Positions 1-64,000 of a stretch of DNA of 64,000 bases are shown one piece after another (position 1 is the stretch's first letter; each line of letters begins with the position of its first letter). The stretch is from an uncultured Bacilli bacterium. Its GTDB lineage: Bacteria > Bacillota_I > Bacilli_A > RF39 > UBA660. The position numbers were made by a program, and so were the translations under genes. The notes under the pieces were generated by a model, which made no database searches, had not been told where the DNA came from, and saw only the letters and a list, made by a program, of their open reading frames with translations. The stretch is from contig CALVJR010000001.1 of the NCBI GenBank assembly GCA_944332295.1, forward strand, positions 64,585-128,584. The letters run 5' to 3'.

Positions 1-778
1 TGCAGATGATAAGGATTTAACATCAGCAGAAAAAGGTAAAGAGGACTTTACAAGATTCATTGGCAAAGATATTAAAGGTATGAAAATAGCTCTTCCAAAC
101 TACTTTATGAGTGATATTGTAACAGAAGAGATTAGAAATGAAGTCGAAAAAGCAAAGAAAATATTAGAAGAAAATGGTGCAATAGTAGATTATGTAGACA
201 TGAAATATTTAGACAAAGCAGTCACACTATATCAAATTATTGCCATGGGAGAAGCATCTTCTAATTTAGCGAGATTTGATGGAATCCGTTATGGATATAC
301 AACAGAAAATCCTAAAGATATTGAAGATTTATATTTAGAAACTAGAAAAAATGGTTTTGGTAAAGAAGTAAAAAGAAGAATTATGGTAGGCTCTTATTTA
401 CTAAGTGGAGAAAATGCCAAGATTTATTACAATAAAGCACTATCTATTAGAGATGATATGAAAAAAGAATTTGATAGAATCTTTAAAGATTACGATTTAA
501 TCATAGGTCCAACTACAACAACAACAGCTTATGACTTAACAGATCCTATGGATGATCCATCTAAGAGTTTTATGGACGATGTATTAGTTATACCAGTAAA
601 TATGGCAGGACTTCCTGGACTTTCTCTTCCAATCGGATTTGGTAAAGAAAATATGCCAATAGGACTTCATATTATTGGTAATAGCTTCGAAGAAGCGACA
701 ATCTATCAACTAGCAAGTTTTCTAGAAAAGAAATTAAATTTAGATTTAAATCCAAGAAAGGATGATGAAAATGTCTAA
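1..778 (+). CDS. gatA: Glu-tRNA(Gln)/Asp-tRNA(Asn) amidotransferase subunit A, C-terminal part (5' end upstream of window)
   Basis: Frame is open from base 2 (ADDKDLTSAEKGKEDF...) into tracked ORF 80..778. Amidase/GatA-type C-terminus (SNLARFDGIRYG, GLPGLSLPIGF). 3' end overlaps gatB as in gatCAB operons. Confidence 0.9.
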   Translation, partial: ADDKDLTSAEKGKEDFTRFIGKDIKGMKIALPNYFMSDIVTEEIRNEVEKAKKILEENGAIVDYVDMKYLDKAVTLYQIIAMGEASSNLARFDGIRYGYTTENPKDIEDLYLETRKNGFGKEVKRRIMVGSYLLSGENAKIYYNKALSIRDDMKKEFDRIFKDYDLIIGPTTTTTAYDLTDPMDDPSKSFMDDVLVIPVNMAGLPGLSLPIGFGKENMPIGLHIIGNSFEEATIYQLASFLEKKLNLDLNPRKDDENV

Positions 779-2195
779 CTATATTCCAACCGTCGGTATC
801 GAAGTACATTGTGAATTAAAAACAAATACTAAGATATTTTCAAATAGTATCAATGGTTATGGACAAATGGCAAATGCTTTAACTAATGTAGTAGACCTAG
901 GTTACCCAGGAACTCTTCCTACATTAAATAAAGAAGTACTAAATCTAGCAATCAAAGCAGCACTAATTCTAAATTGTAAAATCAGAAGACAAATGCACTT
1001 CGATAGAAAAAACTATTTTTATCCTGATAATCCAAAAAATTATCAAATTACCCAAGCAGAAACTCCAATTGGATATGATGGATATGTAGAAATTGAAGTA
1101 AATGGTAAAAAGAAAAAAATAGAAATAGAAGAAATTCATATCGAAGAAGATACTTGTAAAAGTACGCATAGAGGAACAAAGACACTACTAGACTTTAATC
1201 GTGCAGGAGTACCATTAATCGAGATTGTAACAAAGCCATGTATGGAAAGTGGAGAAGAGGCAAAACTTTACTTAGAAAAACTAAGAGAATTATTATTTTA
1301 TAGTGATGTATCAGACTGTAAGATAGAAGAAGGATCAATGAGAGCAGACGCTAATGTATCTATTAGAAAAGAAGTATCTGATTCTTTTGGAACAAAGGCA
1401 GAAATTAAAAATATTGGTTCTATTTCTAATGTTAAACTAAGTATTGATAAAGAGATAGAACGTCAAAGTAAATTATATGATAATGGTGAAACTTTTCAAC
1501 CACAGACAAGACGTTTTGATTCTAAATTAAATGACACAGTCTTAATGCGTATAAAAGAAACAGGAAATGACTATCGTTATTTCCCAGAACCAGATATTCC
1601 TTATGTATATATAACAGATGAACAAATAGAAAAAGTAAAAAGTACAATTCCAATGTTACCAGATGAAAGAAAAGAAAAATATATAAATCTTGGTATCAGT
1701 GAAGTAAATGCTAAAAAATTAATCGGAAATCGTGCATTAAGTGATTATCTAAATGAACTTTTAGAAGAAAAGATAAACTTCAAAACAGCATCTAACTTAT
1801 TATTAGGAGATATTTCAGCATATTTAAACAAAAATGAAACTGAAATTACAAAAACAAATCTTTCTAAAGAGAAGTTTATTGAATTAACAAATAATATAAG
1901 TGATGGAACTATTACTAGCAAAAACTTAAAAGAAATAATAAATACTATTATGGAAAGTGAAAAGTCAATCGAAGAGATTATCAAAGAAGCTGGAATTCAA
2001 AATATTACAGATAATTCTGCCATCACAGAAATGATTAGAAAAATTATCGATGAAAACAAAGAAAGTGTAGAAGACTATAAAGCTGGAAAAGATCGTGCAA
2101 TTAAATACTTAATGGGACAAGTAATGAAAGAAAGTAAGGGAACTTTAAACCCTTCTATGGCTATGGATATTTTAAAAGAAGAGTTAAACAAATAA
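771..2195 (+). CDS. gatB: Asp/Glu-tRNA amidotransferase subunit B
   Basis: Full-length GatB-like translation (PTVGIEVHCEL..., NRAGVPLIEIVT, C-terminal GatB/YqeY-like helical tail). ATG 771 sits 8 nt after AAAGGA; in-frame ATGs at 762/765 are alternatives. Confidence 0.93.
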   Translation: MSNYIPTVGIEVHCELKTNTKIFSNSINGYGQMANALTNVVDLGYPGTLPTLNKEVLNLAIKAALILNCKIRRQMHFDRKNYFYPDNPKNYQITQAETPIGYDGYVEIEVNGKKKKIEIEEIHIEEDTCKSTHRGTKTLLDFNRAGVPLIEIVTKPCMESGEEAKLYLEKLRELLFYSDVSDCKIEEGSMRADANVSIRKEVSDSFGTKAEIKNIGSISNVKLSIDKEIERQSKLYDNGETFQPQTRRFDSKLNDTVLMRIKETGNDYRYFPEPDIPYVYITDEQIEKVKSTIPMLPDERKEKYINLGISEVNAKKLIGNRALSDYLNELLEEKINFKTASNLLLGDISAYLNKNETEITKTNLSKEKFIELTNNISDGTITSKNLKEIINTIMESEKSIEEIIKEAGIQNITDNSAITEMIRKIIDENKESVEDYKAGKDRAIKYLMGQVMKESKGTLNPSMAMDILKEELNK

Positions 2196-2248
2196 TTGAA
2201 AAAGAAATATACATAGTGTATAATTAAAATACTAGGATGTGATAATAA

Positions 2249-2710
2249 ATGAGTTTTATAAGAAAAAATAAATTTGTAATTATAGCAATAGGAATATTTT
2301 TAATATTAGTGATATTAGCGTTTCAAGTAGTAAATATGTTCTTTCCAGAAGAAGGAAAAGCTTTATATGGAAATCGTTTAGATGGAATTGAAGCAGTAGA
2401 AATTACTGATAGCAAAAAAGGACAAATAGAGTCATCATTAAAAGAAGATGCTATCACAAAAGAAGCAAAAGTCAGTGTAGCTGGAAAAATAATTGAAGTA
2501 ATTGTAACGGTACAAGATGACACAACGAAAGATGCAGCAAAAGCATTAGCAACTAGAGTATTAGATTCTCTAGAAGAAGATGAAAAAGCATTTTATGATA
2601 TTCAAATTTTTGTGAAAAAGGATACAGATGCTAGTGACTTTCCAATTATTGGTTACAAACATCATGCAAAAGACGCCTTTTCATGGACAAAGGATAGAGA
2701 GGCAGCATAA
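2249..2710 (+). CDS. Membrane-anchored protein of unknown function
   Basis: 153-aa ORF with one N-terminal TM helix (FVIIAIGIFLILVILAF) and a soluble domain. Tightly coupled (ATAATG) to the next gene. Confidence 0.7.
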   Translation: MSFIRKNKFVIIAIGIFLILVILAFQVVNMFFPEEGKALYGNRLDGIEAVEITDSKKGQIESSLKEDAITKEAKVSVAGKIIEVIVTVQDDTTKDAAKALATRVLDSLEEDEKAFYDIQIFVKKDTDASDFPIIGYKHHAKDAFSWTKDREAA

Positions 2711-4749
2711 TGAAAAAGAAATTACTAATTATAATTCCTATTATAATAGCGATTGTAACATTTATTTTTGTATATCGCTATTATAATAAAGAAGATGAAA
2801 CTACAACTTTAACTGTAACAGAAAAACGCTGGGTTCAAGATCATGCCAATCAAACTTATGACTTTGAAGTGGTAAATGATTATCCACTATATGGAGTTAA
2901 TGGAGAGGGTGTAATCTTTAGTTTTTTAGATGATTTTGAAAAGAATATAGGATTAGAATTCAATAGAATACCATATTTAAAAGAATCAACAACTCAAACA
3001 AAAAGCTTCAGAATTAGAATATTAGATAATGACAAAGAATTAGGAAAGAATGACCTACCATTGTTTAATGACAGTTATGTTGCTATAGGAAAAACATATC
3101 AGAGAATAAATAGTATTAAAGATTTTAAAAATACAACATTTGGTGTATTTGAAGAAGACTCTAGTGATATAAGCTATTATTTAAAAAGTGGTAGCAATCT
3201 ATCTTTTAAAACATATCAAAAAATTGAAGACTTATATACAGCATTAGATAATAATGATGTAGATATGATTATTGTTCCAAACATCATGTATTTAAACTAT
3301 ACGATTGAAAAAAATAAATATTCCATCAATTATTTCTTTACAGAAATGCAAAAACAAATCGTTTTAACACTAAGTAATAATAATGACAAGTTAAATGAGA
3401 TAGTAACAAAATATTACAATAAATGGAAACAAACAAAATATGTAGAAGAATATAATGATGCCTATCTAGACTACTATTTAAGCGCAAACGAATTAGATGC
3501 TAAAACAAAAGCAGAATTGATTTCTAAAAACTATACATATGGCTACGTAGAAAATCCACCATATGAACAAATGGTAAATGGAAAAGTAGCTGGTATTGCA
3601 GGTGAATATGTAGACAGGGTAGCAAGATTATCAGGAATTACATTTAAATACAAAGAATACGAAACTGTAGAAGACTTAGAAAAAGCTATTGATAAAGGAG
3701 AAGTTGACTTATACTTCGATTATTACAATTATAATAATGAAAAATACAAATCAACATTATCAACATTTATAGAAAAATATGTAGTTTTAGGAAATGAAGA
3801 AGATAATCATATTGTAACTTCTTTTGAAAGTATGAAAGGAAAACAACTAGCGATGCTTTCAAAAGACTCATTATATAATTATTTTTCTAATAATGCCAGA
3901 GCAAAGATTAAAACTTATGACAACATAGAGGATTTAGTAAAGAATAGTGGAGATAGATTAATAGTAGTGGATAGAGAAATCTATACTCACTATCAAAATG
4001 AAGAATTTAAAGATCTAAAATTACTATATGCAGATACAATGATGAATGATTATAAGTTTATGGTAAAAAATAATAATGAAGCATTCTATGATTTGTTTAA
4101 CTACATTATCAATACAAACTCATACTACAATTATAGAAATAGTGGAATTACAAACTTAAATGCATCTATTTTAGAAAACTCAACATTTGAACAAGTTTAT
4201 ACAATTGTATTAACAATTATCTTTGTGCCATTAATCATTTTATTAATTATTTATCTAATTATTAAGAAAAAGCATCAAATTAAAAAAGTAAAAGCCAGTG
4301 ATAGACATAAATATACAGATATGTTAACATCACTAAAAAATAGGAATTACTTAAACGCTAAAATGCCTGAATGGGAAGAGTCAAAAGTATTTCCACAATC
4401 TATCGTAATGGTTGATTTAAATAATGTAAAATATATTAATGATAATTATGGTCACGAAGAAGGAGACGAACTAATTATCAAAGCTGCTAGTATCTTAGTA
4501 AATACGCAATTAGAAAATAGTGAAGTAATACGTACAGATGGTAATGAATTCTTAATCTATTTAGTAGGTTATAGTGAAAGACAGGTATCAACCTATGTCA
4601 AAAAACTAGGAAAAGAAATGAAAAACTTACCACATGAATTTGGAGCAGCTATTGGTTATAGCATGATTACTGATGAAATAAAAACATTAGATGATGCCAT
4701 TAATGAAGCAACATTAGAAATGATTACAGCAAAAGAAGAAATGAAGTAA
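2710..4749 (+). CDS. Membrane receptor with extracytoplasmic solute-binding-like domains and a degenerate GGDEF domain
   Basis: N-terminal TM, ~480-aa extracellular part, second TM (VLTIIFVPLIILLIIYLII), then a GGDEF-fold region (LTSLKNRNYL...DLNNVKYINDNYGHEEGDELI...RTDGNEFLIYL). The signature reads DGNEF instead of GG[DE]EF. Confidence 0.8.
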   Translation: MKKKLLIIIPIIIAIVTFIFVYRYYNKEDETTTLTVTEKRWVQDHANQTYDFEVVNDYPLYGVNGEGVIFSFLDDFEKNIGLEFNRIPYLKESTTQTKSFRIRILDNDKELGKNDLPLFNDSYVAIGKTYQRINSIKDFKNTTFGVFEEDSSDISYYLKSGSNLSFKTYQKIEDLYTALDNNDVDMIIVPNIMYLNYTIEKNKYSINYFFTEMQKQIVLTLSNNNDKLNEIVTKYYNKWKQTKYVEEYNDAYLDYYLSANELDAKTKAELISKNYTYGYVENPPYEQMVNGKVAGIAGEYVDRVARLSGITFKYKEYETVEDLEKAIDKGEVDLYFDYYNYNNEKYKSTLSTFIEKYVVLGNEEDNHIVTSFESMKGKQLAMLSKDSLYNYFSNNARAKIKTYDNIEDLVKNSGDRLIVVDREIYTHYQNEEFKDLKLLYADTMMNDYKFMVKNNNEAFYDLFNYIINTNSYYNYRNSGITNLNASILENSTFEQVYTIVLTIIFVPLIILLIIYLIIKKKHQIKKVKASDRHKYTDMLTSLKNRNYLNAKMPEWEESKVFPQSIVMVDLNNVKYINDNYGHEEGDELIIKAASILVNTQLENSEVIRTDGNEFLIYLVGYSERQVSTYVKKLGKEMKNLPHEFGAAIGYSMITDEIKTLDDAINEATLEMITAKEEMK

Positions 4750-4766
4750 AAAAGGGATGAAGATAA

Positions 4767-5612
4767 ATGGAGCGAGTAACAGGATTTATTAAAAAAGTTA
4801 TTTCAATCGTTGCACGACCTGAAATGCGAGTACTTCCTGGACAACTTGCTTTTTTCTTTGTATTATCACTGATTCCCTTAATTGCTTTAATAGGAGCAAT
4901 AACATCTAGATTTTCAATACCAGTAGAAGCGTTAGATGAATATTTATTATCTGCAATACCTGGATCTATATCTGAAATGCTATTAAATACTACCGTACAA
5001 AATAATATAAATTTTAATATCTTTGTCTTCTTTTTATCTGCTTTTTTGTTAGCATCCAACGGTACACATTCCATGATTATTACCTCTAATGAAATATACA
5101 AAATAAAATCGGATAATGTTATAAAAAGAAGATTAAAAGCAATAGGAATGACTTTTATTATGGTAGGTATATTTTTATTCTTGATATTAGTACCAGTCTA
5201 TGGAGATACCATATTTAGCATTATAAGAGAAACATCTACCAACCAAACTATTGTCAACTTTATTTATCGAATCTATCAAATCATAAAATACCCAATCTCA
5301 ATATTGGTAGTATATTTAAATATTAAATTATTATATGTAATAGCGCCAGATAAAAAAATCAGAAGTAAAACAACAACAAAAGGAGCGTTATTTACAACAA
5401 TTAGTTGGATTCTAGCAACAGAAATATATACATTCTATATTGGAACATTTTCTAAATATGATGTATTCTACGGAAATATTTCAAATATTGTAATATTACT
5501 CTTATGGATTTACATCTTATCATACATCTTTGTATTAGGAATGGCTATTAATGCTGGAAATACTACAGAAGAAGATATTGAAAGAACAGGAATGTTACTA
5601 ACAAAAAAATAA
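4767..5612 (+). CDS. YihY/BrkB-family polytopic membrane protein
   Basis: N-terminus ...LPGQLAFFFVLSLIPLIALIGA... and about 6 TM segments are typical of the YihY (formerly 'RNase BN') family. Confidence 0.8.
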   Translation: MERVTGFIKKVISIVARPEMRVLPGQLAFFFVLSLIPLIALIGAITSRFSIPVEALDEYLLSAIPGSISEMLLNTTVQNNINFNIFVFFLSAFLLASNGTHSMIITSNEIYKIKSDNVIKRRLKAIGMTFIMVGIFLFLILVPVYGDTIFSIIRETSTNQTIVNFIYRIYQIIKYPISILVVYLNIKLLYVIAPDKKIRSKTTTKGALFTTISWILATEIYTFYIGTFSKYDVFYGNISNIVILLLWIYILSYIFVLGMAINAGNTTEEDIERTGMLLTKK

Positions 5613-5644
5613 CATTCTTTTTCTATGAAAGATAGTTGAAATAA

Positions 5645-5673
5645 TTGAAAAAAGGATATAATAATGCTATAAT
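5645..5673 (+). promoter_or_regulatory. Sigma-A-type promoter for the LtaS-family gene
   Basis: TTGAAA (5645-5650), 17-nt spacer, TATAAT (5668-5673), about 45 nt upstream of the start codon. Confidence 0.65.
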
Positions 5674-5718
5674 ATAATAAGCAAAGTTCGAGATAAAAGA
5701 AACAAAAAGCGAGGTCGA

Positions 5719-7812
5719 ATGATGAAAAATATAAAAAATAGTTTAAATAGAACCATGGGCACAATAAAAGAGGATTTAATACGTATAAAAGAAGAACACT
5801 TAATTCGTGAATACTTTAAGAAAAATATTTTATTTCTCACTTTTGTTATCACCTGTGTTATTAATTCTACGATGCTGAGATTTTTTTGTATAAACTCAGT
5901 AGAAAATTATTTAGCAATTGCACCCATTTTAGCAGACTTATCCATAGTGGTAATTGTTGGAGGTCTTGGATATTTATTAAAACCTAAAAATAGATTGGCT
6001 TATTACATGGGATTTAGTATTTTTTTCTCAGCAATTTGCTTAATTAATTCCATTTATTATACTTATTATACTTCTTTTGCATCAGTTTCAATGTTATCAT
6101 TAACACAATATATTGGTGATGTAGGAGATGCTGTAGTAGAGCAAGCTATCCAATTTAAAGATTTATTATATATTTTAGCTCCGATTATATTAGCGCTAGT
6201 AAATGCGAAACAAAAGAAAAAAATTACACCAAAAAAAATAGAGTTAAAATCAGAGAGAAAGAAAAAAGCACTAAAGACAGTGGCCGTTGGAGTAGTTTTT
6301 GCAATAATATTTTTATTTACATTAACACCAACCGATATGTCTAGATTAATAAAGCAATGGAATAGAGAATACATCGTTATGAAATATGGTATCTATATCT
6401 ATCAAGCAAACGATGTCGTTGCATCGATTCAACCAAAAATAAATTCACTATTTGGCTACGATCAAGCTAAAAAGAAATTTAAAGATTACTTTTCCGATAC
6501 AAAAGAACATCAGGATAACAAATATACAAATATATTTGAAGGAAAAAATGTAATAGTAATACACGGTGAAAGTTTGCAAACCAACTTAATGGAGTTGTCA
6601 TTCAATGGAGAAGAAGTAACACCAAACTTAAATAAATTAGCATCTGAAGGAATGTTTTTCTCCAATTTCTACTCTCCAGTAAGTGTTGGAACAAGTAGTG
6701 ACGCTGAATTAATGTTTAACACCTCTCTTTTACCAACAAAAAATGGTACAGCCTTTGTATCTTATTCCAATAGAACATACAACGCAACACCAGGATTATT
6801 AAGAGAAAAAGGTTATTATACCTTTAGTATGCATGGAAATAATGCAGATTTTTGGAATAGACGTTCTATGCATAAAAGTCTAGGATATGATAGATTCTAT
6901 AGTAAAGAAGATTATAATGTAACCGAAGAAAATACAGTTGGATTAGGAATTAATGATTATGCATTTTTTGATCAATCTGTAGAAAAACTTACTAAAATAG
7001 CTGAGAAACATGATAAATGGTATGGTATGATGATGATGCTATCTAATCATACACCATTCTCAGAAGTAGATAAATATGGTGATTTTCCTGTAGATATTAA
7101 AGAAACTATAACAAATGAAGATGGTACAACAGAAGAAGTAAGCTATCCATATATGGAAGGAACTAAATTAGGTAATTACTTTAAATCTGCTCATTATGCC
7201 GATGGAGCAATCGGAGAATTAGTAAGTCGTCTAGAGGAAGAAGGATTACTAGATAACACAGTATTAATAATTTATGGAGATCACGATGCGAGACTTCCAA
7301 GAAGTGACTATAATCGTTTATATAATTATGATAAAGAAACAGACTCTATTCTAGATAAGGATGACCCTAATTATAAGGAATACGATTCTTATCAGTATGA
7401 GTTAGGTAGAAAAGTTCCATTTATTATTTGGACTAAAGATATGAAAGGAACCGATTTAAATAAAGAATATACCAATGTAATGAGTATGTATGATGTAGAG
7501 CCTACTCTTGGTAATATGTTTGGATACTCTAATGAATATGCACTAGGACACGATATTTTTGATATAAAAGATAAAAATATTGTAGTATTCCCTAATGGTA
7601 ACTGGTTAACAAATAAAATATACTATAATAGTCAAAAGGGTGAATATTTGTCATTAACAGAAGAACCTGTAACAGAAGAAGAAATAAAAAAGAACAATGA
7701 GTATGCTAGTGAATTATTAGATGTTTCCAATGACATTATTGTCTTTGACTTATTAAAAGAAGATCAAACAGATGAAAACAGAGTAATAGAAAATCAAGAG
7801 AAAGGAAATTAA
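5719..7812 (+). CDS. LtaS-family (sulfatase-fold) polyglycerolphosphate/lipoteichoic acid synthase-like transferase
   Basis: Five N-terminal TM helices followed by an extracellular sulfatase-type domain with the catalytic-Thr context VSVGTSSDAELMF and ...IIYGDHD.... Confidence 0.88.
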   Translation: MMKNIKNSLNRTMGTIKEDLIRIKEEHLIREYFKKNILFLTFVITCVINSTMLRFFCINSVENYLAIAPILADLSIVVIVGGLGYLLKPKNRLAYYMGFSIFFSAICLINSIYYTYYTSFASVSMLSLTQYIGDVGDAVVEQAIQFKDLLYILAPIILALVNAKQKKKITPKKIELKSERKKKALKTVAVGVVFAIIFLFTLTPTDMSRLIKQWNREYIVMKYGIYIYQANDVVASIQPKINSLFGYDQAKKKFKDYFSDTKEHQDNKYTNIFEGKNVIVIHGESLQTNLMELSFNGEEVTPNLNKLASEGMFFSNFYSPVSVGTSSDAELMFNTSLLPTKNGTAFVSYSNRTYNATPGLLREKGYYTFSMHGNNADFWNRRSMHKSLGYDRFYSKEDYNVTEENTVGLGINDYAFFDQSVEKLTKIAEKHDKWYGMMMMLSNHTPFSEVDKYGDFPVDIKETITNEDGTTEEVSYPYMEGTKLGNYFKSAHYADGAIGELVSRLEEEGLLDNTVLIIYGDHDARLPRSDYNRLYNYDKETDSILDKDDPNYKEYDSYQYELGRKVPFIIWTKDMKGTDLNKEYTNVMSMYDVEPTLGNMFGYSNEYALGHDIFDIKDKNIVVFPNGNWLTNKIYYNSQKGEYLSLTEEPVTEEEIKKNNEYASELLDVSNDIIVFDLLKEDQTDENRVIENQEKGN

Positions 7813-7815
7813 ACT

Positions 7816-8439
7816 ATGAAATTAAAAAAGAAAGCAAAGAGAATAATAATTGTTGTTCTAATAATTGCAATCGCAGCAATAGGGTTTGTAGGTTATAACG
7901 TATTTTTCTCAAAACCAGAAGTAGCAGAGGCAAAAGTGTTAAAGACAATAAAAAAATACGGATATACTCTAAAAGATAATAAAAGTAAAAGATATCAAAC
8001 AATGTTTGAAGAGCTAGATAAAATATTAAAAAAAGATCCGGTAAACGAAGAAGAATATGTTAAAAAAATTGCGGAGATGTTTATCTATGACTTCTATACA
8101 TTGAATGATAAGACAGCAAAAACAGATGTAGGAGGAACAGATTTTGTATATACAGCATCACTTTCAAATTTCTTAGAAAATGCGGAAAATACGTATTATA
8201 AGTATGTAGAAAGTGATATTTATGATCAAAGAAATCAAAAACTACCTACAGTAGATGAAATAACAATCGATAGTGTAGAAAAGATAGAATATGCTTATGC
8301 AGAAACTTCAGATGATGCTGCTTATGAAGTAAAAGCATCATGGACATATACCGATAGTGATTTTGCAAAATATCAAAATGAAGCAACACTAACATTTATT
8401 CATGAAGATACAAAATTATCTCTAGCAGAATTAAAATAG
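7816..8439 (+). CDS. Membrane-anchored protein of unknown function
   Basis: 207-aa ORF, N-terminal anchor IIIVVLIIAIAAIGFVGY, starts 4 nt after the LtaS-like gene. Confidence 0.7.
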   Translation: MKLKKKAKRIIIVVLIIAIAAIGFVGYNVFFSKPEVAEAKVLKTIKKYGYTLKDNKSKRYQTMFEELDKILKKDPVNEEEYVKKIAEMFIYDFYTLNDKTAKTDVGGTDFVYTASLSNFLENAENTYYKYVESDIYDQRNQKLPTVDEITIDSVEKIEYAYAETSDDAAYEVKASWTYTDSDFAKYQNEATLTFIHEDTKLSLAELK

Positions 8440-8488
8440 GAGCATTGCTTCTATTTTCTTTTTAGTTTATAATAAAAGTGGTGATTCT

Positions 8489-9355
8489 ATGGATAATAAA
8501 GATAACATCAAAAGGAAAAACTCACCTGAGTTAACAATAATTAGTGACGAAGAATTAGAAATAATAAGTCATTTATATAATAGACTAAATCAATATCATT
8601 ATGAATTAATTCCAAAAAAAGATTTAACACCAGTTCCTAATCATCCAGAAGATCAAATAAATATCATTGTAGGATTTTTTCTAGACTTAAATGAAGAGTT
8701 AGGGATAGAAGTAAAAGATATTAGCGATAAAATAAAATCAGGAGAATATAGAATTGCTTTGAACACAGAAGATAAAAATAATGAAGAAAGTGTAGTTTTT
8801 CCAGATTACACAGGAAAAATAGCTTTAGGTAGTACTATTTATTCACTATTTAATATTGCTCATGAAATGACACATTTAATAGGGATAAGAAGAGGATTAG
8901 GAAATGATAGGTTTGCAGAAGTAGAATCACTACTAGTAGAAAAATCACTAGCCCAATATTTATTTAATCATGGGATAATCAATGAAAGAGAAAAAGTCAA
9001 TCAGATTGCTGTAAATCATAACGAGGCTTATAACGCAACAAAAAATTGTCTAGATATTTCTAATTTGTCACCAGAAGAAGCACAAAAATCAGTGAATCGT
9101 AAAGAAAATCAAATACGATTTATTTATGGAGATATCATATCAACATTAGCCATTCAAAATAAATCAAATAAAGAAATAGGAAGAGAACTAAATGAATATT
9201 TATCAAATAAAAATCATTTAAGTTTAAATGGTATATTAGAAAGCTTTAATCTACCTAAAAATAAAAATCAAGTAATAGATGAATACACAACTATAATAGA
9301 CAGAGAATATAGAAAATACTATAAAGGAGGAGAAAAAAGAAATGTTATTCATTGA
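8489..9355 (+). CDS. Putative zinc metallopeptidase (HExxH) of unknown family
   Basis: 288-aa ORF with AHEMTHLIG (HExxH) motif and no signal peptide. RBS GTGGTGA upstream. Confidence 0.6.
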   Translation: MDNKDNIKRKNSPELTIISDEELEIISHLYNRLNQYHYELIPKKDLTPVPNHPEDQINIIVGFFLDLNEELGIEVKDISDKIKSGEYRIALNTEDKNNEESVVFPDYTGKIALGSTIYSLFNIAHEMTHLIGIRRGLGNDRFAEVESLLVEKSLAQYLFNHGIINEREKVNQIAVNHNEAYNATKNCLDISNLSPEEAQKSVNRKENQIRFIYGDIISTLAIQNKSNKEIGRELNEYLSNKNHLSLNGILESFNLPKNKNQVIDEYTTIIDREYRKYYKGGEKRNVIH

Positions 9356-9704
9356 ATATCCTAAATGTTCCACTTGTAAAAAAGCAAAGAAGTTTTTAGA
9401 AGATAATAATCAAGATTTTATAGATAGAAATATCATAACGGAAACACCTTCTAAGGAAGAGTTAGAAACATGGATAAAAAAATATGATATAAAACTAGAT
9501 AAATTATATAATACAAGTGGTATGAAATATAGAGAATTAAACTTAAAAGAAAAAAGACAAAAAATGTCAGAGGAAGAACAGTTAACATTACTATCATCAG
9601 ATGGTATGTTGATAAAAAGACCAATCTTGATAACTAAAAAAGCTATGTTAACAGGTTTTAGAGAACAAGAATGGAAAAAAGTATTAGAGGAGGAAAGAAA
9701 ATGA
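9342..9704 (+). CDS. ArsC/Spx-superfamily (YusI/YffB-like) thiol protein
   Basis: N-terminal YPKCSTCKKAKKFL motif and ...NTSGMKYRELNLKEK... are typical of the ArsC-family YusI group. Confidence 0.8.
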   Translation: MLFIEYPKCSTCKKAKKFLEDNNQDFIDRNIITETPSKEELETWIKKYDIKLDKLYNTSGMKYRELNLKEKRQKMSEEEQLTLLSSDGMLIKRPILITKKAMLTGFREQEWKKVLEEERK

Positions 9705-10066
9705 AAGAATTAGTATTAAAACAATGTAAAAAATGTCATACAATCGTAAAAGTATTAGAAGGAGAAAATGAAATTACTTGCTGTGGAGAAGTAATGGAAG
9801 AAGTAAAAGCAAATAGCGTAGATGCAGCATTTGAAAAACATGTACCAACTTATGAAAAAGTAGGAGAAAATATTCATATCAAAGTAAATCATGTGATGGA
9901 GGAAGATCATTATATTGAATGGATTTTAGTAAAAACAGAAAGAGAAAATAGAGAAGTAATATTAAAACCAGGAGATGCTCCAGAAATGACAGTTCCATAT
10001 GAAAAGGGTGCTTTAATCTATGCGTACTGCAATAAACATGGATTATGGAAAACGGTGGTAGAATAA
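9701..10066 (+). CDS. dfx: Desulfoferrodoxin (superoxide reductase, class I)
   Basis: N-terminal desulforedoxin-like CxxC...CC (CKKCH...ITCCG). C-terminal SOR domain (EKHVP...[12 protein letters not shown]...YCNKHGLW). ATG 9701 follows GAGGAGG; the tracked ORF start 9671 is probably too far upstream. Confidence 0.9.
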
Positions 10067-10719
10067 TGAATTTGAAAACACTAAATGATCTTTCGTACGG
10101 TATGTTTGTAATAACAACAAAAAAAGGAGATAAAAATGTAGGTTGCTTTATTAATACTGCAATGCAGATTACTTCTAAAAATCCAATCATTGCAATCAGT
10201 TTAAATAAAGAAAATTATACAAATGAAGTATTAAAAGAAACAAGAAAATGTGCATTATCAATTTTATCAGAGAAAACAAATCCAGAAATTATTTCTAAAT
10301 TTGGTTATTTTTCATCAAGAGAAATAGATAAATTTGAAAATATAAAATATAAAGATATGGATAGTATACCAGTAGTATTAGAAGATATTTGTAGTTATAT
10401 CATTGGTGAAGTAATTCGAGTAATAGATGTAGAAACACATGATATTTTTCTAATTCGATTAAAACAAGCAGAAAAAGTATCAGAAGAAACTCCAATGACA
10501 TATAAATATTATCATGAAAATCTAAAAGGAAAAGCTCCAGAAAAAGCACCAACATATCAAGAGGAAAATGAAGAAGAAACAACTAGTAATCGTTATCAAT
10601 GCAGTATTTGTGGATACATATATGACGATAGTAAAGAAGAAGTAAAGTTTGAAGACTTACCAGAGGATTGGACCTGTCCATTATGTGGAGTAGGGAAAGA
10701 TAAATTTATAAAGTTATAA
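10066..10719 (+). CDS. Flavin reductase-like domain fused to rubredoxin (high-molecular-weight rubredoxin)
   Basis: N-terminal flavin-reductase fold ([29 protein letters not shown]). C-terminal rubredoxin ([11 protein letters not shown]...[14 protein letters not shown]). Start overlaps the dfx stop (TAATG). Confidence 0.88.
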
Positions 10720-10744
10720 TAGAACAGTAATGTTCTATTTTTTT
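10719..10744 (+). terminator. Rho-independent terminator of the dfx/rubredoxin unit
   Basis: ATAGAACA-GTAA-TGTTCTAT hairpin followed by a T-run. Confidence 0.8.
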
Positions 10745-10746
10745 GC

Positions 10747-10772
10747 AAAAAAAAGCAAGTATAAACTTGCTT
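10747..10772 (-). terminator. Rho-independent terminator of the LCP gene
   Basis: On the minus strand, an AAGCAAGT-TTAT-ACTTGCTT hairpin followed by T8. Confidence 0.8.
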
Positions 10773-10776
10773 AACT

Positions 10777-12822
10777 TTATTCACTAGGTGCTTCAGGATC
10801 AATAGGTGGATCTGGAAGGTCTGTCTCTGGCGGATCTGGATCTGGATCTGGTGGTTCTGGTTCTGTAGTTTCTGGCTTCTTGACACAAGTACCAGTAGAA
10901 CTATCCCATACATATCCATCTTTACAGCTCTGAGGTAAAGTTGTATTATCATCTTTTTCATCTGTCTCATCTTCTTCATCTTCGGTATCAGAATTGCTAC
11001 TACCACCTAGCGTTAATGTCACACTTCCTCGAATTTTGTCGATTCTTTTGCCGGCAGGATACTCCTGATCGATAACGTATCCATTACCACCTACAAAATT
11101 AACTGTAATACCTAAACGACTAGCAGTAGCTCTGGCTTGTGCCTCGCTATCACCAGTAAAGTCAGGTAATAAAGTATATAGATTACCAGATTTATAAGGA
11201 CCATATCCTATAATTTCTTTTTCATAAGGTTCATTGATAGAGAAACTAAATTCAGTAATAACTTCATGTTCTGCTAATTCAAGATTTTCTTTCATAGCTT
11301 GAATAACATCTTTTCTACTTTGTTGATTAGGTACATAGTTATACAATACCATTCTCATTCTTTCATCATAAATCATTTGACCATTACCTTGTAAATATAA
11401 TTGTTGAATATTTACTAAGTTAGAGTCATCAGTTGCTAAACTACGTTTAACAATATCCTTACCAACATTATAGAATGATAAGATTTGTTTTGTAGTTAAG
11501 TTAGTATCTAAACTATTAGAAACCATATTTAAAATATCCATAAAAGTAGTAACTTCAGTAATAGATTTCATCCTATTAATTAAAGCCATAACAATCTCTT
11601 GTTGATGTTGTCCACGTCCAAAATCACCATTAACAAGCTGTTTTCTATTTCTTGCATAAACTAATGCTTGTTCACCATTTAAAGTCTGTTGTCCTGGATA
11701 AATACAAATTGTATTACCACGAGAAGAATCATCAGTACATAATTCTTGTTCCACATTAATATCGACACCACCAACAGCATCAACTAATTTAACTAATCCT
11801 TTAAAATTAATCTTAGCATAATAATCAATATTAACATCAAAATAATCTTCAATAGTTTGCATCATACAATCTGTTCCATATCCTGCAGCGTGAGTAATTT
11901 TATTCTCAGCTTTATCACTCCAACAAGCAATTGGAACATAACTATCACGAGGAATAGAAATCATAGTAGCATTTAAAGTTTTTGGATTAAAAGTAATTAA
12001 AATTAGAGTATCCCCATTAGCTATAGCATTTTTACTTAATACTTCATCTGTAGAATCAATTCCCATGAGTAAGATAGTAAATGGTTCAGTAATAGAGTTA
12101 CCACTAGATTTTGTTTCAAATTTAGATGTTTCAGCTTTTTTCATTTTTTTATCTTTGGAAAGAATAACTTTAGTATCTGTTGCAATACTTTCATATCCAG
12201 TGACACCAGAATACATGTCTACATAGTTATTTGTAATAAATATAGCATCAATTTCTCCTGCGTATAAATCGACTAACATACTAGAATAATCATCATAGTT
12301 TTTAATTTCGTTACTATCTTGTAGTTTATTTTCTTTAATCATCTCTTGTGGAATAATATATCCATCAGGAGATTTTTTATCATTTAAAATACCAATAGTG
12401 TAATCCTTAATATCATCAATACTATTTGCCTCATTAGAACTCATAACAACTAAATCAGAAGTATAAGTAACAAACTCTTTATTGATATTATCTAATTGTC
12501 CATACACATAAGCAATAACAAGTCCTACAGCAAAACAAATAATAGAATAAATAACCATAAAAGAAATTAATCCAATACGTTTAGAGTGCTTCTTTTTTCG
12601 TTTTTTACAAGCAGACCGGACTTTAATTAATAGTATCAAATCAATAAGTATTAAAACACCAATAACGATATAACGCAGTACATTTTCAATAGAGCTAAGT
12701 AAAAAAATCTCATAAATAGCAAATGCACTAGCAAGCAATGCCAGCACTAAAAAAATATATAATACAAATCTAAATTTTACTTTTCTCTCTCTTGGTTCAT
12801 TTTCATGTTCATTTTTAGCCAT
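10777..12822 (-). CDS. LytR-CpsA-Psr (LCP) family glycopolymer transferase with C-terminal PASTA-like domain and Pro-rich tail
   Basis: TM helices, then LCP core (FTILLMGIDS...GDTLILITFNPKTLNATMISIPRDSYV...). A PASTA-like module follows (LPDFTGDSEAQARATASRLGITVNFVGGNGYVIDQEYPAGKRI...). ATG 12822 lies 5 nt after GGGAGG; the tracked start 12849 is less likely. Confidence 0.88.
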   Translation of the reverse strand: MAKNEHENEPRERKVKFRFVLYIFLVLALLASAFAIYEIFLLSSIENVLRYIVIGVLILIDLILLIKVRSACKKRKKKHSKRIGLISFMVIYSIICFAVGLVIAYVYGQLDNINKEFVTYTSDLVVMSSNEANSIDDIKDYTIGILNDKKSPDGYIIPQEMIKENKLQDSNEIKNYDDYSSMLVDLYAGEIDAIFITNNYVDMYSGVTGYESIATDTKVILSKDKKMKKAETSKFETKSSGNSITEPFTILLMGIDSTDEVLSKNAIANGDTLILITFNPKTLNATMISIPRDSYVPIACWSDKAENKITHAAGYGTDCMMQTIEDYFDVNIDYYAKINFKGLVKLVDAVGGVDINVEQELCTDDSSRGNTICIYPGQQTLNGEQALVYARNRKQLVNGDFGRGQHQQEIVMALINRMKSITEVTTFMDILNMVSNSLDTNLTTKQILSFYNVGKDIVKRSLATDDSNLVNIQQLYLQGNGQMIYDERMRMVLYNYVPNQQSRKDVIQAMKENLELAEHEVITEFSFSINEPYEKEIIGYGPYKSGNLYTLLPDFTGDSEAQARATASRLGITVNFVGGNGYVIDQEYPAGKRIDKIRGSVTLTLGGSSNSDTEDEEDETDEKDDNTTLPQSCKDGYVWDSSTGTCVKKPETTEPEPPDPDPDPPETDLPDPPIDPEAPSE

Positions 12823-13034
12823 AATTACCTCCCGTATGAAAATACTCATCTAGCTTTTATTATTATATCTAAAAATACTTATTTTATCAACCCAAAGACG
12901 GGAATTGTAATAAAAAAGTGTAATAAAAGTGTAATGTAAAATAGTGTAAAAAATGTCGAAAAAAGATAAAATTAAAAAGAAAGACAGTAGATATATTGTA
13001 TAATATAATTGAGAAAATATAAGGAGGGTAAAAG

Positions 13035-16000
13035 ATGAAAAGGAAAATATTGTTCTTAAGTCTAATAGTACTAGGAATACTATTATATCCAAAAGACACA
13101 TACGCTTTTTCCTCTGCAAACTATGAATATAAATCTTTATGTGGGAATTTTGAAGTAGCAGGAATGCATACAGATGGAGTAATAGATCCAGTAGCTTGTT
13201 TTAATAGCTTTGATGAAGCTAAGAATTTTATGAAAAGTAATGGTGCAGATGACCTAGTTGTCTTTGGCAAAGTAGCAGGTAAGACTAAAATATTAGATGC
13301 CAATGTTGCTTTACTAGATTTGAGTGTAAATCCAACCGCACTAACTTATTTTTATACAAATAGCAATTTAACAGGTTCATCTTATACTTATATGGATACA
13401 GGTTCCCTATACGGAGGAGTAGATGGAGCTTTACTAGATTCCAGTTACTCTAATGTAAAAGGAGTCTATACAGCGAAAGTAAAAATAGGTAATTTTACTG
13501 GCTGGATATCACAAGAAGCTTATGAAGTAGTACCAATTACCTGGGTAAAATCATCAAGTAGCTATACCGTGACAAATGAAAGTATTAAACATAACTATGT
13601 GAATAAAATTCAAGAAACATTTACAGGAAGTAAAGGTAGTATCATAGGACCAAAGCCAGAAATGTTATCTCCAGGAACATATTATAGTTACGATGGAAAG
13701 TATTTCTACACAGATAGAACAACAATGATAAAAGATTATAAAAATGGTAATTATAACAATGCTGTAAATAAAAATAATGAGTATTATAACTATTATATGT
13801 ATTTATCAAATCACACAAGAACAAGTTATTCGAGTCAAAATATAGATGAATATATTAGAAACAATATGGGAATATCACAGGATGTTTATGGAAATGCCAG
13901 TAATGGTTCAAACTCTAGACTTTATGGAAAAGGAATTTTTTATTACTATGCCCAAGAAAAATATGGAGTAAATGCCATTCTTTCTCTAAGTCTAAGTAGA
14001 AATGAAACTTCTCATGGACGAAGTAATCTAGCGATTAATAAAAATAACGGTTTTGGACTAAATGCAGTAGACAGTTCACCTACAGAGTCTGCAAACTGGT
14101 ATGCATCGTATGCAAGTAGTATTTTAGGGTATGCATCTAAATGGATTACTTACGGATATGCCCATCCAAGAGACTGGCGTTACTTCGGACCACAATTTGG
14201 TGATAAGTGGATTGGAATGAATGTAAAATATGCATCAGATACATATTGGAGCGAAAAAATGGCAGCCCAATATTATTCCTTAGATAAAGCCAAAGGATTA
14301 CAGGACTATAACTTCTATCAATTAGGAGTAGTAACAAGACAAGTAAATGCTATGAGTGATGCTAACAATAGTTCTAAGTTTGTTTATTCTTATCCAGAAG
14401 CAGAAGATGCAGTAGTCATTGTTGGAGAAAAACAAGGAGAAGCTGTAGAAGGAAATACTACTTGGTATAAAGTAGTAAGCGATTTAAATATAGATAGTAA
14501 TTTTAATGAAATAACATCAGGAGATTATAACTGGGATGGTTATGTATATATTCCAGCAGCCTATGTAAAAAAGATTAACCGAGGTAAAAATGGATATATC
14601 TCTCCAAATGAAGTAACAGAATATCAAGATAAAGATTATGAATATGACTTATATGTAGAAGAGACTACTCTAAAACCAAAAGTAGCGAAGACAGTGAAAC
14701 AAACAGAATATTATTATGATTCTGCATTAACTGTAAAAAGAGATCAAGTATTATTAAATAATCGATATGTTATGGTTTATACGGCAGCCTATGATAAAAA
14801 TGGAGTACCAGTATCTTACTTAGTAACATCAGATTATTGGTATGATCAAAAACACTGGGTACCAGCAGATAGTATTAGCTTTATTAGTAGTGATTACGGT
14901 AAATTCTCAGTAACAGCTGCTGGTAATCAATATACCTGGGTAAATAGTAAACCAGAAGATACGAAGGCAACACTAATTAGTGGACATTATCATAATTCTT
15001 ATGCACCAATATTAGAAGAGACCGTAGTAGATGGTTATACTTGGTATAAAGTACCAGTAAACTTAAGTGGAACGGCAAATGAATTTGGTTGGACTTTAGC
15101 ATCTGCTCCAAATGTATATGTAGAAAAACTTCATAGTGAAAGCGTAAATACGCCACCAGTAATCGTTGCAGAAAATAAAACAATCGTACAAGGTACAAAA
15201 TTTGACTATCGAAAAGATGTATCCGCAACAGATCCAGAAGATGGCGACTTAACAAAAGAAATTGAAATAGTAGAAGAAACCGTAAAAGTAGATGAAGTAG
15301 GTACTTATGAAGTAACATACAAAGTAACAGATAAAAATAACATTACAACAACCAAAACAATTACTGTTACCGTAACAGAAAATAAAAAACCAGTAATCAC
15401 TGCCGAAGATAAAGAAGTAATTCAAGGTAGAAAATTAGATGAACTAGAAGGTGTAAGTGCAACAGATGAAGAAGATGGCCAAGTAGAAGTAAGAGTAAAA
15501 GAAAGTACTGTAAACTTAGAAGAACCTGGTAGGTATACAATTACTTATGAAGCAACCGATTCTTATAAACAAAGGGCAGAAAAAACAATCACAGTAACAG
15601 TCATAAAAGATGAAGCTCCAATAATAAATGCCGAAGATAAAACGATTACACAAGGTACAAAGTTTAATCCTCTAGAAGGAATTACCGCCGAAGATAAAGA
15701 AGATGGAGAAATTAAAGAGATTGAAGTAGTAACAAATGACGTAAAAGAAAATAAACCTGGAGAATATGAAGTTACTTATAAAGTAGTAGATAGTTTTAAC
15801 AATGAAACGAAAAAAACAATTACTGTAACCGTAGTAGAAAACCAAAAACCAGTAATAAATGCCGAAAATAAGACAATCTACTTAAATGAAGAATTTGATC
15901 CATTAGAAGATGTAACAGCTATTGATCCAGAGGATGGAAAAATAAAAGAAATCGAAGTAATTGAAAATAATGTAAAAATAGAAGAAGTAGGAGAGTACAA

Positions 16001-17009
16001 AGTAATATATCAAGTAGAAGACTCTTTCGGTAATGTTGTAACAAAAGAAATCACAGTAACAGTAGAAGAGAAAAGATTAGAAGAAAGAGAAGGACTATAT
16101 TACTTTGACTCGCTAAAAGAAGTAAAAAATAAATTACAAATCAAAGGTTATCATGCCATAAAAGGAATTGATCATACCTTAGAGGAAGAAATATCATTCT
16201 ATTTAGTATTGAAAAACTTAACAACAGAAGAAGAATTTACGCAAGAACTAAATAGAATCACAGACAAAGAGGAAATCACAAGACCAGTATTCAGTAATGA
16301 TGGAAAAGATTATACTTATTCATGGTACAAAGGAAATATTGATATTGATGAATTACCTGATGGGGATTATGAACTTTATATTGTAACAGAAAGTCACGAT
16401 TATTATGCAAGAACAAGAATCAATAATAAAGTCTTAAAAGACCAAGTAGCAGAGTTTACAAGTGAAAAAACAGTAACGACAAGAAACGACTATCGTAATC
16501 CAGAAATGCCTCTACAATTTGTAATTAGAAGCAAAAAAATTGCTGATAAGACAGCAGATAGTGTTTATAATCAATATACTCAATATCGTACTTTCACGGT
16601 AGAAGATAATAAATTACATATCAAAGGTACAGCTTATTCTATAGGAATGAATCTAGCAGAATCCGAAAAAGTAAATAGACAAATTATCTTTGAAAATCAA
16701 GAAAACTATAAAACATATAGTTATGATTTAGGAAGTATAACAGATGGTATGTACAAAGTAGGAGCAACACTAAATGATGGATTAGATAAAACTAGAGCTT
16801 GGTTTGATAGTACAATAGATATTTCAAATATTCCAAAAGGAACATATACTATCTATATCGCAACAAAAAGTAATGTTAGTGATTATAGTGAATTAACAGA
16901 ACTTCTATCTAGAAACTTAGATGATGTAGTATTAAATATAGATGGAAAAACCTACAGCTTTACAATTGATACAAACGAAAGATATAGAATAGAAATGAAT
17001 GTAGAATAA
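13035..17009 (+). CDS. Large secreted cell-wall hydrolase (GH73-type N-acetylglucosaminidase) with SH3-like and Ig-like repeat domains
   Basis: Signal peptide (ILFLSLIVLGILLYPKDTYA). Glucosaminidase-like core (YYYAQEKYGVNAILSLSLSRNETSHGRSNLAINKNNGFGLNA). SH3b-like GNTTWYKV / DGYTWYKV segments, four ~77-aa Ig-like repeats and two C-terminal related beta domains. Confidence 0.85.
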   Translation: MKRKILFLSLIVLGILLYPKDTYAFSSANYEYKSLCGNFEVAGMHTDGVIDPVACFNSFDEAKNFMKSNGADDLVVFGKVAGKTKILDANVALLDLSVNPTALTYFYTNSNLTGSSYTYMDTGSLYGGVDGALLDSSYSNVKGVYTAKVKIGNFTGWISQEAYEVVPITWVKSSSSYTVTNESIKHNYVNKIQETFTGSKGSIIGPKPEMLSPGTYYSYDGKYFYTDRTTMIKDYKNGNYNNAVNKNNEYYNYYMYLSNHTRTSYSSQNIDEYIRNNMGISQDVYGNASNGSNSRLYGKGIFYYYAQEKYGVNAILSLSLSRNETSHGRSNLAINKNNGFGLNAVDSSPTESANWYASYASSILGYASKWITYGYAHPRDWRYFGPQFGDKWIGMNVKYASDTYWSEKMAAQYYSLDKAKGLQDYNFYQLGVVTRQVNAMSDANNSSKFVYSYPEAEDAVVIVGEKQGEAVEGNTTWYKVVSDLNIDSNFNEITSGDYNWDGYVYIPAAYVKKINRGKNGYISPNEVTEYQDKDYEYDLYVEETTLKPKVAKTVKQTEYYYDSALTVKRDQVLLNNRYVMVYTAAYDKNGVPVSYLVTSDYWYDQKHWVPADSISFISSDYGKFSVTAAGNQYTWVNSKPEDTKATLISGHYHNSYAPILEETVVDGYTWYKVPVNLSGTANEFGWTLASAPNVYVEKLHSESVNTPPVIVAENKTIVQGTKFDYRKDVSATDPEDGDLTKEIEIVEETVKVDEVGTYEVTYKVTDKNNITTTKTITVTVTENKKPVITAEDKEVIQGRKLDELEGVSATDEEDGQVEVRVKESTVNLEEPGRYTITYEATDSYKQRAEKTITVTVIKDEAPIINAEDKTITQGTKFNPLEGITAEDKEDGEIKEIEVVTNDVKENKPGEYEVTYKVVDSFNNETKKTITVTVVENQKPVINAENKTIYLNEEFDPLEDVTAIDPEDGKIKEIEVIENNVKIEEVGEYKVIYQVEDSFGNVVTKEITVTVEEKRLEEREGLYYFDSLKEVKNKLQIKGYHAIKGIDHTLEEEISFYLVLKNLTTEEEFTQELNRITDKEEITRPVFSNDGKDYTYSWYKGNIDIDELPDGDYELYIVTESHDYYARTRINNKVLKDQVAEFTSEKTVTTRNDYRNPEMPLQFVIRSKKIADKTADSVYNQYTQYRTFTVEDNKLHIKGTAYSIGMNLAESEKVNRQIIFENQENYKTYSYDLGSITDGMYKVGATLNDGLDKTRAWFDSTIDISNIPKGTYTIYIATKSNVSDYSELTELLSRNLDDVVLNIDGKTYSFTIDTNERYRIEMNVE
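15152..16072 (+). repeat. Four tandem ~230-nt coding repeats (Ig-like domains) inside the autolysin gene
   Basis: Repeat pattern P[VI]I.AE[DN]K.I.QG.KF[DN]P.EG[VI][ST]A.D.EDG....I....V......G.Y.VTY.V.D......K.ITVTV occurs 4 times. Confidence 0.85.
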
Positions 17010-17036
17010 GGAGTCTCATAAGAGACTTCTTTCTTT
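17010..17036 (+). terminator. Rho-independent terminator
   Basis: GGAGTCTC-ATAA-GAGACTTC hairpin followed by TTTCTTT. Confidence 0.7.
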
Positions 17037-17087
17037 ACATAGCAACAAAAAAATAATATAATATATACATCACGAAAGGACGATACT

Positions 17088-17612
17088 ATGAGAAATTACT
17101 ACGAACTACTAGGTATAAGTATAAACGCAACAAAACAGGAAATAAGGGAAGCTTATCATAAGCAAGCAAGAAAATACCATCCAGATAATAATCCAGGACA
17201 AGATACCACAGATATAATGCAAGAATTAACACTAGCATACAACACATTATGCAATGTGAATAGTAGAAGACAATATGATGCTACTTTGAAGCATCAGCAC
17301 CGAACATCAACATCTTATAGCACAGGATATAGTAGTAAGAAACAGAACACTAATGATTTTTGGAGTGCTGTGGACGAAGTTATGAGAAAAAATCAAGAAG
17401 CACAAGCTAGAATGAAAAAACAACAACAAGAACGAGAAGAAAGAATGAGGAAAGCTCAAGAAGAAATGATAAGAAAATATATTAAGTTTTATAGTGATGA
17501 TATAGTATATAATATGAATAATAAACAAAAGTTTATAAAACCAGAAAATATTAATGTTACATATGATATTGAAAATGACAAATCAAAAGTAAAAATAAAG
17601 AACTTTAAATAA
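17088..17612 (+). CDS. J-domain (DnaJ-like) protein
   Basis: YYELLGISINATKQEIREAYHKQARKYHPDNNPG with an HPD motif. The rest is a charged low-complexity/coiled region with no Zn-finger or DnaJ C-domain. Confidence 0.8.
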   Translation: MRNYYELLGISINATKQEIREAYHKQARKYHPDNNPGQDTTDIMQELTLAYNTLCNVNSRRQYDATLKHQHRTSTSYSTGYSSKKQNTNDFWSAVDEVMRKNQEAQARMKKQQQEREERMRKAQEEMIRKYIKFYSDDIVYNMNNKQKFIKPENINVTYDIENDKSKVKIKNFK

Positions 17613-17618
17613 AAAAAG

Positions 17619-17657
17619 AGTGATGTAAACTGAAATAACAGTATTACATCACTTTTT
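17619..17657. terminator. Bidirectional terminator between convergent genes
   Basis: 10-bp stem AGTGATGTAA/TTACATCACT flanked by an A-run upstream and a T-run downstream. Confidence 0.8.
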
Positions 17658-19677
17658 AATTTTGTTGTATTTTTAATGTATAAGTATCACAATGATTAAG
17701 AGCATGAGCATCAATTTCGCCACTATTTACTAAAAGACCAACACCAGGACCACTAGATACATATTGACAAGAGAATTGAACATTAGGATAAGCTGCCTTT
17801 ATATTAGCACAAGTAGTAGTAGGGTTACTAGAAATTAATTCATCGTAAATATACACCATAGTAGTTTTACTACGATCACAACTAGGAGTAGGATCAGGTG
17901 TAGGGCTAGGAGTATCATTTGAACCAGAATTATCATTATCACTAGAAGAACCATTGCCAGAACCAGAATTAGAATTAGAACTATTAGAATTATCTTCTTC
18001 ACGATATTCTGTTTGTTTACCATTACTTAAAGTAACAGTAATCGTAGTCCCATCACTTACAGTACTACCAGCACTAATAGATTGTTTAATAACAGTATTT
18101 TTTTCTTTAGTACTATTTTGCATAACAAAATTATAATTCAATCCAACTTCCTCTAAAGCATCAATTGCTTCTTTCTTACTCATACCAATGATATTTGGAA
18201 CTTTTCTTTCTTCACCATCAGAAATAGTAACAATAATGCTATCTCCATTTTTAATAACATCACCTTTTTTATAAGAATAAGAAATAACTTCTCCCTGAGA
18301 AACATCTTTACTAAACTCATGTTTTTCTTCATAAGAAATACCATATTTATCAGCCCAGCTTCTAAACTCTTCTAAAGTCTTAAACTCTCTCATAACAAGA
18401 CTACCTTTAGAAATAACTACTTTAATAACTGTACCTTGTTCTACTTCATCACCTTTATGATAGTTCGCATCAATTACCTGATTTTCTTTAACAGAGTCAT
18501 CATATTGATCAGTAAATTCTAATTTTAACTTATTTTCAATGACCCATTCTGTAATTTCTACCATAGTCATTTTTTTCAAATTAGGAATCTTTATACTTTT
18601 ACCTTTACTAATAGTAAGAACTAAATGATTATCGCTATTAACGGGAACCGTATCGCCAGCTTCTATACTTTGACCAGCGACTTTACCACGTTCTATTTTC
18701 TTAGAAAAATCTCTTTCAATATCATAAGAGATACGATGCTGTTTTAAATAGAAGACTGCTTCAAACTCACTCTTACCAGTTAAGTCAATAACTTGAACAT
18801 CACTATTATCTAATTCTTCACCTAAAGAAAAAGTAAGCCTCATCTCATCACTACGCTTCATACTACCAGTTGCACTTTGTTCAATCACGGTATCTTTTGC
18901 TTTATCGGATTCAATAAATTCAACATCTACATTAGTTAAATAATTATCTTCTACATAACGAATTACACGGTCACTATCCCAACCATCCATATCTGGAACA
19001 ATAATTTCCTTATCAGGATTAGGACCTTCACTAACCGCAATTTCCAACTCTTCAATATCCTTAATCTTACTATTACTATCATAATTTTGAGAAATAATAC
19101 TATAAGCTGGGACCATATCACTATATTCATAATCTTGTACTAAAGTAACATTATTTTTTGCTGCCCAGGAAACTACTTCAGTTAGACTTTTCCCAGTAAA
19201 ATCTTCTAAATAGCCAAAAGAAGGAATAGTAATAATATTTGTTAAAGTCAAACTTCCAAAGATATTAAATACTAATAAGAAAAAACTTCCTAAAAACATA
19301 GTTCCTTTTTTTCTATTAGGGTTTGTAATACATATAGATACAAATAGAATAGAAAAAAACACTAATACAACACTACTAATTAATGTAGTAAAAAAAGAGT
19401 TATGATTTTGTCCAAAACTTAAAGTAATAAAAAAATATACCAAACTACTAAGTAGTGTCAAAAACAAGAAGAAGTTAAGAAACGGATGTTTTTTCTCTTT
19501 ACGCAAATTTACACCTCCAGGTTCTTCTTTTCTAGACTCTTTATTATGATAAGAGGTATCCTTATTTTTATCATATTTTTGATAATTATTTTTAGAACGA
19601 TTTTGATATTCATTCCTAGGATAATTAGTATTATTATTTCTTCTATAATTATTATTTTTATGATTATTCTGTCCCAT
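17656..19677 (-). CDS. Membrane protein with six PASTA-like modules and a Cys-containing C-terminal domain (no kinase or PBP domain)
   Basis: Asn/Lys-rich cytoplasmic N-terminus and 4 TM segments. Six ~65-aa modules fit the PASTA pattern (e.g. VPNIIGMSKKEAIDALEEVGLNYNFVMQ...VIKQSISAGSTV). An S/N/G linker and a 4-Cys terminal domain follow. RBS AAGGGTGG. Confidence 0.8.
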   Translation of the reverse strand: MGQNNHKNNNYRRNNNTNYPRNEYQNRSKNNYQKYDKNKDTSYHNKESRKEEPGGVNLRKEKKHPFLNFFLFLTLLSSLVYFFITLSFGQNHNSFFTTLISSVVLVFFSILFVSICITNPNRKKGTMFLGSFFLLVFNIFGSLTLTNIITIPSFGYLEDFTGKSLTEVVSWAAKNNVTLVQDYEYSDMVPAYSIISQNYDSNSKIKDIEELEIAVSEGPNPDKEIIVPDMDGWDSDRVIRYVEDNYLTNVDVEFIESDKAKDTVIEQSATGSMKRSDEMRLTFSLGEELDNSDVQVIDLTGKSEFEAVFYLKQHRISYDIERDFSKKIERGKVAGQSIEAGDTVPVNSDNHLVLTISKGKSIKIPNLKKMTMVEITEWVIENKLKLEFTDQYDDSVKENQVIDANYHKGDEVEQGTVIKVVISKGSLVMREFKTLEEFRSWADKYGISYEEKHEFSKDVSQGEVISYSYKKGDVIKNGDSIIVTISDGEERKVPNIIGMSKKEAIDALEEVGLNYNFVMQNSTKEKNTVIKQSISAGSTVSDGTTITVTLSNGKQTEYREEDNSNSSNSNSGSGNGSSSDNDNSGSNDTPSPTPDPTPSCDRSKTTMVYIYDELISSNPTTTCANIKAAYPNVQFSCQYVSSGPGVGLLVNSGEIDAHALNHCDTYTLKIQQN

Positions 19678-19806
19678 ATTACCACCCTTATAATCTTATA
19701 TACTTATTATATAATAGTAAGAAAAAAATAGAAACAAATTACAAAAACTAGACTGTAAAGTATACAAAAAAAGTAGAGTATGTTAAAATGAATTAAAGGT
19801 GAAATT

Positions 19807-21534
19807 ATGAATACTTGGATAAAAAAGAATTTTAATATCATTTTAATTATTTTTCTATTACTACAACCAATATTAGATTTAATTACTGGTATTGGAATTC
19901 ATCTATGGCATACAAATATAACAGTAGGAATCATCATAAGAATGATTTTCTTATTATTTATTTTGTATAGTGTATTATTTGTCTACAAACGAAAAAAAAA
20001 CTTATTATTTTATGGAATTTTAGCAATCTATGGATTTTTTTATATAGTAGGAATGCTTATTTATAAAAATGGAGTAGGTCTTTTTTCAGAAATACAAGGA
20101 TTATGTCGAGTATTTTATTTTCCAGTATTATTAATTAGTTTATATAGTATTAAAGAAGAAATAAAAATAAGTAAAATGACCTTAATAGTAATATTAATAA
20201 CATATTTAGTATGTATTCTAGTACCAAATTGTCTAAATTTAGGATTTAAAACGTATGAAATAACCAAAGCAGGAACATTAGGTTTCTTTAATTCTGCCAA
20301 TGAAATTAGTGGAATTATATCGATACTAACCCCGATTATGATTCTAATACTGGCAAATGAAAGAAAAATACTTTTAAGTATAATAATAGGTTCACTGTAT
20401 TTATATGTAATATTGACAATAGGTACAAAGACTCCTTTATTATCATTAGGAATCACAATATTCTTTGCTTATATATGGTTTATCCATCAAGAAATAAAAT
20501 TAAAAAGAGTAAAACGAGTAGCGATAAGTGTCGTTCTTCTAATAATATTTATAGCAGGAATGATAATAATATTACCAAAAACTAATTTTTATAAAAATAT
20601 TGAAACACATCTAGAATTTTTAGAAGTAGATAATATTACTGAAGTATTTCAAGATAAAAAACTAATAGATCATTTTATTTTCAGTGAACGTCTAACATTC
20701 CTAGAAAACAGATATAAAGATTATAGAGATGAGAGTCAGTATTTACAATTGCTTGGTATAGGGTATCTAAAAGATGGAAATGATACCAAAGCAATAGAAA
20801 TGGACTATTTTGATATTTATTATTCTCATGGCATGGTAGGTTTTATTATTTATTTTGGAATATATGGCTATTTCTTTTATCTAATTATGAAAAACAGAAA
20901 AAAACTAGACTTCACGCAGTATATGTTATATATCAGTATAGTATTAAGTGTTTTATTATCATTTATAACAGGACATATTATAACTGCTCCAGCAGTAAGT
21001 ATTCTATTAATTGTTCTACTTCTATTATTAGAAAAGCACACATATGAAAGAATACTGTTTATAGGAAATGATTTAAATATAGATAGACCATTAGAAAGCA
21101 AAATAAAGACGATAGATGTAAAAAAATATCAAATGAACTTTTTATTAGTAACAAAAAAGATAAAACAAAAAAATAAGTTACAGAGAGAAATAAAAATAAT
21201 GAAATATTCAAAATCCTCAAGTACTAATAAGATAATACAAACAATATCAAATACACTAAAACTATTTTGGTATCAAATAATAAATTATCAAATGTATGAT
21301 AAATGTTACTGCTATCAAGAATATGATGAATTAAAAAATACTTTAGGAAAAATATCATCACCTTACTATAATATTTATATAGACAAGACAAATAGAAAAA
21401 GAAAAGAATTAATGATAGGATTACCAACAGATAACATAAAACACATCATATTTAAAACAGAAAAAGATAGGAAAGAGTTTTTAAATAATAATCCAGAATT
21501 AAAAGAAAAATGTCTATTAGTAGAGACTGTATAA
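19807..21534 (+). CDS. O-antigen ligase/polymerase-like (Wzy_C-type) polytopic membrane protein with ~170-aa cytoplasmic C-terminal extension
   Basis: About 11 TM helices with a large loop, as in O-antigen ligase family proteins. Located at the head of the glycan locus. RBS AAGGTGA. Confidence 0.7.
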   Translation: MNTWIKKNFNIILIIFLLLQPILDLITGIGIHLWHTNITVGIIIRMIFLLFILYSVLFVYKRKKNLLFYGILAIYGFFYIVGMLIYKNGVGLFSEIQGLCRVFYFPVLLISLYSIKEEIKISKMTLIVILITYLVCILVPNCLNLGFKTYEITKAGTLGFFNSANEISGIISILTPIMILILANERKILLSIIIGSLYLYVILTIGTKTPLLSLGITIFFAYIWFIHQEIKLKRVKRVAISVVLLIIFIAGMIIILPKTNFYKNIETHLEFLEVDNITEVFQDKKLIDHFIFSERLTFLENRYKDYRDESQYLQLLGIGYLKDGNDTKAIEMDYFDIYYSHGMVGFIIYFGIYGYFFYLIMKNRKKLDFTQYMLYISIVLSVLLSFITGHIITAPAVSILLIVLLLLLEKHTYERILFIGNDLNIDRPLESKIKTIDVKKYQMNFLLVTKKIKQKNKLQREIKIMKYSKSSSTNKIIQTISNTLKLFWYQIINYQMYDKCYCYQEYDELKNTLGKISSPYYNIYIDKTNRKRKELMIGLPTDNIKHIIFKTEKDRKEFLNNNPELKEKCLLVETV

Positions 21535-21557
21535 TGGAAGTGAAAGTAGGGAGTAAA

Positions 21558-22502
21558 ATGAAAAAAGAAAAAATATCAATTATTGTTCCATGTTATAACG
21601 AAGAAGAATCATTACCAATATTTTATGAAGAGATAACAAAAATTGCCGAAGAGATGAAAAAAGTAGAATTTGAATTTGTCTTTATCAATGATGGTAGTAA
21701 GGATAATACATTAAATATTATAAAAGAGTTAAGAAAAAAAGATGATAGAGTACGTTTCATTTCTTTTTCCAGAAACTTTGGAAAAGAAGGAGGCATGTAT
21801 GCTGGACTAGAGTATGCAACAGGGGATTTTGTAGCAATCATGGATGCCGATATGCAAGATCCACCAAGTATGATTAAAGAAATGTATCACGCAATAAAAG
21901 AAGAAGGGTACGACTGTGTTGCATTATGTAGTCCAAAACACAAGGATTATGGCTTAGTTAGAAAAATATTGACAAAGTGTTGGTATAAATTAATTGGAAA
22001 AATATCATCCGCTCCACAAGTACCAGGTGCTAGAGACTTCCGTTTAATGAAAAGAAAAGTAGTAGATGCAATCATTAGTATGAAAGAATATAATCGTTAC
22101 TCAAAAGGACTGTTTAGTTTTGTTGGTTTTAATACTAAATGGATAGAATATGAAGCACAGGAAAGAGTTGCTGGAAAGTCAAAATTTAATTTTTGGAAAC
22201 TTTTTAGATATGCACTAGAAGGAATATTAGCTTTCTCAACAACACCGTTAGTCATTTCCGCAATCGTAGGAATTATATTATGTTTAGTATCATTTGTTGC
22301 AATCCTAATAATTATTGTAAAAACATTAGCATTTGGTGACCCAGTTAGTGGTTGGCCAAGCCTAGCTTGCCTTATCATATTCATGGGAGGATTACAATTA
22401 TTCTTCTTTGGAATAATGGGAATGTATATGTCCAAATTATATTTAGAAGTAAAAAAAAGACCTATCTACATTGTCAGTGAAACAGAAAAGACAGAGGAGT
22501 AG
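21558..22502 (+). CDS. GT2 polyprenyl-phosphate glycosyltransferase (GtrB/CsbB-like)
   Basis: KISIIVPCYNEEESL...INDGSKDNT...FGKEGGM...DADMQDPP with two C-terminal TM helices, the GtrB architecture. ATG 21558 is preferred over the tracked 21510. Confidence 0.88.
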   Translation: MKKEKISIIVPCYNEEESLPIFYEEITKIAEEMKKVEFEFVFINDGSKDNTLNIIKELRKKDDRVRFISFSRNFGKEGGMYAGLEYATGDFVAIMDADMQDPPSMIKEMYHAIKEEGYDCVALCSPKHKDYGLVRKILTKCWYKLIGKISSAPQVPGARDFRLMKRKVVDAIISMKEYNRYSKGLFSFVGFNTKWIEYEAQERVAGKSKFNFWKLFRYALEGILAFSTTPLVISAIVGIILCLVSFVAILIIIVKTLAFGDPVSGWPSLACLIIFMGGLQLFFFGIMGMYMSKLYLEVKKRPIYIVSETEKTEE

Positions 22503-22559
22503 GGTTGTCTAAACAACAAAAAAGAACTATAATAATAATTGATGAAAGTGAGAAAGAAT

Positions 22560-23414
22560 ATGAGGAAGATAGGATTTGTTATTGTAAACTATAATGATGC
22601 GAAAACTACCATAAGACTATTAAATCAATTAAAAGAATTTAAAAATATTGATAGTATTGTAGTTGTAGATAACAATTCTACTGACGATTCTTTCGTTCAA
22701 TTAAAAGAACAAGAAAATGGCAATATTACTATAATTAAAAATAGCGAAAACAAAGGTTATTCATCAGGGATGAATACCGGTGCAAAATATCTAATTGAAA
22801 AAATAGGTAGATGTAATATTATATTTTCTAATTCAGATATTATCATAAAAAATGCCAAAGATTTAAACACTCTTTCATCTGATATTAATAATGAAGTTGC
22901 AGTAGCAAGTCCCGTAATAGAAGAACACGGGAATCTAAATCGTGGTTGGAAAAAAACAACTGCATTTACTGAAGTACTTCTAAACTTACCATATATTAGT
23001 CGTTATTTTAAAAGAAAAAAACTCTATTATAAGGATGATTACTATAAAAAGGATAAATCTTATGTAGACGTAGTATCAGGATGCTTTTTTATGGTAGATA
23101 GTAAAATATTACAAGAAGTAGATTATTTTGATGAGTCTACGTTTCTTTACTATGAAGAATTAATATTTGCTAAAAAATTAGAAAATATAAATAAGTCTTT
23201 AGTAATTGATAACAGAGTAAGAATTATTCATGATCATTCAGTAACGATTGATAAAAATGTAAAGAAAATTAACAAATATCGGATATTAAAATCCAGTCAA
23301 AGATACTATGTTAAAGAGTATCTAAAAGCAAATTCATTTCAAATGGCATTATTGTATATAACAAATAAGCTATCGCTATTAGTGTTATATATAAGATGTC
23401 TGTTTAGGAGGTAA
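22560..23414 (+). CDS. GT2 glycosyltransferase (rhamnosyltransferase-like)
   Basis: [14 protein letters not shown]...[11 protein letters not shown]...[11 protein letters not shown]...SGCFFMV pattern. The start at 22560 versus 22542 is uncertain. Confidence 0.8.
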
Positions 23415-23416
23415 AA

Positions 23417-24295
23417 ATGAAAGGAATTATTTTAGCTGGAGGAAGTGGAACGAGGCTATACCCTATCACAGAAGGAATTAGTAAACAATTAGTTCCTATC
23501 TATGATAAACCAATGATTTATTATCCACTATCAACATTAATGCTTGCAGGAATTAAAGATATTTTAGTAATCACTACAGAAGAAGACCAAAAGGGATTTA
23601 AAAGATTGTTAAAGGATGGAAACCAGTTTGGAATTAATATTGAATATACGATTCAACCTTCTCCAGATGGACTAGCTCAGGCGTTTTTATTAGGAGAAAA
23701 ATTTATTGGTAATGATGAATGTGCCATGATTTTAGGAGACAATATTTTCTATGGAAACGGTTTTAATGAAATTTTAGCGCAGGCAACACAAAATGCCAAA
23801 CAAGGAAAGGCAACCATTTTTGGTAATCAAGTAAAGGATCCGGAGCGTTTTGGAATTATGGAATTAGACGATAATCATAACGTAATCAGTGTAGAAGAAA
23901 AACCAGAACATCCAAAATCTAACTATGCTATCACAGGACTATATTTCTATCCTAAAGGCGTATCAGAAAAAGCAAAGTTAATCAAGCCATCAAAAAGAGG
24001 AGAACTAGAAATTACTAGTTTAAATGATTTATATTTACAAGAGAAAAAATTGAAAGCAGAAATATTAGGAGAAGGATTTACCTGGTTTGATACAGGAACT
24101 TTTGATAGTCAATTAGATGCTTCTAATATGATAAGAACAATTCAAAACAATAAAGATAAAGTAATATGTTGTCCTGAACAAATCGCTTATTATCGTGGAT
24201 GGATAACCAAGGATGAGTTACAAGAAAGAGCAGAATTATTGAAGAAAAACACTTATGGAAAATACTTGCAAAAAGTAATAAAAGAAACAAAATAG
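23417..24295 (+). CDS. rfbA: Glucose-1-phosphate thymidylyltransferase
   Basis: [18 protein letters not shown]...[24 protein letters not shown]... is unmistakably RmlA. Confidence 0.96.
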
Positions 24296-24303
24296 GAGGA
24301 AAA

Positions 24304-24876
24304 ATGAAGAAAATAGAAACTAATTTATTAGATTGCTATATCATAGAACCAGATAGATTTGGAGATGATAGAGGATATTTTTCTCCATATTTTATTCAAA
24401 AAGATTTTGATGAATTAGGCTTTAAAAAAGTAGTACAAGCAAATAGAAGTAAAAGTAGTAAAGGTGTGGTACGTGGACTTCATTTTCAAAAAGATCCCAA
24501 ATGCCAAGCCAAAATAGTAGAAGTAATCCAAGGTGCTGCTATCGATGTCGTAGTAGATATTAGAGAAGACTCAGAAACTTATGGAAAATGGACAAGTGTA
24601 TTGCTAACACCAGATAATAATAGACAATTATATGTACCCCGTGGTTTTGCTCATGGCTTTGTCAGTCTAGAAGATAATACAGTTTTTCATTATTTAATTG
24701 ATAATGACTATGCACCAGAATTAGAAGATGGAATTCTTTGGAATGACCCAGATATTGGTATCAACTGGGAGGAAATTTTTAAAGAATATGGGATAGAAAA
24801 ACCAATTTTATCCGACAAAGATAAAGATAGACCAACTTTAGCAAAATGCAAGACTAGATTTAGGAGAGACAAATAA
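24304..24876 (+). CDS. rfbC: dTDP-4-dehydrorhamnose 3,5-epimerase
   Basis: FGDDRGYF...RGLHFQ...QAKIV.V..G...DVVVD.R..S.TYGKW...VP.GFAHGF is the RmlC cupin signature. Confidence 0.95.
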   Translation: MKKIETNLLDCYIIEPDRFGDDRGYFSPYFIQKDFDELGFKKVVQANRSKSSKGVVRGLHFQKDPKCQAKIVEVIQGAAIDVVVDIREDSETYGKWTSVLLTPDNNRQLYVPRGFAHGFVSLEDNTVFHYLIDNDYAPELEDGILWNDPDIGINWEEIFKEYGIEKPILSDKDKDRPTLAKCKTRFRRDK

Positions 24877-25742
24877 TGAAATACTTAATTACAGGTGTAA
24901 AGGGTCAATTAGGTTATGATATTACTAGAGAACTAGATAAAAGAGGCGAGAATCATTATTTAGCATTAGACGTTGATGATATGGATATTACAGATACGGA
25001 AAAGGTAATGGAAGTAATTACTAATTATCAACCTGATGTAATATTCCATTGCGCTGCTTGGACTGCTGTAGATAAAGCAGAAGAGATGGAAGGATCTTGC
25101 CAAAAGGTTAATGTGCTAGGAACAAAAAACATAACCGATGCTGCAATCAAAGTAGATGCTAAATTAATTTATCTATCAACAGACTATGTATTTGATGGTA
25201 CAAAAGAAGGATATTACACAGAAGAAGACAAAGTAAATCCAAAGAGTATTTACGGAGGTACCAAATATTTAGGAGAAGAAGAAGTAAGAAGAAATAAAAA
25301 ACACTTTATCGCAAGAATTTCCTGGGTCTTCGGTATCAATGGAAACAACTTCATCAAAACAATGCTAAAATTATCAGAAAATCATGATACTGTAAATGTA
25401 GTAGATGACCAAATAGGCTCTCCAACCTATACAGTAGATTTAGCTAAAGTATTAGTAGACATGGCTCAAACAGAAAAATATGGAACATACCATGTAACAA
25501 ATGAAAATTATTGTAGCTGGGCAGAATTTGCAGAATATATTTTCAAAAGTAACAACAAAGATACCAAAGTAAACAAAGTAACAACAGAAGAGTATTTAAA
25601 ATTAACAAATACTAACCAAGCATATCGTCCAAGAAACTCAAAATTATCTAAAGAAAAATTAAAACAAGCAGGATTTAATTTATTACCAACTTGGCAAGAT
25701 GCAACAGATAGATTTTGTAAAGAATTAGAAGAGAAAAGGTAG
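24876..25742 (+). CDS. rfbD: dTDP-4-dehydrorhamnose reductase
   Basis: MKYLITGVKGQLG...HCAAWTAVDKAE...STDYVFDG...Y..TK..GE is an RmlD pattern. Start overlaps the rfbC stop. Confidence 0.95.
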   Translation: MKYLITGVKGQLGYDITRELDKRGENHYLALDVDDMDITDTEKVMEVITNYQPDVIFHCAAWTAVDKAEEMEGSCQKVNVLGTKNITDAAIKVDAKLIYLSTDYVFDGTKEGYYTEEDKVNPKSIYGGTKYLGEEEVRRNKKHFIARISWVFGINGNNFIKTMLKLSENHDTVNVVDDQIGSPTYTVDLAKVLVDMAQTEKYGTYHVTNENYCSWAEFAEYIFKSNNKDTKVNKVTTEEYLKLTNTNQAYRPRNSKLSKEKLKQAGFNLLPTWQDATDRFCKELEEKR

Positions 25743-25749
25743 GAGATAT

Positions 25750-26754
25750 ATGAAATTTTTAGTAACAGGTGGAGCAGGATTTATAGGAAGTAATTACTTA
25801 CATTATGTAGTAAATAAATATGAAAGTGACTACTTCGTATGTCTAGACGCTCTAACTTATGCAGGAAATTATAATAATATAAAAGAGTTAGAAGGAAAGA
25901 AAAATTATAAATTTGTTCATGGAGACATCACAGATAGAAATTTTATAAATAATCTTTTTGAACAAGAAAAATTTGATGTAGTAGTAAACTTTGCAGCAGA
26001 ATCTCATGTAGATAATTCTATAAAAAATCCAGAAATCTTTTTAACAACCAATATCATTGGAACAGAAGTGTTAATGGATGCATGTCTAAAATATGGAATC
26101 AAAAGATATCATCAAGTATCAACAGATGAAGTCTATGGAGACCTACCATTAGATAGACCAGATTTACTATTTACAGAAAATACACCAATCCACACATCAA
26201 GTCCTTATTCAACAAGTAAAGCAAGTGCAGACTTATTAGTAATGGCATATCATAGAACTTATGGATTGCCAGTAACAATCAGTCGTTGCTCTAACAATTA
26301 TGGACCATATCAATTCCCAGAAAAATTAATACCTGTAGTAATTTCTAAGGCATTAAAAAATGAAAAAGTACCAGTATATGGAACAGGAGAAAATGTAAGA
26401 GACTGGATTCATGTACATGATCACAATATTGGTGTAGACTTAATTGTAAGAGAAGGTAAAGTTGGAGAAGTCTATAATCTTGGAGGTCATTCTGAAAGAA
26501 ATAATCTAACTATTGTAAAAACAATTCTAAAACAACTAGGTAAAAGTGAAGACTTAATCGAGTTTGTCGCAGATAGAAAGGGACATGACTTAAGATATGC
26601 AATAGACTCTACAAAAGTAGAAAAAGAATTAGGTTGGACTAGAACATATACCTTTGAAGAAGGAATTAAAGAAACAATAGATTGGTATGTAAATAACCAA
26701 GATTGGATAGAAAATATTTTATCTGGAGAATACAAGAATGCTTATAAAGACTAA
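25750..26754 (+). CDS. rfbB: dTDP-glucose 4,6-dehydratase
   Basis: LVTGGAGFIGSN...FAAESHVDNSI...STDEVYGD...YS.SKA..D...NNYGPYQFPEKLIP is an RmlB pattern. Confidence 0.96.
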   Translation: MKFLVTGGAGFIGSNYLHYVVNKYESDYFVCLDALTYAGNYNNIKELEGKKNYKFVHGDITDRNFINNLFEQEKFDVVVNFAAESHVDNSIKNPEIFLTTNIIGTEVLMDACLKYGIKRYHQVSTDEVYGDLPLDRPDLLFTENTPIHTSSPYSTSKASADLLVMAYHRTYGLPVTISRCSNNYGPYQFPEKLIPVVISKALKNEKVPVYGTGENVRDWIHVHDHNIGVDLIVREGKVGEVYNLGGHSERNNLTIVKTILKQLGKSEDLIEFVADRKGHDLRYAIDSTKVEKELGWTRTYTFEEGIKETIDWYVNNQDWIENILSGEYKNAYKD

Positions 26755-26770
26755 TAATTAGTCTTTTTTT
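26746..26770 (+). terminator. Rho-independent terminator after rfbB
   Basis: AAAGACTAA-TAA-TTAGTCTTT hairpin overlapping the stop codon, followed by a T-run. Confidence 0.75.
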
Positions 26771-26790
26771 CGTGATAAAACGGCTTTAAA

Positions 26791-26819
26791 TAGAAATAAT
26801 TATAAAACTATGTTATACT
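26791..26819 (+). promoter_or_regulatory. Promoter of the ABC-exporter/glycosyltransferase unit
   Basis: TAGAAA, 17-nt spacer, extended -10 TGtTATACT (26811-26819). Confidence 0.5.
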
Positions 26820-26853
26820 AAATTAGGCACATATATTGTATACGGAGGATAGT

Positions 26854-27606
26854 ATGGAAAAAAAGAAGAAAAAAGAAAATGAATATGCAATTATTGTAGA
26901 TGATGTATCAAAAAGATTTAAAATCTATTATGACAAAGCAAGTACATTAAAAGAAAGATTAGTATTTTGGAATAAAACAAAAGTAAATTATCATGAAGTA
27001 CTAAAAAATGTTAATTTGAAGATAAAAAAAGGAGAAAGTGTAGCCTTAATCGGAGTAAATGGAAGCGGTAAATCTACGTTATTAAAATTAATGACAAAAA
27101 TTATATATCCAACAACTGGTAAGATTACTACCAATGGAAAATTAACCTCTTTACTTGAATTAGGGGCAGGATTCCATCCAGACTTTACTGGACGTGAAAA
27201 TATTTATTTTAATGCATCTATCTTTGGTCTAACTGCTGCAGAAATTGATAAAAGAGTACAAGATATTATCGATTTCTCAGAACTAGGGGACTATATCGAT
27301 ACACCAGTAAGAACTTATTCATCTGGAATGTATATGCGTCTTGCCTTTTCAGTAGCAATTAATGTAGATGCAGAAATACTATTAATTGATGAAATTCTAG
27401 CAGTAGGAGATCAACATTTCCAAGATAAATGTTTCGCTAAATTAAAAGAGTTAAAAGATTCTAACAAAACCATAGTAATTGTAAGTCACAGTCTGGGTCC
27501 AGTACAAGAACTATGTGACCGTGGAGTATGGATATATGAAGGTCAAGTAAGAGAAGATGGAAAAATAAAAAAAGTAATAGACGATTATTTAAAGGTGTGT
27601 GGTTAA
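26854..27606 (+). CDS. Polysaccharide/teichoic-acid ABC exporter, ATP-binding subunit (Wzt/TagH-like)
   Basis: Walker A GVNGSGKST, signature YSSGMYMRLAF and Walker B LLIDE. ATG 26854 lies 4 nt after GGAGGA. Confidence 0.9.
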   Translation: MEKKKKKENEYAIIVDDVSKRFKIYYDKASTLKERLVFWNKTKVNYHEVLKNVNLKIKKGESVALIGVNGSGKSTLLKLMTKIIYPTTGKITTNGKLTSLLELGAGFHPDFTGRENIYFNASIFGLTAAEIDKRVQDIIDFSELGDYIDTPVRTYSSGMYMRLAFSVAINVDAEILLIDEILAVGDQHFQDKCFAKLKELKDSNKTIVIVSHSLGPVQELCDRGVWIYEGQVREDGKIKKVIDDYLKVCG

Positions 27607-27607
27607 A

Positions 27608-28375
27608 ATGTTTAAGGAACTATATAATTACAGACAATTACTAAAAAGTAATGTAAGTAAAGAAATCAGAGGGAAATACAAAGGTTCATTCTTAGGAGTC
27701 CTATGGAGCTTTGTAAATCCTTTATTAATGACGTTAGTATACGCCATTGTTTTTCCATTTATCTTAAAATCAACACAACCTCACTATGTAACTTTTATAG
27801 TCATTGCAATACTACCTTGGACATGGTTTACATCTGTAATATCTCAAGGTACAAATACGATAGTAGTAAATGGTGGAATTATAAAAAAGGTTTACTTTCC
27901 AAGAGAAATATTACCAATATCTATTGTAACCAGTGGATTAATTAATTTCTTAATTTCTTGTTTAATTATTGTAATATTTCTAATATGTAGTGGAATCGGA
28001 TTTTCTTGGAATATTATTTTCTTACCATTAATTGTCATAACTCAATATATTTTACAATTAGGACTAATATTTATCACTAGTTCAATAGATGTATATATCA
28101 GAGATGCAGAATATATTATTGCCTTTATTGTATCCATGGTATTTTATGGAACACCAATTCTATATTCATCAGACTTATTTCCTGCAAAAGTAAGCTGGTT
28201 ATTAAACTTAAACCCTTTAACAACCATTATCGAATCTTATAGAAATATATTTTATTATCAGACAATGCCAAACTTTAAAGCACTAGGAATTGTATTTTTA
28301 GTTAGTTGCTTCATCTTATTTATAGGATATAAGATATTTAAAAAATTAGAAAAAGGATTTGCAGAGGAGTTATAA
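27608..28375 (+). CDS. ABC-2 type polysaccharide exporter permease (Wzm/TagG-like)
   Basis: Six-TM ABC-2 permease with the typical N-terminus (YRQLLKSNVSKEIRGKYKGSFLGVLWSFVNPLL). Confidence 0.9.
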   Translation: MFKELYNYRQLLKSNVSKEIRGKYKGSFLGVLWSFVNPLLMTLVYAIVFPFILKSTQPHYVTFIVIAILPWTWFTSVISQGTNTIVVNGGIIKKVYFPREILPISIVTSGLINFLISCLIIVIFLICSGIGFSWNIIFLPLIVITQYILQLGLIFITSSIDVYIRDAEYIIAFIVSMVFYGTPILYSSDLFPAKVSWLLNLNPLTTIIESYRNIFYYQTMPNFKALGIVFLVSCFILFIGYKIFKKLEKGFAEEL

Positions 28376-28376
28376 T

Positions 28377-29240
28377 ATGGCAAAAAAAGAAGAAATTAAA
28401 ATAGCAGGAGTAGTAACTCTATATAATCCAACCGATGAAGATATCAAAAATATTGACACTTATATAGAAGATATAGATAGATTATATATTATAGATAATA
28501 CAGAAGGAAAAGATAATAAAGACCGAATTTCTAAAAATAAAAAGATTAAATATCAATTTAAAAATGAAAATGTAGGTGTCGCAACAGCTCTAAACCAAGG
28601 TGCTAAAATGGCAATAGAAGAAGGATATAAATATTTACTAACAATGGATCAAGATACAACATTTAAAGAAGGTGCCCTAGATAAATTAAAAGAAGTAATA
28701 AAAAATACTAATATGGAAAAAATTGCTTTAGTAACACCATGGCACCATACAAGATTATTAGATAAAAAACCAGAAGAAGAATTCGATGACCCGCACGATG
28801 TCATGACCTCAGGAAATATTATCAACTTAGATATCTTCCAAAAATTAGGAGGATTTAAAGAATGGTTATTTATTGATGGAATAGATATCGAATTTTGTCT
28901 AAATATTCATAAAAATGGCTATAAAATATTAAGAGTGAATTCTGTAGAAATAGATCATAACTTAGGTGATATCTTTTATAAAAAAGTAAGAGGAAGATTG
29001 TTCTTATGTACCAATCATGCCGCTATGAGAAGATACTATATCATGAGAAATTATCATTATATCTTTGATATGTATAAAGATTATGATCCAGGATATTGCT
29101 ATAGCTTAATTAGTCAAAGACATAATATGATTGGAGTTTTACTATTTGAAAAAGACAAAATTAATAAAATAAGAAATTATCTAAAAGGTCTAAGAGATTA
29201 TAAGAAAGGTATCAAAGGAAAAATGCCAGCTAAGAAATAA
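28377..29240 (+). CDS. GT2 glycosyltransferase (rhamnosyltransferase-like), paralog 1
   Basis: IAGVVTLYNP...IDNTEG...NVGVATALNQG...LTMDQDT...FIDGIDIEFC. RBS GAGGAG 7 nt before ATG 28377. Confidence 0.85.
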   Translation: MAKKEEIKIAGVVTLYNPTDEDIKNIDTYIEDIDRLYIIDNTEGKDNKDRISKNKKIKYQFKNENVGVATALNQGAKMAIEEGYKYLLTMDQDTTFKEGALDKLKEVIKNTNMEKIALVTPWHHTRLLDKKPEEEFDDPHDVMTSGNIINLDIFQKLGGFKEWLFIDGIDIEFCLNIHKNGYKILRVNSVEIDHNLGDIFYKKVRGRLFLCTNHAAMRRYYIMRNYHYIFDMYKDYDPGYCYSLISQRHNMIGVLLFEKDKINKIRNYLKGLRDYKKGIKGKMPAKK

Positions 29241-29256
29241 TATAAAGGAGTAGTCT

Positions 29257-30120
29257 ATGAATAAAAAGGAAGAGGTAAAAATAGCAGGAGTGGTTACACT
29301 TTATAATCCAACCGATGATGATATTAAAAATATAAATACGTATATAGGTGATATAGAAAGACTATATATTGTCGATAATACCGAAGGGGAAGATAACAAG
29401 AATCGTATTCCTAAAAACAAAAAAATAAAATATATCTTTAAAAATGAAAATGTAGGTGTTGCAACAGCCTTAAATATAGGAGCACATCTTGCTATCGAAG
29501 AAGGATATAAATATTTATTAACAATGGATCAAGATACGAAGTTTAAACCAGGAGTTATGGATAAGTTAAAAGAAGCAATAAATAAATTTGACATGTCTAA
29601 AATAGGAATTGTAACACCATGGCAAACTACGAAAATGAGACTAAATGAAATTGACGATGAATATGATTATCCACCAGAGGTAATGACATCAGGAAATATC
29701 TTAAACTTAGATGTCTATCAAGAGATAGGTGGTTTTAAAGATTGGATGTTTATTGACGGAGTAGATATTGAATACTGTCTAAATGTAAGAAAACATGGAT
29801 ATAAAATATTAAGAGTAGTACATGCCAGAATTGATCATGAGCTAGGAGATATACAATATAAATATTTCTTAGGAAAAGAATATATCTGCAACAACTACTC
29901 TCCAATTAGAAGATATTATATTATGAGAAATAATCATTATATTTTTGATATGTATAAAGACTTTGAACCAAGTACATGTTGGCGTATTTTAGAACAAAAG
30001 CCATCCATGAAAGCAATACTATTATTTGAAAAAGATAAATATAGAAAATTAAGAGGTTACATAAGAGGATTAAAAGATTATAAAAAAGGAATTAAAGGAA
30101 AATACCCTTACAAAAATTAA
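29257..30120 (+). CDS. GT2 glycosyltransferase (rhamnosyltransferase-like), paralog 2
   Basis: Collinear with the preceding gene, roughly two-thirds identical by eye. RBS AAGGAG. Confidence 0.85.
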   Translation: MNKKEEVKIAGVVTLYNPTDDDIKNINTYIGDIERLYIVDNTEGEDNKNRIPKNKKIKYIFKNENVGVATALNIGAHLAIEEGYKYLLTMDQDTKFKPGVMDKLKEAINKFDMSKIGIVTPWQTTKMRLNEIDDEYDYPPEVMTSGNILNLDVYQEIGGFKDWMFIDGVDIEYCLNVRKHGYKILRVVHARIDHELGDIQYKYFLGKEYICNNYSPIRRYYIMRNNHYIFDMYKDFEPSTCWRILEQKPSMKAILLFEKDKYRKLRGYIRGLKDYKKGIKGKYPYKN

Positions 30121-30131
30121 TGGAGGTAGTT

Positions 30132-32315
30132 ATGGATTCACAAAGAGTAAAAGAACTAGTAAAAAAGACAAAGCAAACTCTACAAGAGGAAGGAGTAGTA
30201 GCCTTAACAAAAAAAGGCTGCCGTTTTATCACTTTCCGAGTAGGAAAAGTGAATAGAAAATATGATAAATGTTTTAAAGATATTCTATTTATCAATGGTT
30301 GTACGCTACCACATCCGCAAAGATATCGAGTAGATCATCAGATAGAACAATTAGAGTCCTATGGTATCAGTTGTGATAAAGTAGATTACGACAAATTAAC
30401 ATTAGATAAAATAAAGTACTTTAGAGGATTTGTTTTTTATCGGTGTCCAATAATTCCAGTAATAGAAGAATTTATAAAAGTCGCTAAAGAAAATAATAAA
30501 ACATGTTTTTATGACATTGATGACTTAGTTTTTGACCTAGAACAAACAAAAAAGATTAAGTTCTTAGATACCATGTCAAAAGAAGAAAGAAATCTATATA
30601 ATGATGGAGTAATTAGAATGGGAAAAACTCTAGATTTATGTGAATATGGTATTGCTTCTACTACTCGGTTGCAAACAGAGATGGGAAAACATCTAAAAGA
30701 AGTTTATATCAATAGAAATGTTGCTAGCGAAGAAATGGTAAAATACTCAGAAATTGCTTTAAATGAAGTGGAAAAAGAGGATAATAAGGTAATTATAGGT
30801 TACTTATCAGGAACGATTACTCATAATGATGATTTTAAAATGATTATGCCTACTGTAGTAAAATTATTAAAAAAATATGATAATTTATATTTACAAATCG
30901 TAGGATTATTAGATTTACCAAAAGAAATGGAAGAAGTAAAAGATAAAGTATTAACATCTCCATTCGTTGATTGGAAAGAACTACCTAAATTAATAAGATC
31001 AATAGACATTAACTTAGCACCATTAGAAGATAGTATTTTTAATGAAGCAAAATCAGAAAACAAATGGACAGAAGCTGCTTTAGTAAAAATACCTACAGTA
31101 GCATCTAATGTAGGTGCTTTTAAAGATGCCATAGAAGATGGAAAAACAGGACTTTTATGTAATGATGAAAAAGACTGGGAAGAAAAATTATCTAAAATGA
31201 TTGAAGATAAAGAGTATAGAGAAGGTATTGCTGCAAATGCTTATGATGAAGTAATGACAAAGCATGTAACAACAAAATCAGGCTTAGGTATTGCAGAATT
31301 TATTAAAAGCAAATTAAGAAAAAATATCTGCTTTGTCTTACCATCTCCCAATATCTCAGGTGGAATCATGGTTGCTATAAAACACGGGGTAATATTGAAA
31401 AAACATGGTTATGATGTAACGATGATTAATGTCAATAAACAGACAAGAAATGTCGATAAATTATATGAAAAAGAAGATTACATATTTGTAGTATCAAACT
31501 ATAGAACCGAAATGACTATGTATATTGATACCATGGTCGCAACGATGTGGTTAACACTAGAAGAAGTACAAAAATACTATAATTGTAAACATAAAAAATA
31601 CTTAGTCCAAGGAATGGAAACAAGATTTTATAAACCTGGAGAATTCGAAAAGAAAAAAGCCAATGCTACTTATTGTAATATCTTTAATATTGATTATTTA
31701 ACAATATCAAAATGGTGCGAGAGATGGTTAAAAGAAGACTTTAACACAGAGGCTAAATATGCACCTAACGGTCTAGATTTATCTATTTTCTCAGTAAGAA
31801 AAAGAACCTTCGAAGGAAAAATAAAAATATTAATTGAAGGAAATAGTAAAGACTATTATAAAAACGTAGATGAAAGTTTTAAAATAGCCAATGAATTAGA
31901 TAAAAATAAATATGAAATACATTATTTATCATATGAAAAAGAGCCAAAAAAGTGGTACAAAGTAGATAAATTTCATCATAAAGTACCTCACGATGAAGTA
32001 GGAAAGATATATGAAGAATGTGACATCTTATTAAAAACAAGCCTATTAGATAGTTTTGCTTATCCTCCACTAGAAATGATGGCAACTGGAGGTTTAGCAG
32101 TAGCAGTACCAAATGAAGGAAATATTGAATACTTAAGAGATGAAGAAAACTGTCTATTATATGAACAAGGGAATATCAAAGAGGCGATAGAAAAAATAGA
32201 GCGATTAGTTAGTGATAAACAATTAAGAGAAAAACTAATCAAAAATGGATTAAAAACAGCTCAAGAAAGAGATTGGAATAAAATAGAAGATAAAATTATG
32301 AAATTGTACGAATAG
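30132..32315 (+). CDS. Two-module GT4/GT1-type glycosyltransferase
   Basis: Two successive GT-B retaining-type C-terminal signatures (...ENKWTEAALVKIPTVASNVGAFKDAIEDGKTGLL... and ...DSFAYPPLEMMATGGLAVAVPNEGNIEYLRDEENCLL...). ATG 30132 follows GGAGG; 30120 is an alternative. Confidence 0.8.
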   Translation: MDSQRVKELVKKTKQTLQEEGVVALTKKGCRFITFRVGKVNRKYDKCFKDILFINGCTLPHPQRYRVDHQIEQLESYGISCDKVDYDKLTLDKIKYFRGFVFYRCPIIPVIEEFIKVAKENNKTCFYDIDDLVFDLEQTKKIKFLDTMSKEERNLYNDGVIRMGKTLDLCEYGIASTTRLQTEMGKHLKEVYINRNVASEEMVKYSEIALNEVEKEDNKVIIGYLSGTITHNDDFKMIMPTVVKLLKKYDNLYLQIVGLLDLPKEMEEVKDKVLTSPFVDWKELPKLIRSIDINLAPLEDSIFNEAKSENKWTEAALVKIPTVASNVGAFKDAIEDGKTGLLCNDEKDWEEKLSKMIEDKEYREGIAANAYDEVMTKHVTTKSGLGIAEFIKSKLRKNICFVLPSPNISGGIMVAIKHGVILKKHGYDVTMINVNKQTRNVDKLYEKEDYIFVVSNYRTEMTMYIDTMVATMWLTLEEVQKYYNCKHKKYLVQGMETRFYKPGEFEKKKANATYCNIFNIDYLTISKWCERWLKEDFNTEAKYAPNGLDLSIFSVRKRTFEGKIKILIEGNSKDYYKNVDESFKIANELDKNKYEIHYLSYEKEPKKWYKVDKFHHKVPHDEVGKIYEECDILLKTSLLDSFAYPPLEMMATGGLAVAVPNEGNIEYLRDEENCLLYEQGNIKEAIEKIERLVSDKQLREKLIKNGLKTAQERDWNKIEDKIMKLYE

Positions 32316-32324
32316 GAGGTAGCT

Positions 32325-32921
32325 ATGAAAATAAAAGACCATAAAATTTGTTTAGCAATCATCATACTACTAGTAATAGTAATAATTATTACCTTGATTA
32401 TGCCAACAAAGCAACTATCAACAGATACCTATGAGACATTAGATCAATGGATTTTAGGAGAACTAACAGAAGGTGACGAAATAATACAGACTTTTCGACC
32501 AGAGAAATCATACCAAAGAATTGGTCTACCATTTGCAACCTACAGTCAAATTATAGAAAAAGGAAATGTCATTGTTACAATAACAAATGATAAAGGGAAA
32601 GAAAAAAGAATCAAAGTTAAGGCCTCTAGCATCATTGACAATGAATATTACTATATAAAGTACAATTTTAAAAAGAATAGAGAGTATGAAGTAAAGATTA
32701 CTTTCCAAAATTTAGATAAACCAATAACTTTGAAAGCAACTAAGAAAGAAATAAAAAATGCAAGTCTAAAGGTAAATGGAGAAGAACAAACTGGAAGTAT
32801 TATTTTATCTTTAATGTATAGCGAAAATAACTATTTTAATATCTGGTATTCTATTTTTGGTATTACAATTACTAGCTCTTATATCGCTTTAGCAAAGGAG
32901 AGAAGAAAACATGAAAAATAA
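32325..32921 (+). CDS. Membrane protein of unknown function (N- and C-terminal TM, beta-rich middle)
   Basis: 198-aa ORF, RBS AGGAGG, overlaps the next gene by 11 nt. Confidence 0.7.
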   Translation: MKIKDHKICLAIIILLVIVIIITLIMPTKQLSTDTYETLDQWILGELTEGDEIIQTFRPEKSYQRIGLPFATYSQIIEKGNVIVTITNDKGKEKRIKVKASSIIDNEYYYIKYNFKKNREYEVKITFQNLDKPITLKATKKEIKNASLKVNGEEQTGSIILSLMYSENNYFNIWYSIFGITITSSYIALAKERRKHEK

Positions 32922-34776
32922 AAAACAGATTATACTTATAATTCTAGCTTTTCTACTCTCTATCATATTATCTCTAGGAGTAGAACTACTATATTTTAAT
33001 AAAGAAGTAATTACAACCAATAAAAAAGAACAAGCAGAAATACTAAATACTGAAAATATAGAAGAAAATAATAAAGATTTTTTAGCAACAAAAAACTCAT
33101 CTATTACGATAAGGGTTCCTGATAAAGTTCATAAACTACAATTCGAATATGAATCAGAAGAAAACTTCGAATGGAAAGTAGAGTATACAGCAGCAGATAA
33201 CACAAAAGTAGAATTAGTAGAGGACTCCTCTAATTTAATTAACCATGCAGTAAGAAAACTAGATGCCAAAACAAAGGAAATAAAGATTACATTTTTAAGT
33301 GATAATGTAAAAATAAAGAATATAGAAATTAATAATGAAATTTATATAAACTGGAATAGAGTACTTGTCTTTGTAGTAGCAATCACATTATTTTCTATAT
33401 TAATAATATTTAGAAAGTACTTTTATAAAAGACTAGATAAAGCATTCTTATTGATTGCTATACCAGTAGGTATCTTGTTTATTTTAGTATTACCAAAGAC
33501 AGTATATACATCCTGGGATGATCAAATTCATATCAAGAATGCCTATACAGCATTTTCATCAGAGACGACAACATTTTCTCAAGGACTACAAAAATTACAG
33601 GCAAAAGATGAACTTGATCAAAAATATTTCCAAACAACAGAAGAAAAATTAGAGTTATATGATGAGATCAACAAATTACATAAAGAAACGAAAGACAGGG
33701 TAATACAATTAAATAATTACTCACCTAAATATAATCGTTTAGTATATCTTCCATTTTATGTAGGTTTTAAAATAGCAGATGCTATCAACTTAAATTTAAC
33801 AACAGGAATTGTTCTAGCTAAAATATTAAACTTACTTTGCTATGTAGGATTAATATATGCAGCAATTAGAGTAAGTACTTATGCTAAAAAGCTAGTATTT
33901 GCAGTAGGATTAATTGGTTCTAATCTATTTTTAGCATCACAATTTTCTTATGATCCTACCATCATTGCCAGTATTATATTAGCTCTAGCAATATTCTTAA
34001 GACAATTAGAACTAGAAAAAATAAATAATAAATATATTTTCTTATTTATTCTATGTATTATCTGGGCAAGCTTACCAAAAGCAATCTATTGTCCATTACT
34101 ATTATTATTACTATTCATACCAAACAAAAAATTTGAAAGTAAAAGACAAGCAGTTACGGTAAAAGCATTAGCTGTAATCATTGCAATCATTTTAGCAACA
34201 ACATTCATTCTACCATTCTTCTTAGGAAGTGTTGCAGGAGATTCCCGTGGAGGAAATACAAATGCTAGTGCTCAGCTTAATCTAATACTACATAATCCAA
34301 TTGCTTATGCATTATTGCAAACGAAATTTTTCTTAACAGATGCTCCTAGACTACTATTAGGAATCAACACATTCATGGGAGTAGCATATATAGAATCAAT
34401 GTTAACACCTTTAACTCAAATACTATATTTAGTAAGTTTAGTATTTATATTAAGGGTTGCTTTCCAAACACCATTAGACAAAAAGATAATAACTAATAAA
34501 ATAAAAATTGCATTACTTTTAGCTCTAATAGCATTATGGTTATTAATTACATCAGCAATGTATTTATCATTTACAGAGGTAGGAAATACAACTATTGAAG
34601 GCGTACAAGCTAGATATTTTATTCCAACACTATTACCATTATTACTATTATTGTGTAAAACAGAAAAAAATCCAAAAGAAGAAAAAAACGATAAAGACAT
34701 TGCACTTTTACTAATTCCATTGATAATCTTAATAGCCATGGTAGTAATGTTTATATATAAAGGATGTGGAGTTTAA
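32911..34776 (+). CDS. Polytopic GT-C-like membrane glycosyltransferase (DUF2142/GacL-like, tentative)
   Basis: 621 aa with an N-terminal TM, an ~130-aa soluble insert and about 11 TM helices. Sits directly upstream of a GacI/GacJ-like pair. Family assignment rests on architecture and context only. Confidence 0.6.
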   Translation: MKNKKQIILIILAFLLSIILSLGVELLYFNKEVITTNKKEQAEILNTENIEENNKDFLATKNSSITIRVPDKVHKLQFEYESEENFEWKVEYTAADNTKVELVEDSSNLINHAVRKLDAKTKEIKITFLSDNVKIKNIEINNEIYINWNRVLVFVVAITLFSILIIFRKYFYKRLDKAFLLIAIPVGILFILVLPKTVYTSWDDQIHIKNAYTAFSSETTTFSQGLQKLQAKDELDQKYFQTTEEKLELYDEINKLHKETKDRVIQLNNYSPKYNRLVYLPFYVGFKIADAINLNLTTGIVLAKILNLLCYVGLIYAAIRVSTYAKKLVFAVGLIGSNLFLASQFSYDPTIIASIILALAIFLRQLELEKINNKYIFLFILCIIWASLPKAIYCPLLLLLLFIPNKKFESKRQAVTVKALAVIIAIILATTFILPFFLGSVAGDSRGGNTNASAQLNLILHNPIAYALLQTKFFLTDAPRLLLGINTFMGVAYIESMLTPLTQILYLVSLVFILRVAFQTPLDKKIITNKIKIALLLALIALWLLITSAMYLSFTEVGNTTIEGVQARYFIPTLLPLLLLLCKTEKNPKEEKNDKDIALLLIPLIILIAMVVMFIYKGCGV

Positions 34777-34778
34777 TT

Positions 34779-35501
34779 ATGGAAAAAGTATTACTGATTA
34801 TCCCAGCATATAACGAGGAAGAAAATATATTAAAAACTTATCAAAAGGTAATAGATTATAACAAAAAAGAAAAAAAACACTATGATGTAATTGTAATTAA
34901 TGACTGTTCTAAAGATAAAACAAGTAAAATATGTCATGACAATAATATTCCGGTGATTGACTTAATACATAATCTAGGAATTGGTGGAGCAGTCCAAACC
35001 GGTTATAAATATGCTTATGAAAATAATTATGATATTGCTGTTCAATTTGATGGAGATGGACAACATGATGTAAGATATGTAGAAAAAATTATTAAGCCAA
35101 TCATAGATAAAGAAGCAGACTTAGTGATCGGTTCTAGATTTGTAGAAGATATCAAAACATTTAAATCAACATTTGCAAGAAGAGTAGGAATAAAAATTAT
35201 CTCTTGCTTCATGAAGTTTGCAACACATAAAAAAATACATGATACAACATCAGGTTTTAGAGCTTGTTCCAAAGAATTAATTTATGATTTTTCACTATCT
35301 TATCCTAGCGAATATCCTGAACCAGTTACAACAGCAGAAGTACTAAAAAAGAAATATATTGTAAAAGAAGTTGCCGTAGAGATGAACGAAAGAGAAGCAG
35401 GAGTATCATCCATTCGAGCATGGAAGAATATCTATTATATGTTAAATGTATGCCTAGCTTTATTAGCAATAAAAATAAGGAGGTATAAAAGATGTCAGTA
35501 A
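34779..35501 (+). CDS. GT2 polyprenyl-phosphate sugar synthase (GacI/GtrB-like)
   Basis: VLLIIPAYNEEENI...VINDCSKDKT...DGDGQHD...GSRF with a single C-terminal hydrophobic helix. Confidence 0.85.
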   Translation: MEKVLLIIPAYNEEENILKTYQKVIDYNKKEKKHYDVIVINDCSKDKTSKICHDNNIPVIDLIHNLGIGGAVQTGYKYAYENNYDIAVQFDGDGQHDVRYVEKIIKPIIDKEADLVIGSRFVEDIKTFKSTFARRVGIKIISCFMKFATHKKIHDTTSGFRACSKELIYDFSLSYPSEYPEPVTTAEVLKKKYIVKEVAVEMNEREAGVSSIRAWKNIYYMLNVCLALLAIKIRRYKRCQ

Positions 35502-35854
35502 GTTTATCTATTACCTTAATTGGCGTAGGATTATTTTTAATGTTACTAACAACATATGTATTAAAAAAAGGAAGAATCCCTGAAAAGTATTCTCTTCTAT
35601 GGTATGCTTTTTCTCTAATCATTCTCCTAGTAGCAATTTTCCCTAATTTATTTGCTTTTATTTCAGACGGATTAGGATTCCAGGTAATGTCTAATTTAGT
35701 TATCGGAATTATTCTTGGAACATTAATCATATTAACGATGGCTTTAACGATAATGATTGCTGGTCAAAAGAAAAAAACAACTCTACTAATTCAAGAACTT
35801 TCTTTAGTAAAAAGTAGAATTAAAAAGTTGGAGGAGAAAGAAAATGATAAGTAA
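35492..35854 (+). CDS. Small 4-TM membrane protein, DUF2304/GacJ-like partner of the preceding GT2
   Basis: 120 aa with the ...KKGRIPEKYSLLWY... motif characteristic of DUF2304, plus a C-terminal amphipathic tail. Overlaps the upstream gene by 10 nt. Confidence 0.7.
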   Translation: MSVSLSITLIGVGLFLMLLTTYVLKKGRIPEKYSLLWYAFSLIILLVAIFPNLFAFISDGLGFQVMSNLVIGIILGTLIILTMALTIMIAGQKKKTTLLIQELSLVKSRIKKLEEKENDK

Positions 35855-36788
35855 ACATATGATAGGTAGACTTGGAAATCAAATGTTTCAATATGCAGCA
35901 GTACGTGCCTTCCAAGAAAAATATCGTAAAAATGATGAAATTTTATTAGATTTTTCAGAAGTCTATCAAAGAGCAGACGAAGGTTTCAATGAAGAATTAA
36001 AATATTTTAATGTAAAACCATTTAAAATTGGAACAATGAAATTAAGTTTTTCTCAAAAATTAGCAAATTTAAAACTAAATATCATAAAGTTTTATTACTT
36101 AAAAAAAGATCCAAAAAACTATGCTAAAAAAATGTATGTAGTAGAAAAAAAATTACAGCCTAAAATGAATAAAAAAGGACTATATAGTTTTAGACTAGGT
36201 TATTATGATTTTAAAGATTGTAATTGCGAAAATTGTTGTTTTTTCGGAACTTTTGAATCCGCAAAATATTTTGACGATATAAAAGATATTTTAAAAGAAG
36301 AGTTTACACCAAAGTATGGAATACTAGAACATAACAAAGAGTTTTATAAAGAAATAGAACAAACAGAGTCTGTATGTGTAACCATTAGAAGAGGAGATTT
36401 TGTATCCGTACCAGAAAACAAAAAGGACCTATATGTATGTACACCAGAATATTTTGAAAGAGCAATTAAGCTTATGCAAGAAAAAGTACCAAAAGCAAAG
36501 TTTTTTGTCTTTTCAGATGATGTAGAATGGTGTAGGAACAATATGAAATTTCCGAAAGGTACAATGTATGAATCTGGAACAGATCCAGTCTGGGAAAAGT
36601 TAAGAATGATGTATTCTTGCAAACATTATATTATCTCTAACAGTACGTTTAGTTACTGGGCACAGTATTTATCAAGAAATGACAAAAAGATAGTAATTGC
36701 ACCAAAAAGATGGGGAAACAATCTATATAAAAATGAGGATGAATTAATCGATATCTATCAAGATGATTGGATACTAATCGATAATTAA
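35844..36788 (+). CDS. GT11-family glycosyltransferase (alpha-1,2-fucosyltransferase-like)
   Basis: N-terminal GRLGNQMFQYAAVRAF matches the GT11 GGLGNQMFQYA motif. C-terminal ...ISNSTFSYWAQYL... is also GT11-like. RBS GGAGGAG. Confidence 0.85.
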   Translation: MISKHMIGRLGNQMFQYAAVRAFQEKYRKNDEILLDFSEVYQRADEGFNEELKYFNVKPFKIGTMKLSFSQKLANLKLNIIKFYYLKKDPKNYAKKMYVVEKKLQPKMNKKGLYSFRLGYYDFKDCNCENCCFFGTFESAKYFDDIKDILKEEFTPKYGILEHNKEFYKEIEQTESVCVTIRRGDFVSVPENKKDLYVCTPEYFERAIKLMQEKVPKAKFFVFSDDVEWCRNNMKFPKGTMYESGTDPVWEKLRMMYSCKHYIISNSTFSYWAQYLSRNDKKIVIAPKRWGNNLYKNEDELIDIYQDDWILIDN

Positions 36789-36799
36789 GGATGGAAAAA

Positions 36800-37792
36800 A
36801 TGAATAAAAAAGTGTCTATTATTGTCCCAGTGTATAATGTAGAAAAATCAATTGATAGATGTGTATCAAGTCTAGTAAATCAAACCTACCAAAATATAGA
36901 GATAATCTTATTAAATGATGGTAGTAAAGATAACTCGCTAAAGAAAATCAAAGAATGGGAAAAAAAATATCCCGATAAAATAAAATGTGAATCTCATAAA
37001 AATCAAGGAGTAGGAATGACTAGAAACAAAGGGATAGATCTAGCAACAGGAGAATACTTGACATTTGTTGACTCCGATGATTACTTAGATGAAGATTTTA
37101 TAGAAATATTAATGAATAATATAGAAGATTATGATATTATTGTAAGCGGATATAGAGGAGTAACAGAAGATAAAAAAGTACAGTTCGAAAGATTAATAGG
37201 GAAAACTCCCTGGGCACCATATCGCCAATTAGTAATCTGGGCAAAACTATATAAAACAAAATTAATAAAACAGAACAATATTAAATTTAATAGACTAAAA
37301 ACAGCAGAAGATGTTGTATTTTCAATGACAACATATTCAAAAACACAGAAAGTAAAAACAATAAAATATGCTGGATATAATTATGTAGATAACTTTTCTT
37401 CTGTAACACATGATGATAAAGTAAGAGTAGAAAACAATGTTGTTGAAATATTAACATTAGTAAGTAAACCAATAGATCAAGATAAAAAATATAAAGAGCA
37501 AAATAAAAAATTACTAAATTATTTATACCTAAAATTTTTTACAATTTATCTAATGGATAAAGCTAAAGTACTAGATAAAAAAGAATTAAAAGCTTATAAC
37601 AAAGAAGTAACAGAATATCTAGAAGAAAAATATAAAGAAAATAATTGGAAAATATCTTTCTGTTATCAAAAAGATGAACCATTCTTTGTAAATTTATCAA
37701 TAAATATTGTAGTTCTATGTAGAAAAATAAAATTGACCAACTTACTTTTATGGATGTTAAATAAAGTTTATTATAAAGGAAAAAAGAAGTGA
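36800..37792 (+). CDS. GT2 glycosyltransferase
   Basis: VSIIVPVYNVEKSI...LNDGSKDNS...NQGVGMTRN...FVDSDDY. ATG 36800 lies 8 nt after AAGGA; 36791 is an alternative. Confidence 0.85.
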   Translation: MNKKVSIIVPVYNVEKSIDRCVSSLVNQTYQNIEIILLNDGSKDNSLKKIKEWEKKYPDKIKCESHKNQGVGMTRNKGIDLATGEYLTFVDSDDYLDEDFIEILMNNIEDYDIIVSGYRGVTEDKKVQFERLIGKTPWAPYRQLVIWAKLYKTKLIKQNNIKFNRLKTAEDVVFSMTTYSKTQKVKTIKYAGYNYVDNFSSVTHDDKVRVENNVVEILTLVSKPIDQDKKYKEQNKKLLNYLYLKFFTIYLMDKAKVLDKKELKAYNKEVTEYLEEKYKENNWKISFCYQKDEPFFVNLSINIVVLCRKIKLTNLLLWMLNKVYYKGKKK

Positions 37793-37796
37793 TAAG

Positions 37797-38771
37797 ATGG
37801 AAAAAGTAACAATCGTAATACCAGTATATAATGCAGAAAAAACAATTTCTAAATGTATTGACAGTATCTTAAATCAAACCAATCGCAATTATCAAGTATT
37901 ATTAATTGATGATGGTAGTAAAGATAATTCTTTAAAAGTAATAAAAGAATATGAAAAAAAATATCCTAAAAAGATAAAAGTGATTTCTAAGAAAAATGAA
38001 GGTGTTGTCGCAACTAGAAATTTAGGAATTGAATTATGTAAGACTAAATATATCATGTTTATAGATAATGATGATTATATTGACAAGGATTATGTAGAAA
38101 AATTTCTATCTGCTATCACGGAAAGAAAAGATAAAATAATACTTGGTGGTTATAGAAGAACAACAGAAGATAAAATAATTCATGAAGAAAGCGCAGAGGA
38201 TGATTTATGGACAAAATATAGAATCATTACTCCCTGGGCGAGAATCTATGATGCTGATTTTCTAAAACAAGAAAATATTCAATATAAACCAATTAGTATC
38301 GGAGAAGATATCTACTTTAACATGTCAATTTATGCCAAAGCAGACCAAATATCATCTATTGATTATATAGGATACAACTGGTTTTATAATACAGAAAGCG
38401 TATCTAATACCACGCAAAAGGGATTAAATAAGAAAGTAAATCCAATCGAACTATTAACGGAAGTAAAGAAGCTTAATGAGAAAAAAGACGATGATCCAAT
38501 AATTAATTATTTTTATTATAGATATATGGTATGGTATTTATTATTTTCTGGTAAAAATGCTACAACAAAAGAGTTTATCAAAGAATATGAAAAATTAAGT
38601 AACTGGCTAAAAGAAAATAATATTAGATTATGTCTACCATTTACATCAAAAAAAATAAAAAGTGAACCAATAAAAAATAGGTTAAGTGTTTCGATATTTC
38701 ATATCATAGAAAAACTACATTTAATGAAATTATTTGCTAGTGTATATTGTAGAGGTGATAAGAATGTCTAA
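37797..38771 (+). CDS. GT2 glycosyltransferase
   Basis: VTIVIPVYNAEKTI...IDDGSKDNS...NEGVVATRN...FIDNDDY. Paralogous to the preceding gene. Confidence 0.85.
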   Translation: MEKVTIVIPVYNAEKTISKCIDSILNQTNRNYQVLLIDDGSKDNSLKVIKEYEKKYPKKIKVISKKNEGVVATRNLGIELCKTKYIMFIDNDDYIDKDYVEKFLSAITERKDKIILGGYRRTTEDKIIHEESAEDDLWTKYRIITPWARIYDADFLKQENIQYKPISIGEDIYFNMSIYAKADQISSIDYIGYNWFYNTESVSNTTQKGLNKKVNPIELLTEVKKLNEKKDDDPIINYFYYRYMVWYLLFSGKNATTKEFIKEYEKLSNWLKENNIRLCLPFTSKKIKSEPIKNRLSVSIFHIIEKLHLMKLFASVYCRGDKNV

Positions 38772-39555
38772 AGAATTACATACTTTCGTTGTTTTAGCCT
38801 ATAAAGAATCTAATTTATTAGAAGAATGTATTAAATCAGTACAAAATCAAACAACCAAAACGAATGTTGTAATCGCAACATCAACACCCAATGATTTTAT
38901 CAAAAAACTAGCAAAAAAATACAACTTAGAAATAAAAGTTAATAAAGGAAAAAAAGGTATTGGTTATGACTTTGATTTTGCCAGTAATTGCGTAGACTCA
39001 GAGCTAGTAACGATAGCACATCAAGATGATATCTATGATAAAACTTATGCAGAAGAGGTAATAAAATACTACAAGAAATATCCAAATGCAACCATTCTTT
39101 TTACAGATTATTATGAAATTAGAAATAATGAAAAAGTGATGACAAATACCAATCTAAAAATAAAAAGAATCTTATTATTGCCCTTAAGACTAAAGTTTTT
39201 TTGTAATAGAAACTTTATCAAAAGGTGTGCTCTAAGACTAGGAAATGCTATCTGTTGTCCAGCTGTAACTTTCGTAACAAGCAATACTCCAAAAGAAAAA
39301 TTTGCCTGTGACTTAAAATGTAATATCGACTGGTATTGCTGGGAAAGACTATCAAAGAAAAAAGGATATTTCATTTTTATACCCAAAAAAATCATGGGAC
39401 ATAGAATCCATGAAGAATCTACAACAACAGAAATTATCGGAGAAAGAATTCGTACTAAAGAAGACTACTTAATGTTATGTAAATTTTGGCCAAAAAAAAT
39501 AGCCAAATTCATTAATAAATTTTATGTAAAAGCAGAAAACAGTAATAAAAGCTAG
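38764..39555 (+). CDS. GT2-like glycosyltransferase
   Basis: HTFVVLAYKESNLLEECI... and ...TIAHQDDIYD.... ATG 38764 follows GAGGTGA and overlaps the upstream stop. Confidence 0.75.
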   Translation: MSKELHTFVVLAYKESNLLEECIKSVQNQTTKTNVVIATSTPNDFIKKLAKKYNLEIKVNKGKKGIGYDFDFASNCVDSELVTIAHQDDIYDKTYAEEVIKYYKKYPNATILFTDYYEIRNNEKVMTNTNLKIKRILLLPLRLKFFCNRNFIKRCALRLGNAICCPAVTFVTSNTPKEKFACDLKCNIDWYCWERLSKKKGYFIFIPKKIMGHRIHEESTTTEIIGERIRTKEDYLMLCKFWPKKIAKFINKFYVKAENSNKS

Positions 39556-39569
39556 TAGGTGGTGATATT

Positions 39570-41114
39570 TTGCGTACAAAAAATAGTATTTACAATATAT
39601 TATCTAATTTATTTATTGTTTTATTTCAAACAATCATGTTGTTTGTAGTTAGAACTTATTTCATAAAAATACTAGGACAAGAAAACTTAGGATTAAGTGG
39701 ACTATTTACTAATATTTTAAATATTTTATCAGTAACAGAACTAGGGATTGGAACAATAATAAGTTTTAGTCTATATAAACCACTCAGTGAAAAAGATACT
39801 GAAAAAATAAATGCCTTAATGAATTTCTATAAGAAGTTCTACTATCTAGCAGGAATAATAATTACTGTTCTAGGAATATTAATTATTCCATTTTTACCAC
39901 TATTTATAAAAAATTATAGTGGAGATAATGTATATATAATATACTTGCTATATCTAATAAATACATCATTTATTTACTTTGTTGCTTATAAAGAAATATT
40001 AATATTATCAGACCAAAAAAATTATAAACTAACAAATATTAACTTTTTCTTTATATTAGCAATGTATTTATTACAAATCTTTGTATTAGTAAAATTTAAA
40101 AGTTTTGTACTATATCTAGTAGTACAATTCATAATAACTCTATTACAAAAAATATTTATCAATATATATATTACAAAATCTTACCCAGAAGTAGATTTTA
40201 AATCAAAAAATAAATTAGAAAAAAAAACATTGAGAGAAATAAAAGATAACTTAAAAAGTCTATTCTTTAATAAAGTAGGGGAATTACTTATTTTTTGTAC
40301 GGATAATCTTCTAATATCTTCACTAGTAAATTTAGTATCTGTAGGAATTTATTCCAACTATTCCTCAATTATTACCATTACTAGAACCTTAATAAATAGC
40401 ATCTACACAGCAGTAACGGCTAGTTTTGGAGATTTTGCTTTAAAAGCTGATGGAGAAAGTAAGAAAGTAATTTTTGAAATTATGGATTTTGTACGTTTTC
40501 TATTATATGGAATTTGTACCATAGGCTTTTTCTTATTAATTAACTATTTTATTACCTTATGGATAGGTAAAGATTATGTATTTAATACAGTAATTACTTT
40601 TATTATTTGTTTAAACTTCTATCTCATGGGAACCCAGGTATCCCTAGATGTGATAAAACAAGCAATCGGATTTTTCAAAAAAGACCGTTTTATTACCTTA
40701 ATACAAGCAGTATTTAATGTAGTGTTATCTATTATCTTAGGACTAAAGTATGGAATTATTGGAATATTAATCGCAACATCAATCAGTTATATTATTTTAC
40801 CATGTTGGAATAAACCATATTTAATTTATAAATATATCTTTAATTCCTCTGTAAAAAAATATTATGTAAGAGAGTTATTGAATGCTATTGTTTTAGTAAT
40901 AATAGGTATAATATCTTATTATGCAATAGGAATGATAAATATACCAGTCTCTATTATAGGATTCATAGTAGATATTATCGTCGTAATTATGATATTTACA
41001 ATTATAATATCTATCTTCTATTTCAAAACAAAAGAGTATAAGTTTCTATTGAATTTTATCATGGAAAGAATAAAAGGAATAATGAATAGAAAGGGGAGGC
41101 CAGCAAGTGAATAA
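39570..41114 (+). CDS. Wzx-type (MOP superfamily) oligosaccharide flippase
   Basis: 514 aa with about 14 TM helices and a typical polysaccharide-biosynthesis-protein N-terminus. TTG start 7 nt after AGGTGGTGA. Confidence 0.8.
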   Translation: MRTKNSIYNILSNLFIVLFQTIMLFVVRTYFIKILGQENLGLSGLFTNILNILSVTELGIGTIISFSLYKPLSEKDTEKINALMNFYKKFYYLAGIIITVLGILIIPFLPLFIKNYSGDNVYIIYLLYLINTSFIYFVAYKEILILSDQKNYKLTNINFFFILAMYLLQIFVLVKFKSFVLYLVVQFIITLLQKIFINIYITKSYPEVDFKSKNKLEKKTLREIKDNLKSLFFNKVGELLIFCTDNLLISSLVNLVSVGIYSNYSSIITITRTLINSIYTAVTASFGDFALKADGESKKVIFEIMDFVRFLLYGICTIGFFLLINYFITLWIGKDYVFNTVITFIICLNFYLMGTQVSLDVIKQAIGFFKKDRFITLIQAVFNVVLSIILGLKYGIIGILIATSISYIILPCWNKPYLIYKYIFNSSVKKYYVRELLNAIVLVIIGIISYYAIGMINIPVSIIGFIVDIIVVIMIFTIIISIFYFKTKEYKFLLNFIMERIKGIMNRKGRPASE

Positions 41115-43785
41115 AAAAAGATTCTATTATATAATATTAACGATAATATTATGCTTTTTAGTAACTAATGTAAAAGCTATGGAATTAGAAATGAACGGAT
41201 TACAAAGGAATCTACCTACATCAAAAGGGATAGGATTAACTCCTGTAATCGAGTATCAAGCCCATGTTGGAGGCGTAGGTTGGCAAAGTTATGTAGATAC
41301 TGATGAAGTAGCAGGAACCACAGGGCAATCAAAATCATTAGAGGCAATAAGAATAAAGATTACAAGTCGAGGAGGAACATCGGGAAACATTGAATATCAA
41401 GCACATGTTGGAGGCGTAGGCTGGCAAAATTATGTGACAAATGATCATATTGCAGGAACTACGGGACAAGCAAAAGCTCTAGAAGCAGTTAAAGTTAGAC
41501 TAACCGGAGACTTAGCTAATAAATATGATATATACTACCGAGTACATGTTGGCGGAATAGGTTGGCTAGACTGGGCATCTAATGACCAGATAGCAGGTAC
41601 AGTTGGATACAGTAAAAACTTAGAAGCCATAGAAATAAAACTAGTAGAAAAAGGAGCACCTGCTCCAGGTTCAACAAAAACACCAAACATGATTAAACCA
41701 ATTACGGTAATGTATCAAGCGCATGTTGGAGGAGTAGGCTGGCAAGAGTATGTAGAAAATGGAGAAACAGGAGGAACAACTGGACAGTCTAAAGAGCTAG
41801 AAGCACTAAAAATTATGATTGCCAACCAAGGAACTGTAGCAGGAAGTATTGAATATCAAGCACATGTTGGAGGGATTGGCTGGCAAAATTATGTAGGAAC
41901 AAACCAAGTAGCAGGAACGACCGGTCAAGCTAAAGCACTAGAGGCAATAAAAATTAGACTGACTGGAGACCTAGCGAATAAATATGACATCTATTATAGA
42001 GTACATGTCGGAGAAATAGGCTGGTTAGACTGGGCATCAAATGACCAGATTGCCGGTACAGTAGGATATAGTAAAAACTTAGAAGCAATAGAAATAAAAC
42101 TGGTAGAAAAAGGACAAACAGCACCAGGCTCAACACAAACACCAAATATGATAAAGCCAATTACTATCATGTATCAGGCACATGTCGGAGGAATAGGCTG
42201 GCAAGAGTATATGGAAAATGGAGACCTAGCGGGCTCTAGTAATTATAAGAATTCTTTAGAAGCTTTAAAAATGATGGTAGCAAATCAAGGTGATATTGCA
42301 GGAAGTATTGAATATCAAGCACATGTCGGAGGAATAGGCTGGCAAAATTATGTAGGAACAAATCAAATTGCTGGAACAACAGGACAGTCAAAGTCTATAG
42401 AAGCACTAAGGGTAAGATTAACCGGAGACCTAGCGAATAAATATGACATCTATTATCGTGTCTATATGGAAAATGTTGGCTGGCTAGACTGGGCATCTAA
42501 TGATCAAATCGCAGGAAGTGTAGGTTATGGAGAAGAACTAAAAGCCTTAGAAATGAAATTAGTAGAAAAAGGAAAACCTGCTCCAGGAGATACAACAAAT
42601 CCTAATATGATAAAACCAATTACTATTATGTATCAATCATATATTGCAAAAGATGGCTGGCAAGAGTATATGGAAAATGGAGAAACAAGTGGAACAACAG
42701 GAGAAGCCAAATCTTTAGAAGCCTTAAAAATGATGGTAGCAAATCAAGGTGATGTGGCAGGAAGTATCGAATATTCTACACATGTAAGTGGACTAGGCTG
42801 GCAAAACTATGTAGGAACGAATCAAACTTCTGGAATAACAGGTCAAGGAAGAACAATAGAAGCTCTAAGAGTAAGATTAACCGGAGACTTAGCAAATAAA
42901 TATGATATCTACTATAGAGTACATGTTGGAGGGCTTGGTTGGATGACGTGGGCATCCAATGACCAAATTGCAGGTACTAGTGGAGCAGCAAAAAGTATTG
43001 AAGCAATAGAAATGCAACTAGTAGAAAAAGGCAATCCTGCACCAGAAAATATAGGAAATGCAACAGATAAACCATATCTAGAAGCATACTGGGTAGTCGA
43101 TGAAGAAGGAAAAAAATATTACTACGACCTATACGGAAACCTAGTAGCTGGCGGGGGATATTTAATAGGAGATACTATGCATTATTTTGGCCCTACAGGA
43201 GTATATTTAGGAACAGAGAACTTACTAGTAATCGATGTATCAGCACATCAGAAAAAAATAGATTGGGAACAAGTAGCAAGAAGTGGTATCTATGGTGTAA
43301 TCATAAGAATATCTGCAGGCTGTGATTATGAAGATAGTGAATTAAAGAATAACATTGAGGGTGTAAAAAAATATAATATTCCATATGGAATTTATATCTA
43401 TAGTTATGCAGAAAACTATGCCGAAGGAGTATTATATGGACAATTCACTCAAAGAATAATAAATAAATATCAAATGAATCCTACTCTAGGAATTTACCTA
43501 GATTTAGAAAAAAATGGAATTACAGAATACATGGGACCAAACGAATATACACAAGTAGTACAAGGATTTATGTCTGTATTACCACATGCAGAAATATATA
43601 CTTATACAAATTATGCAAATAATCAATTAAATACACCATATCTTAGATCATATATTACCTGGATTGCTCATTATGCAGAAAGTTGTGGATATACAGGAAG
43701 TTATAAGATGTGGCAATACACAAGTGATGGAAGTCTTCCAGGAATAAATGGAAGAGTAGATATGAATATTTTATATAGCATATAA
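41107..43785 (+). CDS. Secreted muramidase: 12 ChW repeats + cell-wall-binding repeats + GH25 lysozyme domain
   Basis: Signal peptide and 12 copies of the ChW pattern (Y[QR][AV]HV.G.GW...V.....AGT.G..K.[LI]EA[IL]). YYYDLYGNLVAGG-type repeats follow. The GH25 core reads VIDVSAHQKKIDWEQV...GVIIRI...YGIYIYSYA. GTG start 7 nt after GGGGAGG, overlapping the wzx 3' end. Confidence 0.88.
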   Translation: MNKKRFYYIILTIILCFLVTNVKAMELEMNGLQRNLPTSKGIGLTPVIEYQAHVGGVGWQSYVDTDEVAGTTGQSKSLEAIRIKITSRGGTSGNIEYQAHVGGVGWQNYVTNDHIAGTTGQAKALEAVKVRLTGDLANKYDIYYRVHVGGIGWLDWASNDQIAGTVGYSKNLEAIEIKLVEKGAPAPGSTKTPNMIKPITVMYQAHVGGVGWQEYVENGETGGTTGQSKELEALKIMIANQGTVAGSIEYQAHVGGIGWQNYVGTNQVAGTTGQAKALEAIKIRLTGDLANKYDIYYRVHVGEIGWLDWASNDQIAGTVGYSKNLEAIEIKLVEKGQTAPGSTQTPNMIKPITIMYQAHVGGIGWQEYMENGDLAGSSNYKNSLEALKMMVANQGDIAGSIEYQAHVGGIGWQNYVGTNQIAGTTGQSKSIEALRVRLTGDLANKYDIYYRVYMENVGWLDWASNDQIAGSVGYGEELKALEMKLVEKGKPAPGDTTNPNMIKPITIMYQSYIAKDGWQEYMENGETSGTTGEAKSLEALKMMVANQGDVAGSIEYSTHVSGLGWQNYVGTNQTSGITGQGRTIEALRVRLTGDLANKYDIYYRVHVGGLGWMTWASNDQIAGTSGAAKSIEAIEMQLVEKGNPAPENIGNATDKPYLEAYWVVDEEGKKYYYDLYGNLVAGGGYLIGDTMHYFGPTGVYLGTENLLVIDVSAHQKKIDWEQVARSGIYGVIIRISAGCDYEDSELKNNIEGVKKYNIPYGIYIYSYAENYAEGVLYGQFTQRIINKYQMNPTLGIYLDLEKNGITEYMGPNEYTQVVQGFMSVLPHAEIYTYTNYANNQLNTPYLRSYITWIAHYAESCGYTGSYKMWQYTSDGSLPGINGRVDMNILYSI
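41248..43023 (+). repeat. Tandem coding repeats: 4 super-units (~480 nt) each of 3 ChW modules
   Basis: Long stretches recur nearly verbatim, e.g. GGAGACCTAGCGAATAAATATGACATCTATTAT at about 41965 and 42425, and LTGDLANKYDIYYRV occurs four times. Confidence 0.85.
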
Positions 43786-43786
43786 A

Positions 43787-43812
43787 AAGAGTCTGGTTTT
43801 CCAGACTCTTTT
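43787..43812. terminator. Bidirectional terminator between convergent genes
   Basis: AAGAGTCTGG-TTTT-CCAGACTCTT, a perfect 10-bp stem flanked by A-rich and T-rich runs. Confidence 0.85.
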
Positions 43813-45379
43813 AAGCTATATGTTTATTATAAAATGTAGATTTTCGTGGTAAGTTTTTATTAATATATTTGTTTCCATAAATTTCACTTAGGGTCTTCTT
43901 ACAACTAAATAAATTAGTACCTAGTCCTAATTTATTACCATCAATTTTAACTCCCAGACTAGCAAGTGTAGTAGGGAAGAAATCAAAGGTAGAAAATTCT
44001 CTATTTTTATTACAGTCAGTACGAATAGCAGGATTAAGATAAACATTATATACAGTTCTTATATAATCATCATCTAAATCAGTGAAAGTAGCTTTATTCA
44101 TACTTAGGTGATCTCCTGTTAAAATAACAGTTGTATCCTTATAAAAATCTTGTTCTTGAATCCATTCTACAAACTCACCCAATTGACTACTAGAACAAGC
44201 AATAGAATTTAAATAAGAATCATCATATTTATTTTCACAAAAATCACTCGTATAGCCACCAACTGCATGCGTATCAACTGTTAACATAGTAAAGTTAAAC
44301 GGTTCATCATTAGAAGAAATCTCAGTTAATTTTTCTTTTGCCCAATTAAATAATTTGTAATCTTCAAGGCCCCACCAAACATAATAATCTTCATCAATAA
44401 CACCTTCATCAATAGCAGTATTATAATCAAACATAGTATAGTCACCGTGACTAGACAAATAAGCTTCTCTTCCTCCAAATTCAATATCAGAACCAACCAT
44501 CATATAATTTTGATATCCATTATCTTTTAAAATATCACCTAAAGAATAAACTTTATCAACAACACCCTGACTATAATACTCACTACTATTAGCATCAAGG
44601 GAAGTTTTAATAGGAACACCAGCAGTAGATGCAACTAATGCTCCTGTAGTCCAAGTAGTACCATATAATGGAACAGCACCCCCCATTTTATTAGTATAAG
44701 AGAAACTAAGATTCTCTTTAGCTAATCGAGTTAATTCTGGCATATAATTAATATCAAAAGCACCACCATTTGCTTTATTAGCATAAGTATTTTCCATAGA
44801 TTCCAAATAAATATAAATTAAATTACGTTTCTTATTAGGAAAAGTAAATTCAACATCTTCTGGAGCAACATATTCTAATTTAATAAAATCTGAAGTTTTA
44901 GAATTAGAGATAAGATAATCAAAAATATATAATTTACTCATCGTATAATAAGCTGAAAAAAGAAGAAATACAACAGGGAAAATAATAAAGATAAATTTCC
45001 CAATCTTCTTTAATTTAATATTGGATATGGATTTATGAAATAACTCAATATCCCAAACAAAATTAGAATTTCTAAATATATATTTAATAATTCTATAAAT
45101 AATATAAAAACCTAATACAATAAAGATTGGAATAATAACATTACTAGATATAAAATCCTCAACAACTCCTGAACCAGCCTTAGTAACAGAAGAGTTTAAT
45201 GTATATAAAATTTGATTAAAAGAATCAAATCCATAATTACTAATAGCCCAGTTAGTTCCAAAAATTAATATAAAAGAAATAGATAAAAGAAGTAAATATA
45301 AAATAACTAATAATATTTTAGCGACTTTTCTTAGTACTTTTTTGCTTTTTACTTTTTTCTCTGGTACTGCTTTTTTCAT
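43811..45379 (-). CDS. LtaS/sulfatase-family phosphoglycerol (or phosphosugar) transferase, second copy (GacH-like context)
   Basis: Three TM helices, then a sulfatase-fold domain (NLIYIYLESME...GTTWTTGALVASTAGVP...HAVGG...ILTGDH). Own RBS AAGGGTG. Confidence 0.85.
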   Translation of the reverse strand: MKKAVPEKKVKSKKVLRKVAKILLVILYLLLLSISFILIFGTNWAISNYGFDSFNQILYTLNSSVTKAGSGVVEDFISSNVIIPIFIVLGFYIIYRIIKYIFRNSNFVWDIELFHKSISNIKLKKIGKFIFIIFPVVFLLFSAYYTMSKLYIFDYLISNSKTSDFIKLEYVAPEDVEFTFPNKKRNLIYIYLESMENTYANKANGGAFDINYMPELTRLAKENLSFSYTNKMGGAVPLYGTTWTTGALVASTAGVPIKTSLDANSSEYYSQGVVDKVYSLGDILKDNGYQNYMMVGSDIEFGGREAYLSSHGDYTMFDYNTAIDEGVIDEDYYVWWGLEDYKLFNWAKEKLTEISSNDEPFNFTMLTVDTHAVGGYTSDFCENKYDDSYLNSIACSSSQLGEFVEWIQEQDFYKDTTVILTGDHLSMNKATFTDLDDDYIRTVYNVYLNPAIRTDCNKNREFSTFDFFPTTLASLGVKIDGNKLGLGTNLFSCKKTLSEIYGNKYINKNLPRKSTFYNKHIA

Positions 45380-45743
45380 TACTTACACCCTTTACTTCAA
45401 CTTCTTTTTTCTCATCTTTTATCTTTTCTTTTTCTACTTCCTTAATTTCAACATTAATAGAAAATGCTCCTCTAAAACATTTACTAATATATGGTAAAAT
45501 AATAGAGATAATAAAGCTAATCCACATATATTTTGTACAAAATTGATAAGTAAAAATTTCATTATTATAAAACCATACATTGCTTTCAATAAAACAAAAA
45601 ATAGTATTCATAAATAGGGTAATAATAAATAAATATCCTCCATACATGAGTACTAAATCACGAATAGATTTCTTTGAATGGTTAATTTTTTCATCAATAA
45701 TAACTGAAATAATAGCTGGTAAAAATATACAAATATAAAACAT
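45318..45743 (-). CDS. Small membrane protein with Lys/Glu-rich tail
   Basis: 141 aa with 3-4 TM helices. RBS GGAGGA 7 nt upstream. 3' end overlaps the LtaS-like gene by 62 nt in another frame. Confidence 0.6.
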   Translation of the reverse strand: MFYICIFLPAIISVIIDEKINHSKKSIRDLVLMYGGYLFIITLFMNTIFCFIESNVWFYNNEIFTYQFCTKYMWISFIISIILPYISKCFRGAFSINVEIKEVEKEKIKDEKKEVEVKGVSNEKSSTREKSKKQKSTKKSR

Positions 45744-45884
45744 CTAACTTCCTCCAAACTCCCTATAGGGAAAATAACATCCATATTATACCATAAAATA
45801 ATAGATTTTGGTAGTAAAACAATAAAGAATTTACAAATTTCATAAGAAGTGATAAAATGAAATAGCAAAAATAAGGGAGAAAAT

Positions 45885-47018
45885 ATGCAGGAAAAGACAA
45901 CCAGAAAATCAAATTTTGAACTTCTTAGAATAGTATCCATGTTTTTCATTGTACTATATCATACGATAATACATGGTCATGTAATAGAAAACAGCACAAA
46001 TCCAGGACTAACAATGATATCAAATCTATTATTATTTATATGTATAGTACATGTAAATTCCTATGTATTAGTATCTGGATATTTTCAATCTAAAAGTACA
46101 TGTAAACAATCAAAAGTTTGGTCACTTATCAATGCCGACTGGTTTTATAGAGTAATAATTGTAATAATACTAACTAGTATAGGAGCAATATCATTATCAA
46201 AAGTAGAATTTCTAAAACAACTTTTCATTATAGATATTACCGATTCCTACTGGTTTGTTAAATTCTATATTGCCATATATTTACTTAGTCCATTTTTAAA
46301 TAAACTAATAGAAGGATTAAATAAAAAAGAATATAATAAACTATTAATCATATTAACAGTTCTATTATCGATAATTCCATATCTTACAGGAGAACAAGGC
46401 TTTAGTAACAATGGTTTTACCATACAGCACTTTATCTATTTATATTTAATAGGTGGTTACTTAAGAAAATTTCCAATAGGAGAACTTGTTATATTTAAGA
46501 AATATTCTAAACAAGTAGTTTGTCTAATAATATTTTTTAGTTGTGCAATATTAAATTACATAATTTATAGATCATCTCAGTCATTAAATAATGTGAATAG
46601 TTTAGTAAATGATATAACAAATAATCTAATATTAATGAGTAGAGCATATAGTAATCCAATAATCATGTTACAAACAGTTGCATTTGTATTATTTTTTGAA
46701 ACATTAGATATACACAGTAAAATAATTAACAATCTAGCAAAATTAACACTAGGTATTTATCTAATTCATGATAATTCGTTAGTAAGAGGAGTGCTATATC
46801 AATGGTTAAAAATAGATGATGGTCCAGTTTCTAATTATAGTTTTATTTTATATATATTTATAAATGCTATTGCAATTTACATTGTTTGTTCTCTAATAGA
46901 ATGGATAAGACAAAAAATATTTCTATTGATTTATAATAGAAAAATATCAAAAAAAATTAGAGATAAATATTATAATTGGTTCTCTAATTTGTGTACAATA
47001 GATAGTAGAGAATCATAA
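45885..47018 (+). CDS. Acyltransferase-3 family membrane O-acyltransferase
   Basis: N-terminal SNFELLRIVSMFFIVLYHTIIHG and about 10 TM helices. RBS AGGGAG. Confidence 0.85.
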   Translation: MQEKTTRKSNFELLRIVSMFFIVLYHTIIHGHVIENSTNPGLTMISNLLLFICIVHVNSYVLVSGYFQSKSTCKQSKVWSLINADWFYRVIIVIILTSIGAISLSKVEFLKQLFIIDITDSYWFVKFYIAIYLLSPFLNKLIEGLNKKEYNKLLIILTVLLSIIPYLTGEQGFSNNGFTIQHFIYLYLIGGYLRKFPIGELVIFKKYSKQVVCLIIFFSCAILNYIIYRSSQSLNNVNSLVNDITNNLILMSRAYSNPIIMLQTVAFVLFFETLDIHSKIINNLAKLTLGIYLIHDNSLVRGVLYQWLKIDDGPVSNYSFILYIFINAIAIYIVCSLIEWIRQKIFLLIYNRKISKKIRDKYYNWFSNLCTIDSRES

Positions 47019-47042
47019 AAAAGCAAGAGAAGAAGTATAATA

Positions 47043-47071
47043 TTACTAATATTGCCATAATGTGGTATAAT
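47043..47071 (+). promoter_or_regulatory. Promoter of the lipid-kinase gene
   Basis: TTACTA, 17-nt spacer, extended -10 TGgTATAAT (47063-47071). Confidence 0.55.
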
Positions 47072-47094
47072 AACTGTATCAAGGAGCGATGCCC

Positions 47095-48015
47095 ATGAAA
47101 AAATGTATCATTATAATGAATCCAGAAAGCGGAAAAGTAAAAAGTCTTGGAAGTAAAAAAGAATTTTATGATATATTAAGAAAGCATGGATATGATGCTG
47201 AAATCAGATATACGAAAGCAAAAAAAGATGCTATCAGAATTGTAGGAGAATTAGAAGACGATGTAGACTTAGTGATTAGTGCTGGAGGAGACGGAACTTT
47301 AAATGAAGTAGTAACAGGAAATTTAAAAAGAGAAAATAAATTAACTCTAGCCAATCTACCCATGGGAACTACAAATGATGTTGCTAATATGTATGGTTAT
47401 ACCAAGAATTATCAAAAAGATTTAGAATTGTTACTAAATGGAGTAAGAAAAAAAGTAGACGTTTGTTATATTGATAACACTCCATTTGTATATGTTGCTT
47501 GTCTTGGTGACTACATAGATATGGCCTATAATACTCCTAGAGATTTAAAAAAGAAGTATGGAAAAATTGCTTATATTTTGTATGGATTAAGACAATTAAG
47601 AAATCATATTCATCGCTATCGAGTAAAATATAAAGTAGATGGAGTAGAACACGAAGGCCAGTATTCTTTCTTTTTTATCACAAACTCATCCCGCGTCGCT
47701 GGAGTAGATGATATTTATTATGATGTAAAAATGGATGATAAAATGTTTGAAGTAGCATTAGCCAATCCCAAAACTAAAGCGGATATTTTAAGAATGCTAG
47801 TTCAAGTAACCATGAAAGATGTAAAAGAAGTACCAGGGATTACTTATTATCAAACCAATGATTTTGAAATAGAATTTTTAGATAGACCAAAGACATCTTG
47901 GTGTATTGATGGAGAAGAATATACCTCTCCTAATTTAACATTTAATTTTAAAGTAGATCAAAAGATTAAAATGTTAATACCTAAAATAAATGCCAAAAAA
48001 TTATTTGAAGAATAA
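47095..48015 (+). CDS. Diacylglycerol/lipid kinase family protein (DagK/YegS-like)
   Basis: IIIMNPESG...ISAGGDGTLNEVVTG...LPMGTTNDVA motifs. ATG 47095 lies 8 nt after AAGGAG. Confidence 0.9.
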   Translation: MKKCIIIMNPESGKVKSLGSKKEFYDILRKHGYDAEIRYTKAKKDAIRIVGELEDDVDLVISAGGDGTLNEVVTGNLKRENKLTLANLPMGTTNDVANMYGYTKNYQKDLELLLNGVRKKVDVCYIDNTPFVYVACLGDYIDMAYNTPRDLKKKYGKIAYILYGLRQLRNHIHRYRVKYKVDGVEHEGQYSFFFITNSSRVAGVDDIYYDVKMDDKMFEVALANPKTKADILRMLVQVTMKDVKEVPGITYYQTNDFEIEFLDRPKTSWCIDGEEYTSPNLTFNFKVDQKIKMLIPKINAKKLFEE

Positions 48016-48025
48016 GGAGTATGAG

Positions 48026-48829
48026 ATGCCAGAAAAAAATAAAGTGCAAAGTAAAAAAGAGCGTCGTATCAATATTACAGTATATTTAGTATTAAGATTT
48101 TTAGTAATTATATGTATGGTAGAACAAGCTCTAAAAGGAAATTGGCATGCCGTTGCATTATGTTTTTTAACACTAATATTATTTACAGTTCCAACAGTAG
48201 TCTCAAAGACATTTAAAGTAAAATTACCAACCACCTTAGAAATAATAGTTTATCTTTTTATTTATGCTGCAGAAATATTAGGAGAAATTCAAAATTTTTA
48301 TGGAATATTTAAACACTGGGATACCATATTACATACACTAAATAGTTTCCTAGCAGCCGCAGTAGGTTTTTCACTAATAGATATATTAAATAGAACAGAA
48401 CGATTTCATATTAAAATGACACCAATTTTTGTTGCTTTAGTTGCATTTTGCTTTTCAATGACCATAGGTGTTCTTTGGGAATTTGGTGAATTTGCTGCTG
48501 ACAGATATTTTAGGTTAGATATGCAAAAAGACAGAGTAGTACAAAAAATATCATCAGTAAAGCTAAATAAAGAAAATAAAAATGATTCGGTAATAATAGA
48601 TAATATTAATAAAACAGAAATTTATAGTGATAACAATCAAAAAATAACCACGGTAGAAAATGGCTATCTGGATTTAGGTATCATAGACACAATGAAAGAT
48701 TTAATTGTAAACTTTGTTGGAGCCTTAGTATTCTCTATCTTAGGATTCTTATATATTAAAGATCGTGATGAATATAATTTTATAGAACGGTTTATACCAG
48801 TAATGAAAAAATTTAAAGAAGAAACTTGA
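48026..48829 (+). CDS. Polytopic membrane protein, function unknown
   Basis: About 6 TM helices. ATG 48026 lies 6 nt after AAGGAG; the tracked start 47990 lies inside the upstream gene. Confidence 0.7.
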   Translation: MPEKNKVQSKKERRINITVYLVLRFLVIICMVEQALKGNWHAVALCFLTLILFTVPTVVSKTFKVKLPTTLEIIVYLFIYAAEILGEIQNFYGIFKHWDTILHTLNSFLAAAVGFSLIDILNRTERFHIKMTPIFVALVAFCFSMTIGVLWEFGEFAADRYFRLDMQKDRVVQKISSVKLNKENKNDSVIIDNINKTEIYSDNNQKITTVENGYLDLGIIDTMKDLIVNFVGALVFSILGFLYIKDRDEYNFIERFIPVMKKFKEET

Positions 48830-48869
48830 ATCAATCGAAAAGAACTATTAGCAAATGTTAATAGTTTTT

Positions 48870-48902
48870 TGTCGAACGAATTTTTTGTCATCATTTGTCG
48901 AA
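48870..48902 (+). promoter_or_regulatory. Two perfect Spo0A boxes (TGTCGAA) upstream of the spoIIAA-like gene
   Basis: TGTCGAA at 48870-48876 and 48896-48902 (26-bp centre-to-centre), with a half-match TGTCATC at 48886. The 0A-box consensus is TGNCGAA. Confidence 0.55.
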
Positions 48903-48954
48903 ACAGTAGAAATTAAATTAAAATTAATTTATAGTGCTATCAAGAGGTGATCTT

Positions 48955-49293
48955 ATGCTTGAAGTAACAGCACAGATAAATAGAGGAATCATGTTTATTA
49001 GATTGGAGGGAGAATTAACTGCAAATAACTTTTATAAAGTAGCAGAAGAAATTAATTACTTGTTATATAAGCAAGGAATATTAATGTATGTATTTAATTT
49101 AGGAGAAGTAAAAAAAGTAGATCAAGGACTATTAGGAATGATACAAAATAAATTAACAGAAATATTTCTACATTGTGGAAGTGTTGTATTTTGTGGATTA
49201 TCAGAAAGTTTAAAAAAGAAAATAGGGAAAAGAAAAGATCAATTATTCTATGTAAAAGAAGAAAAAGAAGTATTTCAATATATTAGTATATAA
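48955..49293 (+). CDS. STAS-domain anti-sigma-factor antagonist, SpoIIAA-like (phospho-Ser position is Gln)
   Basis: Aligns by eye along its length with B. subtilis SpoIIAA (IRL.GEL...NL....D..G). ATG 48955 follows AGAGGTGA. Confidence 0.8.
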   Translation: MLEVTAQINRGIMFIRLEGELTANNFYKVAEEINYLLYKQGILMYVFNLGEVKKVDQGLLGMIQNKLTEIFLHCGSVVFCGLSESLKKKIGKRKDQLFYVKEEKEVFQYISI

Positions 49294-49303
49294 AAGGAGG
49301 ACT

Positions 49304-49939
49304 ATGGACAACATATTGGAATATGAAAATTTGATTTATAAAATGATTAGTCAGTACAAAAGTTTTGATAAAGAAGATTTATATCAAGTCGCTATGATAG
49401 GATTAATGAAAGCAAAAAAGAATTATAAAGATAGTGAAAATACAAAATTCTCAACTTATGCCTATTATTATATTTTAGGAGAGATAAATAATTACATCAC
49501 TGCCAGTAATCCTGTAAAAGTAAGTAGAGACTTATTACGATTAAACAAAAGTCTAGAACAAGCAAAAGAAGTAATGCGGCAAAGATTAAGAAGAGAACCA
49601 ACCAGTGAAGAGTTATCCATATTTTTAGAAGAACCATTAGAAAAAATCCAAGAAGCAACCCTAGCAACTAGACAAGTGGAGAGTCTAGATTATGCCTATG
49701 AAGAAGAAAATATGGACTTATATAACAGTATAGGAACACAAGAGATGGGAATGAACGACGAGATACTAGATTTAAAAAATGCTATATCAACACTATCAAA
49801 GGAAGAACAACAGTTAATTATTGCTAGATACTTTAATGATTTAACACAACAAGAAACAAGTAAAACTTTAGGTATGAGTCAAGTACAAGTATCAAGAAAA
49901 GAAACAAAAATATTAGAGAAGTTAAAAACGACATTATAA
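49304..49939 (+). CDS. Sporulation-type sigma-70 family factor (SigF/SigG-like)
   Basis: Regions 2 (DLYQVAMIGLMKAKKNY...FSTYAYYYILGEI) and 4.2 (LTQQETSKTLGMSQVQVSRKETKILEKLK). Position between the spoIIAA-like gene and spoVAC. Confidence 0.85.
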   Translation: MDNILEYENLIYKMISQYKSFDKEDLYQVAMIGLMKAKKNYKDSENTKFSTYAYYYILGEINNYITASNPVKVSRDLLRLNKSLEQAKEVMRQRLRREPTSEELSIFLEEPLEKIQEATLATRQVESLDYAYEEENMDLYNSIGTQEMGMNDEILDLKNAISTLSKEEQQLIIARYFNDLTQQETSKTLGMSQVQVSRKETKILEKLKTTL

Positions 49940-49952
49940 CAGTCGTTTTTTT
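49925..49952 (+). terminator. Terminator overlapping the sigma-factor stop codon
   Basis: AAAACGAC-loop-GTCGTTTT hairpin followed by extra Ts. Confidence 0.65.
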
Positions 49953-49995
49953 GTATGAAATAAAAAAAATAGGTAACACTAAGAATGGTGATACT

Positions 49996-50439
49996 ATGAA
50001 AAATGAAAAATATGAATTAATTGCAAAAGACCATCAAGCACCCAATCCCAGACTAAAAAATGCAATCATTGCATTTATTGCTGGTGGCTTAATAGGTCTT
50101 TCAGGAGAAGGTATTATTGAATTACTTTGTTATTATACTCATATATCAAGAAGTAATGCAGGAACAATTATGATTGTAATTCTAATATTTGTAGCATCTC
50201 TTTCAACAGCACTCGGCTTCTTTGATAAACTGGTAACAAAATTTAAATGTGGTCTTTTAATTCCAATAACAGGCTTTGCACATTCCATGACAAGTGCAGC
50301 TTTAGATTATAGAAAAGAAGGACCAATTTATGGATTAGGTGCGAATATTTTTAAACTAGCAGGTTCTGTTATATTATATGGTATTATTGCTGCATGGTTT
50401 TTTGGAATGATTCGCTTTCTTTTAGGAGGTAAGATATGA
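49996..50439 (+). CDS. spoVAC: Stage V sporulation protein AC
   Basis: ...PNPRLKNAIIAFIAGGLIGLSGEG... with four TM segments is the SpoVAC pattern. ATG 49996 follows GGTGA. Confidence 0.9.
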   Translation: MKNEKYELIAKDHQAPNPRLKNAIIAFIAGGLIGLSGEGIIELLCYYTHISRSNAGTIMIVILIFVASLSTALGFFDKLVTKFKCGLLIPITGFAHSMTSAALDYRKEGPIYGLGANIFKLAGSVILYGIIAAWFFGMIRFLLGGKI

Positions 50440-51428
50440 CATTTGAATATAATGATGTATATGTAAAAGATACTGCAACCATTGCAGGACCATATGAGAA
50501 AAAAGGACCCTTAAAAAAATATTTTGATAAAACATTCGAGGATTTATATTTTAAAGAAACATCCTGGGAAAAAGCAGAGATAAAAACGGTAAAAGAAAGT
50601 CTAAAACTATTACACAAAAAAGTAGGGTTAAAAAGAAAAGAAGTTGATGTGATATTAGGAGGAGACTTACTAAATCAGATTAGTGCGACAACCTATGGAG
50701 CCTATGATTTTTCTAAATGTTTTCTAGGATTATATGGTGCTTGTTCTACCTCTGTTGAGGGGATGATTTTAGGAAGTTGTTTGATTGACTCCAAAAAAGT
50801 AAAAAATGCAATTGTTACCATATCTTCTCATAATATGGCAGCAGAGAAGCAATTTAGAAATCCAACTGAATATGGAGCACCAAAACCTTTAAGTGCAACT
50901 TTCACAGCTACTGGAAGTGCATCTATTTTATTAACTAAAGAAAAAACGGATGTGAAGGTAGAATCCTCAACAATAGGACAAATTATAGATTTTGGGCAAA
51001 ACGATCCAAATGACATGGGAAAAGTAATGGCACCAGCAGCAATAGACACAATCAAAAGACATTTACAAGATTTAAATAGAACACCAGATTATTATGATTT
51101 AATTGTAACAGGAGACTTAGGTCTCTATGGAAAAGAAATATTAAAGGACTATATGTTAGAAGAATATAATCTAGATTTATCTAAAAATTACAATGATTGT
51201 GGAGTTATGTTATATGACTTAAAAAAGCAAGAAGAATGTCTTGCCGGAGGGAGTGGACCAGTATGTAGTGCTTTAGTTACATTTGGATATATCTATCATG
51301 AAATGAAAAAGAAAAATTTAAAGAAAGTATTAATCGTCGCAACAGGAGCACTATTTTCTCCAACCATGGTGTATCAAAAAGAAAATATTTATTCAATTGC
51401 CAATGCAATTAGTTTGGAGGTAGTATAA
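50436..51428 (+). CDS. spoVAD: Stage V sporulation protein AD
   Basis: Thiolase-like SpoVAD pattern (IAGPYEKKGPLKKYFDKTFEDLYF..., GACSTSVEGM). Overlaps the spoVAC stop. Confidence 0.92.
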   Translation: MTFEYNDVYVKDTATIAGPYEKKGPLKKYFDKTFEDLYFKETSWEKAEIKTVKESLKLLHKKVGLKRKEVDVILGGDLLNQISATTYGAYDFSKCFLGLYGACSTSVEGMILGSCLIDSKKVKNAIVTISSHNMAAEKQFRNPTEYGAPKPLSATFTATGSASILLTKEKTDVKVESSTIGQIIDFGQNDPNDMGKVMAPAAIDTIKRHLQDLNRTPDYYDLIVTGDLGLYGKEILKDYMLEEYNLDLSKNYNDCGVMLYDLKKQEECLAGGSGPVCSALVTFGYIYHEMKKKNLKKVLIVATGALFSPTMVYQKENIYSIANAISLEVV

Positions 51429-51778
51429 TGTTATTAATTAATTCATTCTTATTTTGTGGATTTGTCTGTATGATAGCACAAATTATATTAGATAATACAA
51501 AACTAACTCCAGGACACATCACTAGTTTATTTGTAGTAATAGGTGCCTTTCTAGATTCTTTTAGTTTTTATGATAAGATTATTAAAGTAGTAGGGGGAGG
51601 AGCACTAGTACCAATTACTAGTTTCGGACATTCACTAATTCATGGAGCTCTAGCAAAAACTCATGAATATGGAATATTAGGAATACTAATGGGAATGTTT
51701 GACTTAACCGCAACAGGTATTACTGCAGCAATTATCTTTGCCTTCTTATTTTCATTAGTTTTTAAACCAAAAAATTAA
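51428..51778 (+). CDS. spoVAE: Stage V sporulation protein AEb
   Basis: 116-aa 4-TM protein (...TPGHITSLFVVIGAFLD...GGGALVPITSFGHSL..G). Confidence 0.88.
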   Translation: MLLINSFLFCGFVCMIAQIILDNTKLTPGHITSLFVVIGAFLDSFSFYDKIIKVVGGGALVPITSFGHSLIHGALAKTHEYGILGILMGMFDLTATGITAAIIFAFLFSLVFKPKN

Positions 51779-51879
51779 ATTATAAAGAAATATAATATTT
51801 TAATAAATAAAGGTTGCCAAAAGCAATCTTTTATTTTATGATAAAAAAACAAGTAAGAAAGTTAGAAAGAAGAGATAAG

Positions 51880-52590
51880 ATGGATAAAATAAAACAATTT
51901 GTATATAAATATCAACAACTGACTAAAGAAGAAAAAAAACAAATAATAAAAGAAAGTAGTATTGAATTTTTAATAGCAGCTTGTAGTTACGGCAAAATGT
52001 TAGGAATAGATATGGCAAAGGAAGTAAAAGTATTACAAAATGAAATTGGAAGAGAAGTACTAGAAGACTTAGTCGCAACAGAAAAAGACGCAAAAATAGA
52101 ATTATTAAAAGCGGAAATCGAAAATATTTTAGAAAATGTAGAACTAGAGAAAGAATTATATGACTATACAGAAGAAGAACAAAAGATATTAGATGAATAT
52201 TTTGAAAAAACAAGTGATAAAGTACTAGAAAATATTTTAGAAGGAATCAGAGATAGATTACTAGTAAAGGAAAACAGACCTAGAAGAAGAATAAATCAAT
52301 TTAATGTATCATCCCCTGCAGTGGTATTCCCAGACTTACACCATTCAACATCTGAATTAAATTATTTAGAAGGGCTTTATCGTATAAAAATAACGGATTT
52401 AAACTTAGAAAAATTAGGAATTGTCGACTTGAAAATAGTAACTAGTCAAGCAAAGATAAAATCTCCATTTTATCAAATTTCGTATTCGAACCCTAACAAA
52501 ATGAAAAAGTCAAAATATTTCTGGGGAGATTATGTCCTAACCACAACATGTGATTTAGAAAAAGCAAAAAGCTTAATAAAAAAAAGGTGA
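51880..52590 (+). CDS. Hypothetical protein
   Basis: 236-aa ORF from ATG 51880 (tracked ORF begins 51814). Helical Glu/Lys-rich N-half; no recognisable family. Confidence 0.6.
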   Translation: MDKIKQFVYKYQQLTKEEKKQIIKESSIEFLIAACSYGKMLGIDMAKEVKVLQNEIGREVLEDLVATEKDAKIELLKAEIENILENVELEKELYDYTEEEQKILDEYFEKTSDKVLENILEGIRDRLLVKENRPRRRINQFNVSSPAVVFPDLHHSTSELNYLEGLYRIKITDLNLEKLGIVDLKIVTSQAKIKSPFYQISYSNPNKMKKSKYFWGDYVLTTTCDLEKAKSLIKKR

Positions 52591-52606
52591 AGAATATCAC
52601 CTTTTT
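52584..52606. terminator. Bidirectional terminator between convergent genes
   Basis: AAGGTGA-AGAATA-TCACCTT flanked by A8 and T5. Confidence 0.75.
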
Positions 52607-52910
52607 AAATGGTATTAGAAGAAATAGAAATAATTACTTCCATATCGTCGTCTTTAGCCATAATATTTTTATGAAGGTCACCACATTTTAAACAGCGATA
52701 AACAATCTTATAGGTATCCCTAAACTTTTCGATTCCAATAGGTTGCAATAAACCTAAACAGGTATTTTTTCTGTCTCCCGGCATAATATCCACATGTTTA
52801 GAATAAAGACAAAAAGGGCAATGATCTCTAGCCGTATATCCTAAAGGAGAAACTTTTCTACCACAATTCTCACATATAAACTCTTCATCACGCATAGTAA
52901 ATTGTTTCAT
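52605..52910 (-). CDS. RNHCP-domain zinc-ribbon protein
   Basis: FICENCGRKVSP...ARDHCPFCLYSKHVD...YRCLKCG is the four-Cys-pair layout of the RNHCP family. RBS GGTGAT. Confidence 0.65.
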   Translation of the reverse strand: MKQFTMRDEEFICENCGRKVSPLGYTARDHCPFCLYSKHVDIMPGDRKNTCLGLLQPIGIEKFRDTYKIVYRCLKCGDLHKNIMAKDDDMEVIISISSNTI

Positions 52911-53008
52911 AATATCACCAACTAATAATTATTATAACAGGAAATAAATTGAAAAAAAAGAAGCTATTTGTTATAATGAATAAGAAAATGAAAGTCGGAA
53001 GTGATACT

Positions 53009-53728
53009 ATGAATTTTAAAATTAATGAGTTTGAAGGTCCCCTAGATTTATTACTTCATTTAATTAAAGAAAATAAGATGGATATCATGAATATAGAAAT
53101 AGAAAAAATTACAGAACAATACATCTCTTATTTAAATGAACAAGAAAAAATGAATTTAGAAATTGCAAGTGAATATTTAGTAATGGCCTCAGAATTAATA
53201 GAATTAAAATCAAAATTATTACTTCCAAATCCAAAAATTGAAGAAACAGAAGAAGAACAAGTAGACCCTAGAGAAGAACTAGTAAATAGATTATTAGAGT
53301 ATCAAGCATACAAAGAAATTACAAAGGTATTAAAGGAAAAGGAAGAGTTAAGAAAAGAAATTTATACAAAATCTCCAGAAAATATAAAAAATTATATTGA
53401 AGAAGATACAAAATTATCATCAGATATTACATTAGATGATTTAGTAGAAGCATTTAAAAAGTATCTAGAGAGGAAAAAAGAATCAAAACCATTAAAAACA
53501 AAAGTAACAACCAATGAAATTAGTGTCTCATCTAGAAGATTAGAAATTAAAAGTATATTAAAAAAGAAACCAAAGGTCTCTTTCTTTGAATTATTTCCTG
53601 TATTAAATAAAGAATATATAGTCGCAACTTTTCTAGCAATATTAGAAATGGCAAAAAATAGAGAATTAAAGATTACACAAGATAAAAATTTTGATGATAT
53701 TATATGTGAGGTGCAAGATGAAAAATAA
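53009..53728 (+). CDS. scpA: Segregation and condensation protein A
   Basis: FEGPLDLLLHLIKENKMDI..I....ITEQY..YL...........SEYLVMASELIELKSKLLLP is the ScpA pattern. ATG 53009 is preferred. Confidence 0.93.
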   Translation: MNFKINEFEGPLDLLLHLIKENKMDIMNIEIEKITEQYISYLNEQEKMNLEIASEYLVMASELIELKSKLLLPNPKIEETEEEQVDPREELVNRLLEYQAYKEITKVLKEKEELRKEIYTKSPENIKNYIEEDTKLSSDITLDDLVEAFKKYLERKKESKPLKTKVTTNEISVSSRRLEIKSILKKKPKVSFFELFPVLNKEYIVATFLAILEMAKNRELKITQDKNFDDIICEVQDEK

Positions 53729-54290
53729 AGCAGTATTAGAAGGATTACTATTTGTAGTAGGAGAAGATGGATTAACACTAGATCAAATAGAAGAAGTATT
53801 AGAATTAAAAGAAGAAGAAGTAAAAGAGCTAGTAAATGAATTAAAACATAGCTATGAAAATGAAGATAGAGGTCTTAGAATTGATTTTTTAGGAAATAGA
53901 TTGAAATTAACTACAAAATTTGAACACAGAGAATATTATCAAAAACTACTAGAAAATCCAGAAACCAATATGCTAAGTCAAGCAGCACTAGAAACCCTAG
54001 CAATCATTGCCTATAATGAACCTATTACTAGAATGCAAATCGATAAACTAAGAGGAGTAGGAAGTAGTCAAATGATTAGAAAATTAGTAGCGAAAGGCTT
54101 AGTAAAAGAATCCGGTAGAAGTGATTTACCAGGAAGACCTATTCTGTATGAGACAACAAATGACTTTCTTGACTACTTTGGATTAAGTAATATTAAAGAA
54201 TTACCAGACATGGAAAAATATATTGAAGCAAGTGAAGAAGAAATAAAAGAAGAAAAAGATTTGTATACTTCAAAATATAAAGAAGAATAA
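53718..54290 (+). CDS. scpB: Segregation and condensation protein B
   Basis: LEGLLFVVGEDGLTLDQI...LS.AALETLAIIAYNEPITR..I...RGV.S..........GLV...GR.D.PGRP.LY.TT..FL..FGL. Overlaps the scpA 3' end. Confidence 0.93.
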   Translation: MKNKAVLEGLLFVVGEDGLTLDQIEEVLELKEEEVKELVNELKHSYENEDRGLRIDFLGNRLKLTTKFEHREYYQKLLENPETNMLSQAALETLAIIAYNEPITRMQIDKLRGVGSSQMIRKLVAKGLVKESGRSDLPGRPILYETTNDFLDYFGLSNIKELPDMEKYIEASEEEIKEEKDLYTSKYKEE

Positions 54291-54346
54291 AAGAGCTGCG
54301 TTTTTTTGCAGTTCTTTAAAAAAATACTAGTAATTAAAAAAATATA

Positions 54347-54355
54347 TGGTATAAT
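54347..54355 (+). promoter_or_regulatory. Extended -10 element (TGgTATAAT) upstream of tRNA-Leu
   Basis: TGGTATAAT lies 13 nt upstream of the tRNA 5' end. No good -35 element. Confidence 0.5.
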
Positions 54356-54367
54356 TTAATATGTAAT

Positions 54368-54454
54368 GCCTGCGTGGCGGAATTGGTAGACGCGCTGGAC
54401 TCAAAATCCAGTGTTAGCGATAACGTGTCGGTTCGAGTCCGACCGCAGGCACCA
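54368..54454 (+). tRNA. tRNA-Leu (anticodon CAA), type II with long variable arm, CCA encoded
   Basis: Acceptor GCCTGCG/CGCAGGC; anticodon arm CTGGA-CTCAAAA-TCCAG; 16-nt variable arm; T arm GTCGG-TTCGAGT-CCGAC; 3' ACCA. Confidence 0.95.
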
Positions 54455-54466
54455 TAAAGAAATGAT

Positions 54467-54492
54467 ACGAACCCAATAAAGGTTCGTTTTTT
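54467..54492 (+). terminator. Terminator after tRNA-Leu
   Basis: ACGAACC-loop-GGTTCGT hairpin followed by T6. Confidence 0.8.
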
Positions 54493-54533
54493 CATGTAAT
54501 TATGTTATAATAGAAAACATTGGATGTGATAGC

Positions 54534-54926
54534 ATGTCAAAAATTGATGATATTAATAGGTTAATTATTGAAAGTAAATTATCTGGAGAAATATTTACAA
54601 AAGAAATTAGTGATGGACATCATACTTTTGGCGAATTGTATAGACATAGAATTATTTTATTTTGTACTTTATGTAATTTACTACCTGAAATATCATGGAA
54701 ATCAAAAAAACATTTTGATGAAGAAAATGATCCGATGTTTAATGATAGCTTTATAGCAGGAATCAATACTCCAGAAGGAGTTGCTACTTATCATATTAAA
54801 TTGAAATATTGGGAAATGTTTAATATTCCAGAATTAGAAAGAGCTCCAAAATATGAACAATATGATTCGGATGATGTTATAGAAAGAGTATATTCGTTGT
54901 CAAAAATTAAAATCAATAATAGATAA
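54534..54926 (+). CDS. Hypothetical protein (orphan, phage-like small protein)
   Basis: 130-aa ORF (..DGHHTFGELYRHR..); no family recognised. First gene after the tRNA. Confidence 0.6.
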   Translation: MSKIDDINRLIIESKLSGEIFTKEISDGHHTFGELYRHRIILFCTLCNLLPEISWKSKKHFDEENDPMFNDSFIAGINTPEGVATYHIKLKYWEMFNIPELERAPKYEQYDSDDVIERVYSLSKIKINNR

Positions 54927-54985
54927 TTATAAGATAATTTAAAAAAATTTACTAATTTGATATAGAAATATATATCAATAGACTT

Positions 54986-55014
54986 TTGATAAAATTATAT
55001 AAATATGATATTAT
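54986..55014 (+). promoter_or_regulatory. Strong sigma-A-type promoter of candidate antitoxin sRNA
   Basis: TTGATA (54986-54991), 17-nt spacer, TATTAT (55009-55014) with TG at -15/-14. No ORF follows. Confidence 0.6.
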
Positions 55015-55020
55015 GAATAT

Positions 55021-55147
55021 GTCAAGGAGACTTGCATAAAATAAAGAGGGAACATTCAGTTTCGTCAAGTTGAATGTCTACCTAATAATTTGCCTTATGG
55101 CACTTATTCAGCGACACTTATTCAAGCGATTGAGTGTCATTTTTTTA
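55021..55147 (+). ncRNA. Candidate ~125-nt sRNA (type I antitoxin, antisense to the 3' end of a 30-codon toxin ORF)
   Basis: Bounded by the promoter above and an intrinsic terminator (GACACTTA...TGAGTGTC stem 55113-55138, then T7). No start codon or RBS-ORF inside. Internal hairpin 55052-55077. Confidence 0.45.
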
Positions 55148-55229
55148 TTACTACTATCATCATGATAAGGAGAAATAAAATGACAGTAATGAGCTTAAGA
55201 ACTTTTATAATAAAAGTCTTAGTTTTCAT
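55137..55229 (-). CDS. Candidate type I toxin: 30-aa hydrophobic peptide MKTKTFIIKVLKLITVILFLLIMMIVVIKK
   Basis: Not in the ORF track (<60 aa). GGAGG 10 nt upstream of the ATG. One TM helix flanked by Lys residues and ending in KK, like BsrG/TxpA/Fst-class toxins. The 3' end overlaps the convergent sRNA. Confidence 0.45.
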   Translation of the reverse strand: MKTKTFIIKVLKLITVILFLLIMMIVVIKK

Positions 55230-55364
55230 CTTTATCAAACCTCCGCTCTATAAAGATTAGAGGTAGACACTCAACAACTGATATTCCCTACAAAAAGTAT
55301 ACTATTGAATGTATTAGAAATATTTTATAACAAAATTTGTTATATTAGTGTTAGAATATTGTTA

Positions 55365-55505
55365 AAAAAATATTCATTATTGTAGAAATGTAGGATATAT
55401 TGTTACTGTACTGAGATGAGGAAACTGACTTAATCTTTAGTTCGGTATCTAACCCTTCAAGGCATCGCTAAGAAAGTAGTCGAGCTAACTGATTAAGCAT
55501 TTTTT
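55365..55505 (+). ncRNA. Candidate structured sRNA / leader of unknown class
   Basis: Extended -10 TGtTAGAAT (55349-55357), or TTGTTA-N18-TAGAAA ending 55388. Long imperfect hairpin: CTTAATC/GATTAAG plus TAGTTCG/CGAGCTA stems, 55429-55497, followed by T6. No ORF. Confidence 0.35.
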
Positions 55506-55736
55506 ATAAACTTCGTTTAATAATGTAAAATGATTTTATATTGTTTAATATAAAGAATGATTTATCTGATACAGAAAATAATATTTATAGGGTTACATAA
55601 GAAAAAATTGGAAAGTTACGTTTTCGAGATGATATCAAAAAAGACAAATACTCTAATCATTGTTTTTGACAATTGTAAGTGTCAAAAGTAAGAGTAAAAA
55701 AGATGAAAAATGAATTTCATATGAAGGAGGTTAATA

Positions 55737-56453
55737 ATGCCTAGTTGGTCAATTCATTTAGCGATTGCTAAAAAAGTAAATAGCAAATTAAATTTAAACA
55801 AGGATTTATTTTATTATGGAAATTTAATTCCTGATGTAGATGAAAACACTTTAATTGGAAGAGATGAAGCTCATTATGATAATCATAATATACCATTTCC
55901 AAATTGCCCAAAAGAATATATGATAGATACTAATCAATTCTTAAAAGATTATAAAGAAAAACTATCTAATCCTTTAATACTAGGGTATTATTGTCATCTG
56001 CTTACTGATAATTTTTATAATAATGAAATTTATTCTAATAACTGGGTTCAAGATGCTAACCATAATATAATTGGTATTAAGCTAAAGAACGGGAGAATTT
56101 TAAATATTGGTATAGAAGATAAAACAAGACAAAAACAAAAATATAAACATAAAGATTTTGAACTATATGGTAAATATTTATTTAAAGAAAATAAAGTTGA
56201 GTTGCCAAAAGATGACATAATAATAAAAAATAATATAAAGTATTTAAAAAATAGATTTATAAGCGATGAGTTGGTTGATTATAGATTGGATTACTTAAAC
56301 AATGAATTTGTTAAGTTTAATAAATTAAAATTTAATGAATTAGTTTTCAAACATAACTATAAATTATTTAGTAAAAACGAATTAGATAAAATATTTGATA
56401 ACTGTGTAGATATGATATTGACAAAAATGACTGAAGTTTACAATATAAAATAA
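55737..56453 (+). CDS. Hypothetical protein, possibly zinc-dependent phospholipase C-like hydrolase
   Basis: 238-aa ORF with a strong RBS (AAGGAGG). The N-terminal SWSIHLAIA...GNLIPD...H...HLLTD spacing is reminiscent of Zn-dependent PLC-fold proteins. Weak call. Confidence 0.55.
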   Translation: MPSWSIHLAIAKKVNSKLNLNKDLFYYGNLIPDVDENTLIGRDEAHYDNHNIPFPNCPKEYMIDTNQFLKDYKEKLSNPLILGYYCHLLTDNFYNNEIYSNNWVQDANHNIIGIKLKNGRILNIGIEDKTRQKQKYKHKDFELYGKYLFKENKVELPKDDIIIKNNIKYLKNRFISDELVDYRLDYLNNEFVKFNKLKFNELVFKHNYKLFSKNELDKIFDNCVDMILTKMTEVYNIK

Positions 56454-56630
56454 AAGTGGTAGATAAAATTATCAATGATTATGGCATTTAAACCTTGATA
56501 AGTAAGTTTTTTACTCCCGAATTACTCCGAAGTATAATCTTTAACAAAAATAGCTATAATTAATAGAATAAAATATAACCATAAATAACAATTAATAATA
56601 TTTTTAGATAGGATAGATATTAAATTATAT

Positions 56631-56660
56631 TTGGCAAATTGTATAAACAATGTATATACT
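56631..56660 (+). promoter_or_regulatory. Promoter of mazEF
   Basis: TTGGCA, 16-18-nt spacer, TATATA/TATACT. The GTATA...TATAC inverted repeat over the spacer could be an operator. Confidence 0.5.
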
Positions 56661-56682
56661 ATAAAAAATGGAGATGATAGAA

Positions 56683-56925
56683 ATGGAAGTAAGAATTCAA
56701 AAATGGGGAAATTCTTCTGGAATTAGAATTCCAAGTAGTATGTTAAAAAACTTAAATATTAAAACGAATGATATATTAAATATTAATCAAGAAGATGATA
56801 AAATAATAATTAGTGTTCCAAAGAAAAAAAAGATATCCCTAGAAGATAGATTTAAAGAGTATCATGGCAAAAACCTAGCGAAAGAATTTTCCTGGGACGA
56901 CAATATCGGGAGAGAAATATGGTAA
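56683..56925 (+). CDS. mazE: MazE/AbrB-SpoVT-type antitoxin
   Basis: MEVRIQKWGNSSGIRIPSSMLKNLNIKTNDIL... is the swapped-hairpin AbrB-type MazE N-terminus. Confidence 0.88.
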   Translation: MEVRIQKWGNSSGIRIPSSMLKNLNIKTNDILNINQEDDKIIISVPKKKKISLEDRFKEYHGKNLAKEFSWDDNIGREIW

Positions 56926-57261
56926 AAAAATATATTCCAAAACAAGGGGATATTGTTTTTTTTGGATTTTAATCCTACAATTGGTCATGAGCAAAAAGGA
57001 TTTAGACCAGCAGTGGTTATTAGTAACAATATTTTTAATATAAATACCAAAATGGTAATGGTATGTCCCATTACATCTAATGAAAAAGAATTTCCAACAC
57101 ATTATAAGCTAGAAGATACGAAAAAAGTACATGGTGCAGTCTTATGTGAGCATATAAGAAGTATAGATTACGAGATTAGAAATTTAAATTTTGTAGAAAA
57201 GCTAAGTAATAATGATTTTATAAGTATAATTACATTATTAAATGCATGTATTGAGGAATAA
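56919..57261 (+). pseudogene. mazF: MazF/PemK-family endoribonuclease toxin interrupted by a +1 frameshift in a T8 tract
   Basis: ATG 56919 (overlapping the mazE stop) reads MVKKYIPKQGDIVFFGF*. The rest (LDFNPTIGHEQKGFRPAVVISNN...) continues in the +1 frame. Removing one T from 56956-56963 restores a canonical MazF N-terminus. Confidence 0.8.
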
Positions 57262-57352
57262 ATCCTTCAAAAAAGTTTCAGATTATCTATCTATGTTTAT
57301 GTATAAGTAATAATCTGAAAATAATACTAACTAAAGCTAGAGGAGATTAACA

Positions 57353-58087
57353 ATGAAAAGTATAATTATATATGATTTTGATGGTACATTGACTCCACAT
57401 TCTCTTCCAAAATTTGAGATATTAGAAAAATGTGGATTACAAAATGGAGCATTAAACCCTAAATTTTTAGAAATATCGAAGAACAAAGCCCAAGAGGAAA
57501 AAATTGATTTATATACAGCGATATATAGGACCTACTTTGAAATAATTCAAAATGCTAACTTGTCATTAAGCGATGATAATTTTTGTTTAGGAGCTGATAC
57601 TGTTACCTATAATAATGGTGTAGAAGAATTTTTAAAAGATTTAAAGGATAATGGTATTAGTAATTACTTACTTAGTTCAGGAATAAAAGTGTATTTAGAG
57701 AAAACAAATATTGCAAATCTTTTTGAAAAAATTTATGGAACAACATTTATCTATAATAACAATAGTGAGGTTGTAGGAATAGATTATTTAATGAATGATA
57801 AGAACAAAGTGGAAGCAATAAAAGATATAATTAAGATTACAGGAAATAAGCAAGATGACTGCCAAAATATAATCTATATAGGAGACGGGTTCACGGATTA
57901 TTATGCAATGGAATATGTAAAAAGAAATGGTGGAACAACAATTTTTGTATATAGAAATAAAAATAATCAGGATTTAAAGAGGTTAAAAGATGAAAATGTG
58001 ATTAGTTTTAGTACTTATGCCGATTTTTCATGTGACAGCCAACTTAGTAAGTTTATAAAAAACATTCTAAAAAAGGAAGTTAAATAG
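57353..58087 (+). CDS. HAD-superfamily hydrolase (subfamily IB-like)
   Basis: Motif I IIYDFDGTLT and motif IV YIGDGFTDYYAM. RBS GAGGAG. Confidence 0.8.
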   Translation: MKSIIIYDFDGTLTPHSLPKFEILEKCGLQNGALNPKFLEISKNKAQEEKIDLYTAIYRTYFEIIQNANLSLSDDNFCLGADTVTYNNGVEEFLKDLKDNGISNYLLSSGIKVYLEKTNIANLFEKIYGTTFIYNNNSEVVGIDYLMNDKNKVEAIKDIIKITGNKQDDCQNIIYIGDGFTDYYAMEYVKRNGGTTIFVYRNKNNQDLKRLKDENVISFSTYADFSCDSQLSKFIKNILKKEVK

Positions 58088-58109
58088 TATTTATGTATTC
58101 TGAGTGATA

Positions 58110-58138
58110 AAAACTCGAACATTGGAGCTTCGAGTTTT
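58110..58138 (+). terminator. Terminator after the HAD gene
   Basis: AAAACTCGAA-loop-TTCGAGTTTT hairpin. Confidence 0.75.
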
Positions 58139-58526
58139 AATATGTCTAGATTTATCTAAAATAGTTATAGTAAATAAAAGAACTATATGTGCAAAAATAG
58201 CATTATGAAAAAATATGCGAATTTAGTATTTTCTAAAACAACTAGAACTATCATAGCAATTACTACCAAATAATGAGACTTGAAGCAATTTATAATTCTA
58301 AAAAAAGAACGTCTAAAAGACAAATATGATACTAAAAAATAGAGCCATACATAAATCAAAAACAAAAAATATCTAGACTTAGAACGAGAAACTCAAGTAA
58401 ATAAAACAAAGTTAGTAAATAAAAGTCTTATTTTAGAAATAGATGGAATATTAGAAGAAGAAAAGAGTCAAAATAAAAGAGAAGAGGAACATTCACGTAA
58501 AAATATGTAAACTAATAAAATACCTC

Positions 58527-58555
58527 TTGTCAATTGTAAAAAAACAAGATAAAAT
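58527..58555 (+). promoter_or_regulatory. Promoter of the SipW-associated operon
   Basis: TTGTCA (58527-58532), 17-nt spacer, TAAAAT (58550-58555), about 70 nt upstream of the first gene. Confidence 0.6.
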
Positions 58556-58624
58556 AAATATGACATAGTAGGAAAGGGAGCAATGTGATGTACTAGAAAA
58601 TAAAAAAACAAGTGGTGATAAAAA

Positions 58625-59329
58625 ATGGCAATTAATACAGTAAACGTAGAAGCGGAACGAATCTACAAGAAAAAAGTTTTCTCAAAATTAGTAAAAATCG
58701 CGTTCTTACTATTAATTATATTTTTATCTATTGTTTATTTATTTTTGTATATCGTCTACGATGGTGGAAGATTTACCGTATCTTTAGATAAAAATATGTC
58801 CAATAGAAAGAATGTATATTTATCAGAAGATGGAAAAAAGAAATCAAAAACCAGGCAGTTATCAGCAGACACCATAGATTATATGGATAACATTTCAATA
58901 AAGTGGCTTCCTGAAAATATTGATACCGAAGCAACAGGTGCTCATAATGGAGATAACTACATAGCTTATACATTTTATGTTGTAAATGCTGGAGAAGAAC
59001 AAGTACATTATTGGTATGAAGTAGATATAGATGATACAATAAAGAATGTAGATGAAGCTATTCGCATTATGATTTATAGAAATGGAAAACCTACGGTCTA
59101 TGCCAAAAAGAGTAAGGTTACCAATAAAAAGGAACCTGGTACAAAGAAATTTGTATCAAAAGACATAGCTGTTTTGGAACAAAGAAAAAACTTGAAACCA
59201 GGCAGCAAAGATCGCTTTACTATTGTTGTATGGATAGAAGGCGATGATCCAGAATGTAAAAATGACCTACTAGGTGGGGAAATTAAAATGCATATGGATA
59301 TCACAGAAGAACATATAGCAAAGAAATAA
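58625..59329 (+). CDS. Membrane-anchored secreted protein, paralog of the downstream putative fibre subunit
   Basis: 234 aa with an N-terminal anchor (IAFLLLIIFLSIVYLFLYIV) and a beta-rich domain ending ...RFTIVVWIEGDDPECKNDLLGGEIKMHMDI. The next protein shares this motif. Confidence 0.75.
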   Translation: MAINTVNVEAERIYKKKVFSKLVKIAFLLLIIFLSIVYLFLYIVYDGGRFTVSLDKNMSNRKNVYLSEDGKKKSKTRQLSADTIDYMDNISIKWLPENIDTEATGAHNGDNYIAYTFYVVNAGEEQVHYWYEVDIDDTIKNVDEAIRIMIYRNGKPTVYAKKSKVTNKKEPGTKKFVSKDIAVLEQRKNLKPGSKDRFTIVVWIEGDDPECKNDLLGGEIKMHMDITEEHIAKK

Positions 59330-59344
59330 TAAGGAGTGAGAAAA

Positions 59345-60367
59345 ATGAAAAAAGAAGAAAAGCAAAAAAAGAAAAAAAGAAAAATATTGTTATCATTAAT
59401 TATGATATTATTTGTAGGAGTTGTGTTAACAGCCTCAACTTATACATGGTTCACTGCCAATAGAACAGTTACTGTTGACCAACTAGATGTTAATGTTTCT
59501 ACTTCTACAGGTTTACAGATTTCAGTAGATGCTACAAACTGGAAAACATTAATTACAAAAGATGATATTTTAGGAGCACAAGCAAATTACACAAATGCAG
59601 TAAACCAAGTACCAGCTGGACAAACAACACCAGTATCATCAATCGGAGAAGTAGACCCTGCTACAGGTTTTATAAAAATGTTCAAAGGTGAACTTGTTAA
59701 TGATGAAGAAGAAGGTCATTTAGTATTATCTGCAGAACAATCAACAGAAACAAATGGTACAACAGGTGACTTTATTGCATTTGACTTATTCTTCCAAACA
59801 AATGAAGCAATGGAAATTCGTCTAACTTCTAATTCAAATGTAGTTGCTGGAGCAACAGATACATCAATTGAAAATGCTGCACGTGTTGCATTTATACCAC
59901 AAGGTCATGCAGAAGCAGGTACTGCACCAGCTGAAATTCAAGCATTAAAAGCAGCTGACTCAACTGAAGTAAAAATCTGGGAACCAAACTTCGATGTTCA
60001 TACAGCATCAGCAGTAAATAATGCTTGGGATAGTTATCAATTAAGAACACAACAAACAGGAGCAACAAGATTGAAATATTATGGAGTAAAAGCAGATATT
60101 CCTACTGGAGCAAAAATTCCTGTTAACTCTCAAGATCCAACATATTTTGCAGATATGGATACAACATTAGCAGATAGATTACTTTCAACACCAGAATCAG
60201 GAATTCCAACAGATGATTACTTAGAAGTATTAAGCTTAGAAGCTGGAGTTACAAAAGTTAGAATTTATATGTGGGTAGAAGGACAAGATGTAGACTGTGA
60301 AAACTATGCATCAGGTGGAGATTTAGCTTTCAACTTACAATTTACTTCATTAGAAAATGCAGGATAA
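59345..60367 (+). CDS. Secreted T/A/Q/N-rich protein with SipW-cognate-like signal peptide (putative TasA-like fibre subunit)
   Basis: Lys-rich n-region, h-region ILLSLIMILFVGVVL, then TASTYTWFTANRTVTVDQLDV. C-terminus ...VRIYMWVEGQDVDCENYASGGDLAFNLQF. ATG 59345 lies 8 nt after AAGGAG. Confidence 0.75.
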   Translation: MKKEEKQKKKKRKILLSLIMILFVGVVLTASTYTWFTANRTVTVDQLDVNVSTSTGLQISVDATNWKTLITKDDILGAQANYTNAVNQVPAGQTTPVSSIGEVDPATGFIKMFKGELVNDEEEGHLVLSAEQSTETNGTTGDFIAFDLFFQTNEAMEIRLTSNSNVVAGATDTSIENAARVAFIPQGHAEAGTAPAEIQALKAADSTEVKIWEPNFDVHTASAVNNAWDSYQLRTQQTGATRLKYYGVKADIPTGAKIPVNSQDPTYFADMDTTLADRLLSTPESGIPTDDYLEVLSLEAGVTKVRIYMWVEGQDVDCENYASGGDLAFNLQFTSLENAG

Positions 60368-60381
60368 AAAATAAAACAACA

Positions 60382-60403
60382 AGGCCTTCTAAGAAGGTCT
60401 TTT
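60382..60403 (+). terminator. Weak intrinsic terminator/attenuator after the putative subunit gene
   Basis: AGGCCTT-CTAAG-AAGGTCT (7 bp with one G-U pair) followed by TTTATAAT. Confidence 0.45.
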
Positions 60404-60421
60404 ATAATATTAGGAGGGTTT

Positions 60422-60523
60422 ATGGATAATACAAAAGAAATATTAGAATTGTACCAACAAATCGAAAAACATATTCGTTTTCTAGAAAGCAATATAATAA
60501 GTGAGGAAGAGCAGGATGACTAA
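60422..60523 (+). CDS. 33-aa acidic helical micro-protein (MDNTKEILELYQQIEKHIRFLESNIISEEEQDD)
   Basis: Not in the ORF track. AGGAGGG lies 3-4 nt upstream of the ATG (short spacing). Its stop overlaps the next start (ATGACTAA), suggesting translational coupling. Confidence 0.45.
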   Translation: MDNTKEILELYQQIEKHIRFLESNIISEEEQDD

Positions 60524-62171
60524 TGAATTACAAGAACAAATAAAAAAAGAAATAGAAGTAAATGAAAATCATATTAATAACTTCCCATTAGAAACAGAAA
60601 CGGGAACAAAAAAGATGAAAGAGAAATTTCGTCGTAATGCAGTAAAAGAACGAAATGCTTATATAGAAAAAGAGTTAACTAAATTCCAAGAATATCAAAG
60701 AAATACATATCAAGTACTAGATAACTATGTACAATCTAATAAACCAGAAGATAAGAATAACCAATATAACGAAGAACAACAAAAACTAGAAGAATTGTTA
60801 AAAATACTCCCTTTAACAAATGATAAGATATCATTAGAAATGAAATTAGGATATGCTCATATCTTTTATGAATTATCAGAAGAAGCAAGTGCATCTTTAA
60901 AAGTAATCAATTCATGTATTTTAGATTTTATAGAAAAAATGAAAAGTGCACAAATTGAATTAACAATAAATAATTTCAACTATAGTCCATTTACATTATC
61001 ATATATGAGCGCATTATTAAAGAACAAAGATCAAGAAAACTTTGATGATCTTATGCAAGAAAGCTTTAAAAACATCTACTGGGAATGTCCTGAAATAATC
61101 ATGCATATAAAAAGAAATTTATTATATATAGTAAAGAAAAATTATCAAAAATTAAAAGAATATAGCCACACCCTAGGTACCAAAGTAGTGGCAGAAAAAA
61201 ACTTAACCATAAATACAGTTGAAAATGTATATCAAAATACAAGAAGCGAGCTAGAAATAAAAAAAGCAAAAGATGAATATAATAATCTTTACTTATTTTT
61301 AAATAAAAATAAAAATATAGATGATTATATAGAAGGAGCACCTTTACGAAATAAAAGTTTTAATCACTTAGTAATAAAAGAAACATATCAAGACTTAACA
61401 CCAGCGGAAAAAGAAGTTTTTGACAGAGAAATAATTAATTTAGGAAACCATTTACAAGTATTAAAAGAATATTATCGTTATGAAAGTATTGTAAAAGATC
61501 TAATTGAAAGATTTAAGAAAAAAGAAGAGTCAAAAGCAAAGTATATAACGAAAGAAAAAGAAATAGAAACAGAAGAAAAAGCAAGAGAAAAATTGTATAA
61601 GGACTATCAAAAAGCAAATGGTATTGGTCTATTTGCAAGAAAAAATGAAACAAAACAAGCGGAAATCAAAGTAAAAATGAAAGAACAAATCAATAAATTA
61701 GATAAACTATATCAAGAACTAGAAGACTTAGAAATTGATATTAAAATTGCAGAAAATCTAACAGAAGGAAGTAGCATATATGATGCTTTAATTACCAGTT
61801 TAAGTTCTTATACTTATATTGAAAAAGTAATGATAGAAAAATTTAAAGATATTGATGTAGATTTTCACTTAGCTAATTATGTAAAAGAGTATTTAGACTT
61901 TATTTATAATCCAAATGCAGATTTCTTAAGAAAGATAACAGTATTACTAGATTATGATATAGCAGAAGTAATATCAGAAAAATATGAATTATTAGGAATT
62001 CATCTGGATAAAGAAGAAATAAGCCCTGATTCGATTGATAGTGAAATACAAACAGTAAATGTTGTAATACTAGTAAATAATATTAAGGCATCAAATATGT
62101 CCCTTGATCAAATGAAATTAATCTGTGACATCAATAAGATTGACTATAAAATAGAAGAAGAAATTTTATAA
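60516..62171 (+). CDS. 551-aa cytoplasmic, largely helical/coiled-coil protein of unknown function
   Basis: No TM or signal peptide; long Glu/Lys heptad-like stretches. ATG 60516 lies 6 nt after GAGGAAG; the tracked GTG 60501 is an alternative. Confidence 0.75.
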   Translation: MTNELQEQIKKEIEVNENHINNFPLETETGTKKMKEKFRRNAVKERNAYIEKELTKFQEYQRNTYQVLDNYVQSNKPEDKNNQYNEEQQKLEELLKILPLTNDKISLEMKLGYAHIFYELSEEASASLKVINSCILDFIEKMKSAQIELTINNFNYSPFTLSYMSALLKNKDQENFDDLMQESFKNIYWECPEIIMHIKRNLLYIVKKNYQKLKEYSHTLGTKVVAEKNLTINTVENVYQNTRSELEIKKAKDEYNNLYLFLNKNKNIDDYIEGAPLRNKSFNHLVIKETYQDLTPAEKEVFDREIINLGNHLQVLKEYYRYESIVKDLIERFKKKEESKAKYITKEKEIETEEKAREKLYKDYQKANGIGLFARKNETKQAEIKVKMKEQINKLDKLYQELEDLEIDIKIAENLTEGSSIYDALITSLSSYTYIEKVMIEKFKDIDVDFHLANYVKEYLDFIYNPNADFLRKITVLLDYDIAEVISEKYELLGIHLDKEEISPDSIDSEIQTVNVVILVNNIKASNMSLDQMKLICDINKIDYKIEEEIL

Positions 62172-62271
62172 AAGAAACTATTTTAAATAAGAAATGATTT
62201 TAAAAAATAGTTTTTTTTTCTGTGATATGTTATAATAAATTATAAAAGAATAAAGATGGTGTGGTGGAGAA

Positions 62272-63528
62272 ATGAAAACAGCAAAAAAAGTAGTAAAATC
62301 AATTGGTTATTTATTTGTTGGAATGCTCGTTGCTCTATGCATATATACATTTATCGCAACAGATATCTTTAAAAAAGATTATGCCAATGTTTTTGGATAT
62401 ACGTATTTCGTAGTAGCAACTGGCTCTATGTCCGGAACAATTGAAGTAAATGATGTAGTAATTGTCAAACTAGGACAAGATGTAAATGTCAACGATGTAA
62501 TTACTTATCAGGGAGAACAAGGCGAGTTTATTACACATAGAGTAGTAAAAAAGATAGGAAATCAAATTATTACCCAAGGTGATGTAAATAATACAGAAGA
62601 TGATCCTATTACAAAAGATGATGTAGTAGGAACAGTAAAATTAGTAATATCTCCAAGCTCAGTATTAAAATTAATTGCAGTTTTACTGATTGTCTTTATA
62701 CTATTAGCTTTTCTTAATTTTGATAAAATCTTTAAGAAATTTGTAATTGGAGAAGACACAAATACGAAAAAGACAGTAAAAGGCAGTGTACCAGAAGAAT
62801 TATTTACAACAACACCAGTCAAAAAAGAAGAAAAGTCAACCGGAAACACAGTAAATATTCCAATCAGTGAAGTCTTACAAATTCAAAAAGACCAAGAACT
62901 AGCAGAGGTAGAAGATGAAATAGAAGTTCTAGAAGTAGAAGATATTATTGATATTGATGATAATAATATTGTAAGAAAAGAAAGAAATAGTGCCAAAGAG
63001 AAAGAAAAAGAACTTCTAGAGCAAGTCCTAAACTTACTAAGAATTAAAAATGATACGTTAACAATTACTAAAATGAACAAAAAATGGTTAACGAAATATC
63101 AATATGTCTATAAATTAGCGCAAATTTTGTCAATGGGAGATACGAAAGAATTAGAAGAGACAATAATGCATCCTACATTTAAAGAAATTTATGACTATGA
63201 TTTAGAACGTGCAGGACTATATGAGAATCTAAGAAATAAAATCTATGAAATGCCAATCTATGTATTCTTAAGAATCTTAACATTTGCTATTCTTTATAAC
63301 GATCCAACATTTTTTGATGGAGTATATAAAATATTAAAATACAAAGTTCAAATTGATAAAGATAGTCATTTTAAAGAAATAAAGAAAAATGACACTTATG
63401 CTAAAAAACAAATACGTTCTCTAATAGCATTTATGCAAAAAATATCAATTAAATTTGATAATAAAAAAGTATTTGAACTAGAACGTATAGAACGATATGT
63501 AAAACTAAAAAATTATGTAAATCATTAA
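62272..63528 (+). CDS. sipW: Archaeal/ER-type signal peptidase I (S26B, SipW-like) with ~270-aa C-terminal extension
   Basis: TM1, catalytic Ser context VVATGSMSGTIEVNDVVIV, His context EFITHRVV, QGDVNNTEDDP, and a second TM (VLKLIAVLLIVFILLAFL). An acidic linker and a helical domain not found in typical ~190-aa SipW proteins follow. Confidence 0.85.
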   Translation: MKTAKKVVKSIGYLFVGMLVALCIYTFIATDIFKKDYANVFGYTYFVVATGSMSGTIEVNDVVIVKLGQDVNVNDVITYQGEQGEFITHRVVKKIGNQIITQGDVNNTEDDPITKDDVVGTVKLVISPSSVLKLIAVLLIVFILLAFLNFDKIFKKFVIGEDTNTKKTVKGSVPEELFTTTPVKKEEKSTGNTVNIPISEVLQIQKDQELAEVEDEIEVLEVEDIIDIDDNNIVRKERNSAKEKEKELLEQVLNLLRIKNDTLTITKMNKKWLTKYQYVYKLAQILSMGDTKELEETIMHPTFKEIYDYDLERAGLYENLRNKIYEMPIYVFLRILTFAILYNDPTFFDGVYKILKYKVQIDKDSHFKEIKKNDTYAKKQIRSLIAFMQKISIKFDNKKVFELERIERYVKLKNYVNH

Positions 63529-63543
63529 AAGGAGGGAAATGCG

Positions 63544-64000
63544 GTGAAGAAGTTAGAATTAAGAAATTCTGCAATCATAAAAATATCATGTGTCTTCGCC
63601 ATAGTAATTGCTAGTTTTGCGATTATTAATCTCTTCACTGCAACAACAACTCTAAGTAATATTGCCGAAGTCTGGGATGGAGTAGAAGTAGCTACTTCAT
63701 TTTCTGCTGGTAATGGAACGAAAGAAAATCCCTACCAAATAGCAAGTGGAAGTGAACTTGCCTATTTAAAAAAGATAGTAGAAGAAAATCTATTCACAGA
63801 CTTAAAAGAAAAATATTTTGTATTAGCAAATGATATTGACCTAGGAGGTCATGTTTGGCAAGGAATTGGAACAAACAACATAGAAAACCAATTTACAGGA
63901 CATATAGATGGACAAGGATATTCTATTAAAAATTTTAAAATAGAAACACCAACAGTAATAAATAATGTAGATTATTATAGTTTTTTTAACACAGTAGCTG
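63544..64000 (+). CDS. Large surface protein, N-terminal part (3' end beyond window)
   Basis: GTG 63544 lies 7 nt after AAGGAGGG and the frame stays open to the window end. N-terminal anchor IKISCVFAIVIASFAIINLF. Then GTKENPYQIASGSELAYLKKIV...YFVLANDIDLGG..W.GIG....FTGHIDGQGYSIKNF, typical of the start of large beta-helix/GLUG-type surface proteins. Confidence 0.7.
   Translation, partial: MKKLELRNSAIIKISCVFAIVIASFAIINLFTATTTLSNIAEVWDGVEVATSFSAGNGTKENPYQIASGSELAYLKKIVEENLFTDLKEKYFVLANDIDLGGHVWQGIGTNNIENQFTGHIDGQGYSIKNFKIETPTVINNVDYYSFFNTVA

What the first reader, a model, noticed from the sequence alone, without database searches (positions are those of the whole stretch)
58625..60367. Two adjacent secreted proteins share a C-terminal W-[IV]-E-G-x-D-x-x-C-x-N...G-G-[DE] strand motif
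Protein 1 ends RFTIVVWIEGDDPECKNDLLGGEIKMHMDI. Protein 2 ends VTKVRIYMWVEGQDVDCENYASGGDLAFNLQF. The order of elements is the same in both: hydrophobic strand, WxEG, acidic residues, the single Cys, Asn, GG[DE], then alternating hydrophobic residues. This argues for a shared fold despite otherwise low similarity, like major and minor/anchor subunit pairs such as TasA/CalY or TasA/TapA. Protein 1 keeps an uncleaved-looking TM anchor, whereas protein 2 has a cleavable-type N-terminus. That would fit an anchor/nucleator plus a polymerising subunit.
Basis: seen in the sequence. Interest (0 to 1): 0.6.

Follow-up and report, generated by a model that had tools for sequence, protein, structure and literature searches.

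The report
Paralogous anchor and fibre-subunit pair
Two neighbouring, unannotated surface proteins of an uncultured gut bacterium are distant copies of one another, one membrane-anchored and one secreted, and they most likely form the base and shaft of a cell-surface fibre built by a widespread, barely described gene cluster.

Summary
Both C-terminal strings are present as quoted. The motif W-x-E-G-x-D-x-x-C-x-N…GG is invariant in 78 orthologues of protein 2 (P2) and 66 of protein 1 (P1). It is the most conserved 15-residue stretch in each family.

With narrow profiles, similarity stops at about 33 columns. With deep profiles, P1 and P2 align over 123 columns (hhalign 97.9 %, E 6e-13). A second central block is significant on its own (E 4e-5). 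The two AlphaFold models show the same order of strands there. P1 and P2 are therefore remote paralogues that share a beta-sandwich core.

P2 carries a TasA-type (SipW-cognate) signal peptide. P1 has only an N-terminal membrane helix. Neither mature domain matches TasA by Pfam, by profile or by Foldseek.

The pair is adjacent in 60 of 60 sampled relatives. In distant Firmicutes it lies beside S26 signal peptidases, a membrane-anchored McrB-like GTPase, a DUF2357 (McrC-like) protein and often an EAL protein. This layout matches the "CoCoPALM" locus type, which was named in 2024 but never described.

Most likely P1 is the anchor or assembly factor and P2 the polymerising subunit. Polymerisation was not tested.

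This scan has noted the same pair in other genomes.

The parts
58527..58555 (+). Promoter-like site TTGTCA-17-TAAAAT, about 70 nt upstream of P1
   Evidence: Consensus scan, 10 of 12 matches. The number of sites in the region is not above the shuffle expectation, so this is only a candidate.
58625..59329 (+). P1: 234-aa signal-anchored protein with a short basic cytoplasmic N-terminus, one TM helix and an extracellular beta-sandwich
   Evidence: ORF. No Pfam or NCBIfam family. AF2 pLDDT 84.5. The family has 1127 clusters at 50 % identity with E<=1e-3.
58688..58759 (+). P1 transmembrane helix (residues 22-45), preceded by a K/R-rich segment, so N-in and C-out. No TasA-type cleavage motif follows it.
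   Evidence: Sequence. AF2 helix 2-46. The hhalign match to TasA-like signal peptides is seen for P2 only.
58946..59095 (+). P1 central shared block (residues 108-157: NGDNYIAYTFYVVNAGEEQVHYWYEVDIDDTIKNVDEAIRIMIYRNGKPT)
   Evidence: Aligns to P2 142-193. It is significant alone: hhalign 70.6 %, E 3.9e-5. The same block gives a weak match to TasA-like proteins (62 %, E 7.5e-5).
59207..59305 (+). P1 C-terminal hairpin carrying the motif (residues 195-227: KDRFTIVVWIEGDDPECKNDLLGGEIKMHMDIT)
   Evidence: AF2 shows strand 195-205, a loop (pLDDT about 60) and strand 221-230. It is the most conserved window of the family. hhalign of the C-terminal pieces gives 97.7 %, E 2e-12.
59336..60367 (+). P2: secreted 340/343-aa protein (probable start ATG 59345). 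It has the same core as P1 plus two large insertions.
   Evidence: ORF. SD and ATG. AF2 pLDDT 90.6. No Pfam or NCBIfam family. 1665 clusters at 90 % identity.
59435..59461 (+). SipW-cognate-type signal motif S-T-Y-T-W-F-T-A-N (residues 34-42). The inferred cleavage site is T37|W38.
   Evidence: hhalign 95 %, E 2e-8 to the signal region of PF12389-positive proteins. Those proteins align with Bacillus TasA at 98.8 %. Mature TasA starts at A28 of GGTWA|AFND in PDB 8AUR. AF2 pLDDT is below 50 for residues 33-41. The cleavage position is an inference.
59759..59914 (+). P2 central shared block (residues 142-193: TTGDFIAFDLFFQTNEAMEIRLTSNSNVVAGATDTSIENAARVAFIPQGHAE)
   Evidence: hhalign alignment. 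AF2 strands 147-155 and 159-163, helix 178-181 and strand 182-192 correspond to P1 strands 112-121 and 127-137, helix 143-145 and strand 146-152.
60248..60346 (+). P2 C-terminal hairpin carrying the motif (residues 305-337: VTKVRIYMWVEGQDVDCENYASGGDLAFNLQFT)
   Evidence: AF2 shows strand 304-315, a loop and strand 329-337. It is the most conserved window of the family.
60383..60405 (+). Terminator-like hairpin GGCCTTC-TAA-GAAGGTC followed by TTTTAT, directly after P2
   Evidence: Sequence. The palindrome was picked up by the scan.
60501..62171 (+). 556-aa helical, charged protein without a TM segment. It is conserved after P2 in 73 of 80 loci.
   Evidence: ORF. Synteny. No family match.
62272..63528 (+). 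SipW-like (S26B-type) signal peptidase with a long C-terminal extension
   Evidence: NCBIfam SipW NF046067 at E 1.2e-11, which is below the equivalog cut-off, and TIGR02227 at 2.5e-5. Conserved in 62 of 80 loci.
63544..64000 (+). Start of a 2694-aa GG-repeat (beta-helix-like) giant surface protein that runs past the window end
   Evidence: Genome read-out. Conserved in 52 of 80 loci.

Best explanation
P1 and P2 are remote paralogues. They share an extracellular beta-sandwich core of about 120 residues, and they work together in a cell-surface fibre (pilus-like) system that depends on signal peptidases. P2 is the exported, abundant and variable subunit. It is inserted by Sec and cut by one of the locus's SipW-type peptidases at the T-Y-T|W-F-T-A-N motif. 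The freed N-terminal strand is then used to link subunits, probably by donor-strand complementation as in the TasA superfamily. P1 is the minimal, much more conserved paralogue. It stays in the membrane through its uncleaved N-terminal helix and serves as the base, nucleator or assembly factor for P2. The shared C-terminal hairpin is a strand, an acidic loop E-G-x-D-x-x-C-x-N/D..GG and a final strand. It is the common interaction element, probably a Ca2+-binding loop or the edge that receives the partner strand. That would explain why it is the best-conserved part of both proteins. Shown here: homology of the cores, conservation, topology signals, the TasA-type signal of P2, and strict genomic pairing with each other and with the peptidases. 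Inferred: the cleavage site, polymerisation, metal binding, and the anchor versus assembly-factor role.
For: Homology: hhalign of P2 (RF39 plus clostridial) against the broad P1 profile gives 97.9 %, E 6e-13 over 123 columns. An independent clostridial P2 set against P1 gives 98.1 %, E 9e-14. The central block alone gives E 3.9e-5 and the C-terminal block alone E 2e-12. Reversed and shuffled controls are far lower. AF2 models (pLDDT 90.6 and 84.5) show a TM helix followed by a beta-sandwich, with matching element order in the aligned blocks. The P2 signal peptide matches TasA-like signals at 95 %. The cleavage motif lies in the only segment with pLDDT below 50. The best PDB fold matches, though weak, are TasA-superfamily donor-strand filaments: P1 to AbpA 7UEG (E 2.4e-4, prob 0.93) and FimA variants, and P2 to the Saci_0406 thread 7PNB (E 0.076). 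Pairing: P1 and P2 are adjacent in 71 of 80 species loci and lie on the same contig in the five others checked. They are adjacent in 60 of 60 class-sample loci. In distant metagenome loci 31 of 39 have a P2-family gene nearby, and 61 of 62 have a SipW-like peptidase and the McrB-like ATPase downstream of P1. P1 is more conserved than P2: 44-93 % identity against 46-68 % over the same loci. That fits a buried or machinery role for P1 and an exposed shaft for P2. One family member is a fusion of an S26 signal peptidase with a P1 domain. A terminator-like hairpin follows P2. An EAL (c-di-GMP) gene precedes P1 in clostridial loci. A giant adhesin-like protein and small TasA-like proteins share the cluster. 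The literature describes TasA/BsaA operons with several paralogues and membrane-anchored oligomers (PMC11580942) and Ca2+ combined with donor strands in cannulae (PMC12518558).
Against: No polymer was modelled or observed. Neither mature domain matches PF12389, a Bacillus TasA profile or TasA structures. Foldseek TM-scores are low (0.2-0.4). P1's other hits are generic PA14-type sandwiches. The N-terminal strands of P1 and P2 are not significantly alike (E 0.013 over 10 columns). The motif Cys is replaced by T, A or H in whole lineages, so it is not essential. Its parallel presence or loss in P1 and P2 (175 of 181 loci) rests on only 3-4 independent events.
Confidence: 0.6

Rival explanations
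1. P1 is not a structural base built into the fibre. It is a component of the processing and assembly machinery: a membrane-bound, substrate-like partner of the SipW peptidases and the McrB-like GTPase. It would hold or present P2 through the shared hairpin, acting like a chaperone, usher or peptidase cofactor.
For: P1 is followed directly by an S26 peptidase and the McrB-like/DUF2357 pair in 61 of 62 distant loci. An S26 peptidase-P1 fusion exists. P1 is far more conserved than P2. P1's cytoplasmic tail is long and variable in many lineages.
Against: Nothing distinguishes this from the anchor model with the data available. In RF39 genomes P1 is adjacent to P2, not to a peptidase. No catalytic or binding motif is known.
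Confidence: 0.25
2. P1 and P2 are Ca2+-dependent carbohydrate-binding (PA14-like lectin) surface proteins. The shared acidic loop is the sugar- and Ca2+-binding site, and no polymer is formed.
For: P1's Foldseek hits with E<1e-3 include PA14 inserts of glycosidases (3AC0, 2XVG, 7KNC, prob 0.97-0.99). P2's list contains the PA14 adhesin Cea1A at E 0.7. The loop has consecutive acidic residues (DD in P1) plus Asn.
Against: Pfam PA14 does not match. TM-scores are 0.2-0.3. P2 has Q-D-V-D instead of DD. The TasA-type signal, the dedicated peptidases and the multi-paralogue cluster are typical of fibre systems.
Confidence: 0.08
3. The whole locus is a membrane-associated conflict or defence system derived from McrBC. 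P1 and P2 are its surface sensor or effector parts, not a fibre.
For: The neighbouring ATPase's best PDB matches are E. coli McrB (E 4e-6). Its partner has the McrC N-terminal DUF2357 domain. The CoCoPALM clade sits among CoCoNuT-like restriction systems (PMC11090510).
Against: No nuclease domain was detected in the DUF2357 proteins. The authors themselves link the clade to pilus assembly. The cluster holds a giant adhesin-like protein, EAL genes and TasA-like proteins.
Confidence: 0.06
4. The motif similarity is chance or convergence between unrelated proteins.
For: Shallow profiles give no signal outside the patch (E 0.53).
Against: Deep profiles give E 6e-13 over 123 columns, with two independently significant co-linear blocks. 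Each is the other's best non-self hit in the genome. Controls fail. Adjacency is conserved in every lineage sampled.
Confidence: 0.01

Closest known systems
Bacillus subtilis tapA-sipW-tasA (TasA biofilm fibres; also B. cereus sipW-tasA-calY)
   Same: A dedicated SipW-type (S26B) signal peptidase lies in the locus. The major subunit has the T-[YW]-A-x-F-[STN] SipW-cognate signal. The secreted domain is a beta-sandwich. An accessory protein is encoded next to the major subunit.
   Different: P1 and P2 do not match PF12389 or a Bacillus TasA profile, and Foldseek does not return TasA. P1 is a true paralogue of P2 and is held by an uncleaved TM helix, whereas TapA is a cleaved secreted protein. 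The locus also holds a second peptidase, an McrB-like GTPase, a DUF2357 protein and a 2694-aa giant protein.
[quoted passage not shown]
   Same: The locus has an McrB-like NTPase with an N-terminal TM and coiled-coil part, a DUF2357 (McrC N-terminal) partner and associated signal-peptidase-family genes. The same set flanks P1 in distant Firmicutes and lies 16 kb downstream in this genome.
   Different: The paper only names the clade and defers its description. No pilin-like components, P1/P2 families or shared motif are described in its main text. Whether this locus falls in their clade was not tested phylogenetically.
Clostridium perfringens sipW-bsaA-bsaB-bsaC (BsaA matrix fibres, PMC11580942)
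   Same: It is a SipW-dependent, very divergent TasA-like system with several paralogues in one operon. Its oligomers are attached to the membrane by an unknown anchor, and donor-strand exchange is predicted.
   Different: BsaA is retrievable as a TasA relative by iterative HMM searches and uses an N-E-K isopeptide lock. No such triad was sought or found here, and the P1-type TM paralogue is not reported there.
Archaeal TasA-superfamily filaments: AbpA bundling pili (7UEG), Saci_0406 threads (7PNB), cannulae CanA/CanX (PMC12518558)
   Same: These are the best TasA-superfamily fold matches of P1 (7UEG) and P2 (7PNB). They are jelly-roll subunits joined by donor strands. In cannulae, Ca2+ sites in loops gate assembly, which is a plausible analogue of the acidic motif loop.
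   Different: The matches are weak (E 2.4e-4 and 0.076, TM 0.2-0.3). No sequence similarity was detected, and no Ca2+ site was demonstrated.

Membership tests
TasA/camelysin family (Pfam PF12389, IPR022121) | Match to the PF12389 profile | tested here: not met
   P1 and P2 have no hit at E<=1. The whole genome has no hit in six frames at E<=10.
TasA/camelysin family (Pfam PF12389, IPR022121) | SipW-cognate signal peptide (…G-T-[YW]-A-x-F-[STN]-D/A) | tested here: met
   Met for P2 only. hhalign gives 95 %, E 2e-8 to the signal region of PF12389-positive proteins. Those proteins align full-length with Bacillus TasA at 98.8 %. P1 lacks the motif.
TasA/camelysin family (Pfam PF12389, IPR022121) | Profile-profile similarity of the mature domain to TasA | tested here: not met
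   Against a 120-sequence Bacillus TasA profile, P1 gives E 0.074 and P2 gives E 0.16 (0.055 with the merged P2 profile). There is only a weak central-block match of P1 to TasA-like proteins of related bacteria (62 %, E 7.5e-5).
TasA/camelysin family (Pfam PF12389, IPR022121) | TasA-like jelly-roll fold | tested here: inconclusive
   Both AF2 models are beta-sandwiches. Foldseek lists no TasA chain among the top 50. The nearest superfamily members are 7UEG (E 2.4e-4) for P1 and 7PNB (E 0.076) for P2.
TasA/camelysin family (Pfam PF12389, IPR022121) | Dedicated SipW-type peptidase encoded alongside | tested here: met
   The ORF at 62272-63528 matches NCBIfam SipW at 1.2e-11, below the equivalog cut-off. 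A second copy lies downstream. Distant loci have S26 Pfam hits. Synteny is shown.
TasA/camelysin family (Pfam PF12389, IPR022121) | Polymerisation by donor-strand exchange | not testable with these tools
CoCoPALM locus type (PMC11090510) | McrB-like NTPase fused to an N-terminal TM/coiled-coil segment | tested here: met
   The 513-aa protein's best PDB hits are E. coli McrB (E 4e-6), with Walker A, Walker B and the N-x-x-D region aligned. It has an N-terminal hydrophobic helix followed by a charged helical stretch.
CoCoPALM locus type (PMC11090510) | McrC-like partner with DUF2357 | tested here: met
   PF09823 at E 1.5e-11 in this genome and 1.5e-10 in locus L123.
CoCoPALM locus type (PMC11090510) | Associated signal-peptidase-family genes | tested here: met
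   (61 of 62 distant loci).
CoCoPALM locus type (PMC11090510) | Placement in the authors' NxD-type McrB clade | not tested
   No reference sequences of that clade were available. The phmmer alignment pairs N-N-D-D with McrB's N-T-A-D.
PA14 domain (PF07691) | Profile match and a D-cis-D Ca2+/sugar site | tested here: not met
   There is no Pfam hit. Only low-TM Foldseek matches to PA14 inserts were found.

The most novel reading that the evidence does not exclude
P1, P2, two SipW-type peptidases, the membrane-anchored McrB-like GTPase and its DUF2357 partner together form a previously uncharacterised, NTP-driven pathway for building surface fibres in single-membrane Firmicutes. This would be the 'pilus' half of CoCoPALM. 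In it the TM paralogue P1 couples the cytoplasmic motor and the peptidases to extracellular polymerisation of P2 through the shared hairpin. In many lineages the pathway would be under c-di-GMP (EAL) control.
Probability: 0.25. Interest if true: 0.85.

Novelty: new variant of a known kind. Interest (0 to 1): 0.62.

Why it matters
Neither family has a Pfam or NCBIfam model, yet both are common. P1 has 1127 clusters at 50 % identity. It was found in 63 of 300 genomes sampled from the class and in human-gut and rumen Firmicutes.

Recognising P1 and P2 as an obligate paralogous pair supplies candidate fibre (pilin-like) parts for the CoCoPALM loci, which the literature has only named. It also suggests an answer to how TasA-like fibres are tied to the membrane in wall-poor or uncultured gut bacteria.

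It yields a simple sequence signature for annotating these loci: a TYAWFT leader plus W-x-E-G-x-D-x-x-C.

If the link to the McrB-like GTPase is functional, it would be a new way of assembling surface fibres in monoderm bacteria. That would bear on adhesion and biofilm formation by abundant gut commensals.

Tried and rejected
- **Shallow profiles.** With 21-78 close orthologues (Neff 2-3), hhalign gave only 33-41 columns (38-61 %). Once the motif was removed it gave nothing (E 0.53). This false negative was overturned by adding 92 distant P1 representatives and clostridial P2 relatives.
- **PDB sequence search.** Both profiles found nothing relevant.
- **PF12389 searches.** The own genome, 200 genomes of the class and 400 of the phylum were searched. 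Only N-terminal matches in a few relatives were found, and no Bacillus-type TasA.
- **Cross-hits in locus L180.** Hits between TasA-like proteins and P1/P2 were due to TM or signal regions and were not used.
- **N-terminal strand similarity.** The resemblance between RFTVSLDKN and RTVTVDQLDVN is not significant.
- **Co-evolution of the motif Cys.** Raw concordance between P1 and P2 is 175 of 181 loci. There are only 4 state changes on the tree, and the sign test cannot reach significance. No claim is made.
- **Disulfide-linked polymer.** This was rejected. There is one Cys per subunit, and whole lineages lack it.
- **Direct superposition of the two models.** No tool offers this and the coordinates are not exposed.
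Full report
**Setting**

The window is part of contig C1 of a 1.71-Mb draft genome with about 28 % G+C. Database relatives carry labels such as uncultured Bacilli, Mycoplasmatota or Tenericutes from gut metagenomes.

The finding covers two co-directional ORFs. P1 is 58625-59329 (234 aa). P2 is 59336-60367 (343 aa from GTG). P2 more likely starts at ATG 59345 behind AAGGAG, which gives 340 aa, the length of the identical database cluster. A promoter-like site lies about 70 nt upstream of P1. A 7-bp hairpin followed by TTTTAT lies directly after P2.

**The observation**

Both quoted C-terminal strings are present. BLASTP aligns only 28 residues (36 % identity, E 3e-5).

The resemblance is not chance.
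- The motif regex hits only these two ORFs in the genome.
- Each family's profile finds the other protein as its best non-self hit among 2857 ORFs (E 2.7e-5 and 1.7e-4).
- The motif residues are invariant in 78 P2 and 66 P1 orthologues from different species.
- The motif is the most conserved 15-residue window of each family (0.92).
- Its Cys is the only Cys of the mature protein in 77/78 P2 and 64/66 P1.

**Is it only a patch?**

With profiles built from close orthologues, hhalign aligned 33-41 columns at 38-61 % probability. After the TM helix and the motif were removed it found nothing (E 0.53).

The P1 family turned out to be very large. A profile search of 1.84 billion representative proteins gave 1127 clusters with E<=1e-3 and 729 with E<=1e-10. 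I added 92 of these distant members to the P1 profile, which raised Neff to 6.7. P2 then aligned to P1 at 96.8 %, E 2.8e-10 over 121 columns.

I then added P2-like proteins from distant metagenome loci. These match RF39 P2 at 99.8 %, E 3e-30 over 260 columns.
- The merged P2 profile against P1 gives 97.9 %, E 6e-13 over 123 columns (P2 142-341 to P1 108-231).
- The clostridial set alone against P1 gives 98.1 %, E 9e-14.
- With the TM and the C-terminal motif cut away, the central block is significant by itself (70.6 %, E 3.9e-5, 50 columns). In that block P2 reads GDFIAFDLFF…ENAARVAFIPQG and P1 reads GDNYIAYTFYVVN…DEAIRIMIYRNG.
- The C-terminal piece alone gives 97.7 %, E 2e-12.
- Controls: a reversed P1 profile gives 0.9 %. 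Block-shuffled profiles give 7-37 % over 9-24 columns. The same P2 profile against a Bacillus TasA profile gives 1 %.

**Structure models**

The AF2 models were built from separate alignments. P2 has pLDDT 90.6 and pTM 0.84. P1 has pLDDT 84.5 and pTM 0.76. Both show an N-terminal helix followed by a beta-sandwich.

Within the aligned blocks the elements correspond in order and type.

| P2 | P1 |
|---|---|
| strand 147-155 | strand 112-121 |
| strands 159-163 and 168-171 | strand 127-137 |
| helix 178-181 | helix 143-145 |
| strand 182-192 | strand 146-152 |
| strand 296-301 | strand 181-190 |
| strand 304-315 | strand 195-205 |
| strand 329-337 | strand 221-230 |

P2 carries two insertions, at roughly residues 64-141 and 194-295. 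P1 and P2 are therefore remote paralogues with a common core. The motif is its last hairpin: a strand, an acidic loop of lower confidence, and the final strand.

**Export signals**

P2 begins with a basic stretch, a hydrophobic helix and A-S-T-Y-T-W-F-T-A-N. This region aligns at 95 % (E 2e-8) with the signal peptides of PF12389-positive proteins from related genomes. Those proteins align full-length with a 120-sequence Bacillus TasA profile at 98.8 %, E 7e-17.

Mature TasA in PDB 8AUR starts at A28, that is GGTWA|AFND. By alignment, P2 would be cut at T37|W38. This is an inference. The motif coincides with the only P2 segment with pLDDT below 50 (residues 33-41).

P1 has a K/R-rich N-terminus and one TM helix (residues 22-45; AF2 helix 2-46), followed by Y-D-G-G-R-F-T-V. 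It has no TasA-type motif. It most likely stays anchored N-in and C-out.

**Relation to TasA**

Neither protein matches Pfam or NCBIfam families. PF12389 finds nothing in the whole genome. Profile searches of PDB sequences find nothing.

Foldseek against the PDB gives no hit below E 1e-3 for P2. Its best hit is the Sulfolobus 0406 thread subunit 7PNB at E 0.076. For P1 it gives weak hits to PA14-type sandwiches, to the AbpA bundling pilus 7UEG (E 2.4e-4, prob 0.93) and to FimA variants, all with TM 0.2-0.4.

7UEG and 7PNB are members of the TasA superfamily of donor-strand filaments as defined in PMC12518558. The fold evidence therefore points that way but does not establish it.

The deep P1 profile weakly matches the TasA-like proteins of related bacteria in the central N-x-G block (62 %, E 7.5e-5). 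It does not match Bacillus TasA.

I therefore do not file P1 or P2 as TasA-family members. They work in a TasA-like setting.

**Genomic context**

In 80 species-level loci the order P1-P2-(556-aa helical protein)-(SipW-like peptidase)-(giant protein) is conserved. P1 is present in 71 loci, the helical protein in 73, the peptidase in 62 and the giant protein in 52, with many loci truncated. In five genomes where P1 seemed missing, it lies on the same contig next to a second P2 paralogue.

In this genome the cluster continues past the window. It then contains, in order:
- the 2694-aa GG-repeat protein;
- a signal-peptidase-like protein without an obvious catalytic serine;
- four small proteins with TasA-like leaders (…STYTSYES, …AYASYES, …NTFAWFTY);
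- a 513-aa membrane-anchored AAA+ protein;
- a DUF2357 protein (E 1.5e-11);
- a second SipW-like peptidase.

The AAA+ protein's best PDB matches are E. coli McrB (E 4e-6), with Walker A, Walker B and the N-x-x-D region aligned.

In 60 of 60 loci taken from 300 genomes of the class, P1 has one to three P2-family genes beside it, and most have the McrB-like gene and a SipW-like gene. P1 occurs in 63 of the 300 genomes and 38 of 180 genera, in patches.

In metagenome contigs with 34-55 % G+C from human gut and rumen the layout is P2-like, EAL domain protein (PF00563, 4e-27), P1, S26 peptidase, McrB-like (46-52 % identical to this genome's), DUF2357 protein, S26 peptidase. The P2-like proteins there have a TYAWFT leader and W-L-E-G-x-D-x-x-C about 30 residues from the end.
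- Of 62 loci with at least 3 kb downstream of P1, 61 have the McrB-like gene and a peptidase.
- Of 39 loci with both flanks, 31 have a P2-family gene.
- Many of these contigs are strains of the same species, so the counts overstate independence.

One complete genome of the class (locus L180) combines P1, two P2 genes, three peptidases, the McrB-like/DUF2357 pair and three Pfam-positive TasA-like proteins in one cluster.

Family members also occur as fusions: S26 peptidase-P1 (PF10502, 4e-28), CHASE2-P1, DUF6583-P1 and a tandem-P1 lipoprotein.

**Literature**

Bell et al. (eLife 2024, PMC11090510) mention a large clade of McrB-like GTPases fused to an FtsB-like TM/coiled-coil segment. [quoted passage not shown] The authors name them CoCoPALM and defer them to a later paper. 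No later description is in the library.

The locus here meets the three stated features. The paper's main text does not describe pilin-like components.

PMC11580942 shows that TasA/BsaA relatives are extremely divergent, often occur as several paralogues per operon, and that BsaA oligomers are membrane-attached by an unknown means.

**Mechanism proposed**

Confidence is 0.6 for the overall picture.

P2 is exported, cut by a locus peptidase and polymerised through its freed N-terminal strand. Its insertions form the variable exposed surface: P2 orthologues are 46-68 % identical where P1 orthologues are 44-93 %.

P1 is the minimal TM-tethered paralogue. It nucleates, anchors or hands over P2. 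The shared hairpin is the common docking element, and its E/D/D/N loop is plausibly a Ca2+ site, as in cannulae.

The Cys is not essential, because whole lineages have T, A or H there. Its presence in P1 and in P2 is concordant in 175 of 181 loci. On the P1 tree this reduces to 4 changes and 3-4 independent pairs, so no co-evolution can be claimed.

The main rival is that P1 is a machinery component tied to the peptidase and the GTPase rather than a fibre base. The lectin, defence and chance readings are less likely or refuted.

**Limits**

- No multimer modelling and no model superposition were possible.
- The cleavage site, polymerisation and metal binding are inferences.
- The same pair has been noted by this scan in several other genomes, which agrees with the wide distribution found here.

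Noticed in passing
beyond the window end: G000 C1:140289-142973 (window-equivalent 75705-78389): A membrane-anchored McrB-like AAA+ protein (513 aa; best PDB hit E. coli McrB, E 4e-6) sits next to a DUF2357 (McrC N-terminal) protein with no detected nuclease domain, flanked by SipW-like peptidases. This fits the 'CoCoPALM' locus type, which has been named but not described. The pair follows P1 in 61 of 62 distant Firmicutes loci.
   Followed up: partly
L123:5185-5928 and equivalent genes in L108, L112, L148, L175, L110, L128: An EAL-domain protein (PF00563, E 4e-27) is encoded directly upstream of P1 in clostridial-type metagenome loci. L180 has two large EAL-like genes upstream. This hints at c-di-GMP control of the system.
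   Followed up: partly
window 63544-64000, continuing to window-equivalent 71628: A 2694-aa protein has an N-terminal signal-anchor-like segment and hundreds of residues of G-G-x-N/G-G-S repeats (beta-helix-like). It is conserved after the SipW-like gene in 52 of 80 loci and is probably the adhesin of the system.
   Followed up: partly
proteins P0340, P0380, P0272, P0251 (representatives search): The P1 domain occurs fused to an S26 signal peptidase, to a CHASE2 sensor domain and to DUF6583. It also occurs as a tandem pair behind a lipoprotein signal.
   Followed up: partly
window 59336-59347: The listed GTG start of P2 lies inside the Shine-Dalgarno sequence AAGGAGTG. ATG 59345 is the likelier start (340 aa), matching the database cluster length.
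   Followed up: yes
L098 (G202:C11) 1226-21632: In a related genome all parts form one contiguous cluster of about 21 kb with two P2 paralogues, one next to P1 and one after a TasA-like small protein. This shows that the two halves of this genome's cluster are a single unit.
   Followed up: yes
L193-L211, L213-L221, L234-L238 (class-sample loci): The motif changes by lineage in parallel in P1 and P2. Examples are P1 W-x-E-G-x-D-P-D-T with P2 W-x-E-G-W-D-A-D-A, and P1 W-Y-E-G-E-D-A-D-H with P2 x-E-G-W-D-A-Q-T. Cys is lost in both proteins together, but there are too few independent events to test this.
   Followed up: yes
window 60412-60523: A strong SD (AGGAGGG) and an ATG open a short acidic ORF between the P2 terminator and the 556-aa gene, as another note of this scan also says. 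I did not examine it.
   Followed up: no
beyond the window: window-equivalent 71751-72335: A 194-aa signal-peptidase-like membrane protein has no obvious catalytic Ser-containing motif (a dead paralogue). It is conserved in the merged clusters of other genomes (S194).
   Followed up: no

Follow-up and report, generated by a model that had tools for sequence, protein, structure and literature searches.

What does a signal peptidase do with a large domain on the cytoplasmic side of the membrane? Signal peptidases are viewed as minimal membrane enzymes that work outside the membrane, and to our knowledge no bacterial link between signal-peptide cleavage and the cell interior has been described at the structural level. 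The question is raised by a gene near the end of the window analysed here, a stretch of 64,000 nucleotides on contig C1 of a 1.71 Mb, 93% complete genome of an uncultured Bacilli bacterium. The encoded protein, referred to below as the long form, resembles SipW of Bacillus subtilis (S26B, tapA-sipW-tasA operon), which is likewise a small Ser-His peptidase between N- and C-terminal transmembrane helices. However, B. subtilis SipW is ~190 aa long with a tail of ~20, whereas the present protein continues for 270 residues past its second transmembrane helix (TM2) and includes a folded module of ~230 residues. The B. subtilis enzyme is also reported to have a non-peptidase role, located in its short C-tail. 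A preliminary description of the locus pointed to the greatly expanded tail and suggested that it may be a regulatory or docking module, perhaps for a neighbouring coiled-coil protein. The expansion is confirmed, as the tail is conserved and matches no known domain type; the interpretation as a whole is partly supported. The long form is a dedicated ER-type signal peptidase with an orphan, strongly conserved cytoplasmic module. The architecture and genomic context are solid, and the function of the module is what we infer from them.

The N-terminal part of the long form reads as an ER-type (S26B) Ser-His-Asp signal peptidase. The motifs named in the preliminary description are all present (TGSMSG with Ser52, ITHRV with His89, and GDVNNTEDDP at residues 103-112), and residues S52, M53, T88, H89, R90, G103, D104, N106 and D110 are invariant in 44 aligned long forms. 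The defining features of an ER-type signal peptidase I—an SM-box serine, a histidine general base, the aspartates of a GDxNxxxD motif and a clan SF beta-fold—are thus found together, and the SipW-like identity proposed earlier stands, with the catalytic set intact. The NCBIfam SipW model matches residues 14-121 (E=1.2e-11, 44.6 bits), far short of the 190-bit cut-off of the SipW equivalog NF046067, and the protein has 418 aa against the ~190 aa of that family; it is accordingly classed as SipW-like and not as a SipW equivalog. Among solved proteins, the best sequence matches of the N-domain are SEC11A and SEC11C (PDB 7P2P, 7P2Q), found with a profile of 23 sequences at E=1e-6. In this alignment Ser52 of TGSMSG falls on the SGSM box, T88-H89-R90 on IVHRV, and GDxN..D on GDNN..DD. 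When the full-length AlphaFold model is searched with Foldseek, it matches only clan SF peptidase folds (probability 1.00), namely the LexA and UmuD C-domains, Streptococcus pyogenes SipA (4n31), SEC11A (7p2p_A, over 143 columns) and SpsB. By all sequence criteria the peptidase would be active, and its substrates presumably lie among the secreted proteins of the surrounding gene cluster. The same genome also encodes a LepB-type signal peptidase (151 bits, contig C28), which rules out the long form as the sole signal peptidase of the cell, as well as several more SipW paralogues; the long form is therefore a dedicated enzyme.

A hydropathy scan places two transmembrane segments at about residues 12-30 and 128-148. 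The N-terminus is basic, with 4 K in 11 residues, and the stretch that follows TM2 is likewise basic. Both ends of the protein therefore lie in the cytoplasm and the catalytic part lies outside, an N-in/C-in topology that agrees with the cytoplasm-facing C-terminal region of the preliminary description. The juxtamembrane helix after TM2 is conserved, and its F150 is invariant in the 44 aligned long forms. The parts of the protein and the neighbouring genes within the window are listed in Table 1.

Table 1. Coordinates of the long-form peptidase gene, the regions of its product and the adjoining genes in the 64,000-nucleotide window.
Feature	Position	Strand	Details
Long-form SipW-like signal peptidase gene	62272..63528	+	418 aa plus stop; ATG to TAA, no internal stop
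Residues 1-32: basic cytoplasmic N-terminus and TM helix 1	62272..62367	+	Hydropathy, charge; AF2 helix 2-32
Residues 33-126: predicted extracytoplasmic beta-rich catalytic domain, S26B type	62368..62649	+	Ser52, His89, Asp104, Asn106, Asp110
Residues 127-160: TM helix 2 and juxtamembrane helix NFDxIFKKY	62650..62751	+	Hydropathy, AF2, alignment
Residues 161-189: variable disordered linker	62752..62838	+	pLDDT below 50; 6-39 aa long; mean pairwise identity 0.29
Residues 190-216: conserved strand and helix, first element of the module	62839..62919	+	AF2 pLDDT about 80-84
Residues 217-238: variable acidic loop	62920..62985	+	pLDDT below 50; identity 0.31; median net charge -5
Residues 239-418: predicted 8-helix bundle	62986..63525	+	AF2, Foldseek, sequence searches
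Start of giant surface protein gene	63544..64000	+	2,694 aa; extends beyond the window
p556	60501..62171	+	556 aa from GTG 60501, 551 aa from next ATG; no TM segment
33-codon ORF overlapping the p556 start	60422..60523	+	Homologous small ORFs in most of the 75 loci
p234 and p343, two putative substrate/fibre genes	58625..60367	+	Sequence reading

Long forms of this kind are found well beyond the present genome. When 5.8 billion proteins were searched by word index, more than 100 full-length relatives came up, with lengths of 366-422 aa and identities of 66-98%; one of them is from 'Mycoplasma sp. CAG:877'. A scan with a tail profile over one genome per prokaryotic species found 75 loci that carry the tail. 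The 76 long ORFs at these loci, which represent at least 75 species-level genomes, span 380-471 aa (median 417), with tail identity down to ~28%. All 75 loci belong to metagenome-assembled genomes of uncultured gut Bacilli, labelled Mycoplasmatota or Tenericutes, and their hosts include humans, ruminants, rabbit and others. In some relatives the C-end is extended by a CxxC...CxxC zinc ribbon or by a further domain copy. The preliminary description had allowed that the C-terminal 270 residues might be a separate gene joined on by a sequencing frameshift; because the same single ORF recurs at the 75 genome loci and in the more than 100 homologues, such a fusion is ruled out. It had also allowed that the long form might be the common architecture of its clade, with a known domain. 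The phylogenetic distribution that it called for is instead narrow: in an even sample of 401 genomes from 145 genera of the order, the tail occurs in 14 genomes and five genera, so that the long form is the rule in a narrow clade only, and the domain is no known one. Of 20 other genomes in the same genus, 12 carry the tail, and some near-complete genomes are without it.

The cytoplasmic region consists of a flexible linker followed by a composite module. In the full-length AlphaFold model (mean pLDDT 78.9), the flexible linker proper covers about residues 160-189. It leads into a strand motif, sGLTVTIP in the family and GNTVNIP in this protein, which AlphaFold2 models as a strand (194-197) followed by a helix (198-216); T193 and I196 are conserved in at least 90% of 44 sequences. 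Next comes the acidic loop and then the helical bundle, which AlphaFold2 predicts from 53 aligned tails with a mean pLDDT of 90.6 and a pTM of 0.89. A second short strand (265-268) appears in the full-length model, and no strand is seen there when the bundle is modelled alone. Strands 194-197 and 265-268 are the sole two on the cytoplasmic side of the full-length model, and since the second is missing from the bundle-alone model, the two probably pair with each other, which would extend the module to about residues 190-418. These boundaries change the role of the acidic stretch. The preliminary description spoke of an acidic linker, and the acidic run is indeed there (ELAEVEDEIEVLEVEDIIDIDDNN, residues 209-232), but it is no linker: it belongs to an internal loop of the module that comes after the strand and helix at 194-216.

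Conservation sets the module apart from the segments that connect it. Mean pairwise identity over the 44 sequences is 0.58 for the catalytic domain and 0.50 for the helical bundle, so that the cytoplasmic module is conserved nearly as strongly as the enzyme itself. The bundle is net basic (median +6) and contains 11 invariant residues: F303, E305, Y309, F348, D349, K353, K356, Y357, D362, F367 and L403. The acidic loop keeps its negative charge across the same sequences despite its low identity.

The module has no recognisable relatives outside this family of peptidases. Residues 151-418, for which the preliminary description had suggested a domain search, have no match in Pfam (E up to 10), NCBIfam, PHROGs or PADLOC, and the tail has none among PDB sequences by phmmer or profile (profile E at least 1.5). 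Searching the bundle fold against PDB and BFVD with Foldseek gives a best E of about 1 and a TM of at most 0.29; judged against these structures, the predicted module is an orphan fold. The domain and fold searches gave no enzyme, HTH, nucleotide-binding, kinase, GGDEF/EAL or anti-sigma signature in the tail. An exhaustive HMMER search of 1.84 billion representatives matches the tail in only 49 clusters, whose full-length members are nearly all 350-460 aa long with the same N-terminal peptidase. One cluster shows a tandem double domain with a zinc ribbon, and in another the peptidase is degenerate; a few are fragments, one apparently chimeric gene call, or have an unrelated N-terminal region. 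The module therefore occurs almost only fused to this peptidase. Full-text literature searches turned up no SipW or ER-type signal peptidase described as having a large domain in the cytoplasm. As an orphan fold with a high-confidence model, the module is a clean target for structure determination and for a partner search.

Read past the window, the gene cluster around the long form spans ~25 kb. It encodes, in order, p234, p343, the 33-codon ORF, p556, the long peptidase, the giant surface protein, p194, the small secreted proteins p192, p212 and p310, p352, p513 and a DUF2357 protein, and ends with a canonical 196-aa SipW and two more small secreted proteins. From p234 to p513, this order is kept at most of the 75 loci. 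Of the 74 loci that could be assessed, 68 have the giant gene immediately 3' of the long peptidase, and in 65 of these the gap measures -4 to 26 nt; p556 lies no more than 3 kb upstream of the long peptidase in 61 of 69 assessable loci. The tightest genomic partner of the long form is thus the downstream giant protein rather than p556. In the present genome the giant gene starts 15 nt past the peptidase stop and the gap contains the ribosome-binding site AAGGAGGG; an extended -10 element (TGTTATAAT) is found upstream of the peptidase gene. The two genes would be co-transcribed and probably also coupled in translation.

Several cluster products look like fibre or surface proteins. As read from their sequences, the signal peptide of p343 ends in STYTWFTANR, which is TasA-like, and the giant protein has FTATTTLSNIAEVW; Pfam gave no camelysin/TasA match. 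B. subtilis SipW is encoded among secreted fibre genes with signal-peptide ends of the T-[WY]-x-x-F type, a setting that the present cluster may share; the giant protein, p556 and p194 have no counterpart in Bacillus. In another Firmicute, Clostridium perfringens, the sipW-bsaA matrix operon places a dedicated SipW beside polymerising matrix or pilus-like proteins (PMC7395162); that SipW is of the ordinary short form, and the operon has no giant protein, p556 or cytoplasmic module. The protein p194 has a SipW fold without the Ser, His and GDxNN boxes in 13 of 13 aligned members and is conserved across the order, which marks it as a putative catalytically dead paralogue of the peptidase. A dead homologue is also a feature of S. 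pyogenes SipA systems, in which inactive LepA-type homologues with the signal-peptidase fold (PDB 4N31) take part in surface-fibre (pilus) assembly. Unlike SipA, which is inactive and has no cytoplasmic domain, the present protein retains all catalytic residues. Fibre genes and a 2,700-residue protein in one cluster probably provide a means of surface or host attachment in these small-genome uncultured gut bacteria. Of the remaining neighbours, p513 is a TM-anchored McrB-like AAA+ protein that matches the PADLOC candidate family PDC-M26A at E=3e-33, and p556 has no Pfam, PDB or PADLOC match. The size of 551 aa given earlier for p556 holds from the second of the two starts in Table 1 and not from the first. 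An initial impression from motif patterns that p352 is a degenerate EAL-like domain was dropped, as Pfam gives it no support at E up to 10.

Taken with the topology, these genes suggest a two-part protein, and this is the reading we favour, tentatively and at somewhat less than an even chance. Outside the membrane, the ER-type peptidase would serve the TasA-like fibre proteins of the cluster and the giant surface protein. Inside, past TM2 and the floppy linker, the module of ~230 residues, made up of the strand and helix, the acidic loop and the basic 8-helix bundle, would act as a protein-binding adaptor that keeps the peptidase at the cytoplasmic face of an export or assembly site. Its binding target could be the basic cytoplasmic N-tails of the cluster pre-proteins, a cluster protein or the general export machinery. 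Among possible roles for the module, a protein-binding adaptor is the most likely because enzyme, HTH and nucleotide-binding signatures are missing, because the domain occurs in tandem duplication, and because another module replaces it in sister genera. Both the role and the partner are proposals, and the invariant residues E305, Y309, D349, K353, K356, Y357 and D362 are just as compatible with a site for a small molecule or for catalysis. A conserved, folded cytoplasmic domain would in any case imply that cleavage is tied to the cell interior, be it to pre-protein delivery, to an assembly site or to regulation.

The neighbour p556 is an obvious candidate partner, and the preliminary description named it as such. 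In this account the module would be a docking site for p556, with or without the 33-aa peptide, and would tether a cytoplasmic scaffold to the peptidase. The proximity of the two genes at most loci is in keeping with it, as is the fact that p556, having no TM segment, would be on the correct side of the membrane. In the order sample all 14 tail-bearing genomes have a close p556 (E at most 1e-148), and the same-genus genomes that are without the tail are also without p556. Yet the association does not run in both directions: the p556 family occurs in 93 of the 401 genomes (54 genera), ~79 of which are tail-less, and there p556 sits beside short or differently fused peptidases. Nor do the two appear to evolve in concert. 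Over 49 loci, the rate covariation between the tail and p556 gives a partial r of 0.04, that is, none beyond phylogeny, and the sole outlier is the tail-p234 pair with a partial r of 0.56; this is a crude test in which the distance pairs are non-independent, and the p234 value is taken as no more than a lead. The tail and p556 share no domain, and a homology between them was rejected at an hhalign probability of only 0.2%. Finally, three genomes keep the tail without a detectable p556, and we consider docking to p556 unlikely.

These three genomes bear on every partner within the cluster. They represent two lineages (L047; L060 and L062) and encode an intact long form with every invariant residue kept; the chromosomal region around it is the same one, but contracted. 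Genome-wide searches of the three found no p556, p234, p343, giant protein, p352 or p513, with a match in the positive control genome on every occasion. A p194 still adjoins the long form in L060 and L062, and in L047 there is none beside it. Since the long form is kept in three genomes without the cluster, the role of the module is not strictly dependent on any cluster protein; for the adaptor reading, this favours a general partner or an autonomous function. What is left is binding to a component of the general export machinery, binding to the pre-proteins, or a function of the module's own, ligand-binding or regulatory.

The last of these options has a precedent of sorts. A module that senses export load or a small ligand and controls the expression of matrix or fibre genes would fit the retention of the long form in cluster-less genomes, and the invariant polar residues of the bundle are a possible ligand site. 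Two reports that cite Terra et al. (2012) describe B. subtilis SipW as bifunctional, in that it cleaves TasA and TapA and also influences matrix gene expression (PMC4551309, PMC13082335); the module would be an enlarged counterpart of this second function. However, the B. subtilis tail of ~20 residues is unrelated to the present module. Since the tail has no sequence similarity to anything else, the link between the module and the short B. subtilis tail could only be one of analogy. In addition, the module resembles no regulator in sequence or fold, and no regulator gene is consistently adjacent among the 75 loci. A regulatory device is accordingly rather improbable.

The partner could also be the general export machinery in a stricter sense, if the long form stood at the centre of a bacterial signal peptidase complex of several subunits, with its module coupled to the Sec translocon, SecA or the ribosome. 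Such a complex might handle the 2,700-residue protein co-translationally, and the dead p194 might serve as an extracytoplasmic partner, in the way that SEC11 works with SPC22/23 and with SPC12/SPC25. The tight coupling of the long SipW and giant genes is compatible with this, and a partner in the general machinery suits retention without the cluster. Among solved structures the N-domain is closest to SEC11A/C from the human complex, and p194, with its SipW fold and order-wide conservation, is adjacent in two of the three cluster-less genomes. Against this, the argument is purely one of analogy. SEC11 itself spans the membrane once and lacks a cytoplasmic domain; the cytosolic portion of its complex is supplied by the separate subunits SPC12 and SPC25, which are unrelated to the present module, and the module likewise resembles no Sec-binding domain. 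General export in the present genome is served by the ordinary LepB-type peptidase, and the long form of L047 has no neighbouring p194. We regard this possibility, too, as quite unlikely.

There is next to no chance that a sequencing or assembly frameshift has run two genes together into an artificial long ORF, or that the tail is a decaying relic, given 76 such single ORFs from 75 independent loci, more than 100 metagenome protein clusters, a tail identity close to that of the catalytic domain and a confidently predicted tail fold.

Sister genera offer a further view of what the tail may be for. Around a distant p556 homologue, one locus (L101) encodes a short peptidase of 186 aa. Two others from sister genera (L104 and L108) encode peptidases of 649 and 659 aa that belong to the same clade as the present N-domain (E about 1e-31 to 1e-34) and share with it the kind of cluster, an acidic linker after TM2 and a large cytoplasmic domain. 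Their fused domain is unrelated to the present module; its homologue in this genome is p352, which is encoded there as a free-standing protein (BLASTP E=3e-11 over 203 residues), and the fused peptidases are followed by p513, the membrane-anchored McrB-like AAA+ protein. On this comparison the cytoplasmic end of the peptidase clade has gained at least two unrelated modules. With short tails in some sister genera and p352-like tails in others, the tail of this clade is therefore best seen as a place of attachment for cytoplasmic modules, and a different domain at the same position amounts to a natural experiment on the purpose of the tail.

A broader proposal, and a long shot, is that the C-terminus of the SipW clade serves as a docking platform through which cleavage is linked to machinery in the cytoplasm, and into which different genera plug different modules: here the orphan helical bundle, elsewhere a p352-like domain accompanied by the membrane-anchored McrB-like AAA+ ATPase. 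The long form and p194 would then form the core of a multi-subunit, possibly energy-coupled processing and assembly machine. If true, giant adhesins and TasA-like fibres would be handled by a prokaryotic equivalent of the signal peptidase complex of eukaryotes.

The fused p352-like domains also suggested that the present tail might dock the free-standing p352/p513 pair. This idea is unsupported, as the cluster-less genomes are without both proteins and one genome (G438) holds both kinds of long form. A fourth genome, L048, has a long form at the site occupied in the cluster-less genomes and, elsewhere, a separate cluster with a 685-aa frame that includes a p352-like part.

In two long-form variants of the SipW-like signal peptidase, a 572-aa metagenome protein (P0144) and a protein of locus L088, the orphan domain is joined to a C-terminal CxxC...CxxC ribbon; one variant carries two tandem copies of the domain and the other a single copy. 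These tandem-copy and ribbon architectures fit a binding domain that is modular and cytoplasmic. Peptidases of the same clade from other genera of the order are connected by an acidic linker to a domain homologous to p352 of this genome (E=3e-11), where p352 is free-standing.

Coordinates of the features discussed; L003 and L004 belong to the same genome (G000) beyond the window, other L numbers to other genomes.
Feature	Location	Remarks
p234 and p343	window 58625-60367	
Extended -10 element	window 62228-62236	~35 nt 5' of the long peptidase start
p194	L003 14336-14920 (G000:C1 about 136335-136919)	194 aa; 8.3 kb past the window end
p352, free-standing	L003 17229-18287	
p513	L003 18290-19831	N-terminal TM helix, coiled coil, McrB-like AAA+ domain
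Gene after p513	L004 3-974	DUF2357 (McrC-like)
Canonical SipW and two small secreted proteins	L004 968-1558, 1524-2291 and 2318-2923 (-)	SipW, 196 aa
Long-form variant	L088 9389-10687	
Peptidase fused to p352-like domain	L104 1610-3559 (-)	649 aa
Peptidase fused to p352-like domain	L108 15670-17649 (+)	659 aa
Signal-peptidase fusion	L093 1456-2595 (-)	379 aa; genome G021, other genus, same family
~105-aa protein	L047 10609-10917; L048 10580-10897; L060 8079-8402; L062 11402-11725	after the long peptidase
Homologue of ~105-aa protein	G000:C2:107631-107927	unlinked, contig C2

The p352-type fused peptidases (L104, L108) are always adjoined by p513, for which PADLOC gives a match to PDC-M26A, a candidate defence family, at E=3e-33. 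Distant genomes (L084, L086, L104 and L108) have the fibre cluster accompanied by the trio that contains p513 and the DUF2357 gene; this trio may be either a defence module or a component of the fibre machine.

The protein p194 is a SipW-fold paralogue that keeps both TM helices and ends in an acidic/basic tail, while its Ser, His and GDxNN boxes are all missing. It looks like a pseudo-peptidase, comparable to Streptococcus pyogenes SipA or eukaryotic SPC22/23. Its position directly 3' of the giant surface-protein gene is kept in most loci and also in distant genera. A third SipW is canonical: its catalytic boxes are intact and its acidic tail is short. Two further small secreted proteins come after it, and their signal ends are TasA-like (NTFAWFTYISKAN and SSYAKYRRQ). 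The L093 protein is a further unusual signal-peptidase fusion, with a multi-pass membrane part at its N-terminus and a SipW-type catalytic domain at its C-terminus.

Within the cluster, p234 and p343 have a C-terminal motif in common, composed of a hydrophobic strand, W-x-E-G, acidic residues, a single Cys, an Asn and GG[DE]. Over 49 loci, p234 and the peptidase tail covary in evolutionary rate (partial r 0.56). An extended -10 element (TGTTATAAT) precedes the peptidase start, so that this gene and the giant gene may share a promoter of their own inside the cluster.

Three cluster-less loci that keep the long form (L047, L060, L062), together with L048, where the cluster lies elsewhere in the genome, encode a conserved ~105-aa protein carrying ..YRYLVGGYYG..DEYPLKEF..; this protein bears a weak likeness to the p352 N-terminus (E=0.006).
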